Positions 1 through 64,000 of a stretch of 64,000 bases of DNA are shown one piece after another. The translations under genes were made by a program, and so were the position numbers. Each line of letters opens with the position of its first letter. Positions within the stretch are counted from its first letter, which is position 1. The stretch covers positions 96,001 through 160,000 of the forward strand of contig CAWDPO010000025.1 in the NCBI GenBank assembly GCA_963804165.1, given 5' to 3'. The DNA comes from an uncultured delta proteobacterium. GTDB lineage: Bacteria > Desulfobacterota > Binatia > UBA9968. The notes under the pieces are model-generated. The model saw only the letters and a program-made list of their open reading frames with translations. It was not told where the DNA came from and did not search any database.

Positions 1-106
1 CAAGCTTGAACAGATCAATGAAGCGGTTGACGATTTGGCGCGAGGCCAAATTCTCGGGCGAGGAATTTTGACGTATGGATCCGATGATCTGCCCCAAACG
101 CCATGA
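1..106 (+). CDS. C-terminal end of a Zn-binding alcohol dehydrogenase (MDR family), partial at window edge
   Basis: Frame 2 reads KLEQINEAVDDLARGQILGRGILTY...TP* (TGA at 104-106), a typical MDR C-terminal motif. Confidence 0.6.
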   Translation, partial: KLEQINEAVDDLARGQILGRGILTYGSDDLPQTP

Positions 107-421
107 AATATCGCCGTCATTCTGAGCCCGCAGGCCAGGAATCTCGCCTTATGTAAGTGATGTGCGCCAGAGTCGGTAGGTAGGGCCATGAAGGAAATTC
201 GGTAAGCATGAGCCGAGACCAATGAACGCATGCGCTGATTGGCGGTGATTCGACGTCGGCAATGCATGCGCAGTAAAACTATGACTGATCTAATCTTCCG
301 TGACAATGCCTAGAAAATTACCTTGGGGGGAATTTAACTCGCTACCTTGCGCGCGGATAGCGAATTAATCGCGTCGGAAATGGCGAGGCTGCGGTGGCAA
401 TTAGCCTCGATGCTGCCATCA

Positions 422-1469
422 CTAGCGCGACGGCAACGGATCGCCGCCAGCGAGTTTTTTGAACAGTTCTACAGTATCCCGATCGCGCGGCAGCTCGCGA
501 ATGGCTTTCTCCATCTCGTCAGGCATGATCGGCGATGCTTCGAAACCGGAGAGCTTCTTAAATTCCTTGTGGAACTCGGGATCTTGGTACGCCTTTCTCA
601 CCGCATCGCGAAGAGTTTGTACCTGGGCTTTGGGTGTTCCCGGAGGGAGGACGTAAGGCGTACCTACCAAACGAAAAGTTCGATACATGGTGACGAGCTC
701 TGCGCTCCCGATCTGAGGCGGCGAATTCCTCCAACTCCGGCAGCCGCGGAAATGCCGCAGGTCTATTTCCTTTCGGAACCTCAACGATGGCGTGCAAGTC
801 TACCTGTTTTTTTTCGATCCATTTGGCGTTGCGCGTGGTCAGCGTTTCCGAGGAAGCGGCGCGAGCATCGATCTCGCCGCGCTCTAACGCGATGTCCATC
901 TCAGGGCCGCCGTAGCCGAGAACAAACCTCGGCTCTTTTAGGCCCATGAGGTGGGCAAAGACCCGCGCGCTAATATACACGTCATGGCCAACTTCTTGAC
1001 CGCCAATGCGTATTCCCGATGCGGCGCGGAGCTTGTCCAGGCTGTTCAAACCGGCTTCTTTCCAGGTTAGAAAAATATAGTGAAAGATGCTGACGGGCGA
1101 GCCGAGATAAATCAGCTTGTCGAGGTCGTACGAGACGCCTCCGGTATCGAGAATCGCGTTGGTCACCAACGAAGCGGACATACCACCGATGGTCAAGCCA
1201 TCCGGCTTGGCGATCCGGTAAATATGATTCGCCGCCTTTCGCCCACCGCCTCCCGGCATGTAATCGGAAACAATGGTCGGATTACCTGGAATGTACTTCT
1301 GTAGGAATGGAAAAAGAGCTCTTCGCCGCATGTCGCCGGTACCACCGGCCGCGACGATCTGCACCACCGTAATCGTCTTGCCTTGGTAGAAAGGCGCCTG
1401 ACCGACTCCGTTCGATGCCTGACCAAGGATGATCGATGAACTGATCAAACACATGACGGCAAACTTCAT
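422..1469 (-). CDS. TctC/Bug-like tripartite tricarboxylate transporter substrate-binding protein, frameshifted near 698
   Basis: Signal peptide followed by FYQGKTITVV, GGTGD, PGGGG and KPDGLTIG motifs. The C-terminus (PYVLPPGTPKAQVQTLRDA) lies in ORF 422..784; removing one base near 698 joins the two frames. Confidence 0.8.
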
Positions 1470-1600
1470 GATCGTCTCCGAGTCTTTGTCAACGGCACCG
1501 TTACCAGAATCGATTGAGAAAGTGCAAGCTGGAATTTGCGCCGATCTTGCGCATCTGTGTCCGAATTTGTCCCCTGTAGGAAGAAGGTTTGGCCGTTCGG

Positions 1601-2386
1601 TCAGCTCATCAATCTGCCGCCGGAAACGTTGAGCGATTCGCCGGTGGTGTGTGACGAATCGCTCGAAGCGAGAAAGAGCGCGGCTTTGGCAACTTCGTCG
1701 TGCCTGGCATATTTGCGCAGCGGCGTAAGCGCGAGGATTTGCGCTTCATGAGCCTCGACAGTCATTCCTAAATTCTTCGCCCGCTCGGCGTACATCTCGC
1801 GCAAGTCCGGCTCATCCATGCCGCCAGGACAGATGACATTGGCGCGGATCCCATGAGGTCCATATTCTTTGGCGATGGTCTGTGTGAGTCCTGTGACTCC
1901 CCACTTGGCAGCGCACAGCGAGCCGCGCATCGCCATACCTTCACGGCCGGCGGTACCCGAAATGCTGACGATACTGCCGCTCTTCTGTTTAACCATTTGT
2001 TTCAAAACAGCGCGGCAGCACAAAAAGACCAGTTTGAGATTGTATAAAACAACGTCGTCGAATTCCTGTTCGCTGATCTCCGTTACGGGAACCAACGGAC
2101 CGCGGAAGCCGGCGCTGTTGACGAGAATATCGATTTTGCCGAAACGCCGCACGGTCTCGTCGACGAGACCGTTCACTTGGCGATCGTCGCTGCAATCGGC
2201 CGTTATGGCGACCGCTTTCCCGCCCTGTTGATTGATCACTTGAGCGACACCATCGAGCTGCGGCTTCATTTTTTCCAGATCGACTAAAACGACGCTCGCG
2301 CCTTCTTGAGAAAAAGTGCGCGCGATAGTCTCGCCAATCCCTCGTCCGCCGCCGATGATGAGTGCCAACTGATCCTTTAATTTCAT
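1601..2386 (-). CDS. SDR family oxidoreductase
   Basis: GGGRGIG, NSAG, ISGTAG and LCAAK (the catalytic Tyr of YxxxK appears as Leu); ATG at 2386 follows a GGGAGAG RBS. Confidence 0.85.
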   Translation of the reverse strand: MKLKDQLALIIGGGRGIGETIARTFSQEGASVVLVDLEKMKPQLDGVAQVINQQGGKAVAITADCSDDRQVNGLVDETVRRFGKIDILVNSAGFRGPLVPVTEISEQEFDDVVLYNLKLVFLCCRAVLKQMVKQKSGSIVSISGTAGREGMAMRGSLCAAKWGVTGLTQTIAKEYGPHGIRANVICPGGMDEPDLREMYAERAKNLGMTVEAHEAQILALTPLRKYARHDEVAKAALFLASSDSSHTTGESLNVSGGRLMS

Positions 2387-2485
2387 TCTGTCTCTCCCGC
2401 GCGTGTCATCCGCTGCAAACGTTACTTCATGTGGAAGCATGAATGCTCGCCCGTGCCGGCGCGGAATGTTTAAAGCTGCTGAAAC

Positions 2486-3571
2486 CTACTTCGGCGGATA
2501 ATACTTGTCCATCAGGTTCTTAACGCCCGCTTTCGCGCAAGCTTCGTCAAACATCTGCCGCACGATCGGATCTTCGTCTTCATATTCGATCTGGTTACCG
2601 CCGAGCTTGACATCGACGTCCGCCTTACCGCGACCCTCGCCCCACATCTCGTGAAATTTCTGGCTACCCCAACGCAGAGCCAAATAACGCACGGGTTCCG
2701 ATCCGGAATTGAAGTGCTGGTGAAACCACTTACCGGGTGGAACAACGAGACTGCCCGGTCGCCAATCGAAGCGTTTGATCTCTCGCCCCTGGGGCCAGAG
2801 AAGAGAGTAGCCGTGGCCGCTCAAGATGATGACGTGCGCGCCGGGTCCGTGAAAGTGGGCTTTTTTGTAGGTACCGACGGAAAACTGGGAGATATGACCG
2901 CACAGCGTATTCTCGGATACCTCCAAGCGCACCTGTGATCCGCCGCCGCCGCGCTCTTTCCATTCGAGCAGCTTGAGATTCTTCACGTCGGCAACAAAAT
3001 TCGTTTGCCACGTCCGGCCGGAATACCAAGTGCCGGGATTATTGAAGTATTCCTCCTGTGAATTAAAACGGTCGCGGAAGACGTACGGACAATTGAAAAT
3101 AAAATTCGTGTTGTGAATCAAATTGATCATGCAGGGTGCGCTTGTCACCGCGAGAAAACGGGTGGGCTCGTCGCCGTTGCCGTTGAAAAGTTGGTGCCAG
3201 GAATTTAGCGGCGGCGAGAAAAGCGAGCCCTCTTGCCATTCAAAGGTCCGTTTCGGCTCGCCCTCGTTCCAGATCGTCGTCGCGCCGCGACCGCTGATCA
3301 CGTAGATCAATTCCTCGTACATGTGCCTTTCCGGCTCTAAAGCCTTGCCGGGCGCAATCTCACAGATGTAGGCGTCGTTGGTTTCACCCGTGCCTTCCAA
3401 GCAAAGACGCACGCCAAGGCCTCCGGTCCGCTTCCAGGGCTCCAGCGGCACCGTGGCGATGTCTTCAACGAAGAAACTCTGCACCAAGGGAATACCTTCG
3501 TTCTCGACCCACGCTTTGTAGGAACTTTTTTTCGGTGAGATCGAGTCCGTGGAGATTTTCGGTTCTTCCAT
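2486..3571 (-). CDS. Bicupin protein (gentisate 1,2-dioxygenase-like ring-cleavage family)
   Basis: Two cupin motifs: ERHMYEELIYVISGRG...PPLNSWHQ and KAHFHGPGAH...PPGKWFHQH. Confidence 0.75.
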   Translation of the reverse strand: MEEPKISTDSISPKKSSYKAWVENEGIPLVQSFFVEDIATVPLEPWKRTGGLGVRLCLEGTGETNDAYICEIAPGKALEPERHMYEELIYVISGRGATTIWNEGEPKRTFEWQEGSLFSPPLNSWHQLFNGNGDEPTRFLAVTSAPCMINLIHNTNFIFNCPYVFRDRFNSQEEYFNNPGTWYSGRTWQTNFVADVKNLKLLEWKERGGGGSQVRLEVSENTLCGHISQFSVGTYKKAHFHGPGAHVIILSGHGYSLLWPQGREIKRFDWRPGSLVVPPGKWFHQHFNSGSEPVRYLALRWGSQKFHEMWGEGRGKADVDVKLGGNQIEYEDEDPIVRQMFDEACAKAGVKNLMDKYYPPK

Positions 3572-3663
3572 TGGTTTATTTCCTCGATGAAGCTCTCCAG
3601 ACCATGGGCAGCTCGCCCGATCTTTGACCGGGCGAGCTGCCATCGATTCAAGCGCGCCACGCG

Positions 3664-4632
3664 CTATCCAAGCAACTTGGAATATTTCTCACGTAGCTTG
3701 GCGTAACGCTGGCCGCCATCCGTCGCCGCCTTGCGGAAATCTTCCGGCATAACGTCGTACGGCGGGCGGATCGGCCCCGGTTTGCAGTAGCCGGAAGCAC
3801 CCATCAAGATTTTCTCCATTTGGATGTTGTACGATGCAAACACCTCTTGCGAGCCCGTGATCGCATGGTGCGGCTCATTTGCCCATGCGATGTCGTCAGC
3901 GGCGGCTTTCGCTTGTTGGGCATTGCGCGCGGCCAACGCTTTCATGAGTGCGAGGCCGACCTGCGGTCCGACGGAAGGCATCCAGCAAGTCGTCTGAGAC
4001 TCCGGCGAAAGCTGCGCGAATTCATAGGCGAGACCGACGGGCGGCACCAAATTGACGCGGCCCTGCGTCACGTCCACGACTTTTTTCAGAATCGTCTTGC
4101 TGGAGAATTTAGCGGACATGACCGTCGGCGCTCTTTCGACCACCGGCCCCCAAAAATCGGCGTCGAAGGCAAAGCGAAACGCGCGCGGATTGGCATAAAC
4201 CATGATGGGAAAATCGGGAAACGTTTGCGCGACGTCGGCATAGAACTTCACCGCCATATCGAGAGTCGCCGGCTGCCACATCGGAATACCAAGAAGCGTT
4301 CCGCTGGCGCCGCGCTCTTTGACAAACTTGATGCGCCGCGCGATTTCATGCCCGCCCAGCGCCGTCGTGCCAACAAAAGTCGGGATGCGGCCGCGCACGG
4401 TTTTAAGCAAACAATCGACGTACGCTTCATAATCGTTTGGCGAAGTCGTCGCGCACTCACCCATAGTGCCGAGCGCCATGATGCCGGTGGCGCCGTCGCG
4501 CACCAGACTTTCGGCGAGCCGAGCCGTCTCGTCGAGATCGACAGTGTCGGTGGCGTCCAAACGATCAGCTCCTGGTTTCGCTGGCGTTGGCATGATTGCT
4601 AAGACTCCGCGCAGATCCTTTGCGGTGATCAT
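3664..4632 (-). CDS. NahE-like trans-o-hydroxybenzylidenepyruvate hydratase-aldolase (DHDPS/NAL superfamily)
   Basis: IMPTP...TVDLDETARL, GTMGECAT, GTTAL, LGIPMW, YANPRAFRF, SAK (Schiff-base Lys) and GPIRPPY parallel NahE motifs over the full length. Confidence 0.8.
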   Translation of the reverse strand: MITAKDLRGVLAIMPTPAKPGADRLDATDTVDLDETARLAESLVRDGATGIMALGTMGECATTSPNDYEAYVDCLLKTVRGRIPTFVGTTALGGHEIARRIKFVKERGASGTLLGIPMWQPATLDMAVKFYADVAQTFPDFPIMVYANPRAFRFAFDADFWGPVVERAPTVMSAKFSSKTILKKVVDVTQGRVNLVPPVGLAYEFAQLSPESQTTCWMPSVGPQVGLALMKALAARNAQQAKAAADDIAWANEPHHAITGSQEVFASYNIQMEKILMGASGYCKPGPIRPPYDVMPEDFRKAATDGGQRYAKLREKYSKLLG

Positions 4633-4652
4633 ATTCCCCTCCCTAAGTTAGA

Positions 4653-4673
4653 TTAGACGATAAGATTGTCTAA
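4653..4673. promoter_or_regulatory. Inverted-repeat operator upstream of the nahE-like operon
   Basis: TTAGACGAT-AAG-ATTGTCTAA, with 8 of 9 arm positions complementary, about 20 bp upstream of the start codon. Confidence 0.45.
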
Positions 4674-4709
4674 CATGTGAAGTCGGCGGCAAGCAACGCG
4701 AAACAAGTT

Positions 4710-5405
4710 TCAGATTTTTGTCGGTAGCCGATGCGTCAGGACAATTTCCCGGGGTGTGACTGCAGCGTGATACGGCAAGGCTTCGACGCCCGCTTTGACC
4801 GCTTTGCGCAGCCAACGGCCATACTCTGGATCGATTTCATCGGCTGGGCGGAAATAATTGCAGTCGCTGCGCTGAACGACGAAGACGACGACGGCGCGAT
4901 GGCCTTTGCGCTTGAGGCGCATGAGCTCTCTTAAGTGTTTCGTGGCGCGCTCGCTCACGGCGTCGGGAAACGCGGCGGCGCCGTCGAATGAAAGCGTGAC
5001 GTTTTTTACTTCAACGAAACAGTAGCCGTTGCTGCCTTCTAAGCAGAGGTCAAGCCGGCTATGCGCGCTGACCTTGACTTCGCGGCGAATGGTTTGGTAA
5101 CCGCACAGTTCCAAGATCGCGCCCGCCGTAATCGCTTCGGCGACCAGCCGGTTGGGATGCATCGTGTTGATGCCGACCCAGTTTCGCTGGATCTGAATCA
5201 TCTCCCAGGTATAGGCGAGCTTGCGGCCTTTATTGGGACTAAGTGAAAGATAAACGGCGCTGCCGGGCTCTTTGCAGCCGAGCATGCTGCCCGTATTGGT
5301 GCAGTGGGCGGTCACGACTTCGCCGTTGGCGAGACGCACGTCGGCGAGAAAACGCTTGTAGCGTTGCACCAGCGTGCCGCGAATAAGCTTTGTCGTAAAG
5401 CGCAT
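4710..5405 (-). CDS. sfsA: DNA/RNA nuclease SfsA
   Basis: RYKRFLADV, AHCTNTGSMLG, SRLD, FVEVKNVT, FPDAVSERATKHL, FRPADEIDP. Confidence 0.95.
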   Translation of the reverse strand: MRFTTKLIRGTLVQRYKRFLADVRLANGEVVTAHCTNTGSMLGCKEPGSAVYLSLSPNKGRKLAYTWEMIQIQRNWVGINTMHPNRLVAEAITAGAILELCGYQTIRREVKVSAHSRLDLCLEGSNGYCFVEVKNVTLSFDGAAAFPDAVSERATKHLRELMRLKRKGHRAVVVFVVQRSDCNYFRPADEIDPEYGRWLRKAVKAGVEALPYHAAVTPREIVLTHRLPTKI

Positions 5406-5515
5406 GCGAGTGGTTATAGCTGAAGAAAAATTCAATCTGCAAATGGCACCGCTTTCTTGAACTGGCGGAGATGCTTTGTTAGCTTCGTGAAAGCCATTCT
5501 GGCAGCGAAGACGAC

Positions 5516-7729
5516 ATGGCGAAACCACAACTCAAGTACGTCGGTCATAGCGTGCCGCGCGTAGACGGTATTGAAAAAGTCACGGGCCAAGCGAAGTTCG
5601 TCGGCGACATCGTCGTTCCCGGCATGTTATACGGCAAAATTTTGCGCAGCGCTTATCCCCATGCGCGGATTGGCTCGATCGATGCGACGCAGGCTGAGGC
5701 CTTGACCGGCGTGGTTGCGGTGTTGACCGCGTCCGACATCGGCGACCTCAGTCCGATTTACAACGGCCGGCCAGTGATCGCCATGAGCAAAGTGCATTAC
5801 GTCGGCGAGCCGGTGGCGGCGGTGGCCGCCGTCGACTTGTTTACGGCGGAAGAGGCGCTGTCGTTAATTCATGTCGACTACGAAGAATTGCCGACGGTAG
5901 TCGGCATCGACGCGGCGCTTCGCAAGGATGCCGCGCTTATCCATGAAGAGAAGGGCAGCAACATCGGCACGCACGAACAGGTGAGACGCGGCGACGTCGA
6001 TGAAGGTTTCGCGCAATCGGACGAAGTCGCCGAGGACACGTTCACCTTTCCCATGGTCTATCATTACGCGATGGAACCCCACTCGGTGATCGCTCATTAC
6101 GACGACGAAGAGATTACCGTGTGGTCATCGGCGCAGCATCCGTTTCAGGTGCGCGGCGACATCGCCAGGATTTTCAAAATGCCGCCGGCGAAAGTGCGCA
6201 TGATCATCAATTATTTAGGGGGCGGCTACGGCAGCAAGTCGTATACGAAGTTCGAGCCTCTAGTCGTCGCGCTTGCCCGCAAGGCGAAACAGCCGGTGCG
6301 TATCTGCAACTCGGTTGGGGAATCGATGGTCACCGTGCGGCGTCATGGCGCGCGGGTGCGGGTCAAAACCGGCGTCAAGCGCGATGGTACGATCATGGCG
6401 CGCGAGGCGGAGATTTATCTGGACACCGGCGGCTACGACGACAACGGCCCGCAGGTGACGGCGCGCTCGGCGACGCGGGTTCTCGGTCCGTACTGGATCC
6501 CCAATATCCGCACCGATGCGTATCAAGTCTATACCAACACCGGCTCGGCGGGCTCCTATCGCGCGATCGGTGCGCCGCAGGTGATTTACGCGGGGGAATC
6601 GCAGATCGAGATTCTCGCGGCGAAGGTCGGCATGGACCCGGCGGACCTGCGCATGAAAAATCTACTCAAGACAGGGCAGGAACTGCGGCCGGGATTGAAA
6701 GGCATTGACGCTAATCTGTCATCGAGCCTCAAGACGTTGATGCGCGCCAGCAGTTGGAAAAAGTCGCTCAGGAAAAAAGATGCCGCAGTCGGGATGGGCT
6801 GCGCAGTCACCAATGCCGGAGCGACCCCTGTGTCGGTGGCAATGGTCCGAATGCAATCGGATGGCGTCGCCAATATTTCCGCTGGCAGCACGGAGATGGG
6901 ACAAGGCGTACGGACAACGTTAACGCAGATCGCCGCCGAAGAGCTGACCTTACCGATGGAACGGTTCCGCGTGCTCGGTGCCGACACCAAAGTAACGCCT
7001 TACGATAGCTCGACGGGTTCAAGTCGCTCTACGACACTCATGGGTACGGCTGTGCAAAAAGCCGCGCGCGACTTAAAACAACAATTCAGAAAAATTGGTG
7101 CGCAAGCGATGGGCGTTAAACTAAATCAAGTCGAGGTCGTCGACGGCGCATTGATCTGCGGCGAGTCTCGACTGACTTTCAAAGAAGCGTTCGAGCGCCG
7201 CTTCGGCAAGGGTTCCGGCGGTGAAATGATCGGCTGCGGCGAGGCCGGACCGGAAATCACCGATCACAAGCTGCCGGTTTTCTGGGAGGTCGGCATGGGC
7301 GCGGCGGAGGTGGAAATCGATCGTGAGACGGGTGAAGTCAAGCTCAAGAAATTTATCTCATGCGCGGACGTCGGCAAAGCGATCCATCCCGAGCACTGCG
7401 TCGCACAAGAAGAAGGCGCGGCAATGCAGGGGATCGGACATACTTTTTTCGAGCAATTGATTTACGACAACGGCCAGCTGATCAATCCCAATCTGGTCGA
7501 TTACCGCATTCCAACTTTCGACGACGTGCCGGCAGAGTTTCACACGGTGCTCGTCGAGAACGGCGACGGCCCCGGGCCCTTCGGCGTGCGCGGCATGGCT
7601 GAGGGCGGTATTCTTTCCGTCGCGCCGTCGGTGTGCAACGCCATCGACCGTGCCACCGGCGTGCGCATCAAAGATTTACCCCTGACGCCCGAGCGCGTGT
7701 GGCGCGCGCTGCGGGACGCAAAAAAATAA
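5516..7729 (+). CDS. Xanthine dehydrogenase-family molybdopterin-binding (large) subunit
   Basis: RVDGIEKVTG, LRSAYPHARI, GGGYGSK, YRAIGAPQ, TEMGQG, DVGKAIHP, DYRIPT, GPFGVRGMAEG, LPLTPERVW. Confidence 0.92.
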   Translation: MAKPQLKYVGHSVPRVDGIEKVTGQAKFVGDIVVPGMLYGKILRSAYPHARIGSIDATQAEALTGVVAVLTASDIGDLSPIYNGRPVIAMSKVHYVGEPVAAVAAVDLFTAEEALSLIHVDYEELPTVVGIDAALRKDAALIHEEKGSNIGTHEQVRRGDVDEGFAQSDEVAEDTFTFPMVYHYAMEPHSVIAHYDDEEITVWSSAQHPFQVRGDIARIFKMPPAKVRMIINYLGGGYGSKSYTKFEPLVVALARKAKQPVRICNSVGESMVTVRRHGARVRVKTGVKRDGTIMAREAEIYLDTGGYDDNGPQVTARSATRVLGPYWIPNIRTDAYQVYTNTGSAGSYRAIGAPQVIYAGESQIEILAAKVGMDPADLRMKNLLKTGQELRPGLKGIDANLSSSLKTLMRASSWKKSLRKKDAAVGMGCAVTNAGATPVSVAMVRMQSDGVANISAGSTEMGQGVRTTLTQIAAEELTLPMERFRVLGADTKVTPYDSSTGSSRSTTLMGTAVQKAARDLKQQFRKIGAQAMGVKLNQVEVVDGALICGESRLTFKEAFERRFGKGSGGEMIGCGEAGPEITDHKLPVFWEVGMGAAEVEIDRETGEVKLKKFISCADVGKAIHPEHCVAQEEGAAMQGIGHTFFEQLIYDNGQLINPNLVDYRIPTFDDVPAEFHTVLVENGDGPGPFGVRGMAEGGILSVAPSVCNAIDRATGVRIKDLPLTPERVWRALRDAKK

Positions 7730-7795
7730 TTCGGTTATGGTTTGCCGCGCTTCGCTGTCGGTGAGCCACGGCCAGAATTGGCCAAAAGTGAAACT

Positions 7796-8308
7796 ATGAA
7801 AATTGCGAGCGATGTTCCCGGGTTTCAAATTCAGGCGGCGACCAAGGCGGACGTGCCGGTGATCCTTTCCTTCATCAAGAAGCTCGCCGACTACGAGCGT
7901 TTGTCGCACGAAGTCACAGCGACGGAAAAAAGTCTCAGCGAAACGCTTTTCGGCCGGCGGCGCACGGCCGAAGTGGCGATTGGCTACTTTAAAAGACAAC
8001 CGGTTTCCTTCGTGCTGTTTTTTCACAACTATTCGACTTTTCTCGCCCAGCCGGGAATCTATATCGAAGACCTTTACGTCGAGGAGGCCTTTCGCCGGCG
8101 CGGCTTCGGTAGCAATTTGCTGCATTACGTCGCCAAGATCGCGACAGAGCGGGGGTGCGGCAGATTGGAATGGTCGGTTTTGGATTGGAACGAGCCGGCG
8201 ATTAATTTTTACAAGAAAATCGGCGCGGTGCCGATGAGCGAATGGACCGTATTTCGCGTAACCGGAGAGAAACTGACGAAGCTCGCCGCTGCGGGAGTGC
8301 CGCGTTAG
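7796..8308 (+). CDS. GNAT N-acetyltransferase (spermidine/diamine acetyltransferase-like)
   Basis: LADYE, FFHNYSTF, IYIEDLYV, RRRGFG, RLEWSVLDWNEPAINFY. Confidence 0.9.
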   Translation: MKIASDVPGFQIQAATKADVPVILSFIKKLADYERLSHEVTATEKSLSETLFGRRRTAEVAIGYFKRQPVSFVLFFHNYSTFLAQPGIYIEDLYVEEAFRRRGFGSNLLHYVAKIATERGCGRLEWSVLDWNEPAINFYKKIGAVPMSEWTVFRVTGEKLTKLAAAGVPR

Positions 8309-8364
8309 CACGCGGGCTCCGCGTTCATGCAGCGATGGGTCGATTGCGTGAATGTGCCCCGACG

Positions 8365-9027
8365 TCAATCGGATTCGAGCGGAATGACGATCCTGATATC
8401 CGTGCCCTTTTCAGGGGCCGTGTCGACGGTTAGCTCGCCGCCGATTTTTTTGATTCTCTCCCGCATGCCTTTGAGCCCATAGTGACTCGTTCCTTCAGCG
8501 GATGCGGTATCAAATCCCACGCCGTTGTCGCTCAATCGGGCTTCGCAGCCCCTAACGTCGGTCTTGAGGGAAAGGTGCAATTCACTGGCCCGCGAATGGC
8601 GGACTGCGTTTAAGATCGCCTCGCGCAAGGTAAAGTAGAGCTCCCTTTCGATGGCGACCGGCAGATTATGGGTACCGATGGCACAGCGGAAATCGAGCTT
8701 GAAGCCGGTGCGGGCACAAAAAATTTCCAGCTCTTGCTTGAGCCGCCGTTCGAGGGTGCCGGCTTGAAGCTCTTCCTCGTTCTCGTTTTCGGTGAGTAAA
8801 TTGCGGATCTCGGTGATCGCCTTTTCAATGTTGTCTTCAATCGTTCGAAGTTCGTTTTCAACCGTGCTGCGATCGTCGAGGAGTTGGCGCCGGCAAGTCT
8901 CGGCGCGAAGCCTTACGCTCGATAACAATTGTAACACGCGATCATGCAGTTCGCGGGAGATTCTGTGCCGTTCTTCCGTGACGGCGTTAGCAATCTCGGT
9001 GCTTATTTTGCCTGGTGTTTTTTTCAC
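8365..9027 (-). CDS. Histidine kinase core (HisKA_3 + HATPase_c), no sensor domain
   Basis: ERHRISRELHD H-box, EAILNAVRHS N-box, DNGVGFD G1, YGLKGMRER G2, GT box. Confidence 0.9.
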   Translation of the reverse strand: MKKTPGKISTEIANAVTEERHRISRELHDRVLQLLSSVRLRAETCRRQLLDDRSTVENELRTIEDNIEKAITEIRNLLTENENEEELQAGTLERRLKQELEIFCARTGFKLDFRCAIGTHNLPVAIERELYFTLREAILNAVRHSRASELHLSLKTDVRGCEARLSDNGVGFDTASAEGTSHYGLKGMRERIKKIGGELTVDTAPEKGTDIRIVIPLESD

Positions 9028-9074
9028 TGTCCTTTAGGGACGCCCTTGCGTGATCGGTCCAATCAGTTGCGCTG

Positions 9075-9401
9075 TCACTGGGATCCGGCGCTTTTGATTT
9101 CCGCCCAATTTTTCACTCTGATGCACAAGATGCCGAGCCAAAAAGCCGAGAGTTCTCGGTGAGGCGGCTTTGTCGGTAGGGACCGCGATCGCTTACTTTC
9201 GTGCTGTCCACAAGCGCCGGCCCGGTATGGGCGTAGGAATAATGATGCAGCTTCGGCAACTCGGTCAGCTTCGCGGCGGCAAGTGCCTTGTCTTCGGGTA
9301 CCGAATTGCCATTGTCCGCACTGCAGTGACCCAGCAACGGGCAGCGAGTTTCGGTCATGCGCTCTCGTGGCGACAGGTTGTTGTCGACTCGACGAGGTCA
9401 T
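9075..9401 (-). CDS. Hypothetical small protein (reading frame uncertain; alternative 9113..9358)
   Basis: A GGAG RBS precedes the ATG at 9401 and the ORF fills the gap between co-oriented genes; no recognisable motif. Confidence 0.2.
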   Translation of the reverse strand: MTSSSRQQPVATRAHDRNSLPVAGSLQCGQWQFGTRRQGTCRREADRVAEAASLFLRPYRAGACGQHESKRSRSLPTKPPHRELSAFWLGILCIRVKNWAEIKSAGSQ

Positions 9402-9472
9402 TCAATTCTCCACCATCTTAAGCGCCGTGTAACGCAGCAACGCAAGCCTGTCAAGCTCAGGAGCGACGACGG

Positions 9473-10174
9473 TCAATCATCGAGCAGTGACAGAAGCGAT
9501 TTCAAACTTTCGATGCGGTCCGGTGTTGCCGCAGTCGATGACTTGCGCCGGTCGACGAGAATGCCTTTGAGTCCGGCTTCGTTGGCTCCCTGCAGATCAT
9601 CGGTCTCGCTGTCGCCGACGTGAAGCGCATGAGCGGAAGCGAGACCGTGACACGCGAGCGCGGCGTCAAAAATACGCCGATCGGGTTTGGCATAGCCGAC
9701 CTGACTGGACACGAAAACGTGCTCGAAATGCGAACCCGCGCCCAAACCGTCGAGGATTCGTATCAGCCGGGAATCGAAGTTAGAGATCACGTCAAGAATC
9801 AATCCGCGTTCCTTGAGCGACACCAGCGTTTCCAAAACATCAGGGTAGAGTGACCAAGCTTTGGGCTCGGCGAAGTAGCCAAAGAGTTCGGCGAAGTAGG
9901 AATCGAACCCGGCAAAGGGGTGCCATGGCTCGAATACCCTAGCGACGAGATTTTTCCACCAAGCGCGTTCCAACTCGCCGAGGGTGTCTTCGGTCGCGCC
10001 CGGAAACGCCAGGCGCGGCGCCTGATCAAAGCACTCACGAAAACGCCCCATGATTTCGTCAGGCGCGACATTCTTCCCGTGTTTGGCGGCGAACGCGGCG
10101 TAGCTTTCACCGACGTTGTGGACAGGCTTGATCAATGTTCCCGCGGCGTCAAAGAAGACGGCTTTAATCGGCAT
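9473..10174 (-). CDS. HAD-IA family hydrolase (HDHD3/REG-2-like)
   Basis: FFDAAGTL motif I, ISNFD motif II, AKPD, HVGDSETDDLQGA motif IV. Confidence 0.9.
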   Translation of the reverse strand: MPIKAVFFDAAGTLIKPVHNVGESYAAFAAKHGKNVAPDEIMGRFRECFDQAPRLAFPGATEDTLGELERAWWKNLVARVFEPWHPFAGFDSYFAELFGYFAEPKAWSLYPDVLETLVSLKERGLILDVISNFDSRLIRILDGLGAGSHFEHVFVSSQVGYAKPDRRIFDAALACHGLASAHALHVGDSETDDLQGANEAGLKGILVDRRKSSTAATPDRIESLKSLLSLLDD

Positions 10175-10240
10175 GGCGAAGTTCGTATTGGGAAATGCGC
10201 CCAATTGCAATGAAGGTAGCATGCTTTATAATTGAAATCG

Positions 10241-10831
10241 ATGCAGCAGAAACATGCGCTGATCGTGGTCGATGTGCAGAACGATTTTTGCCCGGGCGGC
10301 GCTTTGGCCGTCCGAGACGGCGACGCCGTGGTGCCGATCTTGAACCGATATATCGAGCGATTTTCACAAGCTCGCCTGCCGGTTGTCGCCACGCGCGACT
10401 GGCACCCCGAGAAGACCGGTCACTTCAAGCGCTTTGGCGGGCTCTGGCCGGAGCATTGTGTCCAGCACACCCGGGGCGCCGAGTTTCACCCTAGCCTAAA
10501 GCTCGGCGCGGACGCGATCATAGTCTCCACGGGGACGGCGCCGGACGAAGACGGTTATTCCGCGTTCCAAGGTAAAGACTCTTCTGGAGCCACGCTCGCG
10601 GAGTTGCTACGTCGACGGGGCGTTGAGACGATCTTCGTCGGCGGCCTGGCCACCGATTATTGTGTCAAGCATACCGTTCTCGACGGCTTGAAACACGGCC
10701 TCAATGTCGTGGTTGTCGTCGACGCGATCCGGGGCGTTGACTTGAACCCGAACGATTCCCAGCAAGCGCTGGCAGAAATGAACCAAGCCGGCGCCACCAC
10801 GATCAGCGGCATCGAAGCATTGCGCCTGTAA
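10241..10831 (+). CDS. pncA: Nicotinamidase/pyrazinamidase
   Basis: VDVQNDFCPGGALAV, RDWHP, WPEHCVQ, YSAF, GLATDYCV. Confidence 0.93.
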   Translation: MQQKHALIVVDVQNDFCPGGALAVRDGDAVVPILNRYIERFSQARLPVVATRDWHPEKTGHFKRFGGLWPEHCVQHTRGAEFHPSLKLGADAIIVSTGTAPDEDGYSAFQGKDSSGATLAELLRRRGVETIFVGGLATDYCVKHTVLDGLKHGLNVVVVVDAIRGVDLNPNDSQQALAEMNQAGATTISGIEALRL

Positions 10832-10917
10832 CCGTCAACGCGAATGACTTGGCGTTGGCTGGGTTTGCCTCGAATTCCGTTCTGGTGTCTAATTGATCCG
10901 TTTATGCGAGGTGTGAA

Positions 10918-11721
10918 TTGACCAATGCGTTCCAATACAACAAAGAACTGACGGCGGCGGAGAGCGCGGCCCGTGACGCGGGCGCGGCGGTAATGGCCCT
11001 GTTTAAGGGTAAATACGATGTCCGTGAGAAAAGCAGAAATAATCCGGTCACTACGGCCGACATCGAGGCCAATCGGATTATCCGCGAAACGATTGCCGAG
11101 GCATTTCCCGGCGACGGCTGGCTGTCGGAAGAGGATCAGGACAATACCGATCGATTGGCCCTGTCGCGCATTTGGGTCGTCGATCCCATCGATGGGACCA
11201 AAGAGTTTATCGAAGGGGTGCCACAATTTGCGATCTCCATCGCGTTCGTGGTCGATGGTCGTCCTAAAATAGCGGTTGTTTATAACCCGGCGAAGGAGCG
11301 ATTTTATAAAGCCGCGTTTGGCCAAGGCGCATCTTTGAACAACGAAACGATTCGGGTCAGTTCGAGAAGCGAGATCAATGGCGCCGCCCTTCTAGTCAGC
11401 CGTTCCGAGCCGCAGAAAAAATTTCAGGTCTTTGTCGACCACTGTGACATTAGACCCGTCGGCAGCATTGCGTATCGCCTCGCCAAAGTGGCTGGCGGCG
11501 ATGGCGACTGCACCATCACGTTCCGCAACATTCACGAGTGGGATATTTGTGCCGGCGTGCTCATGGTTGAGGAAGCGGGCGGCAAGGTGGTTGACGGTGA
11601 GGGCAACGCGATGAACTTTAATCGCGAGCTGCCGAAGCATCGTGGTGTCGTCGCCGCCAACGCCCGTTTGAGCGAGGGTTTGCAGAGTCTGTGGGCCGAT
11701 GCCATGGCAGTTAAGAAATAG
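10918..11721 (+). CDS. cysQ: 3'(2'),5'-bisphosphate nucleotidase CysQ / inositol monophosphatase family
   Basis: PVTTAD, LSEE, WVVDPIDGTKEF, VSRSE, GSIAY, EWDICAG. Confidence 0.8.
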   Translation: MTNAFQYNKELTAAESAARDAGAAVMALFKGKYDVREKSRNNPVTTADIEANRIIRETIAEAFPGDGWLSEEDQDNTDRLALSRIWVVDPIDGTKEFIEGVPQFAISIAFVVDGRPKIAVVYNPAKERFYKAAFGQGASLNNETIRVSSRSEINGAALLVSRSEPQKKFQVFVDHCDIRPVGSIAYRLAKVAGGDGDCTITFRNIHEWDICAGVLMVEEAGGKVVDGEGNAMNFNRELPKHRGVVAANARLSEGLQSLWADAMAVKK

Positions 11722-11753
11722 GTCGGCGCAAATCCCGGCTGAGAGCGACGACG

Positions 11754-12077
11754 ATGCGTAAATGTGTTTACTGCAGTGAAAGCGCGAGGCTGTTCGGGAG
11801 AGTCTGCAGTGATTGTAAAAAACTGCTCGCCCGCGTAGCAGAGCTGCGTGGCAAAGTAAGCTATGGCCAGTTTCTTGACGGGCTAGAGCAGACCGGCGTC
11901 GATAAAGACAAAATATTGGTTTTTCTCAAAGCTGATCCTGACGGCAAGGGCAGCGTCCAGGACCAAGTGACTGCGGAAATGGCCACCGAGCTCATGAAAG
12001 TCATGGGGATCTCCGGCCGCCAGTCCGCCGACGAAGTCAAGCGAATTCGCGATGTCCTTGGCAAAGACTCAGAGTAG
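11754..12077 (+). CDS. Hypothetical protein with an N-terminal CxxC-x10-CxxC putative Zn ribbon
   Basis: MRKCVYC...VCSDCKK; co-oriented within the operon. Confidence 0.7.
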   Translation: MRKCVYCSESARLFGRVCSDCKKLLARVAELRGKVSYGQFLDGLEQTGVDKDKILVFLKADPDGKGSVQDQVTAEMATELMKVMGISGRQSADEVKRIRDVLGKDSE

Positions 12078-12096
12078 ATGACGGCCGCATCCGACA

Positions 12097-12576
12097 ATGA
12101 CCGTCACGATTTATCTTTCACTGATATTCCTGGTGCTCTACCTGGTCGGTTGGGTAATCCATCGTTGGATCTTTTTGCGCGACCGTCGACGCATGGAAAC
12201 CGAAAGCCGCGGTGAAGCGCGAGTGATCGCGAAAGTCGACGACGTCACGCCGGGCTCGGTGAAGAAATTTTGGTTGATCTGCCAGAAGTACCGTTTGGAC
12301 GCCTTTCTCATCAACGACAGCGGCAGGTTCCACGCGTACGTCAATCGCTGCCGGCACATGCCGACGCCGCTCGACTTTGTGCGCGATGAATTTCTCAGTG
12401 ACGACGGCCGATTTTTGCGCTGTTACACGCACGGCGCGCTGTACGAATTTGCCACGGGGCTGTGCGTGGACGGCCCGTGCAAAGGGGAGTCGCTCTATCG
12501 CTTGCCGGTGCACGTGGACCGTGGCGAAGTCCTCGTCGGCTGTCCGGAAGGCGACCTGAAACAGCTTGCAGATTGA
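12097..12576 (+). CDS. Membrane-anchored Rieske [2Fe-2S] protein
   Basis: N-terminal TM helix; NRCRH...RCYTHGALY...GPCKG. Confidence 0.88.
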   Translation: MTVTIYLSLIFLVLYLVGWVIHRWIFLRDRRRMETESRGEARVIAKVDDVTPGSVKKFWLICQKYRLDAFLINDSGRFHAYVNRCRHMPTPLDFVRDEFLSDDGRFLRCYTHGALYEFATGLCVDGPCKGESLYRLPVHVDRGEVLVGCPEGDLKQLAD

Positions 12577-12587
12577 AGGACATCACA

Positions 12588-12962
12588 ATGAGCACGGGAC
12601 AAAAGAAACCCATAGGTAAATGGGTCGGCGCGGTGGGCGAACTGGAGCACGGCAACAGCAAGAAATTCTCCCTGCGCCGCGGTCAACGCGATATCGAAGG
12701 TCTCCTGGTGAACTTCCAAGGTAGCTACTTCGCGTATATCAATCGTTGCCCCCACACCGGGATCACGCTCGATTGGGTGAATAACCAGTTCTTCAGCTCG
12801 GACCAACGTTATCTTATGTGCGCCACTCACGGCGCGGTGTTCGAGCCGCCGACGGGCGAATGCGTTTGGGGGCCGTGCTTCGGTCTATCGCTGCAAAGCG
12901 TGCCGATCGAGATCGACGGCGGGCAAATTTACGCGCGTCTTCCCGGCGCGAACGACGACTGA
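12588..12962 (+). CDS. Soluble Rieske [2Fe-2S] ferredoxin
   Basis: NRCPH...MCATHGAVF...GPCFG; GAAGGA RBS before the ATG at 12588. Confidence 0.9.
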   Translation: MSTGQKKPIGKWVGAVGELEHGNSKKFSLRRGQRDIEGLLVNFQGSYFAYINRCPHTGITLDWVNNQFFSSDQRYLMCATHGAVFEPPTGECVWGPCFGLSLQSVPIEIDGGQIYARLPGANDD

Positions 12963-13003
12963 TCGTCCCGCAGGAGCGACCGAGCCTACGTCAGGAGGAT
13001 GCC

Positions 13004-13348
13004 ATGACCGATTGCCTGTTTTGCGGTATCGTCGGAGGAAAAATCAAGGCCAACATCGTTTATCAAAACGATTACGTCGTGGTCTTCAGAGACATCAATC
13101 CTAAAGCGTCGGTTCATCTTCTCATCATCCCGCGCAAGCATATTGCGGGTGTCCTCGATATCGAGCCGGAAGATAGCGCCGTCATCGGCGAGATTTTCCT
13201 GGTAGCGGGTCAGCTCGCTCGCGACCACGGAATCGCCGAGAGCGGCTTCCGTGTCGTGGTCAATTCGGGGCCGGACGCGGGTCAAAGCGTATTTCACTTG
13301 CATTATCACCTCATGGGCGGACGTCAGATGACCTGGCCGCCAGGTTAA
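13004..13348 (+). CDS. hinT: Histidine triad nucleotide-binding protein
   Basis: DCLFC, FRDINP, AGQSVFHLHYHLMGGR, WPPG; AGGAGG RBS. Confidence 0.93.
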   Translation: MTDCLFCGIVGGKIKANIVYQNDYVVVFRDINPKASVHLLIIPRKHIAGVLDIEPEDSAVIGEIFLVAGQLARDHGIAESGFRVVVNSGPDAGQSVFHLHYHLMGGRQMTWPPG

Positions 13349-13400
13349 TCTGGTTGAACTGCTATTCGTCTTTTTTTCTAAACGATCAGCGGAGGACACG

Positions 13401-14660
13401 ATGGCGGGCGAAGAGTGGCACAGCGCGACGAGTGACATGGCGATACAGCAGTTCGATATCGCCGCCGACAAGTTAGTGATCGATCCCAATATAGCGGCCC
13501 GTTTGCGTCGACCGGAGAGGGCCATGATCGTCAGCGTGCCGACGCGCATGGATGACGGCCATGTGCACGTTTTTAGCGGCTATCGAGTTCAGCACAACGA
13601 TGTTCTCGGCCCGTTCAAGGGCGGCATTCGCTACCACCCCGCAGTCAATCTCGGTGAAGTGTCGGCTTTGGCGATGTGGATGACCTGGAAATGTTCTTTG
13701 GTGGGCTTGCCTCTGGGGGGAGCCAAAGGCGGCATCACTTGTGATCCGGCGCAACTATCGCGCGCCGAGCTACAGTCCATGACTCGGCGCTTCACCGCGG
13801 AGATGTTGAACTTTATCGGGCCGGAGGTCGACGTGCCAGCGCCGGATATGGGCACCAACGAACAGGTGATGGCCTGGATCATGGACACGTATTCGCAACA
13901 TAAGGGACATGCTGTTCCAGAAATCGTTACAGGTAAGCCGGTGGCCATTGGCGGAACGATGGGGCGCCGAGAAGCGACGGGCCGCGGCGTGGTCTACACG
14001 ATTATTGAAGCCGCCAAACAACTCGGCCTCGATCTTTCCCAGTGCACCGCGGTGGTGCAAGGCTTCGGCAACGTCGGATCGGTTGCCGTTGAAGAACTTG
14101 CCAAAATCGGCGTCAAGGTCATCGGCGTATCGGACCGCACCGGCGGCTTTGTCGACCTCAAGGGATTGCCCGTCGACAAGCTCATCGAAGTTGCGGATAA
14201 GAACCATAGCCTCCAAGGGTGTCCTTACGGTGACAAGATTACCAACGAAGAATTGCTTGAGCTCAAGTGTGACGTGCTCGTTCCGGCGGCATTGGAGATG
14301 CAAATTACCAAGACCAATGCCGCGCGTTTGCAGTGCCGTATACTTGCCGAAGGAGCCAATGGCCCGACCACGCCGGAGGCTGACGTTATTCTTAAAGACA
14401 ACGGTGTGTTCGTAATTCCCGATATCTTGGCGAACGCCGGCGGCGTGATCGTGTCCTACTTCGAATGGGTGCAAGATCTGCAAAATTTCTTTTGGACCGA
14501 GGAAGAAGTTACTAAGAAATTGAGAGATATTCTGATCAAAGCGTTTTACGAAGTGCTTCAAATGAGCCGCAAACACGACGTCGATATGCGCCTGGCGGCG
14601 CTGATGATCGGCATCGAACGGGTGACACGGGCGATGCTGTGGCGTGGGCTCTACGCTTAG
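13401..14660 (+). CDS. gdhA: Glu/Leu/Phe/Val dehydrogenase (glutamate dehydrogenase)
   Basis: GYRVQHN, GPFKGGIRYHP, MTWK, GGAKGG, PAPDMGT, GFGNVG, EGANGPTT, NAGGVIVSYFEWVQ. Confidence 0.93.
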   Translation: MAGEEWHSATSDMAIQQFDIAADKLVIDPNIAARLRRPERAMIVSVPTRMDDGHVHVFSGYRVQHNDVLGPFKGGIRYHPAVNLGEVSALAMWMTWKCSLVGLPLGGAKGGITCDPAQLSRAELQSMTRRFTAEMLNFIGPEVDVPAPDMGTNEQVMAWIMDTYSQHKGHAVPEIVTGKPVAIGGTMGRREATGRGVVYTIIEAAKQLGLDLSQCTAVVQGFGNVGSVAVEELAKIGVKVIGVSDRTGGFVDLKGLPVDKLIEVADKNHSLQGCPYGDKITNEELLELKCDVLVPAALEMQITKTNAARLQCRILAEGANGPTTPEADVILKDNGVFVIPDILANAGGVIVSYFEWVQDLQNFFWTEEEVTKKLRDILIKAFYEVLQMSRKHDVDMRLAALMIGIERVTRAMLWRGLYA

Positions 14661-14760
14661 TGTAGTTGGTCGCTTTCATCGGATGGGCAGCGACCTGCAT
14701 TGAAGCCGCGCCGAGAACCTGTTAACCAAAGGGAAAAGCGGAAAAAGAGGACGTTAGGAA

Positions 14761-15321
14761 ATGGTTCAAGCGACGCAATTAAGACCGGGAATGATCATCA
14801 TCCATGAAGGCGATCTCTTTCGGGTGACCGCGGTTCATCATTTGACGCCCGGCAACAAGCGCGGCTTCATGCAGACCAAGATGAAAAACCTGAGGACCGG
14901 AATCGGCACGGAATATAAATTCCGCTCCGAAGATCGCGTTGATCAGGCGATTCTGGAAAACCGTCATATGCAGTACCTCTATGCCGAAGGGGATCTGCAC
15001 ACATTTATGGATACAGAGAACTACGAGCAAATTGCATTGCCCGCCCAAGACATCGGGGATCTGTTGTCGTATTTGCTGCCGAACTCCGTCGTCGGCATCG
15101 AGTTTCATGACGGAAAACCGGTGGGTATCAATCCGCCATCGACCGTCGATTTGGAAGTTGTCGACACCGAGCCTTCCATGAAAGGCGCTACGGCCAGCGC
15201 GTCTTATAAACCGGCAAAGTTGGAGACCGGAGTGACGGTGCAAGTGCCGCCGTTTATTCAGGTGGGTGATAAAGTGCGTATCGACCCGACTGACGGCTCG
15301 TATCAGGAGCGGGTCAAGTAA
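14761..15321 (+). CDS. efp: Elongation factor P with an atypical PGN tip
   Basis: 186 aa; MQYLY, FMDTENYEQ, KPAKLETG, VPPFI, YQERV; tip loop TPGNKRG. Confidence 0.95.
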   Translation: MVQATQLRPGMIIIHEGDLFRVTAVHHLTPGNKRGFMQTKMKNLRTGIGTEYKFRSEDRVDQAILENRHMQYLYAEGDLHTFMDTENYEQIALPAQDIGDLLSYLLPNSVVGIEFHDGKPVGINPPSTVDLEVVDTEPSMKGATASASYKPAKLETGVTVQVPPFIQVGDKVRIDPTDGSYQERVK

Positions 15322-15910
15322 CTTTGATTCTTTCTAATACCGCCTGGACTTGGTTCTCGAGGTCTTCCAGACTACCGTTATTTTCGATCACGTAATCCGC
15401 GAGTCGCCGCTTTTCTTCCAAGCTCATTTGCGCATCAATATGTTTCTGAGCTTCTATTGCCCCCAGGCCGTCTCGTTGTTGGAGACGCCGTCGCTGGGTA
15501 TCGACGTCGCATGCGACCAAGACAACCGGCCGAAGCCATTCTTGCAAATTGCCCTCGAAGAGAAGCGGTACTTCATAGACGACTACGGCGCGTCCGGCGC
15601 CGGCGTACTCGCGGATTCGTTGCTCCGCGAGCGCGCGGACCCGCGGATGAATGATCGATTCGATTCGTTTCCTCGCTGCGGCGTCATTGAAGATAAGGGC
15701 GCGAAGTTTTTGGCGATCGAGGGTGCGGTCCAACTGCAACACTTCGGCGCCGAACGTGTCGACGATCTCTCTCCAGGCGTCGCACCCGGGCTCGACGACT
15801 TCACGCGCCAATTCATCCGCGTTGATGATGGCGGCTCCGTGACCCTTGAGAATTTTCGCCACCGTGCTTTTGCCTGAGGCGATGCCGCCGGTTAAGCCGA
15901 TTAATTTCAC
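15314..15910 (-). CDS. coaE: Dephospho-CoA kinase
   Basis: GLTGGIASGKST, LDRQKL, IIHPRV, VPLLFE, QMSLEEK. Confidence 0.96.
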   Translation of the reverse strand: MKLIGLTGGIASGKSTVAKILKGHGAAIINADELAREVVEPGCDAWREIVDTFGAEVLQLDRTLDRQKLRALIFNDAAARKRIESIIHPRVRALAEQRIREYAGAGRAVVVYEVPLLFEGNLQEWLRPVVLVACDVDTQRRRLQQRDGLGAIEAQKHIDAQMSLEEKRRLADYVIENNGSLEDLENQVQAVLERIKVT

Positions 15911-15997
15911 GCAACACTAATGGCAAAATGGCCGCTGGCTTTCAAGCGAGCCGCAAACGAGGGATAATGTCGTTACGGGATTGGGGGGCGGAATTCG

Positions 15998-16261
15998 ATG
16001 GCCGAGGTCGTTATTTACACGACGAGCTATTGTCCGTATTGCACGGGAGCAAAGTCCCTGATGCGGGCGAAGAATGTCTCCTTTGAAGAGATCGACGTCA
16101 CCCGCGATTCGGCGAAAAGAGCGGAGATGGAACGGCGGTCGCAAAGGTGGACGGTGCCGCAGATTTTTATCGATGGCACACCGATCGGCGGTTATGATGA
16201 TGCGCGGCAGTTGGACGCGACCGGCGAGCTTGATCGTTTGCTGGGACGTAGATTGGGCTGA
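15998..16261 (+). CDS. grxC: Glutaredoxin 3
   Basis: CPYC, TVPQIFI, GGYDD, GELDRLL. Confidence 0.93.
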   Translation: MAEVVIYTTSYCPYCTGAKSLMRAKNVSFEEIDVTRDSAKRAEMERRSQRWTVPQIFIDGTPIGGYDDARQLDATGELDRLLGRRLG

Positions 16262-16311
16262 GATTGGGTTGTGCAGATCACGGGCGAAACGAGTCGGATG
16301 AGGGTTGAAAC

Positions 16312-16387
16312 TGGAGGCGGCGAGCGGATTCGAACCGCTGCATCGAGGTTTTGCAGACCTCTCCCTTAACCACTTGGGTACGCCGCC
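16312..16387 (-). tRNA. tRNA-Cys (GCA)
   Basis: 76-nt cloverleaf: GGCGGCG/CGCCGCC acceptor stem, GAGGT-CTGCAAA-ACCTC anticodon arm, TTCGAAT T loop, discriminator U and an encoded CCA. Confidence 0.97.
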
Positions 16388-16446
16388 CTGGAAAAGATAG
16401 GTAGCATGAACCTTCCGCGATTTTCAACAACGGCGTAATTTATTGA

Positions 16447-17835
<1,389 letters not shown>

Positions 17836-17878
17836 CGAGCCGGGAGAACCTGAGATCCGTAGCGAAACGAAGACAGAG

Positions 17879-18391
17879 TTGCATTCTATCGAAGAGCCAC
17901 AGGAGGAGAAGATCGCCTGTGGCTCTTTCTCGTCCGGCGACAGTGTGCGATTTCGACCGATGACCACCGCCGACCTAGATGAGGTAATGGGGATCGAACG
18001 GACGTCGTTTCGATTTCCATGGAGTACCGGATTTTTCCTTCAGGAATTGCAGGTCGCCTGTGCGCGTTCAATTCTTGCCGAGATCGACGGACGAATAGTC
18101 GGTTATATTCTCTTCTGGCTATTGCCCGGGGCGGTCGATATCCACAACATCGCGGTACACGTCGACTTTCGTCGTCGCGGCATTGCGCGCGCGCTTCTGG
18201 GCAAGATTGTGACCGAGGCGAGCCGCCAATCAAACCTTCGAGTGATACTTGAGGTTCGAAGATCGAATTTACCGGCTCAAAAGCTTTACGAGTCGATGGG
18301 TTTCTCTACCACAAGTATTCGAAAAGGTTATTATTCAGACGATGGGGAAGACGCGTTGGCGATGTCCTTGGAGTTGGCTTCCAACCCCTGA
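17879..18391 (+). CDS. rimI: Ribosomal protein S18 alanine N-acetyltransferase (start uncertain, possibly 17960)
   Basis: IERTSFRFPWS, NIAV...RRRGIA, LEVRRSN, RKGYY, EDALAM. Confidence 0.9.
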   Translation: MHSIEEPQEEKIACGSFSSGDSVRFRPMTTADLDEVMGIERTSFRFPWSTGFFLQELQVACARSILAEIDGRIVGYILFWLLPGAVDIHNIAVHVDFRRRGIARALLGKIVTEASRQSNLRVILEVRRSNLPAQKLYESMGFSTTSIRKGYYSDDGEDALAMSLELASNP

Positions 18392-18494
18392 TTCGCATGC
18401 TCCATTTTGGTCCGTCCCGCGGTTCTCATCGAATGTTAATATTTAATATCTAAACTGTTGAAACGTTTATTCTTTTCGTACTCCTCTCCTGCAC

Positions 18495-18523
18495 TTGACG
18501 GCTTCTCTGCGTGTGTGTATAAC
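18495..18523 (+). promoter_or_regulatory. Sigma70-type promoter for carD
   Basis: TTGACG-17 bp-TATAAC with a TG-rich spacer end; implies a leader of about 240 nt. Confidence 0.55.
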
Positions 18524-18772
18524 TTAAATGTTAACTCCACGTGAAATGGCGGTCAGCTCCATCGACCGCTAATTTTTTTCGGTCCCGAACCGGGACGAAA
18601 GAGAGCGGCATGCTAGAGACGTTTTACGCACATCCAAAAAATAGTCTGCCGTTCAGCAAACCCTTCCTCAATCTGTATTTCTCTCGTAATAGCCAGCTTC
18701 ACGATTTAGCCAGTCATTGCCGAGGCAAATTCATTCAAAACCGATAAAGTTTCGATTCAGGAGGAGATCCCT

Positions 18773-19255
18773 ATGTTTAAAGTTGGCGAGAAAGTTGTTT
18801 ACCCTGCCCATGGGGTAGGAGAGATTGAAGCGATACGTTCCCATGTGATATCGGGCACCGAGAAAAGGTTCTACATGCTCCGAATCCTCGAAACCGATAT
18901 GAAGATAATGATTCCGATAGATCACGTGGAGTCGGTTGGGTTGCGCAAAATCATCGATCGCGCCATGGTGACCAAAGTGTATAAGGTGCTGCGCCAGAAA
19001 AAAATCGAAACAGATCAGCAAACCTGGAACCGGCGATATCGGGAATATACGGAAAAAATCAAAACCGGATCCATACTTGAGATTGCAAAAGTATTGCGCG
19101 ATCTGTTTGTCCTGAAAGGCGACAAGGAGCTTTCCTTCGGTGAAAGAAAGATGCTGGATACGGCGCGAAATCTGCTAGTCAAAGAATTGTCGATCGCGCG
19201 CTCCCATTCCGAGGAGAAGATCATGGAGGAATTGCGCCATATCTTTACCCATTAA
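18773..19255 (+). CDS. carD: CarD/CdnL transcription regulator
   Basis: FKVGEKVVYPAHGVG, VGLR, TWNRRYRE, KELSFGERKML; AGGAGGAG RBS. Confidence 0.96.
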   Translation: MFKVGEKVVYPAHGVGEIEAIRSHVISGTEKRFYMLRILETDMKIMIPIDHVESVGLRKIIDRAMVTKVYKVLRQKKIETDQQTWNRRYREYTEKIKTGSILEIAKVLRDLFVLKGDKELSFGERKMLDTARNLLVKELSIARSHSEEKIMEELRHIFTH

Positions 19256-19282
19256 CGCTGCCTTGATTGACCGCCATTTTTC

Positions 19283-19318
19283 AAGAGCCGAGAGCCAAGC
19301 CCTCGGCTCTTTTGTTTT
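19283..19318 (+). terminator. Intrinsic terminator/attenuator between carD and ispD
   Basis: AAGAGCCGAG-N9-CTCGGCTCTT followed by TTGTTTT. Confidence 0.7.
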
Positions 19319-19324
19319 GACCTG

Positions 19325-20026
19325 ATGAAACACGTTACCGCGATCGTGCTTGCCGCCGGTGAAGGCCGCCGTATCGGGGGTGAAGTTCCTAAGGCCTACC
19401 TATCGATAGCCGGCCGTCCATTGGTGCTCCGAACTTTGGATCGAATGTTCTCGTCACAAGCCGTGAAAAACGTCGTGCTGGTGGTTGCCGCCGTCGAATT
19501 GACGCGCTGTGAAACCATGTTGCGCGCTGATCCGGCGCTGCAAGATCGCGCTTGGCTTCTGCAAGTCGGCGGCGCGACTCGCCAGCAGTCGGCGAAGCGC
19601 GGTTTGGAAAAAGTTAGCTCCGATACCGACATCGTAATCATACACGACGGCGCGCGCCCGTTTGTATCCACTGACCTCATCGATCGGTGCGTTGAAACCG
19701 CGCCAATCAAAGGCGCGGTGGTCCCCGGTCTACCGGCGAGCGATACGATCAAAGTGGTGTCGGATGATCGTTGGATTCGACGTACTCCCGAGCGAGGCAC
19801 CTTGTGGGAGATCCAAACGCCGCAAGTTTTTGAACGGGAGTTGATTGTGGCGGCCCATGAACGAGCTGAAAAAGATCGGGCTGAGGTTACTGACGATGCG
19901 ATGGTGGTCGAGCGAATCGGCAAGCCCGTATTCGTTCTCGACGGTGAAAAAACGAACTTCAAGATTACGGTGCCGGAAGATGTGTGGCTCGCCGAAACTC
20001 TAATTCGGGAAGGATGCGTGCCTTAA
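19325..20026 (+). CDS. ispD: 2-C-methyl-D-erythritol 4-phosphate cytidylyltransferase
   Basis: LAAGEGRR, GGATRQQS, IHDGARPF, DTIK, QTPQVF, TDDA, NFKITVPED. Confidence 0.95.
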   Translation: MKHVTAIVLAAGEGRRIGGEVPKAYLSIAGRPLVLRTLDRMFSSQAVKNVVLVVAAVELTRCETMLRADPALQDRAWLLQVGGATRQQSAKRGLEKVSSDTDIVIIHDGARPFVSTDLIDRCVETAPIKGAVVPGLPASDTIKVVSDDRWIRRTPERGTLWEIQTPQVFERELIVAAHERAEKDRAEVTDDAMVVERIGKPVFVLDGEKTNFKITVPEDVWLAETLIREGCVP

Positions 20027-20835
20027 ATCGCTTTTTTTTGCAGTACGTCGTTGAGACTGCCGCTGCGGAATCCCTGCAGATCGACGCTCACGTAATCGAA
20101 GCCTACCTCTTTGAATTTATTCACGATGGCGTCTCTGATGGCCTTATCGAAAATCCGGTCGAGCTCGTTCTGTGAAACTTCGATTCTTGCCAGATCGCCG
20201 TGGTAACGCACGCGAAACTCGCGAAAACAAAGTTTCTTCATGAAAACTTCACAGGCACCCACCTGACGCAGCCGTTCGAGGTTGATTGCGGTGCCGTAGG
20301 GGAAACGCGAGGAGAGGCACGGGCTTGACGGTTTGTCCCACGTCGGCAAATCGAGTTCGCGGCTGTAACGCCGGATATCCTCTTTAGTCATCTCTGCTTC
20401 GACCAAGGGATGGCGCACGCCCCATTCATCCGCGGCTTTGAGTCCCGGTCGATGATCCTGTAAGTCATCTAAATTTGTTCCGTCAACGATCGTCTGTATG
20501 GCAAGTTTGTCGGCTTCCGCGCGACAGATGCGATACAGTTCATCTTTGCAGAAGAAACAACGGTTGACCGGATTCTGCGCGTACGACGGATTTGCCAACT
20601 CATGGGACTCAAGGACAATGTGGCGGCATCCCAAGCGACCGGCAAATTCTTTGGCAGCGTCGAGATCCCATGGCGGCGCACTGGGTGAAGATGCCGTCAA
20701 TGCCACAACCCCGTCACGAAGCGCCAGATGCGCGGCTTTGAGCAGGAAAGTCGAATCAACGCCGGCAGAAAACGCGACTAACAGCGATTCCTGTTCGCGA
20801 AGGAGCTGCGTCAGGCGTTCGAATTTTGCGTCCAT
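20023..20835 (-). CDS. larE: ATP-dependent sulfur transferase LarE
   Basis: [14 protein letters not shown]-loop, [40 protein letters not shown]. Confidence 0.92.
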
Positions 20836-21764
20836 CGTTTGTCGCTAAAGAGATCGGTGCTCAAATAATGCTCACCCTTGTCAGCAAAAATCGTGACGAC
20901 GACATGGCCTTTGCCTAAACTCTTTGCCACCTTCAGAGCCGCGCAGCAAGCGGCGCCGGAAGAGATGCCGACCAGCAACCCTTCCTCAGCCGCCAAGCGT
21001 CGCGCATGTTTCGTCGCTTCTTCGTCGCTAACGGTTAAGATCTCGTCGAGAATTTGGCGATTCAAAACCGCTGGTATAAAACCGGCGCCAATTCCTTGTA
21101 TCTTGTGAAACCCCGGCTCTCCTCCGGAGATCACCGGCGATGCGCTCGGCTCCACGGCGCAAATTCGCACGCCACTCATTTTCGCTTTCAGGACTTCCCC
21201 GACTCCGGTGATCGTGCCGCCAGTTCCCACGCCCGAGACAAAGGCATCGATACGTTTGAACTGCTTCAATAGCTCAACGGCAGTGGTTTTGCGGTGCGTT
21301 TCCGGGTTCGCCGGATTGTTGAACTGCTGCGGCATGAAGTAGTCGCTATCTTGTTGGAGCAGCTCTTCGGCTTTGTGGATTGCGCCACCCATTCCTTTCG
21401 TGTCGGGGGTTAAGATCAGTCGCGCGCCATAAGCGCAGAGCAGGCTGCGGCGCTCTTCGCTCATGGTGTCGGGCATCGTCAAAACCAGCCGATAACCTTT
21501 AACCGCTGCGATCAGCGCCAAGCCGATTCCGGTATTTCCACTGGTGGGCTCGACGATGGTCGCTCCCGGCTTGAGTTTTCCTTGGCGCTCCGCCGTTTCA
21601 ATCATATTCAGGCAGATGCGATCTTTGACCGAACCGCCCGGGTTGAACGACTCCATTTTGGCCCACACTTCCGCGTCGTTCTTTCCGGGAAGTGATCTCA
21701 GTTTAACCACGGGGGTGGAGCCGATTAGGTCCAGAACGGATCGGGCGCCATTCAAGTTTGCCAC
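20811..21764 (-). CDS. cysK: Cysteine synthase A
   Basis: [16 protein letters not shown] (PLP Lys), [36 protein letters not shown]; GTG start at 21764 inferred. Confidence 0.95.
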
Positions 21765-21846
21765 AGTCCTGCTCGTCTTTCGTGTGAGGGGTGTGAAATT
21801 AGAATTTCCGTCGCCCAAATGCTATATTTTCAACTCGTTAAAGTCA

Positions 21847-22878
21847 ATGAAATCGTTTCCACAGGAGGCCGCGAAGTCAGCTCAGCCGCGGATATGTGTG
21901 CTGTTTCCGGGGGCGCTCGGTGATTTCGTTTGTTTGCTGCCCGCGCTTCAATCGCTCACCCGTGAAGCGGAAGTGGATCTATTCGCGCGCGCTGACTTTG
22001 CCGACCTTGTCCCCGCGCGAGTTGCGGTTCGGTCGCTCGAGCGCCCCGAAATACGTATGCTTTTTGTCGATGAAGCCATAGAGGAAGAAGCGCTGCATGA
22101 TTTCTTCACCGGTTACACAGAGATCTATTCCTGGCTCGGAAGCCGGCAACAACAGTTCGTTCGACGGCTGCAATCGGTGTCACGCGGCAAAGCAAAAGTA
22201 TTTCCTTTTCGACCGATAACCGGGAGGATTCACCAGACCGATTACTATTTGCGCTGTCTGAATGACGACACCCCCGAGGGGTGCGACCCGGTGATTGCCC
22301 TCTGCAAAGAAGGAGTTCGCTGGTGTGACGCTTTCTATACGACGCACGCGCTTCGTCAACGTCCGGTCTTGGCGCTTGCGCCGGGCAGTGGCGCGCGAGA
22401 AAAAAATTGGCCGGAAGAGTTTTTCATTACCATAGCCGAATGGTGGCGCAATACCGTCCAAGGAAATGTTGTCTTGCTCCTCGGACCGGTGGAGGAAGAG
22501 CGGGACGGTTACGAACGATTGCGAAGCCGGTGTGTGACAGCGAGCGGTTTTCAGTTATTCCAGGTTGCGGCCCTACTGCACCGCAGCCACGTTTATCTGG
22601 GGAACGATAGCGGCGTATCTCACCTTGCCGCAGCCGTGGGCGTTCGCACGGTCGCGCTGTTCGGTCCTTCGGATGTCCGGCAATGGGCACCGCGCGGGAA
22701 AAGGGTAACGATACTCGACCGAAACATCGAGTGTTCTCCCTGCGAGGTCGTGACCATGAAGGCTTGTTCCCATCGAGCTTGTTTAACGACATTGTTCCCC
22801 GCAGAAGTCATCGACGTTCTGACGCAATTGCCGGAGGTCGTTACCTTGACAAGGACGGGGGCAGGGATTACAGTTTGA
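21847..22878 (+). CDS. Glycosyltransferase family 9 (LPS heptosyltransferase-like)
   Basis: PGALGD, APGSG..KNWP, GNDSGVSHLAAA, ALFGPSD, CSPC. Confidence 0.9.
   Translation: MKSFPQEAAKSAQPRICVLFPGALGDFVCLLPALQSLTREAEVDLFARADFADLVPARVAVRSLERPEIRMLFVDEAIEEEALHDFFTGYTEIYSWLGSRQQQFVRRLQSVSRGKAKVFPFRPITGRIHQTDYYLRCLNDDTPEGCDPVIALCKEGVRWCDAFYTTHALRQRPVLALAPGSGAREKNWPEEFFITIAEWWRNTVQGNVVLLLGPVEEERDGYERLRSRCVTASGFQLFQVAALLHRSHVYLGNDSGVSHLAAAVGVRTVALFGPSDVRQWAPRGKRVTILDRNIECSPCEVVTMKACSHRACLTTLFPAEVIDVLTQLPEVVTLTRTGAGITV
22846..22874 (+). promoter_or_regulatory. Sigma70 promoter inside the GT9 3' end
   Basis: TTGACA (22846-22851), 17-bp spacer, TACAGT (22869-22874). Confidence 0.65.
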
Positions 22879-22879
22879 C

Positions 22880-23034
22880 TCAAGAGTATTTCCAAATATC
22901 GCGCGACAACACCGATTCAAGACTGAGGCGTGCCCAGATTGTGCCCAAGGTTGGCGCACATTAAGATCCATTCCACGCAGAACGACGCCTGGGAGTTCAG
23001 CGGCAAGCGGGCCGCGCGGTCCCAGGCTTTTTTT
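22880..23034 (+). ncRNA. Candidate structured sRNA or attenuating leader (about 155 nt)
   Basis: Bounded by the promoter above and a GCCTGGGA...TCCCAGGC stem plus T7; internal hairpin TGTGC-CCAA/TTGG-C-GCACA. Confidence 0.4.
22987..23034 (+). terminator. Intrinsic terminator upstream of DUF1844
   Basis: GCCTGGGA (22987-22994) pairs with TCCCAGGC (23020-23027), with an inner GCGGC/GCCGC stem, followed by TTTTTTT. Confidence 0.7.
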
Positions 23035-23056
23035 CGCGTGAATTCAGGAGTGAATC

Positions 23057-23488
23057 ATGGCTAGCGACGAAGAGAAACAAGAAAGCAAGGGATTTACCGT
23101 TCAAGATAAGCGGCGGTTCTCGCCCGATACCGGGGAGGCACGAAAAGACGCTCCCGAGGAGAGCAGCACAACGGCCAAGGCTGCCGAGCCGCACGATCAG
23201 GCTACCGAAAATCTGCGGGACACCGAGAATGAGCCGTTACCCGAAATAAATTTTTCCACCTTCGTCATCGGCTTGAGCACGCAGGCGCTGATGCATTTGG
23301 GAGAAATCGACAATCCGATCAGCGGAAAAGTTGAAACTGATGTGTCGGTGGCGAAGCAAATGATCGATATCCTGGGTATGCTCAGGGACAAAACACGAGG
23401 TAATCTCAACGCCAGCGAAGATCGCTTGATGGAGGACATTCTCTTCGATCTTCGCATGAAATACGTCGAAGCGGTCAAGAGGCGATAG
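23057..23488 (+). CDS. DUF1844 domain protein
   Basis: GFTVQDKRRF, LPEINFSTFV, QALMHLG, AKQMIDIL, KTRGNL, LRMKYV. Confidence 0.85.
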   Translation: MASDEEKQESKGFTVQDKRRFSPDTGEARKDAPEESSTTAKAAEPHDQATENLRDTENEPLPEINFSTFVIGLSTQALMHLGEIDNPISGKVETDVSVAKQMIDILGMLRDKTRGNLNASEDRLMEDILFDLRMKYVEAVKRR

Positions 23489-23497
23489 GAGTTTTCG

Positions 23498-24994
23498 ATG
23501 AAGTTGACAAACATTTGGGGTGGTGGTGTGAGCTTCAAGGGGGGCGTCTTGATCGCTTTGGTGTCCCTCGCGGTTGGGCTTGGTATCAGCGGCAGCTTGG
23601 ATTGGTTGGTACCTAGCCGGGCGGTGAATTTTATGGGCGATGCTGGCACTCCCGAAATGAGGTCGTCCGGCGGTTTGCCTGATTTCGTAAATCTCGCGAA
23701 AAAGATGAAGCCGCTCGTCGTCAACATTTCGACGACACAAATGAGCGAAGCGCGCGGCCCACAACAAGAGTTTGGCGGCCCGTTTGGCGAGGAGGATCCG
23801 TTTAATGATTTCTGGCGGCGCTTTTTTGGCGGGCCGCAGCCGCGCGGTCCGCAGCGCCAGCGCAGCCTGGGTTCCGGTTTTATTATCGACAGCGACGGAT
23901 CTATTTTAACCAATAACCACGTCGTCGAGAATGCCAGCAAGATTGTCGTCAAGTTGTCCGACGACCAAGAATACGAAGCCAAGGTTGTCGGTCGGGATCA
24001 AAAAACCGACATCGCCGTGATCAAGATCAACGCCAGGGGGAATCTTCAGGCTGCGAATTTCGGCGACTCGGACAAACTCGAAGTCGGTGAATGGGTCGTC
24101 GCCATCGGCAACCCATTCGGCCTCGACAGTACGGTGACATCTGGAATCGTCAGCGCGAAAGGCCGGCACATCGGTCAAGGACCGTACGACAACTTCATTC
24201 AAACGGATGCGTCGATCAATCCGGGCAACTCTGGCGGACCTTTGCTCAATTTACGCGGCGAAGTGATCGGTATGAACACGGCCATCTTCAGCCGCACAGG
24301 CGGTAATATTGGCATCGGTTTCGCGATTCCTATCAATCTCGTCAAGGAAGTCCTGCCGCAATTGCGCGGTAAAGGTAAAGTCACGCGCGGCTATCTGGGC
24401 GTGTTGATCCAGAAGGTCACTCCGGAAATCGCCGAGAGCCTGGGCATGGAAAAAGGCTACGGCGCGCTGGTCGCCAACGTGTCCAAGGACGGCCCCGCGG
24501 ACAAAGCGGGAGTGAAGGTCGGCGACGTCATCATCGAATTCGACGGCAAGGAAGTCAAAGACTCCGGCGACCTGCCGATTATCGTCGCGCGCACGTCGGT
24601 GGATAAGAAGGTCAGGATGAAAGTACTGCGCGACAAGAAAGAAATCGCACTTAGCGTCGCGGTCGGGGAGCTCAAAGACGAAGAAGTCGTGGCCAGCGCA
24701 CCGGAGAAAGGCGAATTGGGGCTCACGGTTCAGAGGCTGACGCCGCAAATCGCGGAAAGCTTGGGATTGGAAAAAGCCGAGGGGGTGGTTGTTGCCGCAG
24801 TCGAACCGAGCAGCGCCGGCGACGAAGCGGGGATTCGTCGCGGCGATATCATTCTGGAAGTCGACCGTAAAGCGGTTCGAAACGTGGACGAGTATAAGAA
24901 AGCAGTCGCCGGAGTGCGCAAAGGACGCGGAGTTCTATTTTTGGTGCGGCGCGGCGATAGTACGCTTTTCCTAGCGCTCAAACCGCAGCGCTAA
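23498..24994 (+). CDS. htrA: DegP/DegQ (HtrA) serine protease with two PDZ domains
   Basis: SLGSGFII, TNNHVV, TDIAVIK, IGNPFG, QTDASINPGNSGGPL, two PDZ repeats. Confidence 0.95.
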   Translation: MKLTNIWGGGVSFKGGVLIALVSLAVGLGISGSLDWLVPSRAVNFMGDAGTPEMRSSGGLPDFVNLAKKMKPLVVNISTTQMSEARGPQQEFGGPFGEEDPFNDFWRRFFGGPQPRGPQRQRSLGSGFIIDSDGSILTNNHVVENASKIVVKLSDDQEYEAKVVGRDQKTDIAVIKINARGNLQAANFGDSDKLEVGEWVVAIGNPFGLDSTVTSGIVSAKGRHIGQGPYDNFIQTDASINPGNSGGPLLNLRGEVIGMNTAIFSRTGGNIGIGFAIPINLVKEVLPQLRGKGKVTRGYLGVLIQKVTPEIAESLGMEKGYGALVANVSKDGPADKAGVKVGDVIIEFDGKEVKDSGDLPIIVARTSVDKKVRMKVLRDKKEIALSVAVGELKDEEVVASAPEKGELGLTVQRLTPQIAESLGLEKAEGVVVAAVEPSSAGDEAGIRRGDIILEVDRKAVRNVDEYKKAVAGVRKGRGVLFLVRRGDSTLFLALKPQR

Positions 24995-25023
24995 GCGTCA
25001 TTAAGATTGCCAATCGCTTGACT

Positions 25024-25066
25024 CAAAACGAGGTTCGGAGGTTGCCGGGCCTCGTTTTGTTGCTTT
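25024..25066 (+). terminator. Hairpin terminator after htrA
   Basis: CAAAACGAGGTTCGG-N6-CCGGGCCTCGTTTTG followed by a T-rich tail. Confidence 0.6.
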
Positions 25067-25113
25067 TGGGCCGCTTCTGCGCGAAAATCAATTTTACCTT
25101 TGGGGCGTTGGGT

Positions 25114-27396
25114 TTGATTAAGTCCAAACTGCGAATTTTTAGCCTATCACTCGTTGCACTCCTGGTCATTACCTCCAGCGGCCTCGTTTTCGGGGCCTGG
25201 TACCTAAAACGCCTGGAAGATACTGTCACGGAAAAATTTGAAGGGCGGAAATGGGTTTTCCCGTCGAAAATCTATTCGGACAGCTTTCTTCTTTACGTCG
25301 GCATTAGTATCCGTCTCGACGATCTGGCCGAAAAACTGCGTCGGCTTGGCTATTTCGAAAGCCTGGCGGAACCTAGGATAAAGGGAGAGTACCGCATCGC
25401 CAAATCGGACAACCTCATCGAAATCTATCTGCACGACTTCGATTTTCCGACCGAACGATTTAGCGGCGTTCCCGTCCGCGTTTCGTTCCAGGGTACCGTG
25501 GTTACACGGATCGAGAATATGGCGACCGGGAAAGAGATGTTTTCTCTGGAACTCGACCCCGAGCTTATGACGGGTCTTTATGAGAGGATTTGGCAGGAGC
25601 GAAAGGTCGTCAAATTGACCGACGTGCCTCCGCTTGTCGTCAGGTCGATTTTAGCGGTCGAAGACGAGCGCTTCTATAGCCATCACGGCATCGATCCAAT
25701 CGGTATCCTGCGGGCCATGTGGGTCAATCTGCGCAGCATGAGTTTTCAGCAGGGTGGCAGCACGCTCACGCAACAGTTGATGAAAAACTTTTTTCTCACC
25801 GACGAGCGAACGATTAGCCGCAAAATTCCGGAAGCCGTCATGGCCCTGATTGCGGAGCGCAAATACCCGAAGGAGACGATTCTCGAAAATTACCTCAATG
25901 AAATCTATTTAGGCCAACGCGGTTCGCAGGGAATTTTCGGCGTGTGGGAGGCGTCGCAGTTCTACTTTTCGAAGCCCCTTGCCGATTTAACGGTAGGAGA
26001 AACGGCGCTCTTGGCGGGACTGATCCGCGCGCCCAATCGAGTGTCGCCCTACCGCAGCGCCGAAGCAGCGACCCGTCGGCGCAACGTGGTGTTGGCCAAG
26101 CTACTCGATGACCGGATCATTACTCGCCGGCAATACGACGCGGCGCTGCGCGAAAAACTGCCGCAGCGAGCATTGGTGAAAGTTACCAATGACGCACCGT
26201 TCTACGTCGATTATCTGCGGCGCGAGCTCGAGGAAAATTATTCGAACGCGGAGCTTACCAAGGAAGGCTTGCGGATCTTTAGCGGTCTCGACTTGAACAT
26301 GCAAAGAATGGCGGAACGGGCGCTGGTCGAAGGTCTTAAGAAGCTCGAAGCGACCCACCCGGCCCTGCGGCGAAAGAGTGACGATAGCCTGGAAGGGGCG
26401 ATTGTCGTCTTGCGGCCTGGTACCGGCGAGATCAAGGCGATGGTGGGTGGCCGCAACTACTCGAAGTCGCAATTCAACCGGGTGTTTCAAGCCAAGCGCC
26501 AGCCCGGATCGGTTTTCAAACCCTTCGTGTACTTGGCCGCGCTGATGTACGGAGGCCAAAGCGGCGTCAGATACACACCCGAAACGATCATCAACGACAG
26601 TCAGTTCACGTGGAGCTACGATGGCAAGGATTGGCAGCCGAGCAATTACAATAACGAATATTTCGGCGCAGTGACACTGCGCCGCGCGTTGGAAAACTCG
26701 CTCAACTCGGCGACGGGGCGAGTGGCGCAGGATGTCGGCATTCGGCGGGTGCGCGAACTCGCGCACCGTATGGGCATCCAAAGCCCGCTTCCGGCTGTGC
26801 CTTCACTTGCTTTGGGCGCGGCCGAAGTCACGCCATTGGAAGTCGCGGTAGCTTTTTCGACCTTGGCGAACGGCGGCGTACGCCCGCGCCCGCTCGCCGT
26901 GAGGAACGTCGTGGATCAGAATTCGCACCTTTTGGAAAAGCGCGACGTTCGAAGCCAACAAGTCATTAGTCCGCAGATGGCCTACATGATGAACGAACTC
27001 CTCAAGGGTGTGTTGGACCGAGGCACCGCAGCGATGGCGCGACGATGGGGATTTACCCGCCCGGCAGCCGGGAAAACTGGCACTACAAACGATTACAAAG
27101 ACGCCTGGTTCGTGGGCTACACGCCGGATTTGCTCGCCGTGGTGTGGGTGGGATTCGACGGTCCGAGTAAACTGGGTCTATCAGGCGCGGAGGCAGCCCT
27201 GCCGATTTGGACTGAGTTTATGAAGAACGCGACCGTCAATATGCCGGTGACCGACTTTGTCGCGCCCGCGCCAATGCCGGACACCGATGATGGCGTTCCG
27301 GGCAAGTGCGGACCGACGTCGCCGGACGGCGGAGCGGGAATTAATCCCTGCCCACCGGCGGCGGTGCCAACTCGCGCGACTACTGATGCGCTTTAA
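25114..27396 (+). CDS. mrcB: Penicillin-binding protein 1B (TM, UB2H, GT51, transpeptidase)
   Basis: UB2H-like segment (PSKIYS...LRRLGY...GEY), EDERFYSHHG, GGSTLTQQL, SVFK, SLN, KTG; TTG start at 25114 chosen because it follows the terminator. Confidence 0.92.
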   Translation: MIKSKLRIFSLSLVALLVITSSGLVFGAWYLKRLEDTVTEKFEGRKWVFPSKIYSDSFLLYVGISIRLDDLAEKLRRLGYFESLAEPRIKGEYRIAKSDNLIEIYLHDFDFPTERFSGVPVRVSFQGTVVTRIENMATGKEMFSLELDPELMTGLYERIWQERKVVKLTDVPPLVVRSILAVEDERFYSHHGIDPIGILRAMWVNLRSMSFQQGGSTLTQQLMKNFFLTDERTISRKIPEAVMALIAERKYPKETILENYLNEIYLGQRGSQGIFGVWEASQFYFSKPLADLTVGETALLAGLIRAPNRVSPYRSAEAATRRRNVVLAKLLDDRIITRRQYDAALREKLPQRALVKVTNDAPFYVDYLRRELEENYSNAELTKEGLRIFSGLDLNMQRMAERALVEGLKKLEATHPALRRKSDDSLEGAIVVLRPGTGEIKAMVGGRNYSKSQFNRVFQAKRQPGSVFKPFVYLAALMYGGQSGVRYTPETIINDSQFTWSYDGKDWQPSNYNNEYFGAVTLRRALENSLNSATGRVAQDVGIRRVRELAHRMGIQSPLPAVPSLALGAAEVTPLEVAVAFSTLANGGVRPRPLAVRNVVDQNSHLLEKRDVRSQQVISPQMAYMMNELLKGVLDRGTAAMARRWGFTRPAAGKTGTTNDYKDAWFVGYTPDLLAVVWVGFDGPSKLGLSGAEAALPIWTEFMKNATVNMPVTDFVAPAPMPDTDDGVPGKCGPTSPDGGAGINPCPPAAVPTRATTDAL

Positions 27397-28210
27397 GATT
27401 GTCGCCCTCGCCCCGGCTCCTGCGCGGCGTCTGAACTACGTCCTGGCGGCAACCATTGCGTTGTCGGTGGCGCTGGGCGCGTGCGAACCACGGCGAGTCT
27501 ATCGGATGCCTGTTCCGCCGGGCGGTAATACAACGCTGGGGCCTCGCATTCCGCCGGCGCCGGCGCCGACTCCTCCGACCCCGCCAGCGGAGGTCGCACG
27601 GAAGCCGCTGGCGCAAGAGACAAAGATTCGCGAGCAGGATTTAAAGCAAGGGCCGGTGTCACCGAATTCGCCTGGGCGGGAGACGAAAGATCCCACCCGG
27701 CAAGCCAGTATCAATGAAAGCCGCACCACCCCGGATTCAACCGTGGCGCCCGTGCCAGCACCACCGCCGCTTCCGGACGATAGCTCGCTGCTCGCCAAGA
27801 TCACGCCTGGAGTCTCGCCGCAGCGCGCCGCATCACTGCGCCTGACCGACGAGGGTAGCAAACTTCTCGATGCCGGAGAGCCCGCCAAAGCGCTCACGCG
27901 GTTGGAAAAAACTATCGTTATCGATTCCTCGAATCCCTATGGGCACTTTTACTTGGCGAAGGCCCAGTATCGTTTGGGGCGCTACCAACAGTCGCTCAAT
28001 TTCCTCGACGTCGCCGAGTCGCGTCTCAGCGGTGAGCCCTTTTGGTTAGCTGAGGTCCATGCGCTACGCGGGGAGAACTATCGGGCGCTGGGACAAGGGC
28101 AGAAGGCGGAATCGAGTTATTTGCAAGCCCTTCGTCTAAACTCCGGTAACCGCACGGCCGTCGACGCTCTCCCCCGTTTGCAAGCCGAAACCCAACCGGT
28201 CAACAAGTAA
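27386..28210 (+). CDS. LpoP-like TPR lipoprotein (putative PBP1B activator)
   Basis: Lipobox LGAC, about 100-aa Pro-rich linker, C-terminal TPRs; overlaps the mrcB stop codon. Confidence 0.7.
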   Translation: MRFKIVALAPAPARRLNYVLAATIALSVALGACEPRRVYRMPVPPGGNTTLGPRIPPAPAPTPPTPPAEVARKPLAQETKIREQDLKQGPVSPNSPGRETKDPTRQASINESRTTPDSTVAPVPAPPPLPDDSSLLAKITPGVSPQRAASLRLTDEGSKLLDAGEPAKALTRLEKTIVIDSSNPYGHFYLAKAQYRLGRYQQSLNFLDVAESRLSGEPFWLAEVHALRGENYRALGQGQKAESSYLQALRLNSGNRTAVDALPRLQAETQPVNK

Positions 28211-28221
28211 TCACCTTTGTC

Positions 28222-29220
28222 ATGTTAGTTCTCGGCGTTGAAACCTCCTGCGATGACACCGCCGCCGCAGTTCTGCAAGACGGACGGACGATACTCGCGA
28301 ACGTTGTATCGTCGCAGGACCAAGTGCACGGGCCCTACGGCGGCGTGGTGCCGGAGCTCGCCTCGCGGCAGCATATCAAAAATGTTCTGCCGATTGTCGA
28401 CGGCGCTTTACGGAAAGCCGGCGTAAGGTTGCGGGATTTGGATGGCATGGCCGTCACCTACGGACCCGGGCTGGTCGGCTCCTTGCTCGTCGGGTTATCG
28501 CTGGTCAAGGGAATGTCGTTTCGCTCGGGGATTCCTTACGTCGGCGTCAATCATCTCGAAGCGCATCTTCTGGCGATCCATCTTGAGCACGAGGTGCCGT
28601 TCCCGTATATCGCGCTGCTCGCATCAGGCGGCCACACGCTGCTCTATTACGTCAAAGAAGTCGGCGACTACGTCCATCTCGGCGGCACCCGCGACGATGC
28701 CGCCGGCGAAGCCTTCGACAAAGTTGCCAAGATGATGGCGCTTGGATATCCCGGCGGACGGATCATCGACAACCTCGCGAAAACCGGCGATCCCAAAACT
28801 ATTCGTTTCCCGCGCGCCCGGTTGAAAAAATGCGCGTACGAGTTTAGTTTCAGCGGGATCAAGACCGCCGTGTGGCACTACCTCAAAGCTCAAGCCGCAG
28901 AGGAGGGAAAAACGCCTCAGGCCGATATCGCCGCGAGCTTTCAGGAGGCGGTTGTGGATATGTTGGTGAATCCGACGGTCAAGGCGGCGGTGGCTAGCGA
29001 CGTCAAGCGAATCGTTCTTTCCGGCGGCGTGGCGGCGAACAGCCGGCTGCGCGCGAGAATGACCGAAATGGCGGATAAGGAAGGGATGCAGGTCTACTTT
29101 CCGGCGCCCAAGTTTTGCACGGACAACGGGGCGATGATCGCTCTGGCTGGCTATCATTGGCTCAAGCGCGGCCGTCGCGATGACTATCGCCTCAATGCCG
29201 ACGCTGATCTGACGCTCTAA
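28222..29220 (+). CDS. tsaD: tRNA t6A threonylcarbamoyltransferase TsaD
   Basis: GVETSCDDT, GGVVPELASRQH, GPGL, NHLEAH, SGGHT, DDAAGEAFDK, GGVAAN, TDNGAMI. Confidence 0.97.
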   Translation: MLVLGVETSCDDTAAAVLQDGRTILANVVSSQDQVHGPYGGVVPELASRQHIKNVLPIVDGALRKAGVRLRDLDGMAVTYGPGLVGSLLVGLSLVKGMSFRSGIPYVGVNHLEAHLLAIHLEHEVPFPYIALLASGGHTLLYYVKEVGDYVHLGGTRDDAAGEAFDKVAKMMALGYPGGRIIDNLAKTGDPKTIRFPRARLKKCAYEFSFSGIKTAVWHYLKAQAAEEGKTPQADIAASFQEAVVDMLVNPTVKAAVASDVKRIVLSGGVAANSRLRARMTEMADKEGMQVYFPAPKFCTDNGAMIALAGYHWLKRGRRDDYRLNADADLTL

Positions 29221-29224
29221 AAAC

Positions 29225-29254
29225 CGTTCAAATGTTCAAGGTTCAACAGTTCAA
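29225..29254 (+). repeat. Intergenic (GTTCAA)n short-period repeat, four units
   Basis: cGTTCAAat-GTTCAAg-GTTCAAca-GTTCAA. Confidence 0.75.
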
Positions 29255-29263
29255 GGGATCGTT

Positions 29264-30124
29264 GTGACCCTTTACGAGGAAGTTCGCGCGGCGCTGCGCG
29301 AATCGAATTTCCGGCCGAGGAAAAGCCGCGGCCAAAATTTCTTGATTCACGAGCGCGTGATCGATTCGATTATTCGCTTGCTCGATCTCTCGCCGGCCGA
29401 CGACGTCGTCGAGATCGGCCCGGGGCTCGGTTTCCTCACTCGCCGCTTGCTCGAGCGCGCGGGCCGCGTATGGGCGGTGGAAGTCGATTCGGCTCTCGTC
29501 GAGCGTTTACGCGCGAGCCCGTTCGCCGCTGATCCGAAGCTGAGGTTGATCCATGGCGATATCCTGGAAGTGCCGTTGGCGGATATTCTGCCGGATGAAA
29601 AACTCAAACTTGTCGGCAATCTGCCGTACAGCATCTCGACGCAGGTGCTGTTTCGTATTTTTGCTTTACGCGAGCACTTTTCCTCGCTGGTTTTGATGGT
29701 GCAAAAAGAAGTCGCCGATCGGATCGCCGCGCAACCGGGGACAAAGGCTTACGGGACGCTCTCGGTATGGTGTCAGATTCATGGCCGGATTATCGATCGA
29801 GTAGCGGTGTCGCCGGAGGCTTTTTTTCCGCGCCCCAAGGTGCGCTCGACGGTGCTGAAGATCGAACTCTATGCCGAGCCGCTGGTCACCGTTTCGGAAA
29901 CGCGTATTCTGCGCGGACTGGTGCGCGCGGCGTTCGGCCAACGGCGTAAGACTCTCGGCAACGCGCTCACCACCTGGTTGAAGATTGACGGAAGCGAAAT
30001 CGAAACTCTGCTTCGCTCGCAGGGCGTCGATCCCCGACGGCGCGGCGAGACGCTTAACATCGACGAATTCATCAAGCTCGCCCGCGCCGCGCAGAGCCCA
30101 TCTGCTCTCGCTGCGGATCATTAG
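29264..30124 (+). CDS. rsmA: 16S rRNA m6,2A dimethyltransferase
   Basis: GQNFL, VEIGPGLG, GNLPYSIS, MVQKEVADR, YGTLSV, FGQRRKTL, RGETL. Confidence 0.96.
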   Translation: MTLYEEVRAALRESNFRPRKSRGQNFLIHERVIDSIIRLLDLSPADDVVEIGPGLGFLTRRLLERAGRVWAVEVDSALVERLRASPFAADPKLRLIHGDILEVPLADILPDEKLKLVGNLPYSISTQVLFRIFALREHFSSLVLMVQKEVADRIAAQPGTKAYGTLSVWCQIHGRIIDRVAVSPEAFFPRPKVRSTVLKIELYAEPLVTVSETRILRGLVRAAFGQRRKTLGNALTTWLKIDGSEIETLLRSQGVDPRRRGETLNIDEFIKLARAAQSPSALAADH

Positions 30125-30128
30125 CCCC

Positions 30129-30950
30129 ATGCCGGAATTGCCCGAAGTCGAGACGGTCTGCCGCAGCTTGCGGCCGCATCTATTGGGTCGGACGATCCGG
30201 CGCGTCCAGGTTTTGGAGCCGCGTCTACGCGTGCCCGTGGATGCGCTCGCGCTCGCGGGCTTGGCCGGCCGGCGGATCGAAGAGATCAGCCGCCTGGCAA
30301 AATATATTTTGCTGAGCTTATCCGGCGGCGACGTCTGGTTGTTTCATCTCGGCATGTCGGGAAAGCTGATTTGCGTCGCGCCGCACACCGCGCCGCGCAA
30401 GCATGATCATATCGTCGTCGATTTTGACGACGGCATGGAGCTGCGCTACCACGACCCGCGCCGCTTCGGCTTGTCCTTGGTGGCGCGGCGCGAAGAGCTG
30501 ACGCAATTGCCGCAGTTGCGTCATGTCGGCATAGATCCGTTCGATCCGCGCCTCACGGGAGGTCTTTTGTTCGGTTTTACGCGCATTTCGGAGCGGCGCA
30601 TTCGCGATCTGCTGCTCGATCAGCAGATCATCGCGGGGCTGGGCAATATTTACGCGAACGAAATCCTCGCCTTGGCCCGCATCAAACCGACCACGCGCGC
30701 GTATCGCCTGACGCGCAGGCAGGCGCAGACGATCGCGGCAGCGATCCCCAAGTTGATGCGCGACGCGATTCGCTGGTGCGGCACGTCGTTTTCCGACTAT
30801 CGCGATGCCGACGATAAAGCGGGCGAGTTTCAAAAACACCTGAGAGTCTATGACCGCGACGGCGAGCGATGCCGGGTTTGTCCGAGCATGATCAAGCGCG
30901 TCGCCATCGGCAATCGCAGCGCATTTTATTGTCCAGCGTGTCAGAAGTAA
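30129..30950 (+). CDS. mutM: Formamidopyrimidine-DNA glycosylase
   Basis: MPELPEVE, HLGMSG, DPRRFG, GLGNIYANE, C-terminal CxxC...CxxCQ Zn finger. Confidence 0.96.
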   Translation: MPELPEVETVCRSLRPHLLGRTIRRVQVLEPRLRVPVDALALAGLAGRRIEEISRLAKYILLSLSGGDVWLFHLGMSGKLICVAPHTAPRKHDHIVVDFDDGMELRYHDPRRFGLSLVARREELTQLPQLRHVGIDPFDPRLTGGLLFGFTRISERRIRDLLLDQQIIAGLGNIYANEILALARIKPTTRAYRLTRRQAQTIAAAIPKLMRDAIRWCGTSFSDYRDADDKAGEFQKHLRVYDRDGERCRVCPSMIKRVAIGNRSAFYCPACQK

Positions 30951-30957
30951 AAGATTT

Positions 30958-31009
30958 CGTTCCAATCGTTCAAAAACGTTCCAGCCGTTCCAACCGTTCA
31001 ATCGTTGAA
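30958..31009 (+). repeat. Intergenic CGTT(C/G) short-period repeat, six units
   Basis: CGTTCCAAT-CGTTCAAAAA-CGTTCCAGC-CGTTCCAAC-CGTTCAAT-CGTTGAA. Confidence 0.75.
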
Positions 31010-31048
31010 GAGACGGATGATGATGAGTTTCGTAAGTGAAGGTTTGTC

Positions 31049-32297
31049 ATGACTTCCCAGGATTCACAGCGGGGTAAGCTCTTGTCGCCGCTGCGCCATC
31101 GGGATTTTCGCCTGTTCTGGACCGGCTTGCTGCTTTCCAGCGTCGGCAGTCAGTTTACTCAAGTCGCGATGGCGTGGCAGATCTACGAGCTGACGAATTC
31201 GCCGCTGCAAATCGGCATGATCGGCCTGGTGCGCGCAGTGCCGCAGATGTTCATTCTCCTGTTTGGAGGCTTGCTCGCCGACGCGATGAACCGGCGCAAG
31301 CTGATGATGGTGACGCAGGGGAGTTTATTTTTTGTCTCCGGAGCGCTCGCGCTGCTGACGCTGGGCGGCCACGTGACGCCGCTGAAACTTTACGGAATCA
31401 CGGTGTTCCTGGCGTTATTCAGCTCGTTAGAGGCGCCGTCGCGTCAGGCGATCGTCACCAACCTCGTGCCCGCGGAGGATTTGTCGCGCGCTTTGGCGAT
31501 CTTCAGCACGCAGCGGCAGATCGCCACGATTGCCGGCCCGTCGATCGCCGGGGTCGATATTGGCGATCGCCGGTCCGAGCGTTTGTTACGCGGTCGATGC
31601 CATCTCGTGGCTGGTGATGCTCGCGTCGCTGGCGCTTATTCGCGCCGAGTTGCCGGTGCGCGGGGGCTGGCGCACGATCACGCTGGATTCGCTGCGCGCG
31701 GGTTTTCGCTTCGTCTGGGGGCATGCCGTCATATTTCCATTTCTTGATGATGGATTTCGGGCGCGAATATTTTCGGCACGATGCGCTCGCTGTTTCCGAT
31801 CTATGCGCGCGATATCCTCGGCGTCGGACCGGAGGGATTGGGCATACTTTATGCCGCCAGCGCCGGCGGATGCGTTGTTAGGCGCTTTCGGCTTCAGTGT
31901 GTGGGGACCGGTGCGGCAGGCCGGACGGTGGATACTGTTCGGCGTGACGATCTATGCAGTGTGCCTGCTGCTCTTCGCTCAGTCGCATTTTTTTTGGCTG
32001 TCGATTGTTTTTCTCGTCGGCTCCGGCGTCGGCGATACGATCAGCGCGATTCTGCGCGCCACGATCAATCAATTGAGCACACCGGACGAGCTGCGCGGCC
32101 GCATGTCTTCGATCAATAGCATCTTTACCAACAGCGGCCCGCAGCTGGGTCAATTCCAGCTCGGCGCCCTAGCGGCGGCATTTGGCACGCAATTCGCCGC
32201 TTCGACCGGAGCCCTCGTCATTCTTTTTATCGTCGGAGTTCTGCTGGTACGTTTTCCACACGTGCGGGATTATCGAATCGCGCCGCAAAGCACGTAG
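31049..32297 (+). CDS. MFS transporter (EntS/DHA3-like), about four single-base frameshifts
   Basis: PLRHRDFRLFW, GGLLADAMNRRKL and TPDELRGRMSS are spread over three ORFs; extra bases near 31555, 31741, 31760 and 31870. Confidence 0.8.
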
Positions 32298-32369
32298 GTT
32301 GGTCCCGGATTACATAAGGGTTATGGCGAGCTCAGAAGAGTGACGAAGAGTCGGAGAGTAATTTTGTGT

Positions 32370-33311
32370 TCATGCTTTACGCGCCCCGTCCGAGTCGTTT
32401 CCCTGCTGCTTGATTACATTCATCGCCAGAGAAATCATCGAGCCGACGTCGCTCAACGTCGCCGGCAATATTAACGTGTTGCCGGTCTGGGCGAGCTTGC
32501 CGAATTCGATAAGATAATTCTCCGCGACGCGCAATTGGACCGCTTCGAAGCCGCCCGGTTGCTGGATCGCTTCGGCGACCTTGCGGATACCGCTGGCCGT
32601 CGCATCGGCGATGGCGAGGATCGCCGCGGCTTGACCTTCGGCTTCGTTGATTTGCTGCTGCTTTTTTCCTTCCGAGGCCTTGATCGCTTGCTGTTTTTCA
32701 CCTTCGGCGCTGTTGATCGCGGCGTCGCGCTGACCTTCGGACGTCAGGATCAAGGCCCGTTTCTCGCGCTCTGCGCGCATCTGCTTTTCCATGGCAGCGA
32801 GAATATCCTGAGGCGGGGTGATGTTTTTGATCTCGTAGCGCATGACCTTGATACCCCAGGGTTCGGAAGCTTTGTCTAACTCGCTGACCACCTGGGTATT
32901 GATGTTGGTTCGTTCTTCGAACGTGCGATCCAGTTCGATCTTGCCGAGCTCGCTGCGCAACGTGGTTTGGGCGAGCTGCGTAATGCCGAAAATGTAGTCG
33001 CCGATGCCATAAGAAGCCCGCTCTGGATTCAAGACTTTTTGGTAAAGCACGCCGTCGACGGAGACCTGGACATTATCGCGCGTGATGCAAACCTGCGGCG
33101 GGATGTCGATAGCCTGTTCCTTCAGTGAATGCTTGTAACGAATCACGTCGAGAAAAGGGAAGAGGATATGAAAACCGGCGCCCAGAGTGCCGCTATACTT
33201 ACCTAAACGTTCGACGACGAAGGCGCTCTGCTGCGGCACTACAACAGCGGTCTTGGCGACGATGATGATGACGAGAAATGCCAACACGATGACAACGATA
33301 AATCCGCCCAT
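32370..33311 (-). CDS. SPFH/band-7 stomatin-like protein (QmcA-like)
   Basis: VERLGKY, CITRDNV, AQTTLRSELG, WGIKVMRYEI, QMRAEREKRA. Confidence 0.92.
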   Translation of the reverse strand: MGGFIVVIVLAFLVIIIVAKTAVVVPQQSAFVVERLGKYSGTLGAGFHILFPFLDVIRYKHSLKEQAIDIPPQVCITRDNVQVSVDGVLYQKVLNPERASYGIGDYIFGITQLAQTTLRSELGKIELDRTFEERTNINTQVVSELDKASEPWGIKVMRYEIKNITPPQDILAAMEKQMRAEREKRALILTSEGQRDAAINSAEGEKQQAIKASEGKKQQQINEAEGQAAAILAIADATASGIRKVAEAIQQPGGFEAVQLRVAENYLIEFGKLAQTGNTLILPATLSDVGSMISLAMNVIKQQGNDSDGARKA

Positions 33312-33324
33312 ACTTGTCTCCGTT

Positions 33325-33758
33325 TCAGTTTGATTCGGCGCGAACGAAAATAGTCAGACCTTCGACGCGCTCGACCCTGCAGCGCTGGCCGCGGGCAACG
33401 GCTTGGTCGCCGATGTTGCGTGTGTTCCACGATGTGCCGCGCAGCTCCGCTTTACCGACGCTGTTCACCGAGATGTCTTCAAGCGGGACGGCGACTTCAC
33501 CGACCATGCTGTCGACGCTTTCCGAGGGGCGTCCTCGGGTCAATTCCAGGAGCTTGCCACGGAACAGCCAAAGGAAAGCACCGATAACGCGGAGAATAGG
33601 ATAAATTGAAACCAGGCGGGGCCGGCGACTTGGAATCCGACCAGGATTCCCACAATCACCGCGCCGATGCCGAAGAAGAGGATATAGAAGCCGCCCGGAG
33701 TCATAAGCTCCGCGACAGAAATCAGGAGACCGAGCAAGATCCAGATCCACCAATCCAT
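33325..33758 (-). CDS. NfeD-family (YbbJ-like) membrane protein, one frameshift near 33572
   Basis: N-terminal MDWWIWILLG...PGGFYILFFG (ORF 33540..33758) joins the OB-fold GKAELRGTSW...VERVEGLTIFV; adjacent to the SPFH gene. Confidence 0.8.
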
Positions 33759-33838
33759 AAGCTATTGCCGCAGTTGTGCCCGCTGAACCTAGCCGAGGTC
33801 CGCCGGTATTTCAACCTCCGGATATTAACGCGATTGGG

Positions 33839-34586
33839 TTATCGCGACGGATGGTGGCGATATTTCTTTTCGATGCCGAATAGATTGATGAACTCGCCGA
33901 AAACACGCGCGCTCAGCTGGTGCAGTCGCGCCATGTGCTCCGGCGTAGTCCATGCAAATGCGCTCGGGGTCGATGGTCCCGTCGAGGGCCGCGATTTCCT
34001 TACGGTTCTCGGCGACGCGCAGCCAGCGATGAATCATCGGCTCGTCGACTTCCAGATGAAACTGAAAGCCGTAGACGTTGTTGCCGTAACGAAAGGCTTG
34101 ATTTGCGCACAGGGAGGAAAAGGCGAGGTGGCGGGTGCTTTTGGGGATATCGAAGGTTTCCCCGTGCCACTGAAAAATCGTTTCCGTCTTCTGAAATTCC
34201 AGTAATAAAGGATCGCTTTCCGCCTCGTCCGTCGGCGAGACGTCATACCAGCCGATTTCCTTTTCCTTATTCGGATAGACGGCGGCGCCGAGCGTTTTTG
34301 CGATCAATTGGGCGCCGAGGCAGATGCCCAATACCGGAATATTCCGGCGCAGCGCCTGTTCGATCAAGCGCATCTCGGTGGTCAGATGCGGTAGTCGGTT
34401 CGAGTCGTTGACGCTCATCGGTCCACCTAAGACCACCAGCCCGTTGTAGCCGTCCAGGCTCGGCTGGGCGTCCGGATGGCGCGCGAAATTTACATAGCGG
34501 ATACGGAAGCCCGAGCGCTTGAGCATAGGATTTAGAGTTCCCAATAGCTCATGCGGCACATGCTGGAGGACGAGCAGCTTTTTCAT
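33839..34586 (-). CDS. Type 1 glutamine amidotransferase (GMP synthase-like), frameshift near 33949
   Basis: LQHVPHE, LGGPMSV, GICLGAQL, FQWHGETF, QFHLE; corrected C-terminus ...HMARLHQLSARVFGEF...PSR*. Confidence 0.85.
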
Positions 34587-34758
34587 GGGAGTTGAGCAAT
34601 TTTTAACGATCTAAGCAATTTAAATTATAGCGCGACGCGGCGAATATTTGAAATCCCGGGTCGCGCAGGAGGATCGCGGCGAAAGCGTCGGCGCGAACTA
34701 CCATCGGACAGTCACTGGCGGCGCGCGCTTGCAATTGATAGAAGTAAATCACGTCGCC

Positions 34759-36321
34759 ATGAAGAACCACGAGACTGAAGCCGCATGGACCTATCATAAC
34801 GGCACGAAGCATTCGTACGAGAGCATTCGGACCAATCGTCATTATCTCGACTGGGACAATCAGCCGATCCCGTTCAAGATCTATTCCGGACTGGCGCCCA
34901 TTACTCTACCGGAGCATTTATCATCTTCGGGAATCCCGGCACCTGCGGCGATATCGAGCAGCGCCGCGCATCAAGATGATTCTGTCCTACCGACGCGACA
35001 GACCGTAGCGGAAATCTTATTTCACTCCGCCGGTATTACGAGGCGGAGAAGCTATCCGGGTGGGGAGATGTTATTTCGCGCGGCCGCTTGCACCGGCGCC
35101 CTCTATCACATCGATCTCTATCTTGTGTGCGGTGACCTTGAGGATCTTGACGCGGGTGTCTATCACTTCAGCCCACAGGGTTTTTCGCTGCGAAGGTTGC
35201 GAGAGGGAGATTATCGTTCAGTCTTGGTGACTGCCAGTGGAGAGGAACCTTCGATCGTGAATGCGCCGTGCGTGATCGTCAGCGGATCAACATTCTGGCG
35301 CAACGCGTGGAAATACCAGGCGCGCGCTTATCGGCACTGCTATTGGGACAACGGCACAATTCTCGCCAATCTTTTGGCCGCGGCGGCTGCGCGGAATATC
35401 GCCGCCAAGGTGGTCCTCGGCTTCGTCGATGAGACTGTAAACCACCTCTTGGGCTTGGATAGCCAACGCGAGGCGCCGCTTTCCATGGTGGCGATGGGTG
35501 AAGCGTCGCCACGGCGAATTGGTCTGTCTCCGCCGTTGGAGACGCTGGCGTTCGAAATTGCGCCGCTGTCGAAAACCGAGGTCGACTACCCGGAGATGAG
35601 GGCGATGCACGAGGCTTCTTCTTTGGAGAGCGACGAAGAAGTCGCGGCGTGGCGAGAGGGGAGAGGAAAGGCGGAAGGCAAAGGGATAACGGATGAAGGA
35701 GGAAACGCGCGGCTGTTTCCACTTCAATTGTTGCGTGATGACGAATTGCCTCAAGACGCGATCGAGGAGGTGATCGTTCGGCGCGGCTCGACGCGCGAGT
35801 TTGAACGCGAATCGATTAGCTTTGCGCAGCTCTCAACGATGCTCGATCGCGCGACCCGGGGAATACGGGCGGACTTTCTCGAACAGGTGGAAGTCCCGCT
35901 CAACGATGTTTACTTGATAGTGCACGCGGTGGACGAACTGCCGCCGGGAGCATACGTTTTTCGGCGCGAGCAACTCGCGCTCGAATTACTAAAAGAAGGC
36001 GATTTTCGCCGCGAGGCGGGCTATCTCGGTTTGGGCCAGGAGATTCCGGCCGATTGCAGCGTCAACGTTTACTTTTTAGCCGATCTAAAAAAAGTTCTGG
36101 ACCGTTTTGGCAACCGTGGTTATCGCGCGGCTCAGCTCGAAGCGGCCATCATGGGCGGAAAACTCTATCTTGCGGCGTATGCTCAGCGGCTCGGCGCCTC
36201 CGGGCTGACGTTCTTTGACAACGACGTCATGGAATTTTTCTCGCCCCATGCGGCGGGCAAGAGCGTGACGTTTTTGATCGCTTTGGGTAAGTCGGCAAAG
36301 CGGAATCGGGCGAAAACTTGA
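34759..36321 (+). CDS. SagB/ThcOx-like oxidoreductase with tandem nitroreductase domains
   Basis: YHNGTKHS, RAAACTGALY, WKYQARAYR, RRGSTREF, NRGYRAAQLEA, GLTFFD. Confidence 0.85.
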   Translation: MKNHETEAAWTYHNGTKHSYESIRTNRHYLDWDNQPIPFKIYSGLAPITLPEHLSSSGIPAPAAISSSAAHQDDSVLPTRQTVAEILFHSAGITRRRSYPGGEMLFRAAACTGALYHIDLYLVCGDLEDLDAGVYHFSPQGFSLRRLREGDYRSVLVTASGEEPSIVNAPCVIVSGSTFWRNAWKYQARAYRHCYWDNGTILANLLAAAAARNIAAKVVLGFVDETVNHLLGLDSQREAPLSMVAMGEASPRRIGLSPPLETLAFEIAPLSKTEVDYPEMRAMHEASSLESDEEVAAWREGRGKAEGKGITDEGGNARLFPLQLLRDDELPQDAIEEVIVRRGSTREFERESISFAQLSTMLDRATRGIRADFLEQVEVPLNDVYLIVHAVDELPPGAYVFRREQLALELLKEGDFRREAGYLGLGQEIPADCSVNVYFLADLKKVLDRFGNRGYRAAQLEAAIMGGKLYLAAYAQRLGASGLTFFDNDVMEFFSPHAAGKSVTFLIALGKSAKRNRAKT

Positions 36322-36354
36322 GCTAGTCAGCGCGGCCGACCGGGGCAGCAGATT

Positions 36355-37215
36355 TCATTCCATCAAGCCGATGCCGTGATGTTGCAGCACACGGATCTCC
36401 AGCGACGCCGGCAAGCCGTCCTTGCTGATCGCCAGCGTATCGCCTTTTAAAAACTGTGTCTTTATTCCCGTCGTAAATTGCCTCACCAGGTAGGAGCTGT
36501 CGCGGTGATGCATCGGGACGGCGACTTTCGGCTTGAGCTGGGCCAGCACTTCTCTGGCCAGGTGCGGGTCCATGGTGCGCCGGCCACCGATCGGCGTCAG
36601 GGCGACGTCGACTTTGCCGAAGGCTTTGATTTGCTGCTCGTTGAGTTTTTGGCTTAAGTCGCCGAGATGAGCGATGCACAATGTTCCGAGATCGAAAACG
36701 AATGCCGAACCATGGATGCCCTCGATAAATTCCGCGTTCTGATGGATTGGCACGTTGTAGATGTAGGTGTCTTTGAAGCTCCTGCTTATCGTGTTCCATC
36801 CCGCACCGAAGTCTTTGAGTCCTCGGAGAATCAGCGGATTGCCCCGGACAATTTGCACCGCGTTGTGATTAAACTGCTCTTTGCCCACCGTGACGACGTC
36901 GCCCACCACATTCGGGTTCGGATACCATCCTGGCCCCAACGGGTCGGTGACGATGCGCGTTCCCTTGCTGGTGGTGATGAGAAAAAAATTGTGGCCGAAG
37001 TATTGAATCGTCGCGTCGACGTTCGCCGCGTAGGCAAGCGATCCAAACCCGCGCGCCACGTCCGGGTCGCGGCAAGCGGAGAAGGCGGAAGCGCTAACGG
37101 TAAGAAGTGAACTGAGGAAAATTGCCGAACTGAAGATTGACCGTATCGCTATAAATTGACGAAGCAGATCATGACGGCCACGATCACGGTGCTTGCCACA
37201 ACGCCGCGTTTCCAT
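36355..37215 (-). CDS. Exported MBL-fold protein with a degenerate metal-binding motif
   Basis: Hydrophobic signal segment; GHNFFLI, IVTDP, AHLGDL, PIGG, PMH; the HxHxDH position reads GKEQFNH. Confidence 0.75.
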   Translation of the reverse strand: METRRCGKHRDRGRHDLLRQFIAIRSIFSSAIFLSSLLTVSASAFSACRDPDVARGFGSLAYAANVDATIQYFGHNFFLITTSKGTRIVTDPLGPGWYPNPNVVGDVVTVGKEQFNHNAVQIVRGNPLILRGLKDFGAGWNTISRSFKDTYIYNVPIHQNAEFIEGIHGSAFVFDLGTLCIAHLGDLSQKLNEQQIKAFGKVDVALTPIGGRRTMDPHLAREVLAQLKPKVAVPMHHRDSSYLVRQFTTGIKTQFLKGDTLAISKDGLPASLEIRVLQHHGIGLME

Positions 37216-37448
37216 CAGCGGCAGGCTATTGGATTGAAGTTAAAAAAACAATCGATAAGTTTAGCGCGCCTTAGAGTCTTTTGCCCCGAACCCGCGATGC
37301 GTGAGGTTCAGCAGGCCTGGCTATTCGATCGCTTCATGTTAAAATTTTCTACCAAGCACGGCTTGTTTTCCGGTGCGTCCAAGCCGGTTATAAGGATTGT
37401 CTGAACGCGCGCTGATCATTGTTGTCACCGCGTGAGGAGGGACGAATC

Positions 37449-38183
37449 ATGTTGAATGTCGAAAACAAAGTCATCGTCATCACCGGAGCCAGCAGTGGAA
37501 TCGGCGAAGCCACGGCTAAGCTGCTCGCTGAAAACGGCGCTAAGGTTGTTCTTGGCGCGCGGCGCACGGAAAAGCTTGAAAACATCGTCCGGGACATTCG
37601 CACACAGGGTGGCACGGCAGAATTCAAAGCCGTGGATGTTACAAAGCGTGATGATGTAAAAGCGTTCGTCGATTTTGCCAAAGACAAGTTCGGACGCGTC
37701 GACGTCATTGTAAATAACGCCGGGATCATGCCGCTGTCGCCGATGAAAGCTTTGAAAGTTGATGAATGGGATAACATGATCGACGTCAACATCCGCGGCG
37801 TATTGAACGGCATCGCCGCGGGCTTGCCGATCATGGAAGCGCAAGGCTGCGGCCAGTTCGTGAATACCGCCTCCATAGGCGCCCATGTTGTCGTGCCGAC
37901 GGGCGCGGTTTACTGCGCGACCAAGTACGCGGTCTGGGCGATCTCCGAAGGTCTGCGGCAAGAATCACAAAACATCCGAGTCACCACCATCTGTCCAGGG
38001 GTGGTCGAGACCGAACTGGGCTCCGACATTACCGACCCGTCGGCGCAAGGCGCGTTGAGAGACTATCGCAAAATCGCCCTGGGGCCCGATGCGATTGCCA
38101 GAGCGATTTTATTTGCTGTTTCGCAGCCCGACGGTGTCGATGTCAATGAAGTCATCGTGCGACCCACGGCGAGTGCATTCTAA
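37449..38183 (+). CDS. SDR family oxidoreductase
   Basis: TGASSGIG, NNAG, YCATK, PGVVETEL, VNEVIVRP. Confidence 0.93.
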   Translation: MLNVENKVIVITGASSGIGEATAKLLAENGAKVVLGARRTEKLENIVRDIRTQGGTAEFKAVDVTKRDDVKAFVDFAKDKFGRVDVIVNNAGIMPLSPMKALKVDEWDNMIDVNIRGVLNGIAAGLPIMEAQGCGQFVNTASIGAHVVVPTGAVYCATKYAVWAISEGLRQESQNIRVTTICPGVVETELGSDITDPSAQGALRDYRKIALGPDAIARAILFAVSQPDGVDVNEVIVRPTASAF

Positions 38184-38371
38184 GTACCGACGCAATAATT
38201 CGCCTACGAGGGAAAAAAGAGAAAACACGAAGCCGAGCGCGTGGCCGAATTCGACATTTCAAAACCTTCGGCGGGTCATAGACCTCGAACACTGCGGGTT
38301 ACAGATTTATCCTGCCGTTGTGTTTATCGAATCCTAAGCGCGCTTAAATTATTCTAAGCGAGAATCACCGC

Positions 38372-38899
38372 TCAAACGAAGCCCAAAATTCCTGCGAGCG
38401 CACCCGCGGCGAGTAGCCACAGCGGGTTCCATGACGTGCGCAAAACCACGGCGACGGTGATGAGTGTGATCAGGTAGCTCCGCCAGTCGTGGTTCACCGT
38501 GCGCATCAGGATCGTTGCGCTTGCGAACATCAGCCCAATCGTAATCGGTGTCAGGCCGCGGCGGACAGCGCGGCTGATTGGGGCATTGGGATACCGCTCG
38601 TTGAAATGCCCGACAAGCAGCGTGAGAGTGGTGGCCGGCACCAGCAACGGAATCGTGGTCGCGGCGACGCCCTTCCATCCCGCCAGGTGCCAGCCCATAA
38701 GCGTGACGTACATGACGTTGGGACCGGGCGCGACCTGCGCCAAGGTGTAGATCTCGGCAAACTGCGCGCTCGTCAAGAGGTGGTGCACTTCCACCACATA
38801 GCGATGGATGTCCGGCAGGATCGTCGAGGGACCGCCGACGGCCACGAACCACAGAGCCAAAAAATGCAAAAACAGCGCGCTGAGATCGACACGGTCCAT
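38372..38899 (-). CDS. Short-chain chromate transporter, second subunit
   Basis: AVGG, LAQVAPGPN; ATG overlaps the upstream TGA (TGATG). Confidence 0.88.
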   Translation of the reverse strand: MDRVDLSALFLHFLALWFVAVGGPSTILPDIHRYVVEVHHLLTSAQFAEIYTLAQVAPGPNVMYVTLMGWHLAGWKGVAATTIPLLVPATTLTLLVGHFNERYPNAPISRAVRRGLTPITIGLMFASATILMRTVNHDWRSYLITLITVAVVLRTSWNPLWLLAAGALAGILGFV

Positions 38900-39453
38900 C
38901 ACTCCTGCTCTTTCCACGCCGCGAAGATAGCCCAGGGCGTTAAAGCCCCCATGACCCACAGTAGCGGCCAGCGCATGACGCCCACGCCGACAAAGGCCAG
39001 CATCGCAAACATCCACGCCTGCCAGCGCCGCGGCAACACCATCGCCAACTTGATCACGGTGGCGAGCAGTAACCCCGCCGCTACAATGGACATGCCGGCC
39101 AGCGCCTGCTGCACCTGTGGTACAGCGCCGTAGTGCTGATACAGCACGCCCATGCCGATGACCACCAGACATGGCCAGCCCAAGAAGCCGGCGACGGCCG
39201 CTAGCGCGCCCGTCCAGCCGGCGAAACGATAGCCAACCATCACGGTTAGATTGAGCACGTTGGGCCCGGGCAGGAGCTGTCCGAGCGTTAACACTTCGAC
39301 AAATTCCCGCTCGGTGAGCCAGCGCTGTCGCTCGACCAGCTGACGCCGTGCCCAAAAAATCGCGCCGCCGAAACTTGACAAGCTAACCCGTGAAAAAGTG
39401 AGGAATAGATCAAGCGGGCTTACCTGCGGCTTATGTGATTCTGTTTGCTCCAT
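38899..39453 (-). CDS. Short-chain chromate transporter, first subunit
   Basis: SSFGG, LVERQRWL, GQLLPGPN; ATG at 39453 inferred. Confidence 0.88.
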   Translation of the reverse strand: MEQTESHKPQVSPLDLFLTFSRVSLSSFGGAIFWARRQLVERQRWLTEREFVEVLTLGQLLPGPNVLNLTVMVGYRFAGWTGALAAVAGFLGWPCLVVIGMGVLYQHYGAVPQVQQALAGMSIVAAGLLLATVIKLAMVLPRRWQAWMFAMLAFVGVGVMRWPLLWVMGALTPWAIFAAWKEQE

Positions 39454-40063
39454 GGTTTCTTGGCTTGATGCGTTGAACCGGTTGAACTGAAGACGTTTTT
39501 TCTTCTTTGAGTCTTTAGCAGGTTTCTGGAGAAAAGTTTCGGATTGCTTCGACACGGTCAGCATGGACGGAAAATCTAATTCATTTCAACCCCGTCTCCG
39601 TTTGCCTTGAGGCTTATGATGGATGTCGGCTTTGTTTTGGATCCGTTGGTTTTGCTTCGCCCAGTCTCTCGAGCAGCTTCGCCGTCGTCTCCACGTTACG
39701 GCAAAAGGGCGCCGCGACTTCGCTCGTCCCCGCACCCTAGGCTGTCCGTAACTCGAGGGGTTGCTTCCTTTCCCTTCCTTCTCTCCCAAGTAACGTTGGT
39801 TACACCACTGTATCCAAGCGTTGCGTCCGTAGCTTGCTACCGAGGAACGTAAATCCCGCGAATCGATAGGGCAATTCAGTCATTTATGTCGAACCCGAGA
39901 AAGAACTGCGAGATGGCATTGGCATTGCTGTCCTGGAAAGGTGTGACGCTAGCTTAGAAAAGAAAACAGCAAGGGGGCGGGTACTTAAAGCGGACGCCAA
40001 CGAGAAAGCGAAAATCTTACCTGGGTAGCCGCTTTCGCTAGCGCGAAGCGCAAGGAGGGTCAA

Positions 40064-41515
40064 ATGCGTGCCATCTTTATAAGTTATCGAAGGGAAGATG
40101 CTGAAGGTCAGGCGGGTCGCTTGTTCGATGATCTTGCCAGGCAGTTTGGTGAGGACTCCGTGTTCATGGACGTGGCAGGTATTGAGCCGGGGCGCGATTT
40201 TCGCCGCGTGATCGACGAGCATGTCGCCTCTTGCGGTGTCCTGTTGGCGATGATCGGCAAGAGCTGGATCGACGCCGCGGATGAGTCGGGCCGGCGCCGC
40301 CTCGAAGATCCTATGGATTTCGTTCGTCTCGAGACCGCCTCTGCATTGAGGCGGGACATTCCGGTCGTTCCTGTGCTCGTGCATGGCGCGCGCATGCCGC
40401 GGGCGGAGCAATTGCCCCCGGATCTGGCAGAGCTCGCTTATCGCAACGGCGTCGAGCTGACGCACGCGCGCTGGGACTCCGATGTCCAGGTGCTGGTCAA
40501 GGCGCTGAGTCCTCATGTGGAATCATCGCAAAAGAACGCGGACCGAGTGAACACCACCGCGTCGGCCGATGTGCCGAGGACAACGCGGATGACGAGTACC
40601 GGCCCGGATTCCGGTGTACCGCAAACTCCCGAGCATACGCTGCTCGCTAGTGCGCACTCGGCGAAAAAGTCTCTCACAATGATCGTAGCGGGATCACTGG
40701 CCGCGCTCGTCATAGCCGGCGGCGGATACGCGTGGTATCAAAAATCTTCCTTGCGGGCCGAGATGGTGCGGCAAGCGGCTTTACTGGAGGAGGCAAAAAA
40801 GAAGGCTGCTGCCGAGGAGCTTGAAGCCAAGAAACGCGCGGAAGAGAAAGCTACAGCGGACGCCCTTGAAGCTAAAAAACAGGCCGCGGAGCAAACTATC
40901 GCGGCGGAGACCGAAGCCAAAAGACGATCGCAGGAGAAAGCGCTTGCGCAAGAACTTGAAACGAAGAGGCAAGCCCAGGAGAAGGCTTATGCCCATGAGC
41001 TCGAAGCCAAGAGACGAGCACAGGAAATAGCTGACGCTGAAGAACGTGAAAGAACAAGACTTGCGCGCGAGAAAGCTGAAGCCGACAGATTGGCCCAAAT
41101 AGCTAACACCAAGAAACGTGACGTCGAGAGACGCGATCAGGAAATCGCTGTCGCAGAGGAACGTGAAAGGATGAGACAGACAGCGCTCGCCGAGGAACGT
41201 GAAAAGATGAGACTGGCGCAGGAAAGGGCTGCCGCGGCACAGCGCGCGCGCTGGTCGTCCTATAATTTTCCACCACCGAACGGTGGGCTGCTGGTCTACA
41301 CGATCAGGTCCGATGGCAATCCGGTCTGCGCGTCCTACGACGGCGGCAGTTGCTTGTGGGGACACACTTACGATCAAATCGATTTCAAGAGACTCCGGCC
41401 ACTAGCCTGCGGTGAAGAGCATCGCGCAAAATGGGGTCTTACCGGCTACGAAAACCTCAAGCACTGGTGCAATTTGGCGAGAAGAATCAGCGCTGATCGG
41501 AGATATCTGAGATAA
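40064..41515 (+). CDS. TIR domain + single TM + helical stalk + C-terminal 4-Cys domain (receptor-like protein)
   Basis: IFISYRRED, VFMDV, IGKSW, DFVRLE, VVPVL; TM IVAGSLAALVIAGGGYAWY; E/K/A/R repeats; CASYDGGSC...LACG..H...WG.TGY....HWC; AAGGAGG RBS. Confidence 0.88.
   Translation: MRAIFISYRREDAEGQAGRLFDDLARQFGEDSVFMDVAGIEPGRDFRRVIDEHVASCGVLLAMIGKSWIDAADESGRRRLEDPMDFVRLETASALRRDIPVVPVLVHGARMPRAEQLPPDLAELAYRNGVELTHARWDSDVQVLVKALSPHVESSQKNADRVNTTASADVPRTTRMTSTGPDSGVPQTPEHTLLASAHSAKKSLTMIVAGSLAALVIAGGGYAWYQKSSLRAEMVRQAALLEEAKKKAAAEELEAKKRAEEKATADALEAKKQAAEQTIAAETEAKRRSQEKALAQELETKRQAQEKAYAHELEAKRRAQEIADAEERERTRLAREKAEADRLAQIANTKKRDVERRDQEIAVAEERERMRQTALAEEREKMRLAQERAAAAQRARWSSYNFPPPNGGLLVYTIRSDGNPVCASYDGGSCLWGHTYDQIDFKRLRPLACGEEHRAKWGLTGYENLKHWCNLARRISADRRYLR
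40811..41035 (+). repeat. Five 45-bp (15-aa) coding tandem repeats in the TIR protein stalk
   Basis: AEELEAKKRAEEKAT / ADALEAKKQAAEQTI / AAETEAKRRSQEKAL / AQELETKRQAQEKAY / AHELEAKRRAQEIAD. Confidence 0.85.
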
Positions 41516-41666
41516 GGTCGAAGCCGAAACGGTACGAGAGACCGGACGAGGTAACCCAGGCGTTTCGGAAGTGATTCTCCGGAAGTTTCCTAAGACCTGA
41601 GAATGATCGAGCCAAGCAACGAAAGTACAAAATGTCGCCGCATCCGAACCCAAACACTCTCGGTAA

Positions 41667-42518
41667 TCAGCCCGCGCCGATGAGCACGACGCCAAGCCCC
41701 GCGCACGCCAGGCCAGTAACTTGAATGCGGCGGAGCCGCTCGCCGAGAACCAAGCGCGCAAGAAGGATCGTGCTCGCGGGGTACAGCGAGGTCAGCGCGG
41801 CGGCGATGGTCAACATGCCCAGACGTGTGGCAAGGAGGTAGAGCACGTTCGCGAAGATGTCGAGCGCGCCGCCGCCGACAATCAGCCACACCGCGTCACG
41901 CCCGACGCGCAACGGCGGCCGACGGCAGAGCGCTACGACGCCGAGGAGGGCAAGCGCGGCCAGGCGCGCCGAAACGAGCGGCAAGAGGCCGGAGGCGAGA
42001 CCGCTTTGCTTAAGTGCAACGAAGAACACGCCGATCAGAACCCCGGCCGAAAGCGACGCGGCAAGACCTTGCGCGGCGCCCAGTCCTTGTTCTCTCGTGG
42101 CCTTCTGCGCTCCGTCTTGACTGATGAGCATAATTGCCGTGATGGCGAGCGCCACGCCTAAGAATGCGCTCAGTGACAAACGATCTCCGAGCACGATTCC
42201 CGCCGCGGCCGACACCACCACCGCCAATACGGCAGTGACGGGTGCGACCACACTCATCTTACCGGTCGCCAGCCCCTGGTAAAGTAGCGTCAGTCCCATG
42301 GCGAGCGCTGCACCGGCCAGGGCGCCCCAGGCGAAGTCGGTACGGGTCGCGTTTGCAGTCGGCAAAAACGGCAACATAAGGAGAAGCGTGATGAGTCCGG
42401 CGAGTTGGGAGAAGATCATCACCGCCATCACTGACGATCGTCGCGACGCCAAGCCGCCGAGAAAATCAGCGCTGCCGTACAGCGTCGCCGAGAGCAATGC
42501 AAAAAGAATCGTCGCCAT
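41667..42518 (-). CDS. EamA/DMT family transporter
   Basis: About ten TM segments; YGSADFLGG, MSVVAP, SLYPASTILLA, LGERL. Confidence 0.9.
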   Translation of the reverse strand: MATILFALLSATLYGSADFLGGLASRRSSVMAVMIFSQLAGLITLLLMLPFLPTANATRTDFAWGALAGAALAMGLTLLYQGLATGKMSVVAPVTAVLAVVVSAAAGIVLGDRLSLSAFLGVALAITAIMLISQDGAQKATREQGLGAAQGLAASLSAGVLIGVFFVALKQSGLASGLLPLVSARLAALALLGVVALCRRPPLRVGRDAVWLIVGGGALDIFANVLYLLATRLGMLTIAAALTSLYPASTILLARLVLGERLRRIQVTGLACAGLGVVLIGAG

Positions 42519-42847
42519 TGTGTTTCAGATTATCGGCTAGCTTAGTGAAGTAAAGTCGGAAACGTTTAATGGATTAGCGGGAAGACACCAGGGTTCGACT
42601 TCAATGACTCGACCATCTTTGTTGATTTATCGAAGTCTAACCCTGCTGACCCGTTCGATCTTCACCACCGCTTTCCAGCAGCTTGCGAATCGCATTGCGG
42701 TTTCCCATATCAGCGACCTCGGTGTCTCGGTGGTGCAAACTCCGGGTCTTTGTTAATTTTTCAGCGCTGGGTTGATTTTCGCAGGTTTCTCTCACAGACT
42801 TTAATAATCTTCCCATCTTTATTTTCTACTTTAGCAGAGGTGATGCG

Positions 42848-43423
42848 ATGAAGCTTTACTACAATCCGCAGAGCCGCGCGGCGATCGCCAAGTGGATGCT
42901 TGACGAGTGCAGCGCGCAATATGAAATCGTTCCAATTGATTTCGCGAAGCGGGAGCATAAGACGCCGGAGTTTCTGAAGATCAATCCCGCGGGCAAGCTG
43001 CCTGCTCTAGTCGATGGCGATTCCAAAGTCTTCGAGGGCGCGGCGATCTGCCTGTACCTGGGCGACAAATTTCCTGAAGCGAAGCTCGCGCCCAAAATCG
43101 GCGCACCGGAACGGGGCCGCTATCTTTCGTTGATGGTCTATTCGACTTCTCAACTCGAACCGGCCATGGGTGACACGTTGTTGAAGGTGGAGTCATTGCC
43201 CCAACGGGGTTGGTCGGAATTCGAAACCGTCAAGGACGTGATCGAAGGAGAGTTGGGCGATGGACCATACCTGTTCGGTGACTGGTTCACCGCCGCCGAT
43301 GTGATGATTGGCTCCATGTTCATCTGGAAGCGGATGTGGGGCGGCCCGCCGGAGCGGCCGAAGATCGAGGCGTATGTGGATTGTCTTCTCTCGCGCTCCG
43401 CAGCGATGAAGATTGGTAAGTGA
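42848..43423 (+). CDS. Glutathione S-transferase family protein
   Basis: SRA, INPAGKLPAL, EGAAICLYL, YLFGDWFTAADV. Confidence 0.92.
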   Translation: MKLYYNPQSRAAIAKWMLDECSAQYEIVPIDFAKREHKTPEFLKINPAGKLPALVDGDSKVFEGAAICLYLGDKFPEAKLAPKIGAPERGRYLSLMVYSTSQLEPAMGDTLLKVESLPQRGWSEFETVKDVIEGELGDGPYLFGDWFTAADVMIGSMFIWKRMWGGPPERPKIEAYVDCLLSRSAAMKIGK

Positions 43424-43653
43424 TCGGGCAAAAGTGATGGGGTGGGATTAGACAGTTGTGATTTGATCGCGTGTGGCAAATATCCGCTTGACGCCAATCG
43501 CGAGCTGGAGGGCCGCCAGCAGGTCGCCATGGCGATTTCAACACCGCGGCGACGAAAAGACCAAAGGGATCCAATCATTTGTTGATAGTTGTTTCAGTAC
43601 TTGTGTAGCAATGTCTGTCAACAAAGAACGGCGTTCTTTGTGACTTCGCTGGG

Positions 43654-44637
43654 CTAGCGCTTTCCTAACAACGCGCCGATGAAGCCGGAGTCGTCGAGTT
43701 CTTTGATCAAACTGTTGTCGTAGAACTGTTCCGGCTCGGCGCGGCGGGCGGCATCGCGGCGCGACATCTTGAGGGCGCGTGCGACGATTTCCTTATTCAC
43801 GTAGGGTCGGGGCGGTATATGCGGGATGCTGGTGCGGTAGCTCTCCTGGAGCACCTCCCGGTCGGCGATGCGTGAGTATTTGCCGATGATGCGTTGGGCC
43901 AAGGAGGCATCCTGGCGCAGGGCTGCCAGGGCTTCGAGATACGCCTTATAGAAGTTGATGGCCGTCACCCGGTTCTGCTTGAGCCAGCTTTCTTTGGCGG
44001 CGAGCGCGCCGTAACCGAACGGGATTCTCATCTCCATCAGATTCATGAGTTCTCTGAAGCCCAGCTTCTGAGCGATCAGGCCGTTGGGCGGAGAAATAAT
44101 CGCCGCTTCGGCGAGGCCTTGCTGCAGCGACTGCACTCGGGCGTCGGTGCCGCCGACGTAGAGAATCTTGTAATCGTTGTCTTTTAGTCCCGCCGTTTCG
44201 AGCGCATCGCGTATCCCGTAATCGGAGGCGGAGCCGGCGCTGCTGGCGGCGATGACTTTGCCCTTGAGTTGCGCCGCGCTCGTAATCGTCGGCTTGCTGA
44301 AAATTTGAAAATAGTAAGTGTCGTAAACCGAACCGATGATCGTGACATCTCCGCCGGCCAGGCGCGCTTCAACTCCGGCGTTCAGAGCGATCTGTCCAAG
44401 CTGAATGGAGTCGGATTCCAAGGCGAGGGCAATCCTCGATCCTCCGGCAAGGTAGATGAGCTCGGCGTCGATGCCATGTTTTGCAAAGAAGCCGTTGTCA
44501 CGGCCGGCCCAAAGCGGCGCCATGGTTGCCGTGATGGCGCTGTAACCGAGGCGCAGTTTGGCCGCGCTCGCGCCGTATGAGAAAGAAGTCGAAACGAGGA
44601 CCATCAAAAAGCTGAAGATCGCAACTCCTAGCCTCAT
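43654..44637 (-). CDS. ABC transporter substrate-binding protein (NMT1/SsuA/TauA-like)
   Basis: Signal peptide, GFFAKHGID, LKGKVIA, FYDNSLIKEL. Confidence 0.85.
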   Translation of the reverse strand: MRLGVAIFSFLMVLVSTSFSYGASAAKLRLGYSAITATMAPLWAGRDNGFFAKHGIDAELIYLAGGSRIALALESDSIQLGQIALNAGVEARLAGGDVTIIGSVYDTYYFQIFSKPTITSAAQLKGKVIAASSAGSASDYGIRDALETAGLKDNDYKILYVGGTDARVQSLQQGLAEAAIISPPNGLIAQKLGFRELMNLMEMRIPFGYGALAAKESWLKQNRVTAINFYKAYLEALAALRQDASLAQRIIGKYSRIADREVLQESYRTSIPHIPPRPYVNKEIVARALKMSRRDAARRAEPEQFYDNSLIKELDDSGFIGALLGKR

Positions 44638-44810
44638 GGGACCTCCGTCGATTGTGTTCAACAGGGTAGCCGTCATCGTGGCTGTGACTCTATCACAAGC
44701 CCGGAAACGATCAGTACTCTGTCGCGACTCTTTTTTGTCGACAGCGAAACCGGTCGCGCGATAACGGAATGGCGAGGCTCCCGACACCTTTAAATGGGAG
44801 GCATCCGGAG

Positions 44811-44881
44811 ACTCCGATCATCGATTCGGACGCTCATGTGTCGAAAGTGAGCGCCTCTGGGGCTTCATGGAGAAAGCTGAT
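44811..44881 (+). pseudogene. 5' remnant of an amidohydrolase_2 family gene
   Basis: TPIIDSDAHV/VESERLWGFMEKAD with a one-base deletion, GGGAGG upstream, no start codon and no continuation. Confidence 0.55.
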
Positions 44882-44924
44882 GGCGCGCGACGAAGGCGGC
44901 AGTGTAGTCACCTATTAGGGCAAG

Positions 44925-45012
44925 TCAGCAGGTTCAGATCACTAGCTTTGCTGTTCTTATATTTAACTTTGAAAAATCGCCTGAAGTGCTCAGAAATTCC
45001 TGGGATGGGATG
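44925..45012 (+). repeat. Copy A of an 88-bp diverged intergenic direct repeat
   Basis: Ungapped match to 54855-54942, 68 of 88 identical by hand count. Confidence 0.85.
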
Positions 45013-45157
45013 TTTATTTGTCTTTGCGAAGTCACGAAATGGTCCACTGTAGTGGTTAGATCTTTTCTTCGTATTGTTTCTGGTACTTGGCGAGACGTTC
45101 AAAAATCGAAGATCTGATCACCCCAATGTCCAATTTTTCCGGTGCAGATTACGCTGT

Positions 45158-45796
45158 CTATTTGTCTTGCAAGACCAGTTCGTTTGAAACCTCAGAATCA
45201 GAAAGCCATTCGATCCGCACGGTAGTTATCCCCCGTCCCACCATGTCTAGTGCCCGTGCCGCAGATCGGGAGACGTCGATGATGCGACCTTTGCCAAACG
45301 GGCCGCGATCATTAATCCGCACGTCAACTGATTTCCCATTGGCTAGATTGGTGACTTTCACTCGACTGCCCCAGGGAAGAGTTCGATGAGCCGCCGTGAA
45401 TTTCTCCTGGTTAAAAACTTCTCCGCTCGCGGTGCGCTTGCCGTGAAATTTTGGTCCGTACCACGAGGCCAGACCCGTCTCCATCATCGTTGGTTGCGCA
45501 GGTGCGGGAATGCCTACAATTGGCGGGGACTGTTCGGTTTGCGGTGGGGAAGGGACGTCGGCTACTGGCGGAATCTCATGCGGAGAGATATGCGTCGGCG
45601 GCTCGTCGGAAGAATTGTCCGTCTGAGACTCCGAAGGTGAGACTCCTCTCGTCGACACGGCGCGGTTAGGCGCATCTGAGATGACGGCACAACCTTGAGA
45701 AGAGATTAGCGCCGCCATCAGTACCAAGGCGTTTACCCGCAACTCGAAGGCCACTACTTGGGGAGGCGAAATTGATCCGCGAAATAAATATTGCAT
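45158..45796 (-). CDS. rlpA: RlpA-family lytic transglycosylase lipoprotein (DPBB domain, no SPOR domain)
   Basis: Lipobox-like SQGC; [34 protein letters not shown]. Confidence 0.88.
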
Positions 45797-45820
45797 GGGT
45801 CACCGCGAAGAATATCGTTC

Positions 45821-45836
45821 AGCAACGACCATGCCC
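45821..45836 (-). promoter_or_regulatory. Possible sigma54 promoter for rlpA
   Basis: Minus strand GGGCATGGTCGTTGCT fits GG-N10-GC, 25 bp upstream of the ATG. Confidence 0.4.
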
Positions 45837-46368
45837 CCAAAGAATTAGGTGACAGCGGTAGCTAAAATGGCCAAAAGAGCCGGATGCAGCACATTAGACG
45901 ACAGGGGAACAGCGAGAATAGTGTGGGTTCGTACAACGCTGAACGCGGTACGAAAATGTTCTTTTCAACGATGTCAGAGCACCAACGGACTTGAGCGACA
46001 CGGAAGATGCTTCAGCGCCAGCAAGATATCGCGCGTCAAGTTGCTTACAGGCCGGCTGGCCCACTGTGGCCTATTGGACTTTGGAAAATGTCGGATCTGC
46101 GGATTTTCGGTAAAGGTCAGATCATCGGGTCAAAGCGTTCATGGGCAAAATCTTTACTTCTGCAGTTTCGACTCTCTAGCTGCTGATCCGCGCTAGAATT
46201 CTATAACGATACAACCCAGACTCCAGCGACATCGTAGCCGCAACAAAAATACTTTGCCTCCACGGGTCTACTAGGTTGTCTCATCCGCCAGCGGCAGCAC
46301 GCCGGTGGGGATTGTGACACCGATTTGTTTCGCAGTTACAGTTTGATTGCAGGAGTTTTCTACGTCCA

Positions 46369-48852
46369 TTATTTTTCCTGCAGATACCGCTCACGTTCCA
46401 GCTGTTCTCGCTCGCGCTGCTCACGTTTCTGCCGCAATAGCTCAAAGAGGCGTTCCTTCTCGCGTTGCCTTTCCAGCCTTCTCTGCTCTTCCGCATCTTG
46501 GAATCGATCTCTCTCTCGTTGCAGTTGTTCTGGCCGCGGCGTTTCACGCCCTAGGTCACGGCTTGGCGGCGGCGGGACGGGGACGGATCTGGCCCTTTCT
46601 CCGAGCCACCAGTCTCTTAGCGTGTCCAAGAATGGTTCCAAGAAGGAGTCGCGTGGTCTTGAATACGGGAATTGAGCGCCGGTGTCGATTAGTCGCGCGT
46701 CAAGAATATGCTGAAAAAAATCTCCGACCAACAAGACGGCGTTGTGCCCGCCCTCGCCCCAATAATTGCTGCGCATAGTGACCCGCTGGTCATTGAAGCC
46801 GACCCACGCCCCGGCGACGAGTTGCGGGTGCATCAAGATAAACCAGCCGTCGGTATTTTTTTGGGTGGTGCCGGTCTTCCCCGCGACATCGGCGCGCACG
46901 CCGAATCGAGTTCTTATTACCTGCCCGGTGCCTTTATCGATTGCGTCGCGCATCATGTTGATCAAATTTTCCACCGTTTGGTCGGATAGGACGCGCGTGC
47001 TCTCGTTCTCGAATCTGGCAAGCACGTTGCCATTCTTGTCGGTGATGCGGGTGATAAATATCGGCTGGCGGTATGCCCCCCGGGCCGCGAGGGTGCTGTA
47101 AGCGGCGACCATTTCGAATGGTGTGACCGGACTGGTGCCGAGCGCCAAGGACGGCACTTCTTCGAGCCTGCTTTGATTGATTCCCATTCGCCGCGCAAGT
47201 TCCGCAGTTCTTCTCGGACCGATTTCCTGCATGACCTGGGCGGTGATGGTGTTTTTCGAATAGATAAGGCCGTCGCGTGCTGTCATCGATTCACCAGTCG
47301 GCTCCGATAGATCGGCGGGGCGCCATACGCTGCCGTCTGGCAAGGGAATTTCGACTGGGCGGTCGATAAAACGTTTCTCCGGTGACATGCCGTGCTCGAG
47401 CGCGGCGCCGTAAACAAAGGGTTTAAACGTCGAACCGGGCTGGCGCCGCGCTTGCGCTACGTGATCGAATTGGTCGGTATTGAAGTCACGGCTGCCGACC
47501 CACGCTTTTACGTGACCGGTGGCCGGATCGATGGCGACGAAGCCCGCCTGCAAGCGTGTTTTGTCGGCGCGGAGCTTAGCGATGAATTTGCGATCGTTTT
47601 TCAACTGCGCGAGTGCGGCTTCCGGCGTCGTGCCGGCATCGATCGCGCTACGGTAAGCCGCGGATTCTCGAATGAACACGTCGATCAGGCCGGCCTTGGT
47701 TTTCCAAAAATATCCGAAAGGCTGGATACGCCGTCGCATGCCGACGTACGTATTCACGCTCGACGACATGAGTCCCGCGGAGCTCATTCCCCACTCTACG
47801 TCGGCGACCGTCTGCAGGGCCGTTATTTGAAGAGTTACGGCTTGATTGGCAAGCGCCTGCAAACGCGAGTCGATGGTGGTGTGCACGACCAATCCGTCGG
47901 AATAAATATCGCGGTCGTTGCGGTCCGCCCAATCGATCAGCCATTTACGAATCTGCACGGCAAGATGAGGCGCGGGGCCGACTGCTTCGGGCTGGCGTTC
48001 GAAATTCAGCGGTATCGGCCGGCCTTTTAACCTATCGAAATCGGCTTGGCTCAAGGCGCCGCGCTTGAACATTTGCGCCAGCACCACGTTGCGGCGCGCC
48101 AGCGCGCGCTCGGGGTTGAGCACCGGGTTGTAGTAGCTCGTGCCTTTTAACATGGCGATCAAGGTGGCGCTTTCAATGACATTGAGTTTTTGCGCGGGCT
48201 TGTCGAAGTAAGTGCGCGCAGCCATTTCGATACCGAACGCGTTGTATAAAAAAGGAATCGTATTGAGATAGGTTTCGAGGATTTCTTTTTTCGTGTAGGC
48301 GTATTCGATCTTGATAGCGGTAATCATCTCCTTAATCTTTCGCGTGATCGTCCGCTGTCGGCCGATTTCCGGATAGAGGTTGCGCGCGAGTTGCTGGGTT
48401 AGCGTGGAACCGCCCTCCGCATCTCCGCCGAAGGCACGCAGGAGTCCGGTCGCGGTGCGCACGAAATCGACACCGACGTGTTGGTAAAATCGGTGGTCTT
48501 CCGTGGCGATCAAGGCAGCGATCACGTGCGGCGAGATTTGATTTAAGCGCACCCACTCGCGGTTCATCGGCTTGAGAGTGGCGAGACGCCTGCCATCGGA
48601 TGACATCAGCACGGCGGGCTGGTCGATTCTGGCTTTTCGTATATCGGAAATACTCGGCGTGAACGGCAGCAAAATCAGGGCGTACCCGCACAACGCCGCC
48701 AGTCCAAGCGCGCCCAAAACGGCAAAGCCTTTGGCGCCGGAAATAATCTTGGCGCGCATACTCAGGGCAGGATTGATTGTAGCCCTGAAGTAGCCGGCGA
48801 ACCGCCGGTACAAGCGTCTCAATCGTGCGGCAGGCCGTAACTTCTCAGCCAC
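46369..48852 (-). CDS. Class A penicillin-binding protein (PBP1A family) with a charged C-terminal tail
   Basis: EDHRFYQH, GGSTLTQQLARNL, RKIKE, STFK, SKN, KTGT. Confidence 0.92.
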   Translation of the reverse strand: MAEKLRPAARLRRLYRRFAGYFRATINPALSMRAKIISGAKGFAVLGALGLAALCGYALILLPFTPSISDIRKARIDQPAVLMSSDGRRLATLKPMNREWVRLNQISPHVIAALIATEDHRFYQHVGVDFVRTATGLLRAFGGDAEGGSTLTQQLARNLYPEIGRQRTITRKIKEMITAIKIEYAYTKKEILETYLNTIPFLYNAFGIEMAARTYFDKPAQKLNVIESATLIAMLKGTSYYNPVLNPERALARRNVVLAQMFKRGALSQADFDRLKGRPIPLNFERQPEAVGPAPHLAVQIRKWLIDWADRNDRDIYSDGLVVHTTIDSRLQALANQAVTLQITALQTVADVEWGMSSAGLMSSSVNTYVGMRRRIQPFGYFWKTKAGLIDVFIRESAAYRSAIDAGTTPEAALAQLKNDRKFIAKLRADKTRLQAGFVAIDPATGHVKAWVGSRDFNTDQFDHVAQARRQPGSTFKPFVYGAALEHGMSPEKRFIDRPVEIPLPDGSVWRPADLSEPTGESMTARDGLIYSKNTITAQVMQEIGPRRTAELARRMGINQSRLEEVPSLALGTSPVTPFEMVAAYSTLAARGAYRQPIFITRITDKNGNVLARFENESTRVLSDQTVENLINMMRDAIDKGTGQVIRTRFGVRADVAGKTGTTQKNTDGWFILMHPQLVAGAWVGFNDQRVTMRSNYWGEGGHNAVLLVGDFFQHILDARLIDTGAQFPYSRPRDSFLEPFLDTLRDWWLGERARSVPVPPPPSRDLGRETPRPEQLQRERDRFQDAEEQRRLERQREKERLFELLRQKREQREREQLERERYLQEK

Positions 48853-49263
48853 TGTTATTCTCTAAGTTTTTCGCGACACCGAAAAGGTCGCGAGAACTGG
48901 CTCGATGATAGATACCGAGCTTGAGGCGGATTAACTGTGTAGCTATTTGGCGGGGGGCTCCAGACCACGCTGTCGCATGCCACTGCTCGATGACGGTTTC
49001 CCGTTCGGAACTCTCAACTCTCACAACGTAAAGCAAAGCACGCGGAAGACCCGCTCGCAACGAGGTCCGATAATCATCGGCATCGGCGAATGACCTGCAT
49101 CGGTAAGAGGTGGGCTGACGTGAAACGCGAGATTTAATCTTGTCCAGCGATTATCGGAGTGAGGCAATTTCACCCTTCACCTCAAATCCGAGGCGGAGCC
49201 TGACCATGCGCTGCGGATAAAATACGCTCAGAATTTAATGACTACGATGAACGTGCGCAAGAG

Positions 49264-50565
49264 TTATCGTCCGATCTCCTTTAGTGCTCGCAACACCGCG
49301 CTCATGGTCTGAAGCCACCAGGTGATGGATACCATCGGATCGGAGAAAAAATGACTGAAATAAAGATTGTAAACTTTTCTGTTACTGTGGAGATAAGTCT
49401 CCTGATACGACCTCATCAATTCTCTAAGGCTCAAGGGAGCGTTCAACGGATCACGCGGACGCGCGGTGCCCAAAGCGGCACGAACCTTGTAGAACAGCAG
49501 GTCGAGAAGCTTGATCCATAAACTGATCAGGTCTTCGATGGGACAGAGAAGCATGGTCCCGGCGGGCCAACTTTCGACTGCTTCCACGGCCTCGCTCCGC
49601 GCCACTTTCAAGGTCAGCAGAGGTTCATTGATGCCGCTAGCCACCATTTGCCACCTGCCCTCACCGATCCGTGGATTGATCTCCATAAGCTTCGGCACGC
49701 CGGTGAGAGGATCAACTTTCATCTGAATCGCCATCCCTCCCCACCAGCCTATCCTATTTGCAAACGCCGTGGCCTGGGTGAGGTAAGGGCTAGGGCCGAG
49801 CGCGCGGCGCGCCAGTGGAAAGTTCGCATGCAGTCGATAAAATGAACGCACGTTCTCGCTGGTGAGCGCCATCTTCAACGCTCCCTTGCGATCTAAAGCG
49901 AGCAACAAGTTTTGTTGTTCTCTTCCGGAGATATACTCCCGTATCATGTAAGTGTTCTCGCCTTTGAGCCGTTCTGCCTTGCCGCAAAACTCCGACCAAT
50001 TGCGCACGATCTCGAAGCCGCGGCCCGCGGCTGTAAAGCGGTGCTTGAGCACGAATGGAAAGCCGAGTTCATCAGCAATCGTTTTCAAGTCTTTGTCGCC
50101 GTCCAGCAAATAGGTCTTCGGACACGGGAAGCCGGTCTCTTGCGCGGCTTGAATCGTTCGATACTTGTCCAACGGAATGACGACGACGTCATAGTCCGGC
50201 ACGGGGATGACAATCCCCAGCTTTTCAAACCGCTCTTTGTTCTTGGAAAAGACATAGACCTGTGGATCAAACGATGGGAAAATCGTGTCGATGTTTTCTT
50301 TCTCGCAGATCTTTAAGACCGCCTGGATATAAAGCTCCTCTTTCGCCGTGTTCTGTCTCTGTATTTTCCCGGCACGCCAGTCCTCCGCCGGCGACGGAAC
50401 ATAGTAACGCTCGTCTACCAAACGGGAATTTGCCGCGTGGGAAAGCCTCGCGGCGAAACGGTTTTGTCCGGACATCGTCACAACAATCTTTTTAGCGTAC
50501 GGACGCAAGGCGCGAATGACAGAATAAGCTTGCGAGTTACGGGTGTTTGTGACGAGCAAATTCAT
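49264..50565 (-). CDS. ATP-grasp (carboxylate-amine ligase) protein
   Basis: LDKYRT, GFPFVLK, IREYISG, QMKVDP, LMEINPR. Confidence 0.85.
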   Translation of the reverse strand: MNLLVTNTRNSQAYSVIRALRPYAKKIVVTMSGQNRFAARLSHAANSRLVDERYYVPSPAEDWRAGKIQRQNTAKEELYIQAVLKICEKENIDTIFPSFDPQVYVFSKNKERFEKLGIVIPVPDYDVVVIPLDKYRTIQAAQETGFPCPKTYLLDGDKDLKTIADELGFPFVLKHRFTAAGRGFEIVRNWSEFCGKAERLKGENTYMIREYISGREQQNLLLALDRKGALKMALTSENVRSFYRLHANFPLARRALGPSPYLTQATAFANRIGWWGGMAIQMKVDPLTGVPKLMEINPRIGEGRWQMVASGINEPLLTLKVARSEAVEAVESWPAGTMLLCPIEDLISLWIKLLDLLFYKVRAALGTARPRDPLNAPLSLRELMRSYQETYLHSNRKVYNLYFSHFFSDPMVSITWWLQTMSAVLRALKEIGR

Positions 50566-50849
50566 ATTTTTTTCGGACCCAACCCGATGGCTGAACGCTT
50601 AGCACAATCGCCGGCGAAGTGAGTATCTAAGGTGACTTATCTGAGGACGAACTGTTTGACCACCAATTAACGGAGCGATTCTCGATTTGATTAGGAATGC
50701 GGTTCAGTTCGGTCGTGTGCGTATAACTTTCTGGGACTTTCCCAGCAGCACCCGACGTATTGCTGAGCCCACACGGGATTGGCAGCACCACACATTGATG
50801 CGACCCCATGTGTCACGACGCAATGGCTCGTCGACAATCTGTAGGGCAT

Positions 50850-52400
50850 CTAGGTGGAGAGCGATAACGGTCGCCCTTCAAACCACTCCGGCAGCGGTAC
50901 GTTTAGCAGTGACAGAACTGTCGGGGCGATATCCAATACGTCACGTTGGATGCTGCATACGCCGGGCCGCACTCCCGGCCCCAAAATCCAGAGTCGGGAC
51001 TCTGTCGTATGATCACCGGTTCTCGGGTATCCGGGGTAATTGATGGCAACTCGAACCAAGCCGACCGAGTCGGAAAGACACTGCTCGAGCGGCCCGAGGT
51101 CAGTACGAAACACGACCATGATATCGGGGACGTCTTCATGGTGGTCGCTGCCAAAGATTTCGGTGGCTGTCACGACCTCATCAACTATAGGCTGGTCCGT
51201 CCGTGGGTCTTTGAGAGCTCGCAGCTCCCGCGTTACCATCTCGACCAACCGTTCAGCTTCCGGGCCTGGTTCAACACACCCGAACGGTTCTCGTCCTTTC
51301 AGATTCAGGCGAATTGCGCCGCAGCGGTTGTTGATCAACGATGTGGCTCGGGTGTTTGGTGACTCCAGAGGGTCGAGCAAACTGCCGGTAGCCTCTTGAA
51401 TCCGCTTCAAGGGCCATATCTCGAGCATCGGCCTCAGTAACGGGTGCAACTTTTTCGGCATGTGCAACGCGTTCGCCTTAGCCCGGCGCATGCAACGTGC
51501 AAATGCAGTATCGCCACCCGACGTCAGCCCCAGGCGCGCCATTACCTCCGGCAGCATCTGTGGACCACCGATATAGGGCCCCATGCCATGACTCGTGAAA
51601 ATCAAGATGATCGTGTCAGGGGACGCAGCACTGAGGAGTGCCCCCACGCCGCTGTCGATTCGCTCATACACCGACCTGAGCCCCGACTTCAGATGCGCCG
51701 GCGCATCGGGATCGTGCGAAGGGGACGCCGGGTCGTGAAAATGCCACAGCTGATGTCCCGTACAGTGCGCCTCACCAAAGGTGCACGTAAACAAATCCCA
51801 CGACTCCCGCGCAAATAGGTCAACCAACAACTCTGATTTTTTTGCGATGCCTTTCAACAGCCGATGCAACAGCTGCTCGTAACCGTCTCTCGTCCCACCG
51901 TGAGCATCGCAAGAACGTGTCGGATGACCCGGGTGCATTCCATATCGGCTTCGAATCTCGTCTGCCAAACTCGGGGGATCGGTTGCAAAGCCGTAAGTCG
52001 GGTCGTGGAGTCCCCATTCGACCACCTGGATCCCGTTGAAACTTGGTGCGAGCACGGTCTGTACTTGGTCGATAACAGCAACTCTACGTCCCGACCGGCC
52101 GGCGACTGTCCAATAGAAATGCTCAGTGTTCAACTCGTCCGGTGCAACCGGGCGGCGACGCGCCTCTCCCGTATGCAATTGCCGCGGGTGAAAATACAAT
52201 GGGAGTTTGCCGGCGCTCTCGCCGCTGGTAATCTCGGGCCAGATGGTGCCTGGCAGCGTACGCATCGGGTTTCGCAGCCTATATTTGCGGCCTACGGACT
52301 CAATCCTTGCGAAATTGGGCAAGCTACCGTCATCCGCCCATTGTTCCAAAAGACACGCCTCGCCCGCATCGATTCCGATCACAAGAAGTTTGGCAGTCAT
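50850..52400 (-). CDS. Alkaline phosphatase superfamily / type I phosphodiesterase-like protein
   Basis: VIGIDAG, LPNF, WPEITSG, HCTGHQLWH, SHGMG, NLKGREPFG, TGDH, DIAPTVL. Confidence 0.85.
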   Translation of the reverse strand: MTAKLLVIGIDAGEACLLEQWADDGSLPNFARIESVGRKYRLRNPMRTLPGTIWPEITSGESAGKLPLYFHPRQLHTGEARRRPVAPDELNTEHFYWTVAGRSGRRVAVIDQVQTVLAPSFNGIQVVEWGLHDPTYGFATDPPSLADEIRSRYGMHPGHPTRSCDAHGGTRDGYEQLLHRLLKGIAKKSELLVDLFARESWDLFTCTFGEAHCTGHQLWHFHDPASPSHDPDAPAHLKSGLRSVYERIDSGVGALLSAASPDTIILIFTSHGMGPYIGGPQMLPEVMARLGLTSGGDTAFARCMRRAKANALHMPKKLHPLLRPMLEIWPLKRIQEATGSLLDPLESPNTRATSLINNRCGAIRLNLKGREPFGCVEPGPEAERLVEMVTRELRALKDPRTDQPIVDEVVTATEIFGSDHHEDVPDIMVVFRTDLGPLEQCLSDSVGLVRVAINYPGYPRTGDHTTESRLWILGPGVRPGVCSIQRDVLDIAPTVLSLLNVPLPEWFEGRPLSLST

Positions 52401-53758
52401 GCCTGTGTGCTCCGCGCCGGTTTTCCGAATTTTTTTATAGCCGAATCGTACACATCCAAATACTGCTGTGTCTCTTGGCAGATATCATAGTCGCGCAGAG
52501 CCTTTGCCCGCGCTTTCTCGCCCATTTCACGCCAAGTTGACCGGTTCATGATGCACTCGGTTAACCCTGAAGCAAACGCATCGATTGAGAACGCCGGCGC
52601 CACGAGGCCGGTCTCACCGTCGGTGACGACGTCGGTCATTCCACCGATCGCAAACGTCACGCACGGCCTGCCGCATGCCATACCCTCTATGGCAACGTTG
52701 GGAAGCACCTCGTTCATCGATGGAATGGCAACCACGTCAGCCGCACTATAGTAGAGTGCGATCGTTTCATCATCATGCACGTGACCCGCAAAATGGATAT
52801 CGATTCCGGCAGCCGCGGCTTGGTGGGAAAACTTGGAACCAATCACAAGCAGTCGAACGTCTTGTGCTGGATACCGGTGTCGTATGCGTTGCATCGCCTC
52901 CAACAGGAACGGCCCCCCTTTCCGCGGATCCTCCAGTCCCTTGATTGCGGCCATCAGCACATATTTCGGTGTCTGTGGCAGACGCAATAGGTCGCGGGCA
53001 AGACTTTGTTCGATGGGACGAAATACCTCAACATCTATTCCGTTCGGAACAACTCGAACATCGACGTCACGAAATACGAAACTTTCTCGGGCACGATCGG
53101 CGAGCCACGAAGTAGGGCAGACAACTACAAGCGGTAATTTGCTGAACGCGTGTCTTTTGGCGCGCACAAGCAATCGTGAAATGTCATAAGGTCGTTGGGA
53201 GCCCAGCTGTGGACATGACCCACAACGGACTCGATACGCATCACAGTGGCCGGTGTAATGACACCCGCCGGTAAAAGCCCACATGTCGTGCAGTGTCCAT
53301 ATTATGGGAACGGCGAAACGGCGCAGCTTCCAGAAGGGTAAGAAGTCACTCGCTATCCAATGGAGATGAATCAGGTCGGGGGCGGTTCCGGGCTCGCCCA
53401 GGTGGCGCCTGCCCGGGAATACTCCGATGGAAAACGCGGAAGTATCCCTCTTTCGATAGCCAGCGAGAACAAGATCGCCTAAGGAAGGTCGAACAAGCGC
53501 CAGACCTTTGCCGAATCTCGATCGTGGGCCATGGACCGTGACGTCATCACTGTCTTTAACGCCGACCACCAATTCCGATGTTACGCCGGCGCGTAGGAGC
53601 GCCCTGTGCAAGCGTTGAGTTGCGCGCGCGGCACCCCCATAAGATTCATAGTAACTATAGCCGTGCACCCGAAGCGGCATGCCATTCCACCTAACAGTCT
53701 CAGTCCGGGCGTTTTCGGACTGACTGCCCATGGACCACGCTGTTTTCCCGACGAACAT
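52397..53758 (-). CDS. Glycosyltransferase family 4 (WcaC-like); start uncertain
   Basis: GGAARA, IHLHW, WTLHDMWAFTGGCHY, PNGID, RKGG, EVLPNVAIEGMACG. Confidence 0.9.
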   Translation of the reverse strand: MFVGKTAWSMGSQSENARTETVRWNGMPLRVHGYSYYESYGGAARATQRLHRALLRAGVTSELVVGVKDSDDVTVHGPRSRFGKGLALVRPSLGDLVLAGYRKRDTSAFSIGVFPGRRHLGEPGTAPDLIHLHWIASDFLPFWKLRRFAVPIIWTLHDMWAFTGGCHYTGHCDAYRVRCGSCPQLGSQRPYDISRLLVRAKRHAFSKLPLVVVCPTSWLADRARESFVFRDVDVRVVPNGIDVEVFRPIEQSLARDLLRLPQTPKYVLMAAIKGLEDPRKGGPFLLEAMQRIRHRYPAQDVRLLVIGSKFSHQAAAAGIDIHFAGHVHDDETIALYYSAADVVAIPSMNEVLPNVAIEGMACGRPCVTFAIGGMTDVVTDGETGLVAPAFSIDAFASGLTECIMNRSTWREMGEKARAKALRDYDICQETQQYLDVYDSAIKKFGKPARSTQA

Positions 53759-53811
53759 TACCGCAGCCTCTCTTCTAAACCGCGACAGATTACCTGTGCT
53801 TGATACCTGCT

Positions 53812-54699
53812 CTAGTCCACTACGCTATGATAAAACCGCTGCAAACGCCGCATCGCTCTTTCACCCAGCAGCAGACGCGTAACCTGCCGAGCAAACTCTT
53901 CAGCATAAACGACGGCCGGAACAGGAGGGCCTAGACGTATAGTCTGGCGATTGCGTATCCGGAGACGTTCCGAGGCGACTGTCGTAACGTTTTTAACTTG
54001 CATCGACATGCCACCTTGACGCCACGCGGCAACTGTAATGCCGGGCATATACTGCGGGGGATGCTCCCAAATGAGTCGTGAAAGAAATTCATAATCCCCC
54101 ATGATTCTAAAGGTCTCGTCAAACAAACCATAGCGGCGAAACAGGCTCTCGTGATGAAAGACTCCTTGATGAGGCAGTGCCATCGTTCGACGCATTCTCC
54201 TTTCTAGCTGTACCCACCGATCGCCGATGACGGAAATCACTTCACCCTTACGATCGGTGGCGGCTACATTGCCGTAGACCACGAGGTGCCGTGGATAGGC
54301 GCTTTGCAGGTACGGAACGATGTGCTCAAGCGTTTGCGCCGACCAGAGGTAGTCATCGGCACCGAGAAACAGTATCCATTGTCCAGTGATATGCTTCAGA
54401 GCTGCATTCCAGGCTTGACAGACGCCGTGGTCCTTCGCGCTTTGCCAATAGTTGATCAATGAGCCTCGTTCGCGCAGCAGATCCAAAGTCGAATCTTCTG
54501 AGCCCCCGTCCATGACGACGACCTCCCACTCCCGAAACTGTTGGCAGAGAATACTGTCGAGACATTGCTCCAACGTACTGGCGGCATTTCGACTGGCGAT
54601 AACGATGCTGATTAAGGGGCGAGCTCGAGTCGAATGGTCGCCTACATTCGAATAACGAAGCAGCTTCAAATGGTCGATCCTATCGGGCGATTCCGGCAT
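53812..54699 (-). CDS. Glycosyltransferase family 2 (WcaE-like)
   Basis: ISIVIAS, DGGSEDST, DHGVCQAWN, FLGADD, HQGVF, GDYEF. Confidence 0.9.
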   Translation of the reverse strand: MPESPDRIDHLKLLRYSNVGDHSTRARPLISIVIASRNAASTLEQCLDSILCQQFREWEVVVMDGGSEDSTLDLLRERGSLINYWQSAKDHGVCQAWNAALKHITGQWILFLGADDYLWSAQTLEHIVPYLQSAYPRHLVVYGNVAATDRKGEVISVIGDRWVQLERRMRRTMALPHQGVFHHESLFRRYGLFDETFRIMGDYEFLSRLIWEHPPQYMPGITVAAWRQGGMSMQVKNVTTVASERLRIRNRQTIRLGPPVPAVVYAEEFARQVTRLLLGERAMRRLQRFYHSVVD

Positions 54700-54854
54700 G
54701 GCGACTATGAGAGAAGGCGGCCCGGCGCTTTCCCTGGTAGAAGGGGAACGTATTCGATGACCCGGTCTTAGTCAACTTCGGCGCGAGTGCCAGAAGATCG
54801 ATACAAGGTGCCTCGATTGCGGTAGGTAAGATTGTTTCGGCGGAAATCTAACGC

Positions 54855-54942
54855 TCAGCAGGAGCAGCTCTTGAACTTTGCTGTTCCTCTATTAAATTTT
54901 CAAATATCGGCTGGAGCGCTCAGAAATTCCAAGGATAGAATG
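54855..54942 (+). repeat. Copy B of the 88-bp diverged intergenic direct repeat
   Basis: Ungapped match to 44925-45012. Confidence 0.85.
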
Positions 54943-55111
54943 CGAGCTTCATCTCGAGCACGGAAGGAAATGGGGATAGGAAACTAGTGCGATACGGATT
55001 GAGGGATCCGAGGGTCATTGACACCGAAGACCCAGATGCCACTGAGAGGTGAATGCATGAGTAAACTAACGAAGCCTACGGGTTGCGCCAATTCGGACAA
55101 CGCGAGGTCAA

Positions 55112-55585
55112 TTAGTCATCCTGCGGGCTCATAACGACCAAGGAAATTACCAGGGCAGAGAACCCGATTAACTGCAGACCGAAGCGCGTCACGTGTGAGT
55201 ACTCCCACTGTCTGCGCCACTCCGCCCAGTCCGGCGGAATCGAATCGACCGTCCACTTAGCTGTTTCCACATTAACGGGATTGGTGAAACCAAGCCACAC
55301 GACGAAGAATGTCACCGCCACGCACGCGGTCGCCGCTAGCGCGAGGTAAAAAGCCGCAGCGTGTTTACGCACGAGAAACGACAGGACGGCAGTCGAAACA
55401 ATCGCTCCTATCTCGATCGGCGCACCGATGTATGCGAAGTAAAGATAAAGCGTATGCTGGAAAGTCATCCAAAGAGGTCCATCGACATTCATCTTCGCCG
55501 GCATCTCTAGGGCGTGACCGACCGTTGTTCCCATAAGCAGCGCAACTAAGACGAGCGTGATGAAGTACCATATCCGTACGACCAT
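55112..55585 (-). CDS. DUF1772/anthrone-oxygenase-like membrane protein
   Basis: HALEMPAK, NPVN, PPDWAEWRRQWEYSH; four TM segments. Confidence 0.75.
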   Translation of the reverse strand: MVVRIWYFITLVLVALLMGTTVGHALEMPAKMNVDGPLWMTFQHTLYLYFAYIGAPIEIGAIVSTAVLSFLVRKHAAAFYLALAATACVAVTFFVVWLGFTNPVNVETAKWTVDSIPPDWAEWRRQWEYSHVTRFGLQLIGFSALVISLVVMSPQDD

Positions 55586-55644
55586 TTCTTGTCCTTCAGG
55601 AACTCAGCAGCGACATGCCTACCCGTGTCAGATCAACGCCAACG

Positions 55645-56137
55645 CTAAGATCCTTTCGAGACCGCGATCAGGAGCGCAATCAGGCTTACGCATGCGAACC
55701 CTGCCCGTGCGACGTGGGAATACTCCCAACGGTCGCGCAGCGTCGTCAGACGGTAGCTGAGTTCGATTGGCGCCGAATGAAAAAAAACCAGAAGCGAATT
55801 CGCCCAGGTTTTCGTGCTGCAACCAGAACTTGTTCACCGGATGGGTGAAGATCCAGTACACGGCGTGCATCACGACGAGACTCAGTAGGGCCACGAGCGT
55901 CAGCCAAAAAGTCAGAGTTCCTCGCGGGGTTAGCCATAAGAGTACCGCCGTCGCTATTAGCCCTCCAGGCTCGGCAACCCCTGCGGTGGTGAAACCGGGA
56001 TAGTAGATCCGCTGCACGACGAGGTATGCGGATTTGTCCAGCCTCAATTTCCCTGGCAGCTCGAGCGCATGCGCAAGCGAGGGAACCAACGCCAAAGTAA
56101 CCAGGAGGACCGCCAGCACCTGAAGAACATCAAGCAT
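55645..56137 (-). CDS. Second DUF1772-like membrane protein, frameshift near 55748
   Basis: AHALELPGK, THPVN; the shifted frame continues TTLRDRWEYSHVARAGF...KGS*. Confidence 0.72.
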
Positions 56138-56370
56138 TTTTACTTACCTTCGTCTTTCCTCGACTGAAAAACGCCGCTCCTTAGCGGTGGTCACTTGCTC
56201 GTCGTGCTCGTGCCGACGTCAATCGTCACGGCACGGAGACATTCTTCGCCTGCGCAAGCTCGGACGCTACGACTGAGCCAACCTGGTTTGAGGTTTACTC
56301 AAAGGCTCTTTGAATCGCCGAGTGGCAACAACCTCTGCACATTCGTGCTTACTTCACGGCCTGATCGAGA

Positions 56371-57222
56371 CTAAGCATCCGCCCCGACCTTAGGTCGCCA
56401 CTTATCGAATCTCCTCTCTATCTTGTCGATCATATCTGTAGCGATCATGCCGCTGAGAGCGAAAATTAAGACACCGACAAAAACCTTGTCGGTCTGGAAC
56501 GTCGCGCCGGCCACGGTGATCATAAATCCAATGCCCGCAGTAGCGGCATACAGCTCGCCAACCATGACACCAATGAGCGCCCTGCCGATCGCCAGCCGCA
56601 ATCCGGTCAGGATAAATGGAACCGTCGACGGCACCACCACGCTCTTAAATATTTGCCACTCCGAAGCGCCAAAGCTTCTCGCGGCGTTGAGGAGACTGAT
56701 CGGCGTGGTCTTCACGCCGTCTCGCGTGTTGATGATTAACGGAAATACCGCGCCGAGAAAAATAATGCCGACTTTGGAGAGAATGCCGATGCCCAACCAG
56801 ATAATGATCAGGGGCAATAGCGCAACGCGCGGCGTCGCGTTCATCGCGTTGACAAACGGATCACAGATATAGGCGAAGCGCTTGTACCAACCGATAGCGA
56901 TCCCAAACGGGACGCCGACCACGATCGACAGAAAATATCCCCAGCCGAACTCGATGCCGCTAACGCTAAGATCATTCCAGATCTCTCCCGAGCCGAATAG
57001 CTGCACGGCGGCTTTCCAGATGAGCGACGGCGCACTCATAAACATAGGATTAATAAGTTGAAACACATTTCCGACCAGTTCCCAGACGAGAAGAAATAGA
57101 CTTACCGACAGGGTTCCAAGAATCATTTTCTCATGGTTGAGGTAGAACTTATGAAGCTTGGAAGCCTCCGCTACCCTGACGTCCAATAGCACTTCTTCGG
57201 CAGCCATATTCTGGTCAGCCAT
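56371..57222 (-). CDS. ABC transporter permease (SsuC/TauC-like)
   Basis: PRVALLPL, NAARSFGAS EAA-like loop, GLRLAIG, GIGF; AAGGAGG RBS. Confidence 0.92.
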   Translation of the reverse strand: MADQNMAAEEVLLDVRVAEASKLHKFYLNHEKMILGTLSVSLFLLVWELVGNVFQLINPMFMSAPSLIWKAAVQLFGSGEIWNDLSVSGIEFGWGYFLSIVVGVPFGIAIGWYKRFAYICDPFVNAMNATPRVALLPLIIIWLGIGILSKVGIIFLGAVFPLIINTRDGVKTTPISLLNAARSFGASEWQIFKSVVVPSTVPFILTGLRLAIGRALIGVMVGELYAATAGIGFMITVAGATFQTDKVFVGVLIFALSGMIATDMIDKIERRFDKWRPKVGADA

Positions 57223-57411
57223 AGTCTTGCCCTCCTTTTCTTTGTGTCTTCGTCTTCTGCGGATTTACCATGAGGTCCACCATCAGCTTTTTTAGATCAT
57301 CACATGTAACTGCTCGGGGGTTGCCCGCGCGTGGGGTAAAACGCCGCTAGCCGAGGTACCGGAAACAAATTCCACAAATGGGCGTGGCCACGCGCCGACG
57401 TCAAAAAAATC

Positions 57412-57427
57412 CGCAAGACATATGCCA
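57412..57427 (-). promoter_or_regulatory. Sigma54 (-24/-12) promoter upstream of the ABC permease
   Basis: Minus strand TGGCATATGTCTTGCG = TGGCA-N6-TTGC; IHF-like TATCAGCAAGTTT lies about 40 bp further upstream. Confidence 0.6.
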
Positions 57428-57932
57428 AAACGCGATCAAGGACTCTAGTCAGCTGGAAGGGACGCAATATCAGCAAGTTTTCAACCCGTGGCGTTGCTCG
57501 AAAAGTGGCAGCTAAAAGCCCGTATCGTTGAGTTGTAGGATTTTCCCGATTATCCGATTATCAAAAATCCATACAGATGTGTGCCGCAAGCGGCAATTAT
57601 TTTCGCGGTACCTGTGGACCGTCTTGAGATCACATTTAGCGACGCGTGCACGTGGGCGATGACAACACTACACGGACTCGTTTGGAAAAAGATTTGCGTT
57701 CGATCTCAGTTGAAGCCTGGCCGAATCCTGGGGACGAAATACGCCGTGGGCGATGGCGGGTAACCCGTTAACCAACACGGCAGTCTTCACTGGACAAGAT
57801 CTGTTGGTAAAGTTTTTGGCAAGATCGACCTTGCAGGCGGTTTGGTTGAACGTGAGCTCCGTCTGAGATAGCCGGCGGGACGTGATGGCGACCACGCTTG
57901 TCGGCCAAAATCTGGCGGTGAGGTACGGACGA

Positions 57933-58083
57933 ATGAAGGCTTCATCTGAGATTGTCTCGTATTACGAGCGCTTTCCGGAAGAGTCACGTCTGCAAGTGGG
58001 GCGCGTTTCGCTTGGAGTTCGAGCGCACGAAAGAGATTCTTTCGCGCGTGCTGCCGAAGCCGCCGGCTCGCCTCATCGACGAT
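57933..58083 (+). pseudogene. 5' remnant of a class I SAM methyltransferase
   Basis: MKASSEIVSYYERFPEESRL/AFRLEFERTKEILSRVLPKPPARLID, frameshifted and ending where the D-x-G-x-G motif should begin. Confidence 0.55.
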
Positions 58084-58867
58084 TGTACGCAAAGTTTAAG
58101 ATGCGCGCGGCAAGTGCAACGAGTCGAATTCTGACGCCAAAGTTTCTGCCGGTCTGGTCCTTCCCACCTTTCGCCCGCAACGGAAAATAACACTCGATTC
58201 TCATACGTAATCTCGATTTAAGCATGGTTCAGTCCATTCCCGGGCTCGCCTGACCGAGGTCTGCACGAGACTGGCTGGGGTCAGGAGTGGGATGACCGCC
58301 AAGGCACCCCAAATCAGTAGAGTTTTTTGTGCAAATGAATCTGAACCGAACCCCGATTCAAAGGATCCGACCCGTTCAGGAACCGCCGATGGTGGACCCC
58401 GGCTCTCTGGCGTGAGCGTGGGCCCGGCGATAATAGTTTTTAAAGTTGTTCAATATTAGACAGAAATCCTGGCCGAGTTAGCATACCAGTAAATCCAAAA
58501 GGAAGAGGTGCCCCGAAATCTCGGATCAACAAAATGTTCAGCGATTTCAACTCCAATGCTGAGACAGAGGCAACGATGAGAAAATAGACATGCTGAAAAA
58601 ATCTGTTCAGATCATCGACCCCTTTCAGCACCGAGAAGAAGTATACGCAAGCGATATCTTAAAGACATATGAATTTGGGGAAGGATGATGGACTCAAGAC
58701 AGAGTTTAGTGTACGCGTTGTCTTGGGTCTGGGCTTCGGTGACAAAACTACCGAAGGCCGAACCAAGGAATTGGCGCGTAAAGGTTGAGTTCCACTAATT
58801 TAAACGCTGGATAGCATGTGACCGCGTGTGTGCCTGAGTTTAAGATAAAATCCCGACTGGACAATCC

Positions 58868-59698
58868 GTGAACGTAACTAGAGGCGAAATAACCGTCGGT
58901 AGGTTCCTGATTCCATACCGGCTCTTTGGTCAAGGTAGCCGAATCTTGGTCTGTGTGAACGGTGCCCAGCAAACCATGGCAGCATGGAGACCTGTCGTAA
59001 ACTATTTTTCAGAGGATTACAGGTTGTTGCTCTTCGATTTTCCCGGTCAGGGACGAGCTCAAATCATCTCTGGTTCTGCCGTTGTTACCTTGGATGAGCA
59101 GGTCGAGGTCTTACATCAAGTTCTAGCAGCACAAAATGCCCCTGAAAAATCGATCGTTGCCGGCGCCTCTTGGGGCGGGGTCGTGGTTGCAGCTTTTGCT
59201 TCGCGCTTTCCTCACTTGGTGGACAAAATTATATTGGCCAGTTTTGGCATCCGGGTAAACGAAAAGTTGGTGCAGGCGATTCGAGAAGGCCAACAATTGA
59301 ATGGAACTGCAACCGGGGAACAGGTGGCCGACGTCATCATCAAGTACTTCGGACAGCATCTAAACGAAACCTTCAAAAAGAGACTCTATGATCAATTTAA
59401 AAATATCAAAAAGGAGCATCTAGAGAATTTTCATGCGCATGGCCAGGTACTCAAGACGACCAAGCATATCAACGAAGTTGTCGACCTGCGTAGCATCAAA
59501 GCGCAAACACTCATCATCAATGGCGAAATGGATACCGTCATGGATTTCGACGATATTACGCTTGCGGCGGCCCAGATAGCGAATTGCGTGGTGAAAATCG
59601 TGCCGGGTGTGGGGCATTTCTTGCACAATGAGAGCGAGGATGTCCTGAGCATTTATAGAGATTTTCTTTCGATACCGTCCGAGCGCCAACTGAGCTAG
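58868..59698 (+). CDS. RhlA/PhaG-like alpha/beta hydrolase (acyltransferase)
   Basis: VCVNGAQQT, LFDFPGQG, ASWGG nucleophile elbow, INGEMD, GHFL..ES. Confidence 0.75.
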   Translation: MNVTRGEITVGRFLIPYRLFGQGSRILVCVNGAQQTMAAWRPVVNYFSEDYRLLLFDFPGQGRAQIISGSAVVTLDEQVEVLHQVLAAQNAPEKSIVAGASWGGVVVAAFASRFPHLVDKIILASFGIRVNEKLVQAIREGQQLNGTATGEQVADVIIKYFGQHLNETFKKRLYDQFKNIKKEHLENFHAHGQVLKTTKHINEVVDLRSIKAQTLIINGEMDTVMDFDDITLAAAQIANCVVKIVPGVGHFLHNESEDVLSIYRDFLSIPSERQLS

Positions 59699-59869
59699 CT
59701 TTATTTATTTCTTGAAATTGTAGGTTAGGAAAAGCCGCGGTCGGATCTTCTCGGAGCTCACCCGAGCTTGCAACCAAACCGTCAGGTTTCTGCTGATTCC
59801 TTTCGACGTAGCGCAGAGTAAGTCGATACTCATAGGGCTTTCTTCCCGTCTCAGTCCTTTCCACATACG

Positions 59870-61858
59870 TCACTCTTGCACCGAGAATCCTGGCCAGGTC
59901 CGGTCTCGGATGGCAAAGGCGGCATCCGTTACAACCGGATTTTCCACGAACAGGTAATGCAGCGCTTGCATGCCCAATACGATTCCAGCGAGAGTGTCGA
60001 TCAAAATAAAGGCCCGCTTCGGCAGCCATTTCCAATACTGGAGCACGTGGCGAATAAATGCCGGGCGGAATAAGCCTGTGGAGCGCAGGCGTTCAGGCGA
60101 TAAAAATTCACGGAAGAGCCGCGTTCCCTCGGCCGTTTGCGAGAAGCTAAGCCAGTTGGGCGAAAGAAAAGGATACTTGTGGGTGCCGGCCACGACCGGC
60201 GGAAGCAGATCGGCGAAGGCTGCGCGCAACAAAAGTTTTTCCATTAACGCGTCGATATCCATGAAATGTGACGGTGCCACGGTGGATGCGAACTCGATTA
60301 AATCGCGGTCGAGGAAAGGCGTCCGGCATTCAACTGAATTGGCCATTTCAACCCGGTCGCCGAGACAGGGAATAATGTAACTGACCAGTTGGTTGAAAGT
60401 GATCAGCTTGGTGGCGTTGAAGGGATCGAGTTGAGAAAGCTGTTCCGGCGGAAACTCGGACAGGAAATAGTCGTTGGGAGTCCGATAGCTCGCGCGTTCA
60501 ACGGCTTCGGGAGTGAAGATCCATTTCATGCCGCGGGTGCTGTCGACCGCGCGCATTTGCTGAAAACTGGGATAACCGAAAACGAGGTCGAGCTTGCGCC
60601 AACCGTTACTCCGGTTCCACAGAATGCCTTCCGATGGGGTCTCAAGCTTTTTGAACCGTTTCCAGAGTGCGCGCCCCTGGCGAGCTTGCTCGCCTCCGGC
60701 CAGCAGCATGCGCCAGATTTTTTCTAGTTTAAAGTAAGCGTAGCCGCCGAAGACTTCGTCCGAACCTTCTCCGGTGAGGCAGACCTTGTAACCCTTGGAG
60801 CGTACCAGCCGGGAGAGCACCTGCTTGGCGATGGAATTGGGATTGGCGATCGGCTGTTCAATGTGAAAGATCGTTTTGAGAAAATTCTCGGCCAACACGT
60901 CATTGCTGCAGTCGATGGCCTCGAACTGGGCGCCGTAATGAGCGGCGGTTTGCCGGGCGGCATCCGTTTCGTCATAGATCGTCTTGCCGAAGCCGACGCT
61001 GAAGGCCTTAAGTTTTGAGGTTCGAGCCGCCGTCAGGCCGCAAACCAATGTGGAGTCCAACCCGCCACTTAGATACGTGCCGACGGGAACGTCCGCGACC
61101 ATCCGGCGTTCCACGGCGCGAGTGAATAACCGGCGAACCTCGTCCTTGGCCTCAGCAAAAGAAATGGCGGGATTTGTTTTGAAAGTCGGCTGCCAGTAGG
61201 ACACCTCGCGCGAGCGGGCCTCGGATTCGACGATAAGGAAATGTCCCGTGTTCAGATTGTGGATTCCTTCAAAAGAAGAGATCGCGCGCGGGAACACGCC
61301 TAGCAGGGGGCCGACCATGTAGTCCGGGTTGATGCTCCGAGGCACCCGTTTCAGCGCGAAGATCCCCTTGACCTCGGAACTGATCAGGATTTCCTTTTCG
61401 GTTTCCCAATAAAAAAGCGGCTTAACCCCGCAGCGGTCGCGCGCAGCCAAAAGCCGATGATTGCGGGCATCCCATAGGATAAAGGCGAATTCTCCATTGA
61501 GCCGGTGGATAAAATCCATGCCATGCTGCTCGTAGAGATGAACGATAACTTCCGTGTCCGAATGGGTGCGGAAACGGTGGCCCTGGTCGATCAGTTCTTC
61601 GCGCAGCTGTTTGTAGTCGTAAATTTCCCCATTGAAAGTGATGCAGATAGCGCCGTCTTCGTTGTAGAGCGGCTGGTCTCCCTCCTGGAGGTCGATGATG
61701 CTCAGGCGAACATGGCCGAAGGCAAGGGCACCATTGTCGAGCAAGGCATAACCCGCGCCATCCGGTCCGCGGTGGCTGATCGCCGAACACATCCGCGTGA
61801 TGTCTTCGCGCTCGGCAGGGCTGCCATCCTTTCTCAGGATCATGTTAATGCCACACAT
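59870..61858 (-). CDS. asnB: Asparagine synthase (glutamine-hydrolysing) family amidotransferase
   Basis: MCGI, HRGPD, RLSIID, NGEIY, YLSGGLDS, TGEGSDE, DRVEMANSVECRTPFLD. Confidence 0.92.
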   Translation of the reverse strand: MCGINMILRKDGSPAEREDITRMCSAISHRGPDGAGYALLDNGALAFGHVRLSIIDLQEGDQPLYNEDGAICITFNGEIYDYKQLREELIDQGHRFRTHSDTEVIVHLYEQHGMDFIHRLNGEFAFILWDARNHRLLAARDRCGVKPLFYWETEKEILISSEVKGIFALKRVPRSINPDYMVGPLLGVFPRAISSFEGIHNLNTGHFLIVESEARSREVSYWQPTFKTNPAISFAEAKDEVRRLFTRAVERRMVADVPVGTYLSGGLDSTLVCGLTAARTSKLKAFSVGFGKTIYDETDAARQTAAHYGAQFEAIDCSNDVLAENFLKTIFHIEQPIANPNSIAKQVLSRLVRSKGYKVCLTGEGSDEVFGGYAYFKLEKIWRMLLAGGEQARQGRALWKRFKKLETPSEGILWNRSNGWRKLDLVFGYPSFQQMRAVDSTRGMKWIFTPEAVERASYRTPNDYFLSEFPPEQLSQLDPFNATKLITFNQLVSYIIPCLGDRVEMANSVECRTPFLDRDLIEFASTVAPSHFMDIDALMEKLLLRAAFADLLPPVVAGTHKYPFLSPNWLSFSQTAEGTRLFREFLSPERLRSTGLFRPAFIRHVLQYWKWLPKRAFILIDTLAGIVLGMQALHYLFVENPVVTDAAFAIRDRTWPGFSVQE

Positions 61859-62056
61859 GAGGTACGCCGTTGCTCTTCCGTGAGCGCCTATAAATTAACA
61901 GGCTTTTGTTTACCTATTTGGCCGATGGTCTACAGCTATCACTGACCAGATCTAGCACCATATGTTATAAAGACCCAACTCTCTGCTGACACCATGGAGT
62001 TATATAATTTTGCTTGGACGTCTCTTTCGATCAATCCCGCCGCTTAAGAGCGAATC

Positions 62057-62839
62057 ATGTCCGAGACCATTTTTCTGATTCATGGAATGTGGGCCGGGCC
62101 GTGGTGTTGGGAAAACTACAAACGCGTCTTCGAGCAGCAAGGCTACCAGTGTATTGCAGCAACTTTGCCTTTCCACGACATGGCTCCGGATGATGTTCCC
62201 GATCCTCGCCTGGGCACGAGCAGTCTCCTTGACTACGCCGCAGCCGTGGAACAGGAGATCAAACGAATTGGTTTGACGCCCATCGTGGTAGGGCATTCTA
62301 TGGGAGGACTGCTGGCGCAAATACTGGGAAGCCGCGGACTGGCTAAAGCTCTTGTACTGCTATCGCCCTCATCACCAGCGGGAATTATGGGCTTGAGGAT
62401 TTCGGTCATGAAGGGTTTCTGGAGTGCGCAAATCAAATGGGGCTTTTGGAAAAAGCCGATGCGCCAGACATTCGGCGAGGCGACCTACTCGATGTTGCAC
62501 CTGTGTCCGGTGAAAGACCAAAAGGAGATCTATGACAGATTCGTCTACGAATCCGGGCGGGCGGCATTCGAGACCGGATACTGGCTTTTTGACAGACACG
62601 GCGCGTCTAGGGTCGACGAATCTAAAGTGACTTGCCCGATGCTGGTTATTGCCGGCGCGCAGGACAGGATCACGCCTGTATCCGTCGTCCGGCGTGTGGC
62701 GAAAAAATACCAGGCTGTCGCCACCTATCGGGAGTTCGCAAATCATGCCCACTGGGTTGTCGCAGAGCCCGGGTGGCAGGAGATCGCAGAGTATGTGACG
62801 GCCTGGATAAAGCAAGTCCTCCCGGCAGGGAGCAAATGA
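62057..62839 (+). CDS. Alpha/beta hydrolase
   Basis: IHGMW, GHSMGG, QDRITP, HAHW. Confidence 0.88.
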   Translation: MSETIFLIHGMWAGPWCWENYKRVFEQQGYQCIAATLPFHDMAPDDVPDPRLGTSSLLDYAAAVEQEIKRIGLTPIVVGHSMGGLLAQILGSRGLAKALVLLSPSSPAGIMGLRISVMKGFWSAQIKWGFWKKPMRQTFGEATYSMLHLCPVKDQKEIYDRFVYESGRAAFETGYWLFDRHGASRVDESKVTCPMLVIAGAQDRITPVSVVRRVAKKYQAVATYREFANHAHWVVAEPGWQEIAEYVTAWIKQVLPAGSK

Positions 62840-63227
62840 GACTATCTGCGCATTGGTGTCCAACCACACACTATCGGGGTATTCGTTTTAGCTGTTTTCA
62901 CATTGGACTTTACTCGTCGTAGTTCTGGGTCGAACCGGAGTCTGGATTCTACGCAACGCTTAAGATGCGCGAACCAAGCGCAACGAACGGTTGCCGAATT
63001 CCAGTAGCCAGTCGATTTGACCCATCTCGGTTTATTGTTCATTGCGTCCATTGGTTTTGCCAAGCGTGACAGCTATGTCATCAATAATGCGTCATTTTGA
63101 CAATTCCTCCGGGGTTTTCCCGCTTCAAATGAAAATTTTTGCCAAATTCAATCCATCCTGCGGTGGCCTACGCCTTGCTTTATCGAAAACGTAAAGAGGA
63201 CGCCATCGTCTCTCCAGGAGGGCCAAG

Positions 63228-63401
63228 ATGTCTGAAGAAGTTATTTTAATGTTGCTGATTCTGTTCTGCATGGTCGGCGGGACGCGGCTAGCGATGGCTT
63301 TTGTGGAGAGCTTTAAGAAACGTCGAGTACAACGTCGCGTGGAGCAGGGGATTGCAGAATACCTGGCGAGATTTGGTCCGCACTTTGGAACGCGAAAATG
63401 A
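63228..63401 (+). CDS. 57-aa small membrane protein (absent from the ORF track)
   Basis: AGGAGG RBS; MSEEVILMLLILFCMVGGTRLAMAFVESFKKRRVQRRVEQGIAEYLARFGPHFGTRK*. Confidence 0.55.
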   Translation: MSEEVILMLLILFCMVGGTRLAMAFVESFKKRRVQRRVEQGIAEYLARFGPHFGTRK

Positions 63402-63523
63402 AAACTGTCGCAGGCAAGAATTGAGTTAAGTATGCATGCGATTGCGTTGGCGGTTAGGCGCGGGAATCGGATATTGCGCCGCTTGCCCCGCCCCGATTCC
63501 TTTGCGATTTAACCTTGCGCACG

Positions 63524-64000
63524 ATGGCGTTGTTGAATTCAGTCCAAATAGTTCTGTGGTCCATCTGGACACATCTTCTCATCCCCCACGCCAGCGCGTT
63601 CGCGATTTCGATCGTTGTTGGCGCAGTTGCTTATTTCCTCGCAAAAGTTAGAACAAAACGAGAATCGGAAATTCACAAGCTAAAAGCTCAAGTCGATGAT
63701 TTGAAGGAAGAATTGAGCTCCACGCTGGCGATGACGGGTACATTGATGATTGACCTAGGCGGGTCTGGACCCTTCACGCTGCCTTTACTCAATCAGCTCA
63801 CCTGGCTCGTTCCCGCCGAGGAAGACCAGATCCTAGCGGGATTTCGATCGGAGGATGGCAAGCGAATTTATGCGGGGATCACGTACAGTGCCGTCGCGCA
63901 ACTCATAAACGATCATGGCGCGGCGCCGTTAGCGAAGGCGACACTATCTCCATCGACTTCGGTTGATTTTACGCAGCCGGCCGATGCGTACGAACTGCCG
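63524..64000 (+). CDS. Hypothetical membrane-anchored coiled-coil protein, runs off the window
   Basis: Open for 159 codons: MALLNS...AFAISIVVGAVAYFL (TM), then KRESEIHKLKAQVDDLKEELSS. Confidence 0.6.
   Translation, partial: MALLNSVQIVLWSIWTHLLIPHASAFAISIVVGAVAYFLAKVRTKRESEIHKLKAQVDDLKEELSSTLAMTGTLMIDLGGSGPFTLPLLNQLTWLVPAEEDQILAGFRSEDGKRIYAGITYSAVAQLINDHGAAPLAKATLSPSTSVDFTQPADAYELP

Follow-up and report, generated by a model that had tools for sequence, protein, structure and literature searches.

SARM1/TIR-1 is an animal NAD+ hydrolase and ADP-ribosyl cyclase whose activity is controlled, within an octamer, by its cytoplasmic ARM and SAM domains. TIR domains of SARM1 and of bacteria are active only when assembled, and to our knowledge the described bacterial TIR systems (Thoeris, SpbK, SPARTA, TIR-STING) answer cues inside the cell. 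According to the available portion of PMC13142454, the TIR of SARM1 branches within a bacterial clade. Toll-like and IL-1 receptors cross the membrane once, between a recognition domain outside the cell and a TIR in the cytoplasm; they have the type I order, LRR or Ig ectodomains, and a TIR that acts as an adaptor-recruiting scaffold. The logic of a cytoplasmic enzyme, one TM helix and an extracytoplasmic ligand-binding part is also that of the PASTA Ser/Thr kinases (PknB/PrkC). TolA and TonB combine an N-terminal anchor, a variable A/E/K helix or Pro-rich spacer and a small C-terminal binding domain; they carry no cytoplasmic enzyme and work with the TolQR or ExbBD motors. Finally, the poxvirus entry-fusion subunit H2 (PF03356; PDB 8ini, 9l7w, 9wlp, 9uzo) is a type II protein in which a TM helix is followed by a long helix and an ectodomain, the latter folded as a beta-sheet with cladding helices.

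We have analyzed a gene of a soil bacterium, lying in a 64,000-nucleotide stretch of DNA, hereafter the window. Its product consists of five parts: a TIR domain, a disordered segment, a TM helix, a charged helix and a domain with four Cys (Table 1). It shares FISYRR and the Glu at the catalytic position with SARM1, but here the TIR forms the N-terminus and is followed by a TM helix and an ectodomain.

Table 1. Features of the gene and its predicted product, in window coordinates.
Feature	Position	Strand	Basis or remark
Whole gene, TIR-TM-stalk-H2-like protein, 483 aa	40064..41515	+	Including stop codon; ATG start
SARM1-like TIR, predicted cytoplasmic, residues 1-150	40064..40513	+	Pfam TIR_2; SARM1 best PDB match
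Glu90 codon, predicted catalytic glutamate	40331..40333	+	Aligns with SARM1 E642; invariant
Variable juxtamembrane segment, residues 151-202, KK at end	40514..40669	+	Low pLDDT, low identity
Predicted single TM helix, residues 203-225	40670..40738	+	Hydropathy window 1.79
Charged helical stalk, predicted extracytoplasmic, residues 226-396	40739..41251	+	AlphaFold2 helix; composition
H2-like four-Cys domain, predicted extracytoplasmic, residues 397-483	41252..41512	+	Model pLDDT 92.3; H2 fold match
Cys codons of the H2-like domain	41327, 41351, 41408, 41468	+	C422, C430, C449, C469

The gene and its TIR domain

The gene is monocistronic, with a divergent gene upstream and a convergent gene downstream. 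Of 17 aligned orthologues, 15 start in line with the MRAIFISYRR N-terminus and two are N-terminally shorter. The flanks encode chromate-transporter halves, EamA, GST, SDR, MBL-fold and nitroreductase proteins, PBPs, TsaD and KsgA. Recent horizontal acquisition and a defence island were considered and rejected, because the GC content (0.56-0.60) is that of the flanks and housekeeping genes surround the gene. Within about 15 kb there is neither a ThsA-like gene nor one for another effector, in agreement with the statement of a first-pass annotation that none is adjacent. A promoter scan gave no match and was uninformative.

Pfam TIR_2 (PF13676) matched residues 4-138 (E 9.2e-11; 42.7 bits for a cut-off of 28), which places the domain in this family. 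Neither a TM helix nor a signal peptide precedes it, in agreement with the N-terminal TIR lacking a signal peptide that had been annotated. The best sequence match of the domain in the PDB was SARM1 (E 4.3e-6), with E90 paired to SARM1 E642; the SARM1 residue numbers were derived from a match at 564-700 of the 724-residue chain 7knq_A. Other residues of the active site are paired as well: Y8-R9-R10 with Y568-R570, F86 with W638, and H134 with H685. The DFVRLE motif (85-90), in which the first-pass annotation had recognized the Glu at the catalytic position, is unchanged in all 61 orthologues, and in the alignments E90 is invariant both in these and in 56 of 56 members of the wider family. SARM1 was also the closest fold found by Foldseek (E 2.6e-8, TMt 0.79-0.85, about 24% identity), with an rmsd of 2.2-3.6 Å over about 146 columns, and ranked ahead of the SPARTA TIRs. 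Among the 61 orthologues the domain has a mean pairwise identity of 85% and zero indels. These alignments put the TIR with the enzymatic SARM1 type, as a predicted NADase, and not with the scaffold type of Toll-like receptors.

Membrane topology and the charged stalk

The juxtamembrane segment is probably disordered, as pLDDT falls below 50 across most of residues 161-210 of the AlphaFold2 model; among the 61 orthologues its mean pairwise identity is 27% and its length varies from 18 to 62 aa. The top 19-residue hydropathy window (KD 1.79) begins at residue 203, just behind SAKKS, and corresponds to the single KK-preceded TM helix that had been annotated. A TM helix occupies the equivalent place in all 112 proteins that combine a TIR with an H2-like domain, and 66 of 83 family ORFs have one behind the TIR. 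Among the listed H2-like representatives without a window-type TIR, a heuristic detected a hydrophobic N-terminal stretch in 77 of 137, and in P0158, P0152, P0156 and P0162 a signal-like N-terminus stands directly ahead of the H2-like domain. Related TIR-TM proteins carry PASTA, solute-binding, lectin or TonB_C domains at the same position. The source genome encodes Omp85 and DsbA-like proteins. The predicted topology, with the TIR inside, one TM helix and the C-terminal domain outside, as the first-pass annotation had it, is strongly supported by these comparisons.

Since the TIR is N-terminal, the product would be a type II membrane protein. The Toll-like-receptor topology proposed earlier is therefore right for the order of compartments (TIR inside, TM helix, recognition domain outside), but the chain runs in the reverse direction: Toll-like receptors proceed from an LRR ectodomain through the TM helix to a C-terminal TIR, whereas here the TIR comes first and the ectodomain, devoid of LRRs, is H2-like. 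The two are analogous, not orthologous.

Behind the TM helix, the AlphaFold2 model shows an unbroken helix from residue 211 to 395, and the charged helix of about 170 residues fits the E/K/A/R helix of about 165 aa noted before. Residues 226-395 comprise 24.7% Ala, 46.5% D/E/K/R and 13.5% large hydrophobic residues, with zero Pro. The sequence has a periodicity of 15 residues (identity 0.34 at lag 15) that exists solely at the protein level, the search for tandem-repeat DNA in the stalk having returned two short chance rows only. Hydrophobic residues fill at most 21% of the a/d positions in every heptad register. A canonical coiled coil, the simplest reading of such a stalk, was rejected given the 13.5% of large hydrophobics and the absence of an enriched heptad register; the modelled stalk is a helix of the ER/K or TolA-domain-II type. 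Complex prediction for two copies of residues 200-483 scored 0.00 in both runs and is evidence neither way.

The stalk has a mean pairwise identity of 40% among the 61 orthologues. Across the 112 TIR+H2-like proteins, the linker between TM helix and C-terminal domain is 8 to 201 residues long and in 29 of them is rich in Pro. Because of this range, a fixed ruler spanning the periplasm is not required by the family, and the periplasm-spanning length attributed to the stalk in the first-pass annotation finds no support as a critical property. A linker so variable fits a passive tether and a signal-transmitting rod equally well.

The C-terminal domain and poxvirus H2

The isolated C-terminal domain was modelled with a mean pLDDT of 92.3 and has a mean pairwise identity of 73% among the 61 orthologues, in all of which the four Cys (C422, C430, C449, C469) as well as W397, W432, H453, Y462, H467 and W468 are invariant. 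The domain of about 80 aa with four Cys, proposed from a single protein, is thus a conserved folded domain. Phage parts evolve fast, and conservation of this degree would be unusual in a domain that senses them, a point that speaks against a receptor function.

Fold comparison of the model retrieved vaccinia/mpox H2 (8ini_B, Z 8.1, rmsd 2.8 Å over 79 aligned residues; 9l7w_A, Z 7.3; 9uzo_D, Z 6.2), compared with Z 3.3 for the best non-H2 match; the Z of 8.1 borders the range that the tool terms "secure". The top eight Foldseek rows were likewise all H2, with probabilities of 0.97-1.0 but weak E-values (0.04-0.16), and the structure matches in BFVD were poxvirus H2 orthologues and giant-virus proteins. 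A profile search of the domain against PDB sequences gave a lone chance match (carbonic anhydrase, E 1.3), so that fold comparison was needed to reveal the kinship with H2; an ESM Atlas look-up (best score 0.77) was uninformative.

The Pfam model of H2, PF03356 (Pox_LP_H2), did not match the window's own domain even at E 10. Its close relative P0158 gave E 0.039, and 23 of the 85 scanned relatives linked to the window domain by phmmer matched at E≤1e-3 (best 3.9e-11), with P0128 (32.2 bits), P0163 (31.5) and P0167 (29.9) above the cut-off of 27.6 bits. The membership of the window domain in Pox_LP_H2, suggested by these searches and by the model, is transitive, because it is the relatives that match the profile and not the domain itself.

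Both domains have a Cys-x19-Cys spacing around a conserved G-Y loop and a W-C end: C449-x19-C469 equals the spacing of the H2 disulfide C162-C182 around LGYSG, as given in the available portion of 10.1101/2023.08.28.555102. The other Cys pair, compared by spacing in sequence, differs (C422-x7-C430 here versus x45 for C102-C148 of H2). The conserved face of the window domain is the aromatic-rich G-x-TGY...HWC loop, the counterpart of the partner-binding LGYSG loop of poxvirus H2. Unlike H2, the window protein has no A28-like partner and no viral context, and it is fused to a TIR enzyme.

Besides those in bacteria, the C-terminal domain has relatives in giant viruses and in secreted proteins of the oomycete Aphanomyces; it can follow a signal-peptide-like N-terminus and can be repeated in tandem. 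The resemblance to an oomycete repeat, suggested in the first-pass annotation, was confirmed in two Aphanomyces stellatus proteins, P0176 with three copies and P0217 with two; further oomycete relatives are found in A. euteiches and A. astaci. H2-like relatives co-occur with lectins, CBMs, glycosidases and proteases.

The receptor-like family and its SLATT neighbours

We defined a family by a SARM1-like TIR, a TM helix 30-50 residues further on and a variable C-terminal extracytoplasmic domain. All three features are present in the window protein, and 415 relatives were found in species genomes. By sequence, these receptor-like bacterial TIR proteins, the window protein among them, form a large and undescribed family, in which the predicted ectodomains are swappable. 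Among 56 members scanned, PASTA was found in 12, CzcE in 11 and BTRD1 in 2, with single cases of DUF2911, PBP_like_2/SBP_bac_1, ricin/tachylectin lectins, TonB_C and VHL; the TIR-TM-PASTA order was verified in 5 proteins, and P0082 carries a DctP solute-binding domain. The TIR-TM-PASTA members differ from PASTA kinases in having a TIR instead of a kinase output, and the window member is H2-like, not PASTA. The literature that we could search, with subscription journals mostly outside its coverage, describes neither TIR-TM-ectodomain receptors in bacteria nor TIR-PASTA proteins, and mentions no occurrence of PF03356 beyond viruses.

The distribution is accessory and patchy, with several paralogues per genome; of 24 other genomes in the genus, one encodes the H2-like domain. 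Among 50,697 phage records there was no homologue, and 5 of 72,556 plasmid records matched, in the TIR part only. The phage and plasmid results, together with the housekeeping surroundings of the gene, which are not those of a defence island, weigh against a receptor reading.

The neighbourhoods of 80 of the 415 family loci were compared with that of the window gene, giving 81 loci. All-against-all clustering of their 2996 ORFs returned a single recurrent neighbour, a SLATT (DUF4231) 2TM gene at 11 of 81 loci; no conserved operon partner came from more sources, the larger clusters being the TIR gene itself and antisense shadow ORFs. Three of the 11 pairs involve TIR-TM-ectodomain proteins (L011 with DUF2911, L007 with BTRD1, L069 with TonB_C), and the short SLATT-linked members L074, L078 and L079 have no TM helix. 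No SLATT or other effector gene adjoins the window gene or the eight other loci of the H2-like type (0 of 9), and the source genome has one orphan SLATT gene on another contig, contig 46, at 372424-372828. The description as a stand-alone TIR therefore holds for the window gene, but not for the family, since a SLATT effector gene adjoins 11 of the 81 loci.

According to the available portion of 10.64898/2025.12.03.692087, TIR+SLATT pairs constitute type VII Thoeris (effector ThsH) with canonical cADPR as the signal, SARM1-type TIRs produce cADPR, and in the reported Thoeris types the production of signalling nucleotides by the TIR depends on phage infection. That portion makes no mention of a membrane-spanning receptor architecture.

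A receptor reading and its alternatives

We favour, with a probability of roughly 0.55, a predicted type II transmembrane receptor in which the ectodomain governs the activity of an enzyme in the cytoplasm, either an NADase or a cADPR synthase. The SARM1-type TIR would sit in the cytoplasm, where NAD+ is, the single TM helix would cross the inner membrane, and the charged helix and the disulfide-type H2-like domain would be periplasmic. Conservation is strong at both globular ends, and the tether is free in length and composition. The H2-like domain may bind a ligand that is conserved and extracytoplasmic, with a glycan or an envelope or cell-surface component as the most likely candidate, a proposal based on the lectins, CBMs, glycosidases and proteases that accompany its relatives and on its aromatic-rich loop. 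Binding of this ligand, or its loss, would alter self-association of the receptor, and the assembled TIRs would then form active sites. The output could be a halt of growth through NAD+ depletion, or the opening of a SLATT 2TM pore by a cADPR-type nucleotide. Against the receptor reading, the window domain lies below detection by PF03356, so that its link to H2 is transitive plus structural, and none of the nine loci of the H2-like type has a SLATT or other effector gene beside it.

A broader reading, which we put forward tentatively as less probable than the receptor itself, is that soil bacteria practise transmembrane pattern recognition with SARM1-type TIR type II receptors and that poxvirus H2 descends from an ancient cellular module. 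Interchangeable ectodomains might then read extracellular or envelope cues, which the receptors would turn into NAD+ cleavage or cADPR signalling, one of the effectors being SLATT pores, and an ancient extracytoplasmic binding module would still be widespread in bacteria, oomycetes and giant viruses. If true, this would be the first indication that outside sensing is coupled to NAD+-derived signalling in bacteria, with the functional logic of animal Toll-like receptors built from an enzymatic SARM1 TIR. The PASTA, lectin and solute-binding versions are testable candidates with guessable ligands. We know of few cellular relatives so far for parts of the poxvirus entry-fusion complex; the bacterial, oomycete and giant-virus H2 ectodomains would provide a cellular comparison set, in which the G-Y loop is a putative ancient binding surface.

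A rather improbable alternative, though the best placed of those considered, is that the TIR answers an intracellular cue, for instance phage infection as for ThsB, and that the TM helix, stalk and H2-like domain merely restrain or localize it (at the envelope, septum or peptidoglycan) and pass no signal across the membrane. A membrane anchor is by itself no proof of transmembrane sensing, because an amoeba TIR protein is held inactive by a mere TM tether and its NADase is activated when the TM helix is removed (available portion of PMC13142454). The extreme variability of the tether, the short SLATT-linked members without a TM helix and the phage dependence of the reported Thoeris types also point this way. 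A passive tether leaves unexplained, however, both the 73% conservation of the ectodomain and the appearance in its place of PASTA, solute-binding, lectin and CzcE domains, all classic modules for ligand binding.

It is more doubtful still that the protein is an ordinary stand-alone abortive-infection TIR, a membrane-bound NADase like ThsB or SpbK whose C-terminal domain recognizes a phage component at the envelope. The patchy occurrence and the multiple paralogues would suit such a system, as would the weak matches of PADLOC ThsB1 (E 1.2e-6, residues 2-61 only) and NCBIfam ThcB4 (E 3.7e-10, first 60 residues); yet both scores lie far below those of their families, at 39.2 bits for a cut-off of 220 in the case of ThcB4, a defence-island context is lacking, and conservation of the ectodomain across phyla speaks against arms-race recognition of phage proteins. 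The lack of homologues in the phage records also speaks against this reading, though it has no bearing on the targets.

An envelope tether of the TolA/TonB kind, bridging the inner membrane to the peptidoglycan or outer membrane with the TIR as a non-enzymatic scaffold, is very unlikely: the order of TM helix, A/E/K-rich helix or Pro-rich spacer and small C-terminal domain does resemble TolA and TonB, TonB_C ends one family member, and weak, composition-driven matches to GltJ-like low-complexity regions were seen, but no Tol/Ton partner or ExbBD/TolQR motor genes are adjacent, the patchy presence in the genus is unlike that of a housekeeping part of the envelope, and the SARM1 catalytic-site residues are invariant.

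Domain identity and conservation of the protein

The layout proposed by the first-pass annotation for this gene (see the table), an N-terminal TIR domain, one transmembrane (TM) helix, a charged helix and a four-Cys domain, holds by Pfam, hydropathy, composition and Cys count. Residues 4-138 match Pfam TIR_2 (E 9.2e-11, 42.7 bits against a cut-off of 28). This TIR matched 18 PDB sequences at E≤1, every one of them SARM1 or the worm orthologue TIR-1 (best E 4.3e-6). The FISYRR motif aligns with an identical motif in SARM1, and D85-F-V-R-L-E90 with SARM1 D-W-V-H-K-E. Counting the match at 564-700 on the 724-residue SARM1 chain makes E90 equivalent to E642, so that the glutamate earlier read as catalytic is correctly placed; Essuman reportedly identified E642 as the catalytic residue in 2017. 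In the AlphaFold2 full-length model (mean pLDDT 76.6; low across residues 161-210), comparison with SARM1 TIR structures (PDB titles such as 'Sarm1 E642A' among them) gave TMt values of 0.79-0.85, SPARTA TIR-APAZ ranking behind. The TIR is of SARM1 type. It scored 39 bits with the ThcB4 model (cut-off 220), PADLOC ThsB1 covered residues 2-61 only, and the curated Thoeris models were not matched.

Coordinates of the TIR gene, its neighbours and related genes of the same genome
Feature	Location	Strand	Description
TIR-TM-stalk-H2-like gene	40064-41515	+	ORF of 483 codons, ATG start
Two chromate-transporter half genes	38372-39564	-	overlapping ORFs, 327 + 221 aa, each Pfam Chromate_transp E ~2e-34
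EamA transporter	downstream of TIR gene	-	neighbour gene
Class A penicillin-binding protein	25018-27396	+	transglycosylase + transpeptidase; flanks region
Class A penicillin-binding protein	46369-48852	-	transglycosylase + transpeptidase; flanks region
TIR-TM-charged helix paralogue	same genome		family TIR, one of four
TIR-TM tandem paralogues L083/L084	contig 2, 206186-207609		252 + 324 aa; 51-52% identity to this TIR
Family TIR L085/L086	contig 18, 1168-1633		hydrophobic N-terminal segments first; in-frame TAG interrupts
Orphan SLATT/DUF4231 gene L087	contig 46, 372424-372828, ORF 1489-1929		146 aa

Of 8000 candidates scored in a word-index search, 2753 were relatives; full-length orthologues (45-84% identity) came mainly from soil and metagenome assemblies. 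In an alignment of 61 TIR+H2-like proteins, mean pairwise identity was 85% in the TIR, with no indels, and 73% in the C-terminal domain, DFVRLE and all four Cys being invariant. Identity was 27% in the juxtamembrane segment, 43% in the TM helix and 40% in the stalk, whose length ranged from 52 to 201 residues; these parts appear free to vary.

The H2-like domain and its extracytoplasmic relatives

The four Cys lie within the last ~85 residues, for which no direct Pfam or NCBIfam match was found. Modelled alone, this domain reached a mean pLDDT of 92.3. Foldseek PDB rows 1-8 were all vaccinia or mpox H2 (probability 0.97-1.0, with weak E of 0.04-0.16), and an independent all-against-all structural alignment gave H2 at Z 8.1, 7.3 and 6.2, the following match at Z 3.3; the top two H2 superpositions had an rmsd of 2.8 Å across 79 residues. 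The domain had been predicted to be conserved and folded, and these values, together with its sequence identity, confirm it. Proteins of Catovirus and Tupanvirus head the matches to viral models (E 7.8e-6 to 5e-3, 17-34% identity), and the poxvirus H2 orthologues rank after them.

As described in the accessible part of one report (10.1101/2023.08.28.555102), H2 has type II topology, its TM leading into a long helix (51-90) and then an ectodomain (95-189). This ectodomain has two disulfides, C102-C148 and C162-C182; the second encloses the A28-binding loop LGYSG, with W181-C182 at its end. On that description, C449-x19-C469 of our domain similarly frames W-G-x-T-G-Y and ends H-W-C, whereas its first Cys pair, C422-x7-C430, differs from C102-C148.

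Exhaustive phmmer with the last 91 residues recovered 424 representative proteins at E≤1e-3, 155 of these at ≤1e-10. Among the best 150 of the 424, a window-type TIR was present in 13 and at least two H2-like copies in 82; a hydrophobic N-terminal stretch was detected heuristically in 77 of the 137 TIR-less proteins among the matches listed, and four relatives (P0158, P0152, P0156, P0162) have a clear signal peptide followed by the domain. Pfam scanning of the 85 among these 150 that are 240-1110 aa long matched PF03356 'Viral late protein H2' in 23 (best E 3.9e-11), and three relatives exceeded the Pfam cut-off. In the scanned set, the domains that accompany the H2-like one are of extracellular kinds: trypsin-like proteases, F5/8 type C, CBM_5_12, B_lectin, GH85, GDPD, abhydrolase and CsgG/FlgO-type lipoprotein domains. 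The domain is found outside the cytoplasm in other proteins, and in ours it is H2-like and predicted to be extracytoplasmic. Genes for Omp85-family and DsbA-like proteins are present in the genome, consistent with a diderm cell whose periplasm is oxidising.

The likeness to an oomycete repeat, suggested in the first-pass annotation, proved sound: relatives P0176 and P0217 are from Aphanomyces stellatus, with others in A. euteiches and A. astaci ('Secreted protein'). Four or five H2-like repeats stand in tandem in relatives P0125, P0130, P0144 and P0166, all of them large secreted proteins; P0130 has CBM_5_12 as well, and by eye the N-terminal half of P0125 looks like a possible beta-pore-forming-toxin-type region.

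The TIR-TM-binding-domain family

Scanning one genome per species gave 415 relatives, and 80 loci were fetched (81 sources with the window), spanning Acidobacteriota, Burkholderiales, Verrucomicrobia, Gemmatimonadota, Rokubacteria and others. A hydrophobic helix follows the TIR in 66 of their 83 window-type TIR ORFs, and nine (eight loci and the window) carry an H2-like domain. All 56 ORFs of at least about 325 aa matched TIR_2 on Pfam scanning; their C-terminal domains included PASTA (12), CzcE (11) and BTRD1 (2) and, once each, DUF2911, PBP_like_2/SBP_bac_1, ricin-type lectin, tachylectin lectin, TonB_C, VHL-beta and WD40-like propellers. The order TIR, TM, PASTA was confirmed in five proteins, and P0082 (647 aa) places a DctP/TRAP solute-binding domain after TIR, TM and charged helix. 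This pattern runs through the family, which is receptor-like and includes our gene. P0084 (509 aa), with the same first three elements, continues into KLDADR repeats and another small domain. P0126 (282 aa) joins a clearly different TIR (MSDIFISYARAD...) to an H2-like domain, and Pfam found TIR domains within the scanned H2-like relatives; the combination therefore seems to have arisen independently, more than once.

The genome (7.5 Mb, 81% complete) holds four further family TIR genes. The short C-terminal extracytoplasmic parts of L083 and L084 differ from each other. Sequence comparison suggests local duplication with ectodomain diversification for this pair; L085/L086 may be a pseudogene, or may reflect misassembly close to a contig end. 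At least one window-type TIR occurs in 19 of 24 other genomes of the genus and the H2-like domain in just one; neither was found in 16 genomes of two other families of the order.

Clustering of 2996 ORFs from the 81 sources gave a sole recurrent neighbour family, DUF4231/SLATT (11/81 sources, E down to 5e-27), whose genes lie no more than ~1.1 kb from that for the TIR and vary in orientation. The family adjoins short TM-less TIRs (L074, L078) and TIR-TM-ectodomain proteins ending in DUF2911 (L011), BTRD1 (L007) or TonB_C (L069), and is absent from all H2-like-type loci (eight loci and the window). The one SLATT gene of our genome, with no TIR nearby, is 39% identical to those adjoining family TIRs elsewhere; it lies next to an NMT1-like solute-binding protein gene and, on its other flank, presumably an amidohydrolase-like ORF. 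According to the accessible part of a report (10.64898/2025.12.03.692087), TIR+SLATT pairs constitute type VII Thoeris, whose signal, canonical cADPR, is the SARM1 product. Earlier work covers TIR NADases, SARM1-like bacterial TIRs and TIR+SLATT pairs; a literature search that covered few subscription journals and no supplements turned up neither the TIR-TM-ectodomain receptor family nor TIR-PASTA proteins, and no relatives of poxvirus H2 in bacteria or oomycetes.

Linker, possible signalling and gene setting

The top hydropathy window begins at residue 203, directly after SAKKS. Stalk residues 226-395 contain 46.5% D/E/K/R, 24.7% Ala and no Pro; large hydrophobics make up only 13.5% and no heptad register is enriched, and we take the stalk to resemble an ER/K-type single helix or TolA domain II more than a coiled coil. 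AlphaFold2 predicts a single helix over 211-395, which at 0.15 nm per residue would hold the domain ~25 nm off the membrane, in line with the first-pass estimate. The long straight helix claimed earlier stands in the model, but not as a general property: among 112 TIR+H2-like proteins the linker is 8-201 residues (median 137), ten being shorter than 25 residues and 29 Pro-rich, so reach is not a requirement that has been conserved. The stalk (40739-41251, +) has a protein-level periodicity of 15 residues (E-L-E-A-K-R/K-R-A-Q-E-K-A...) with no DNA tandem repeat detected, and is thus an old, diverged repeat.

The ectodomain may recognise a ligand that is conserved and probably consists of glycan or envelope material, and its occupancy would alter receptor self-association; assembled TIRs would then either cleave NAD+ or produce a signal of the cADPR type, leading to direct growth arrest or to the opening of SLATT pores. 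A passive membrane tether, with sensing in the cytoplasm, is the leading alternative; the variable linker favours it, as does the precedent of amoeba TirC in the accessible part of its source (PMC13142454); conservation of the ectodomain and the nature of the family ectodomains argue against it.

The upstream neighbour is divergent and the downstream one convergent, making the TIR gene a single-gene unit. Between the two penicillin-binding proteins, the ORF at 45158-45796 (-; 212 aa) is presumably an RlpA-type lipoprotein. The divergent half genes directly upstream of the TIR gene seem to form a ChrA-type chromate transporter split into two genes.
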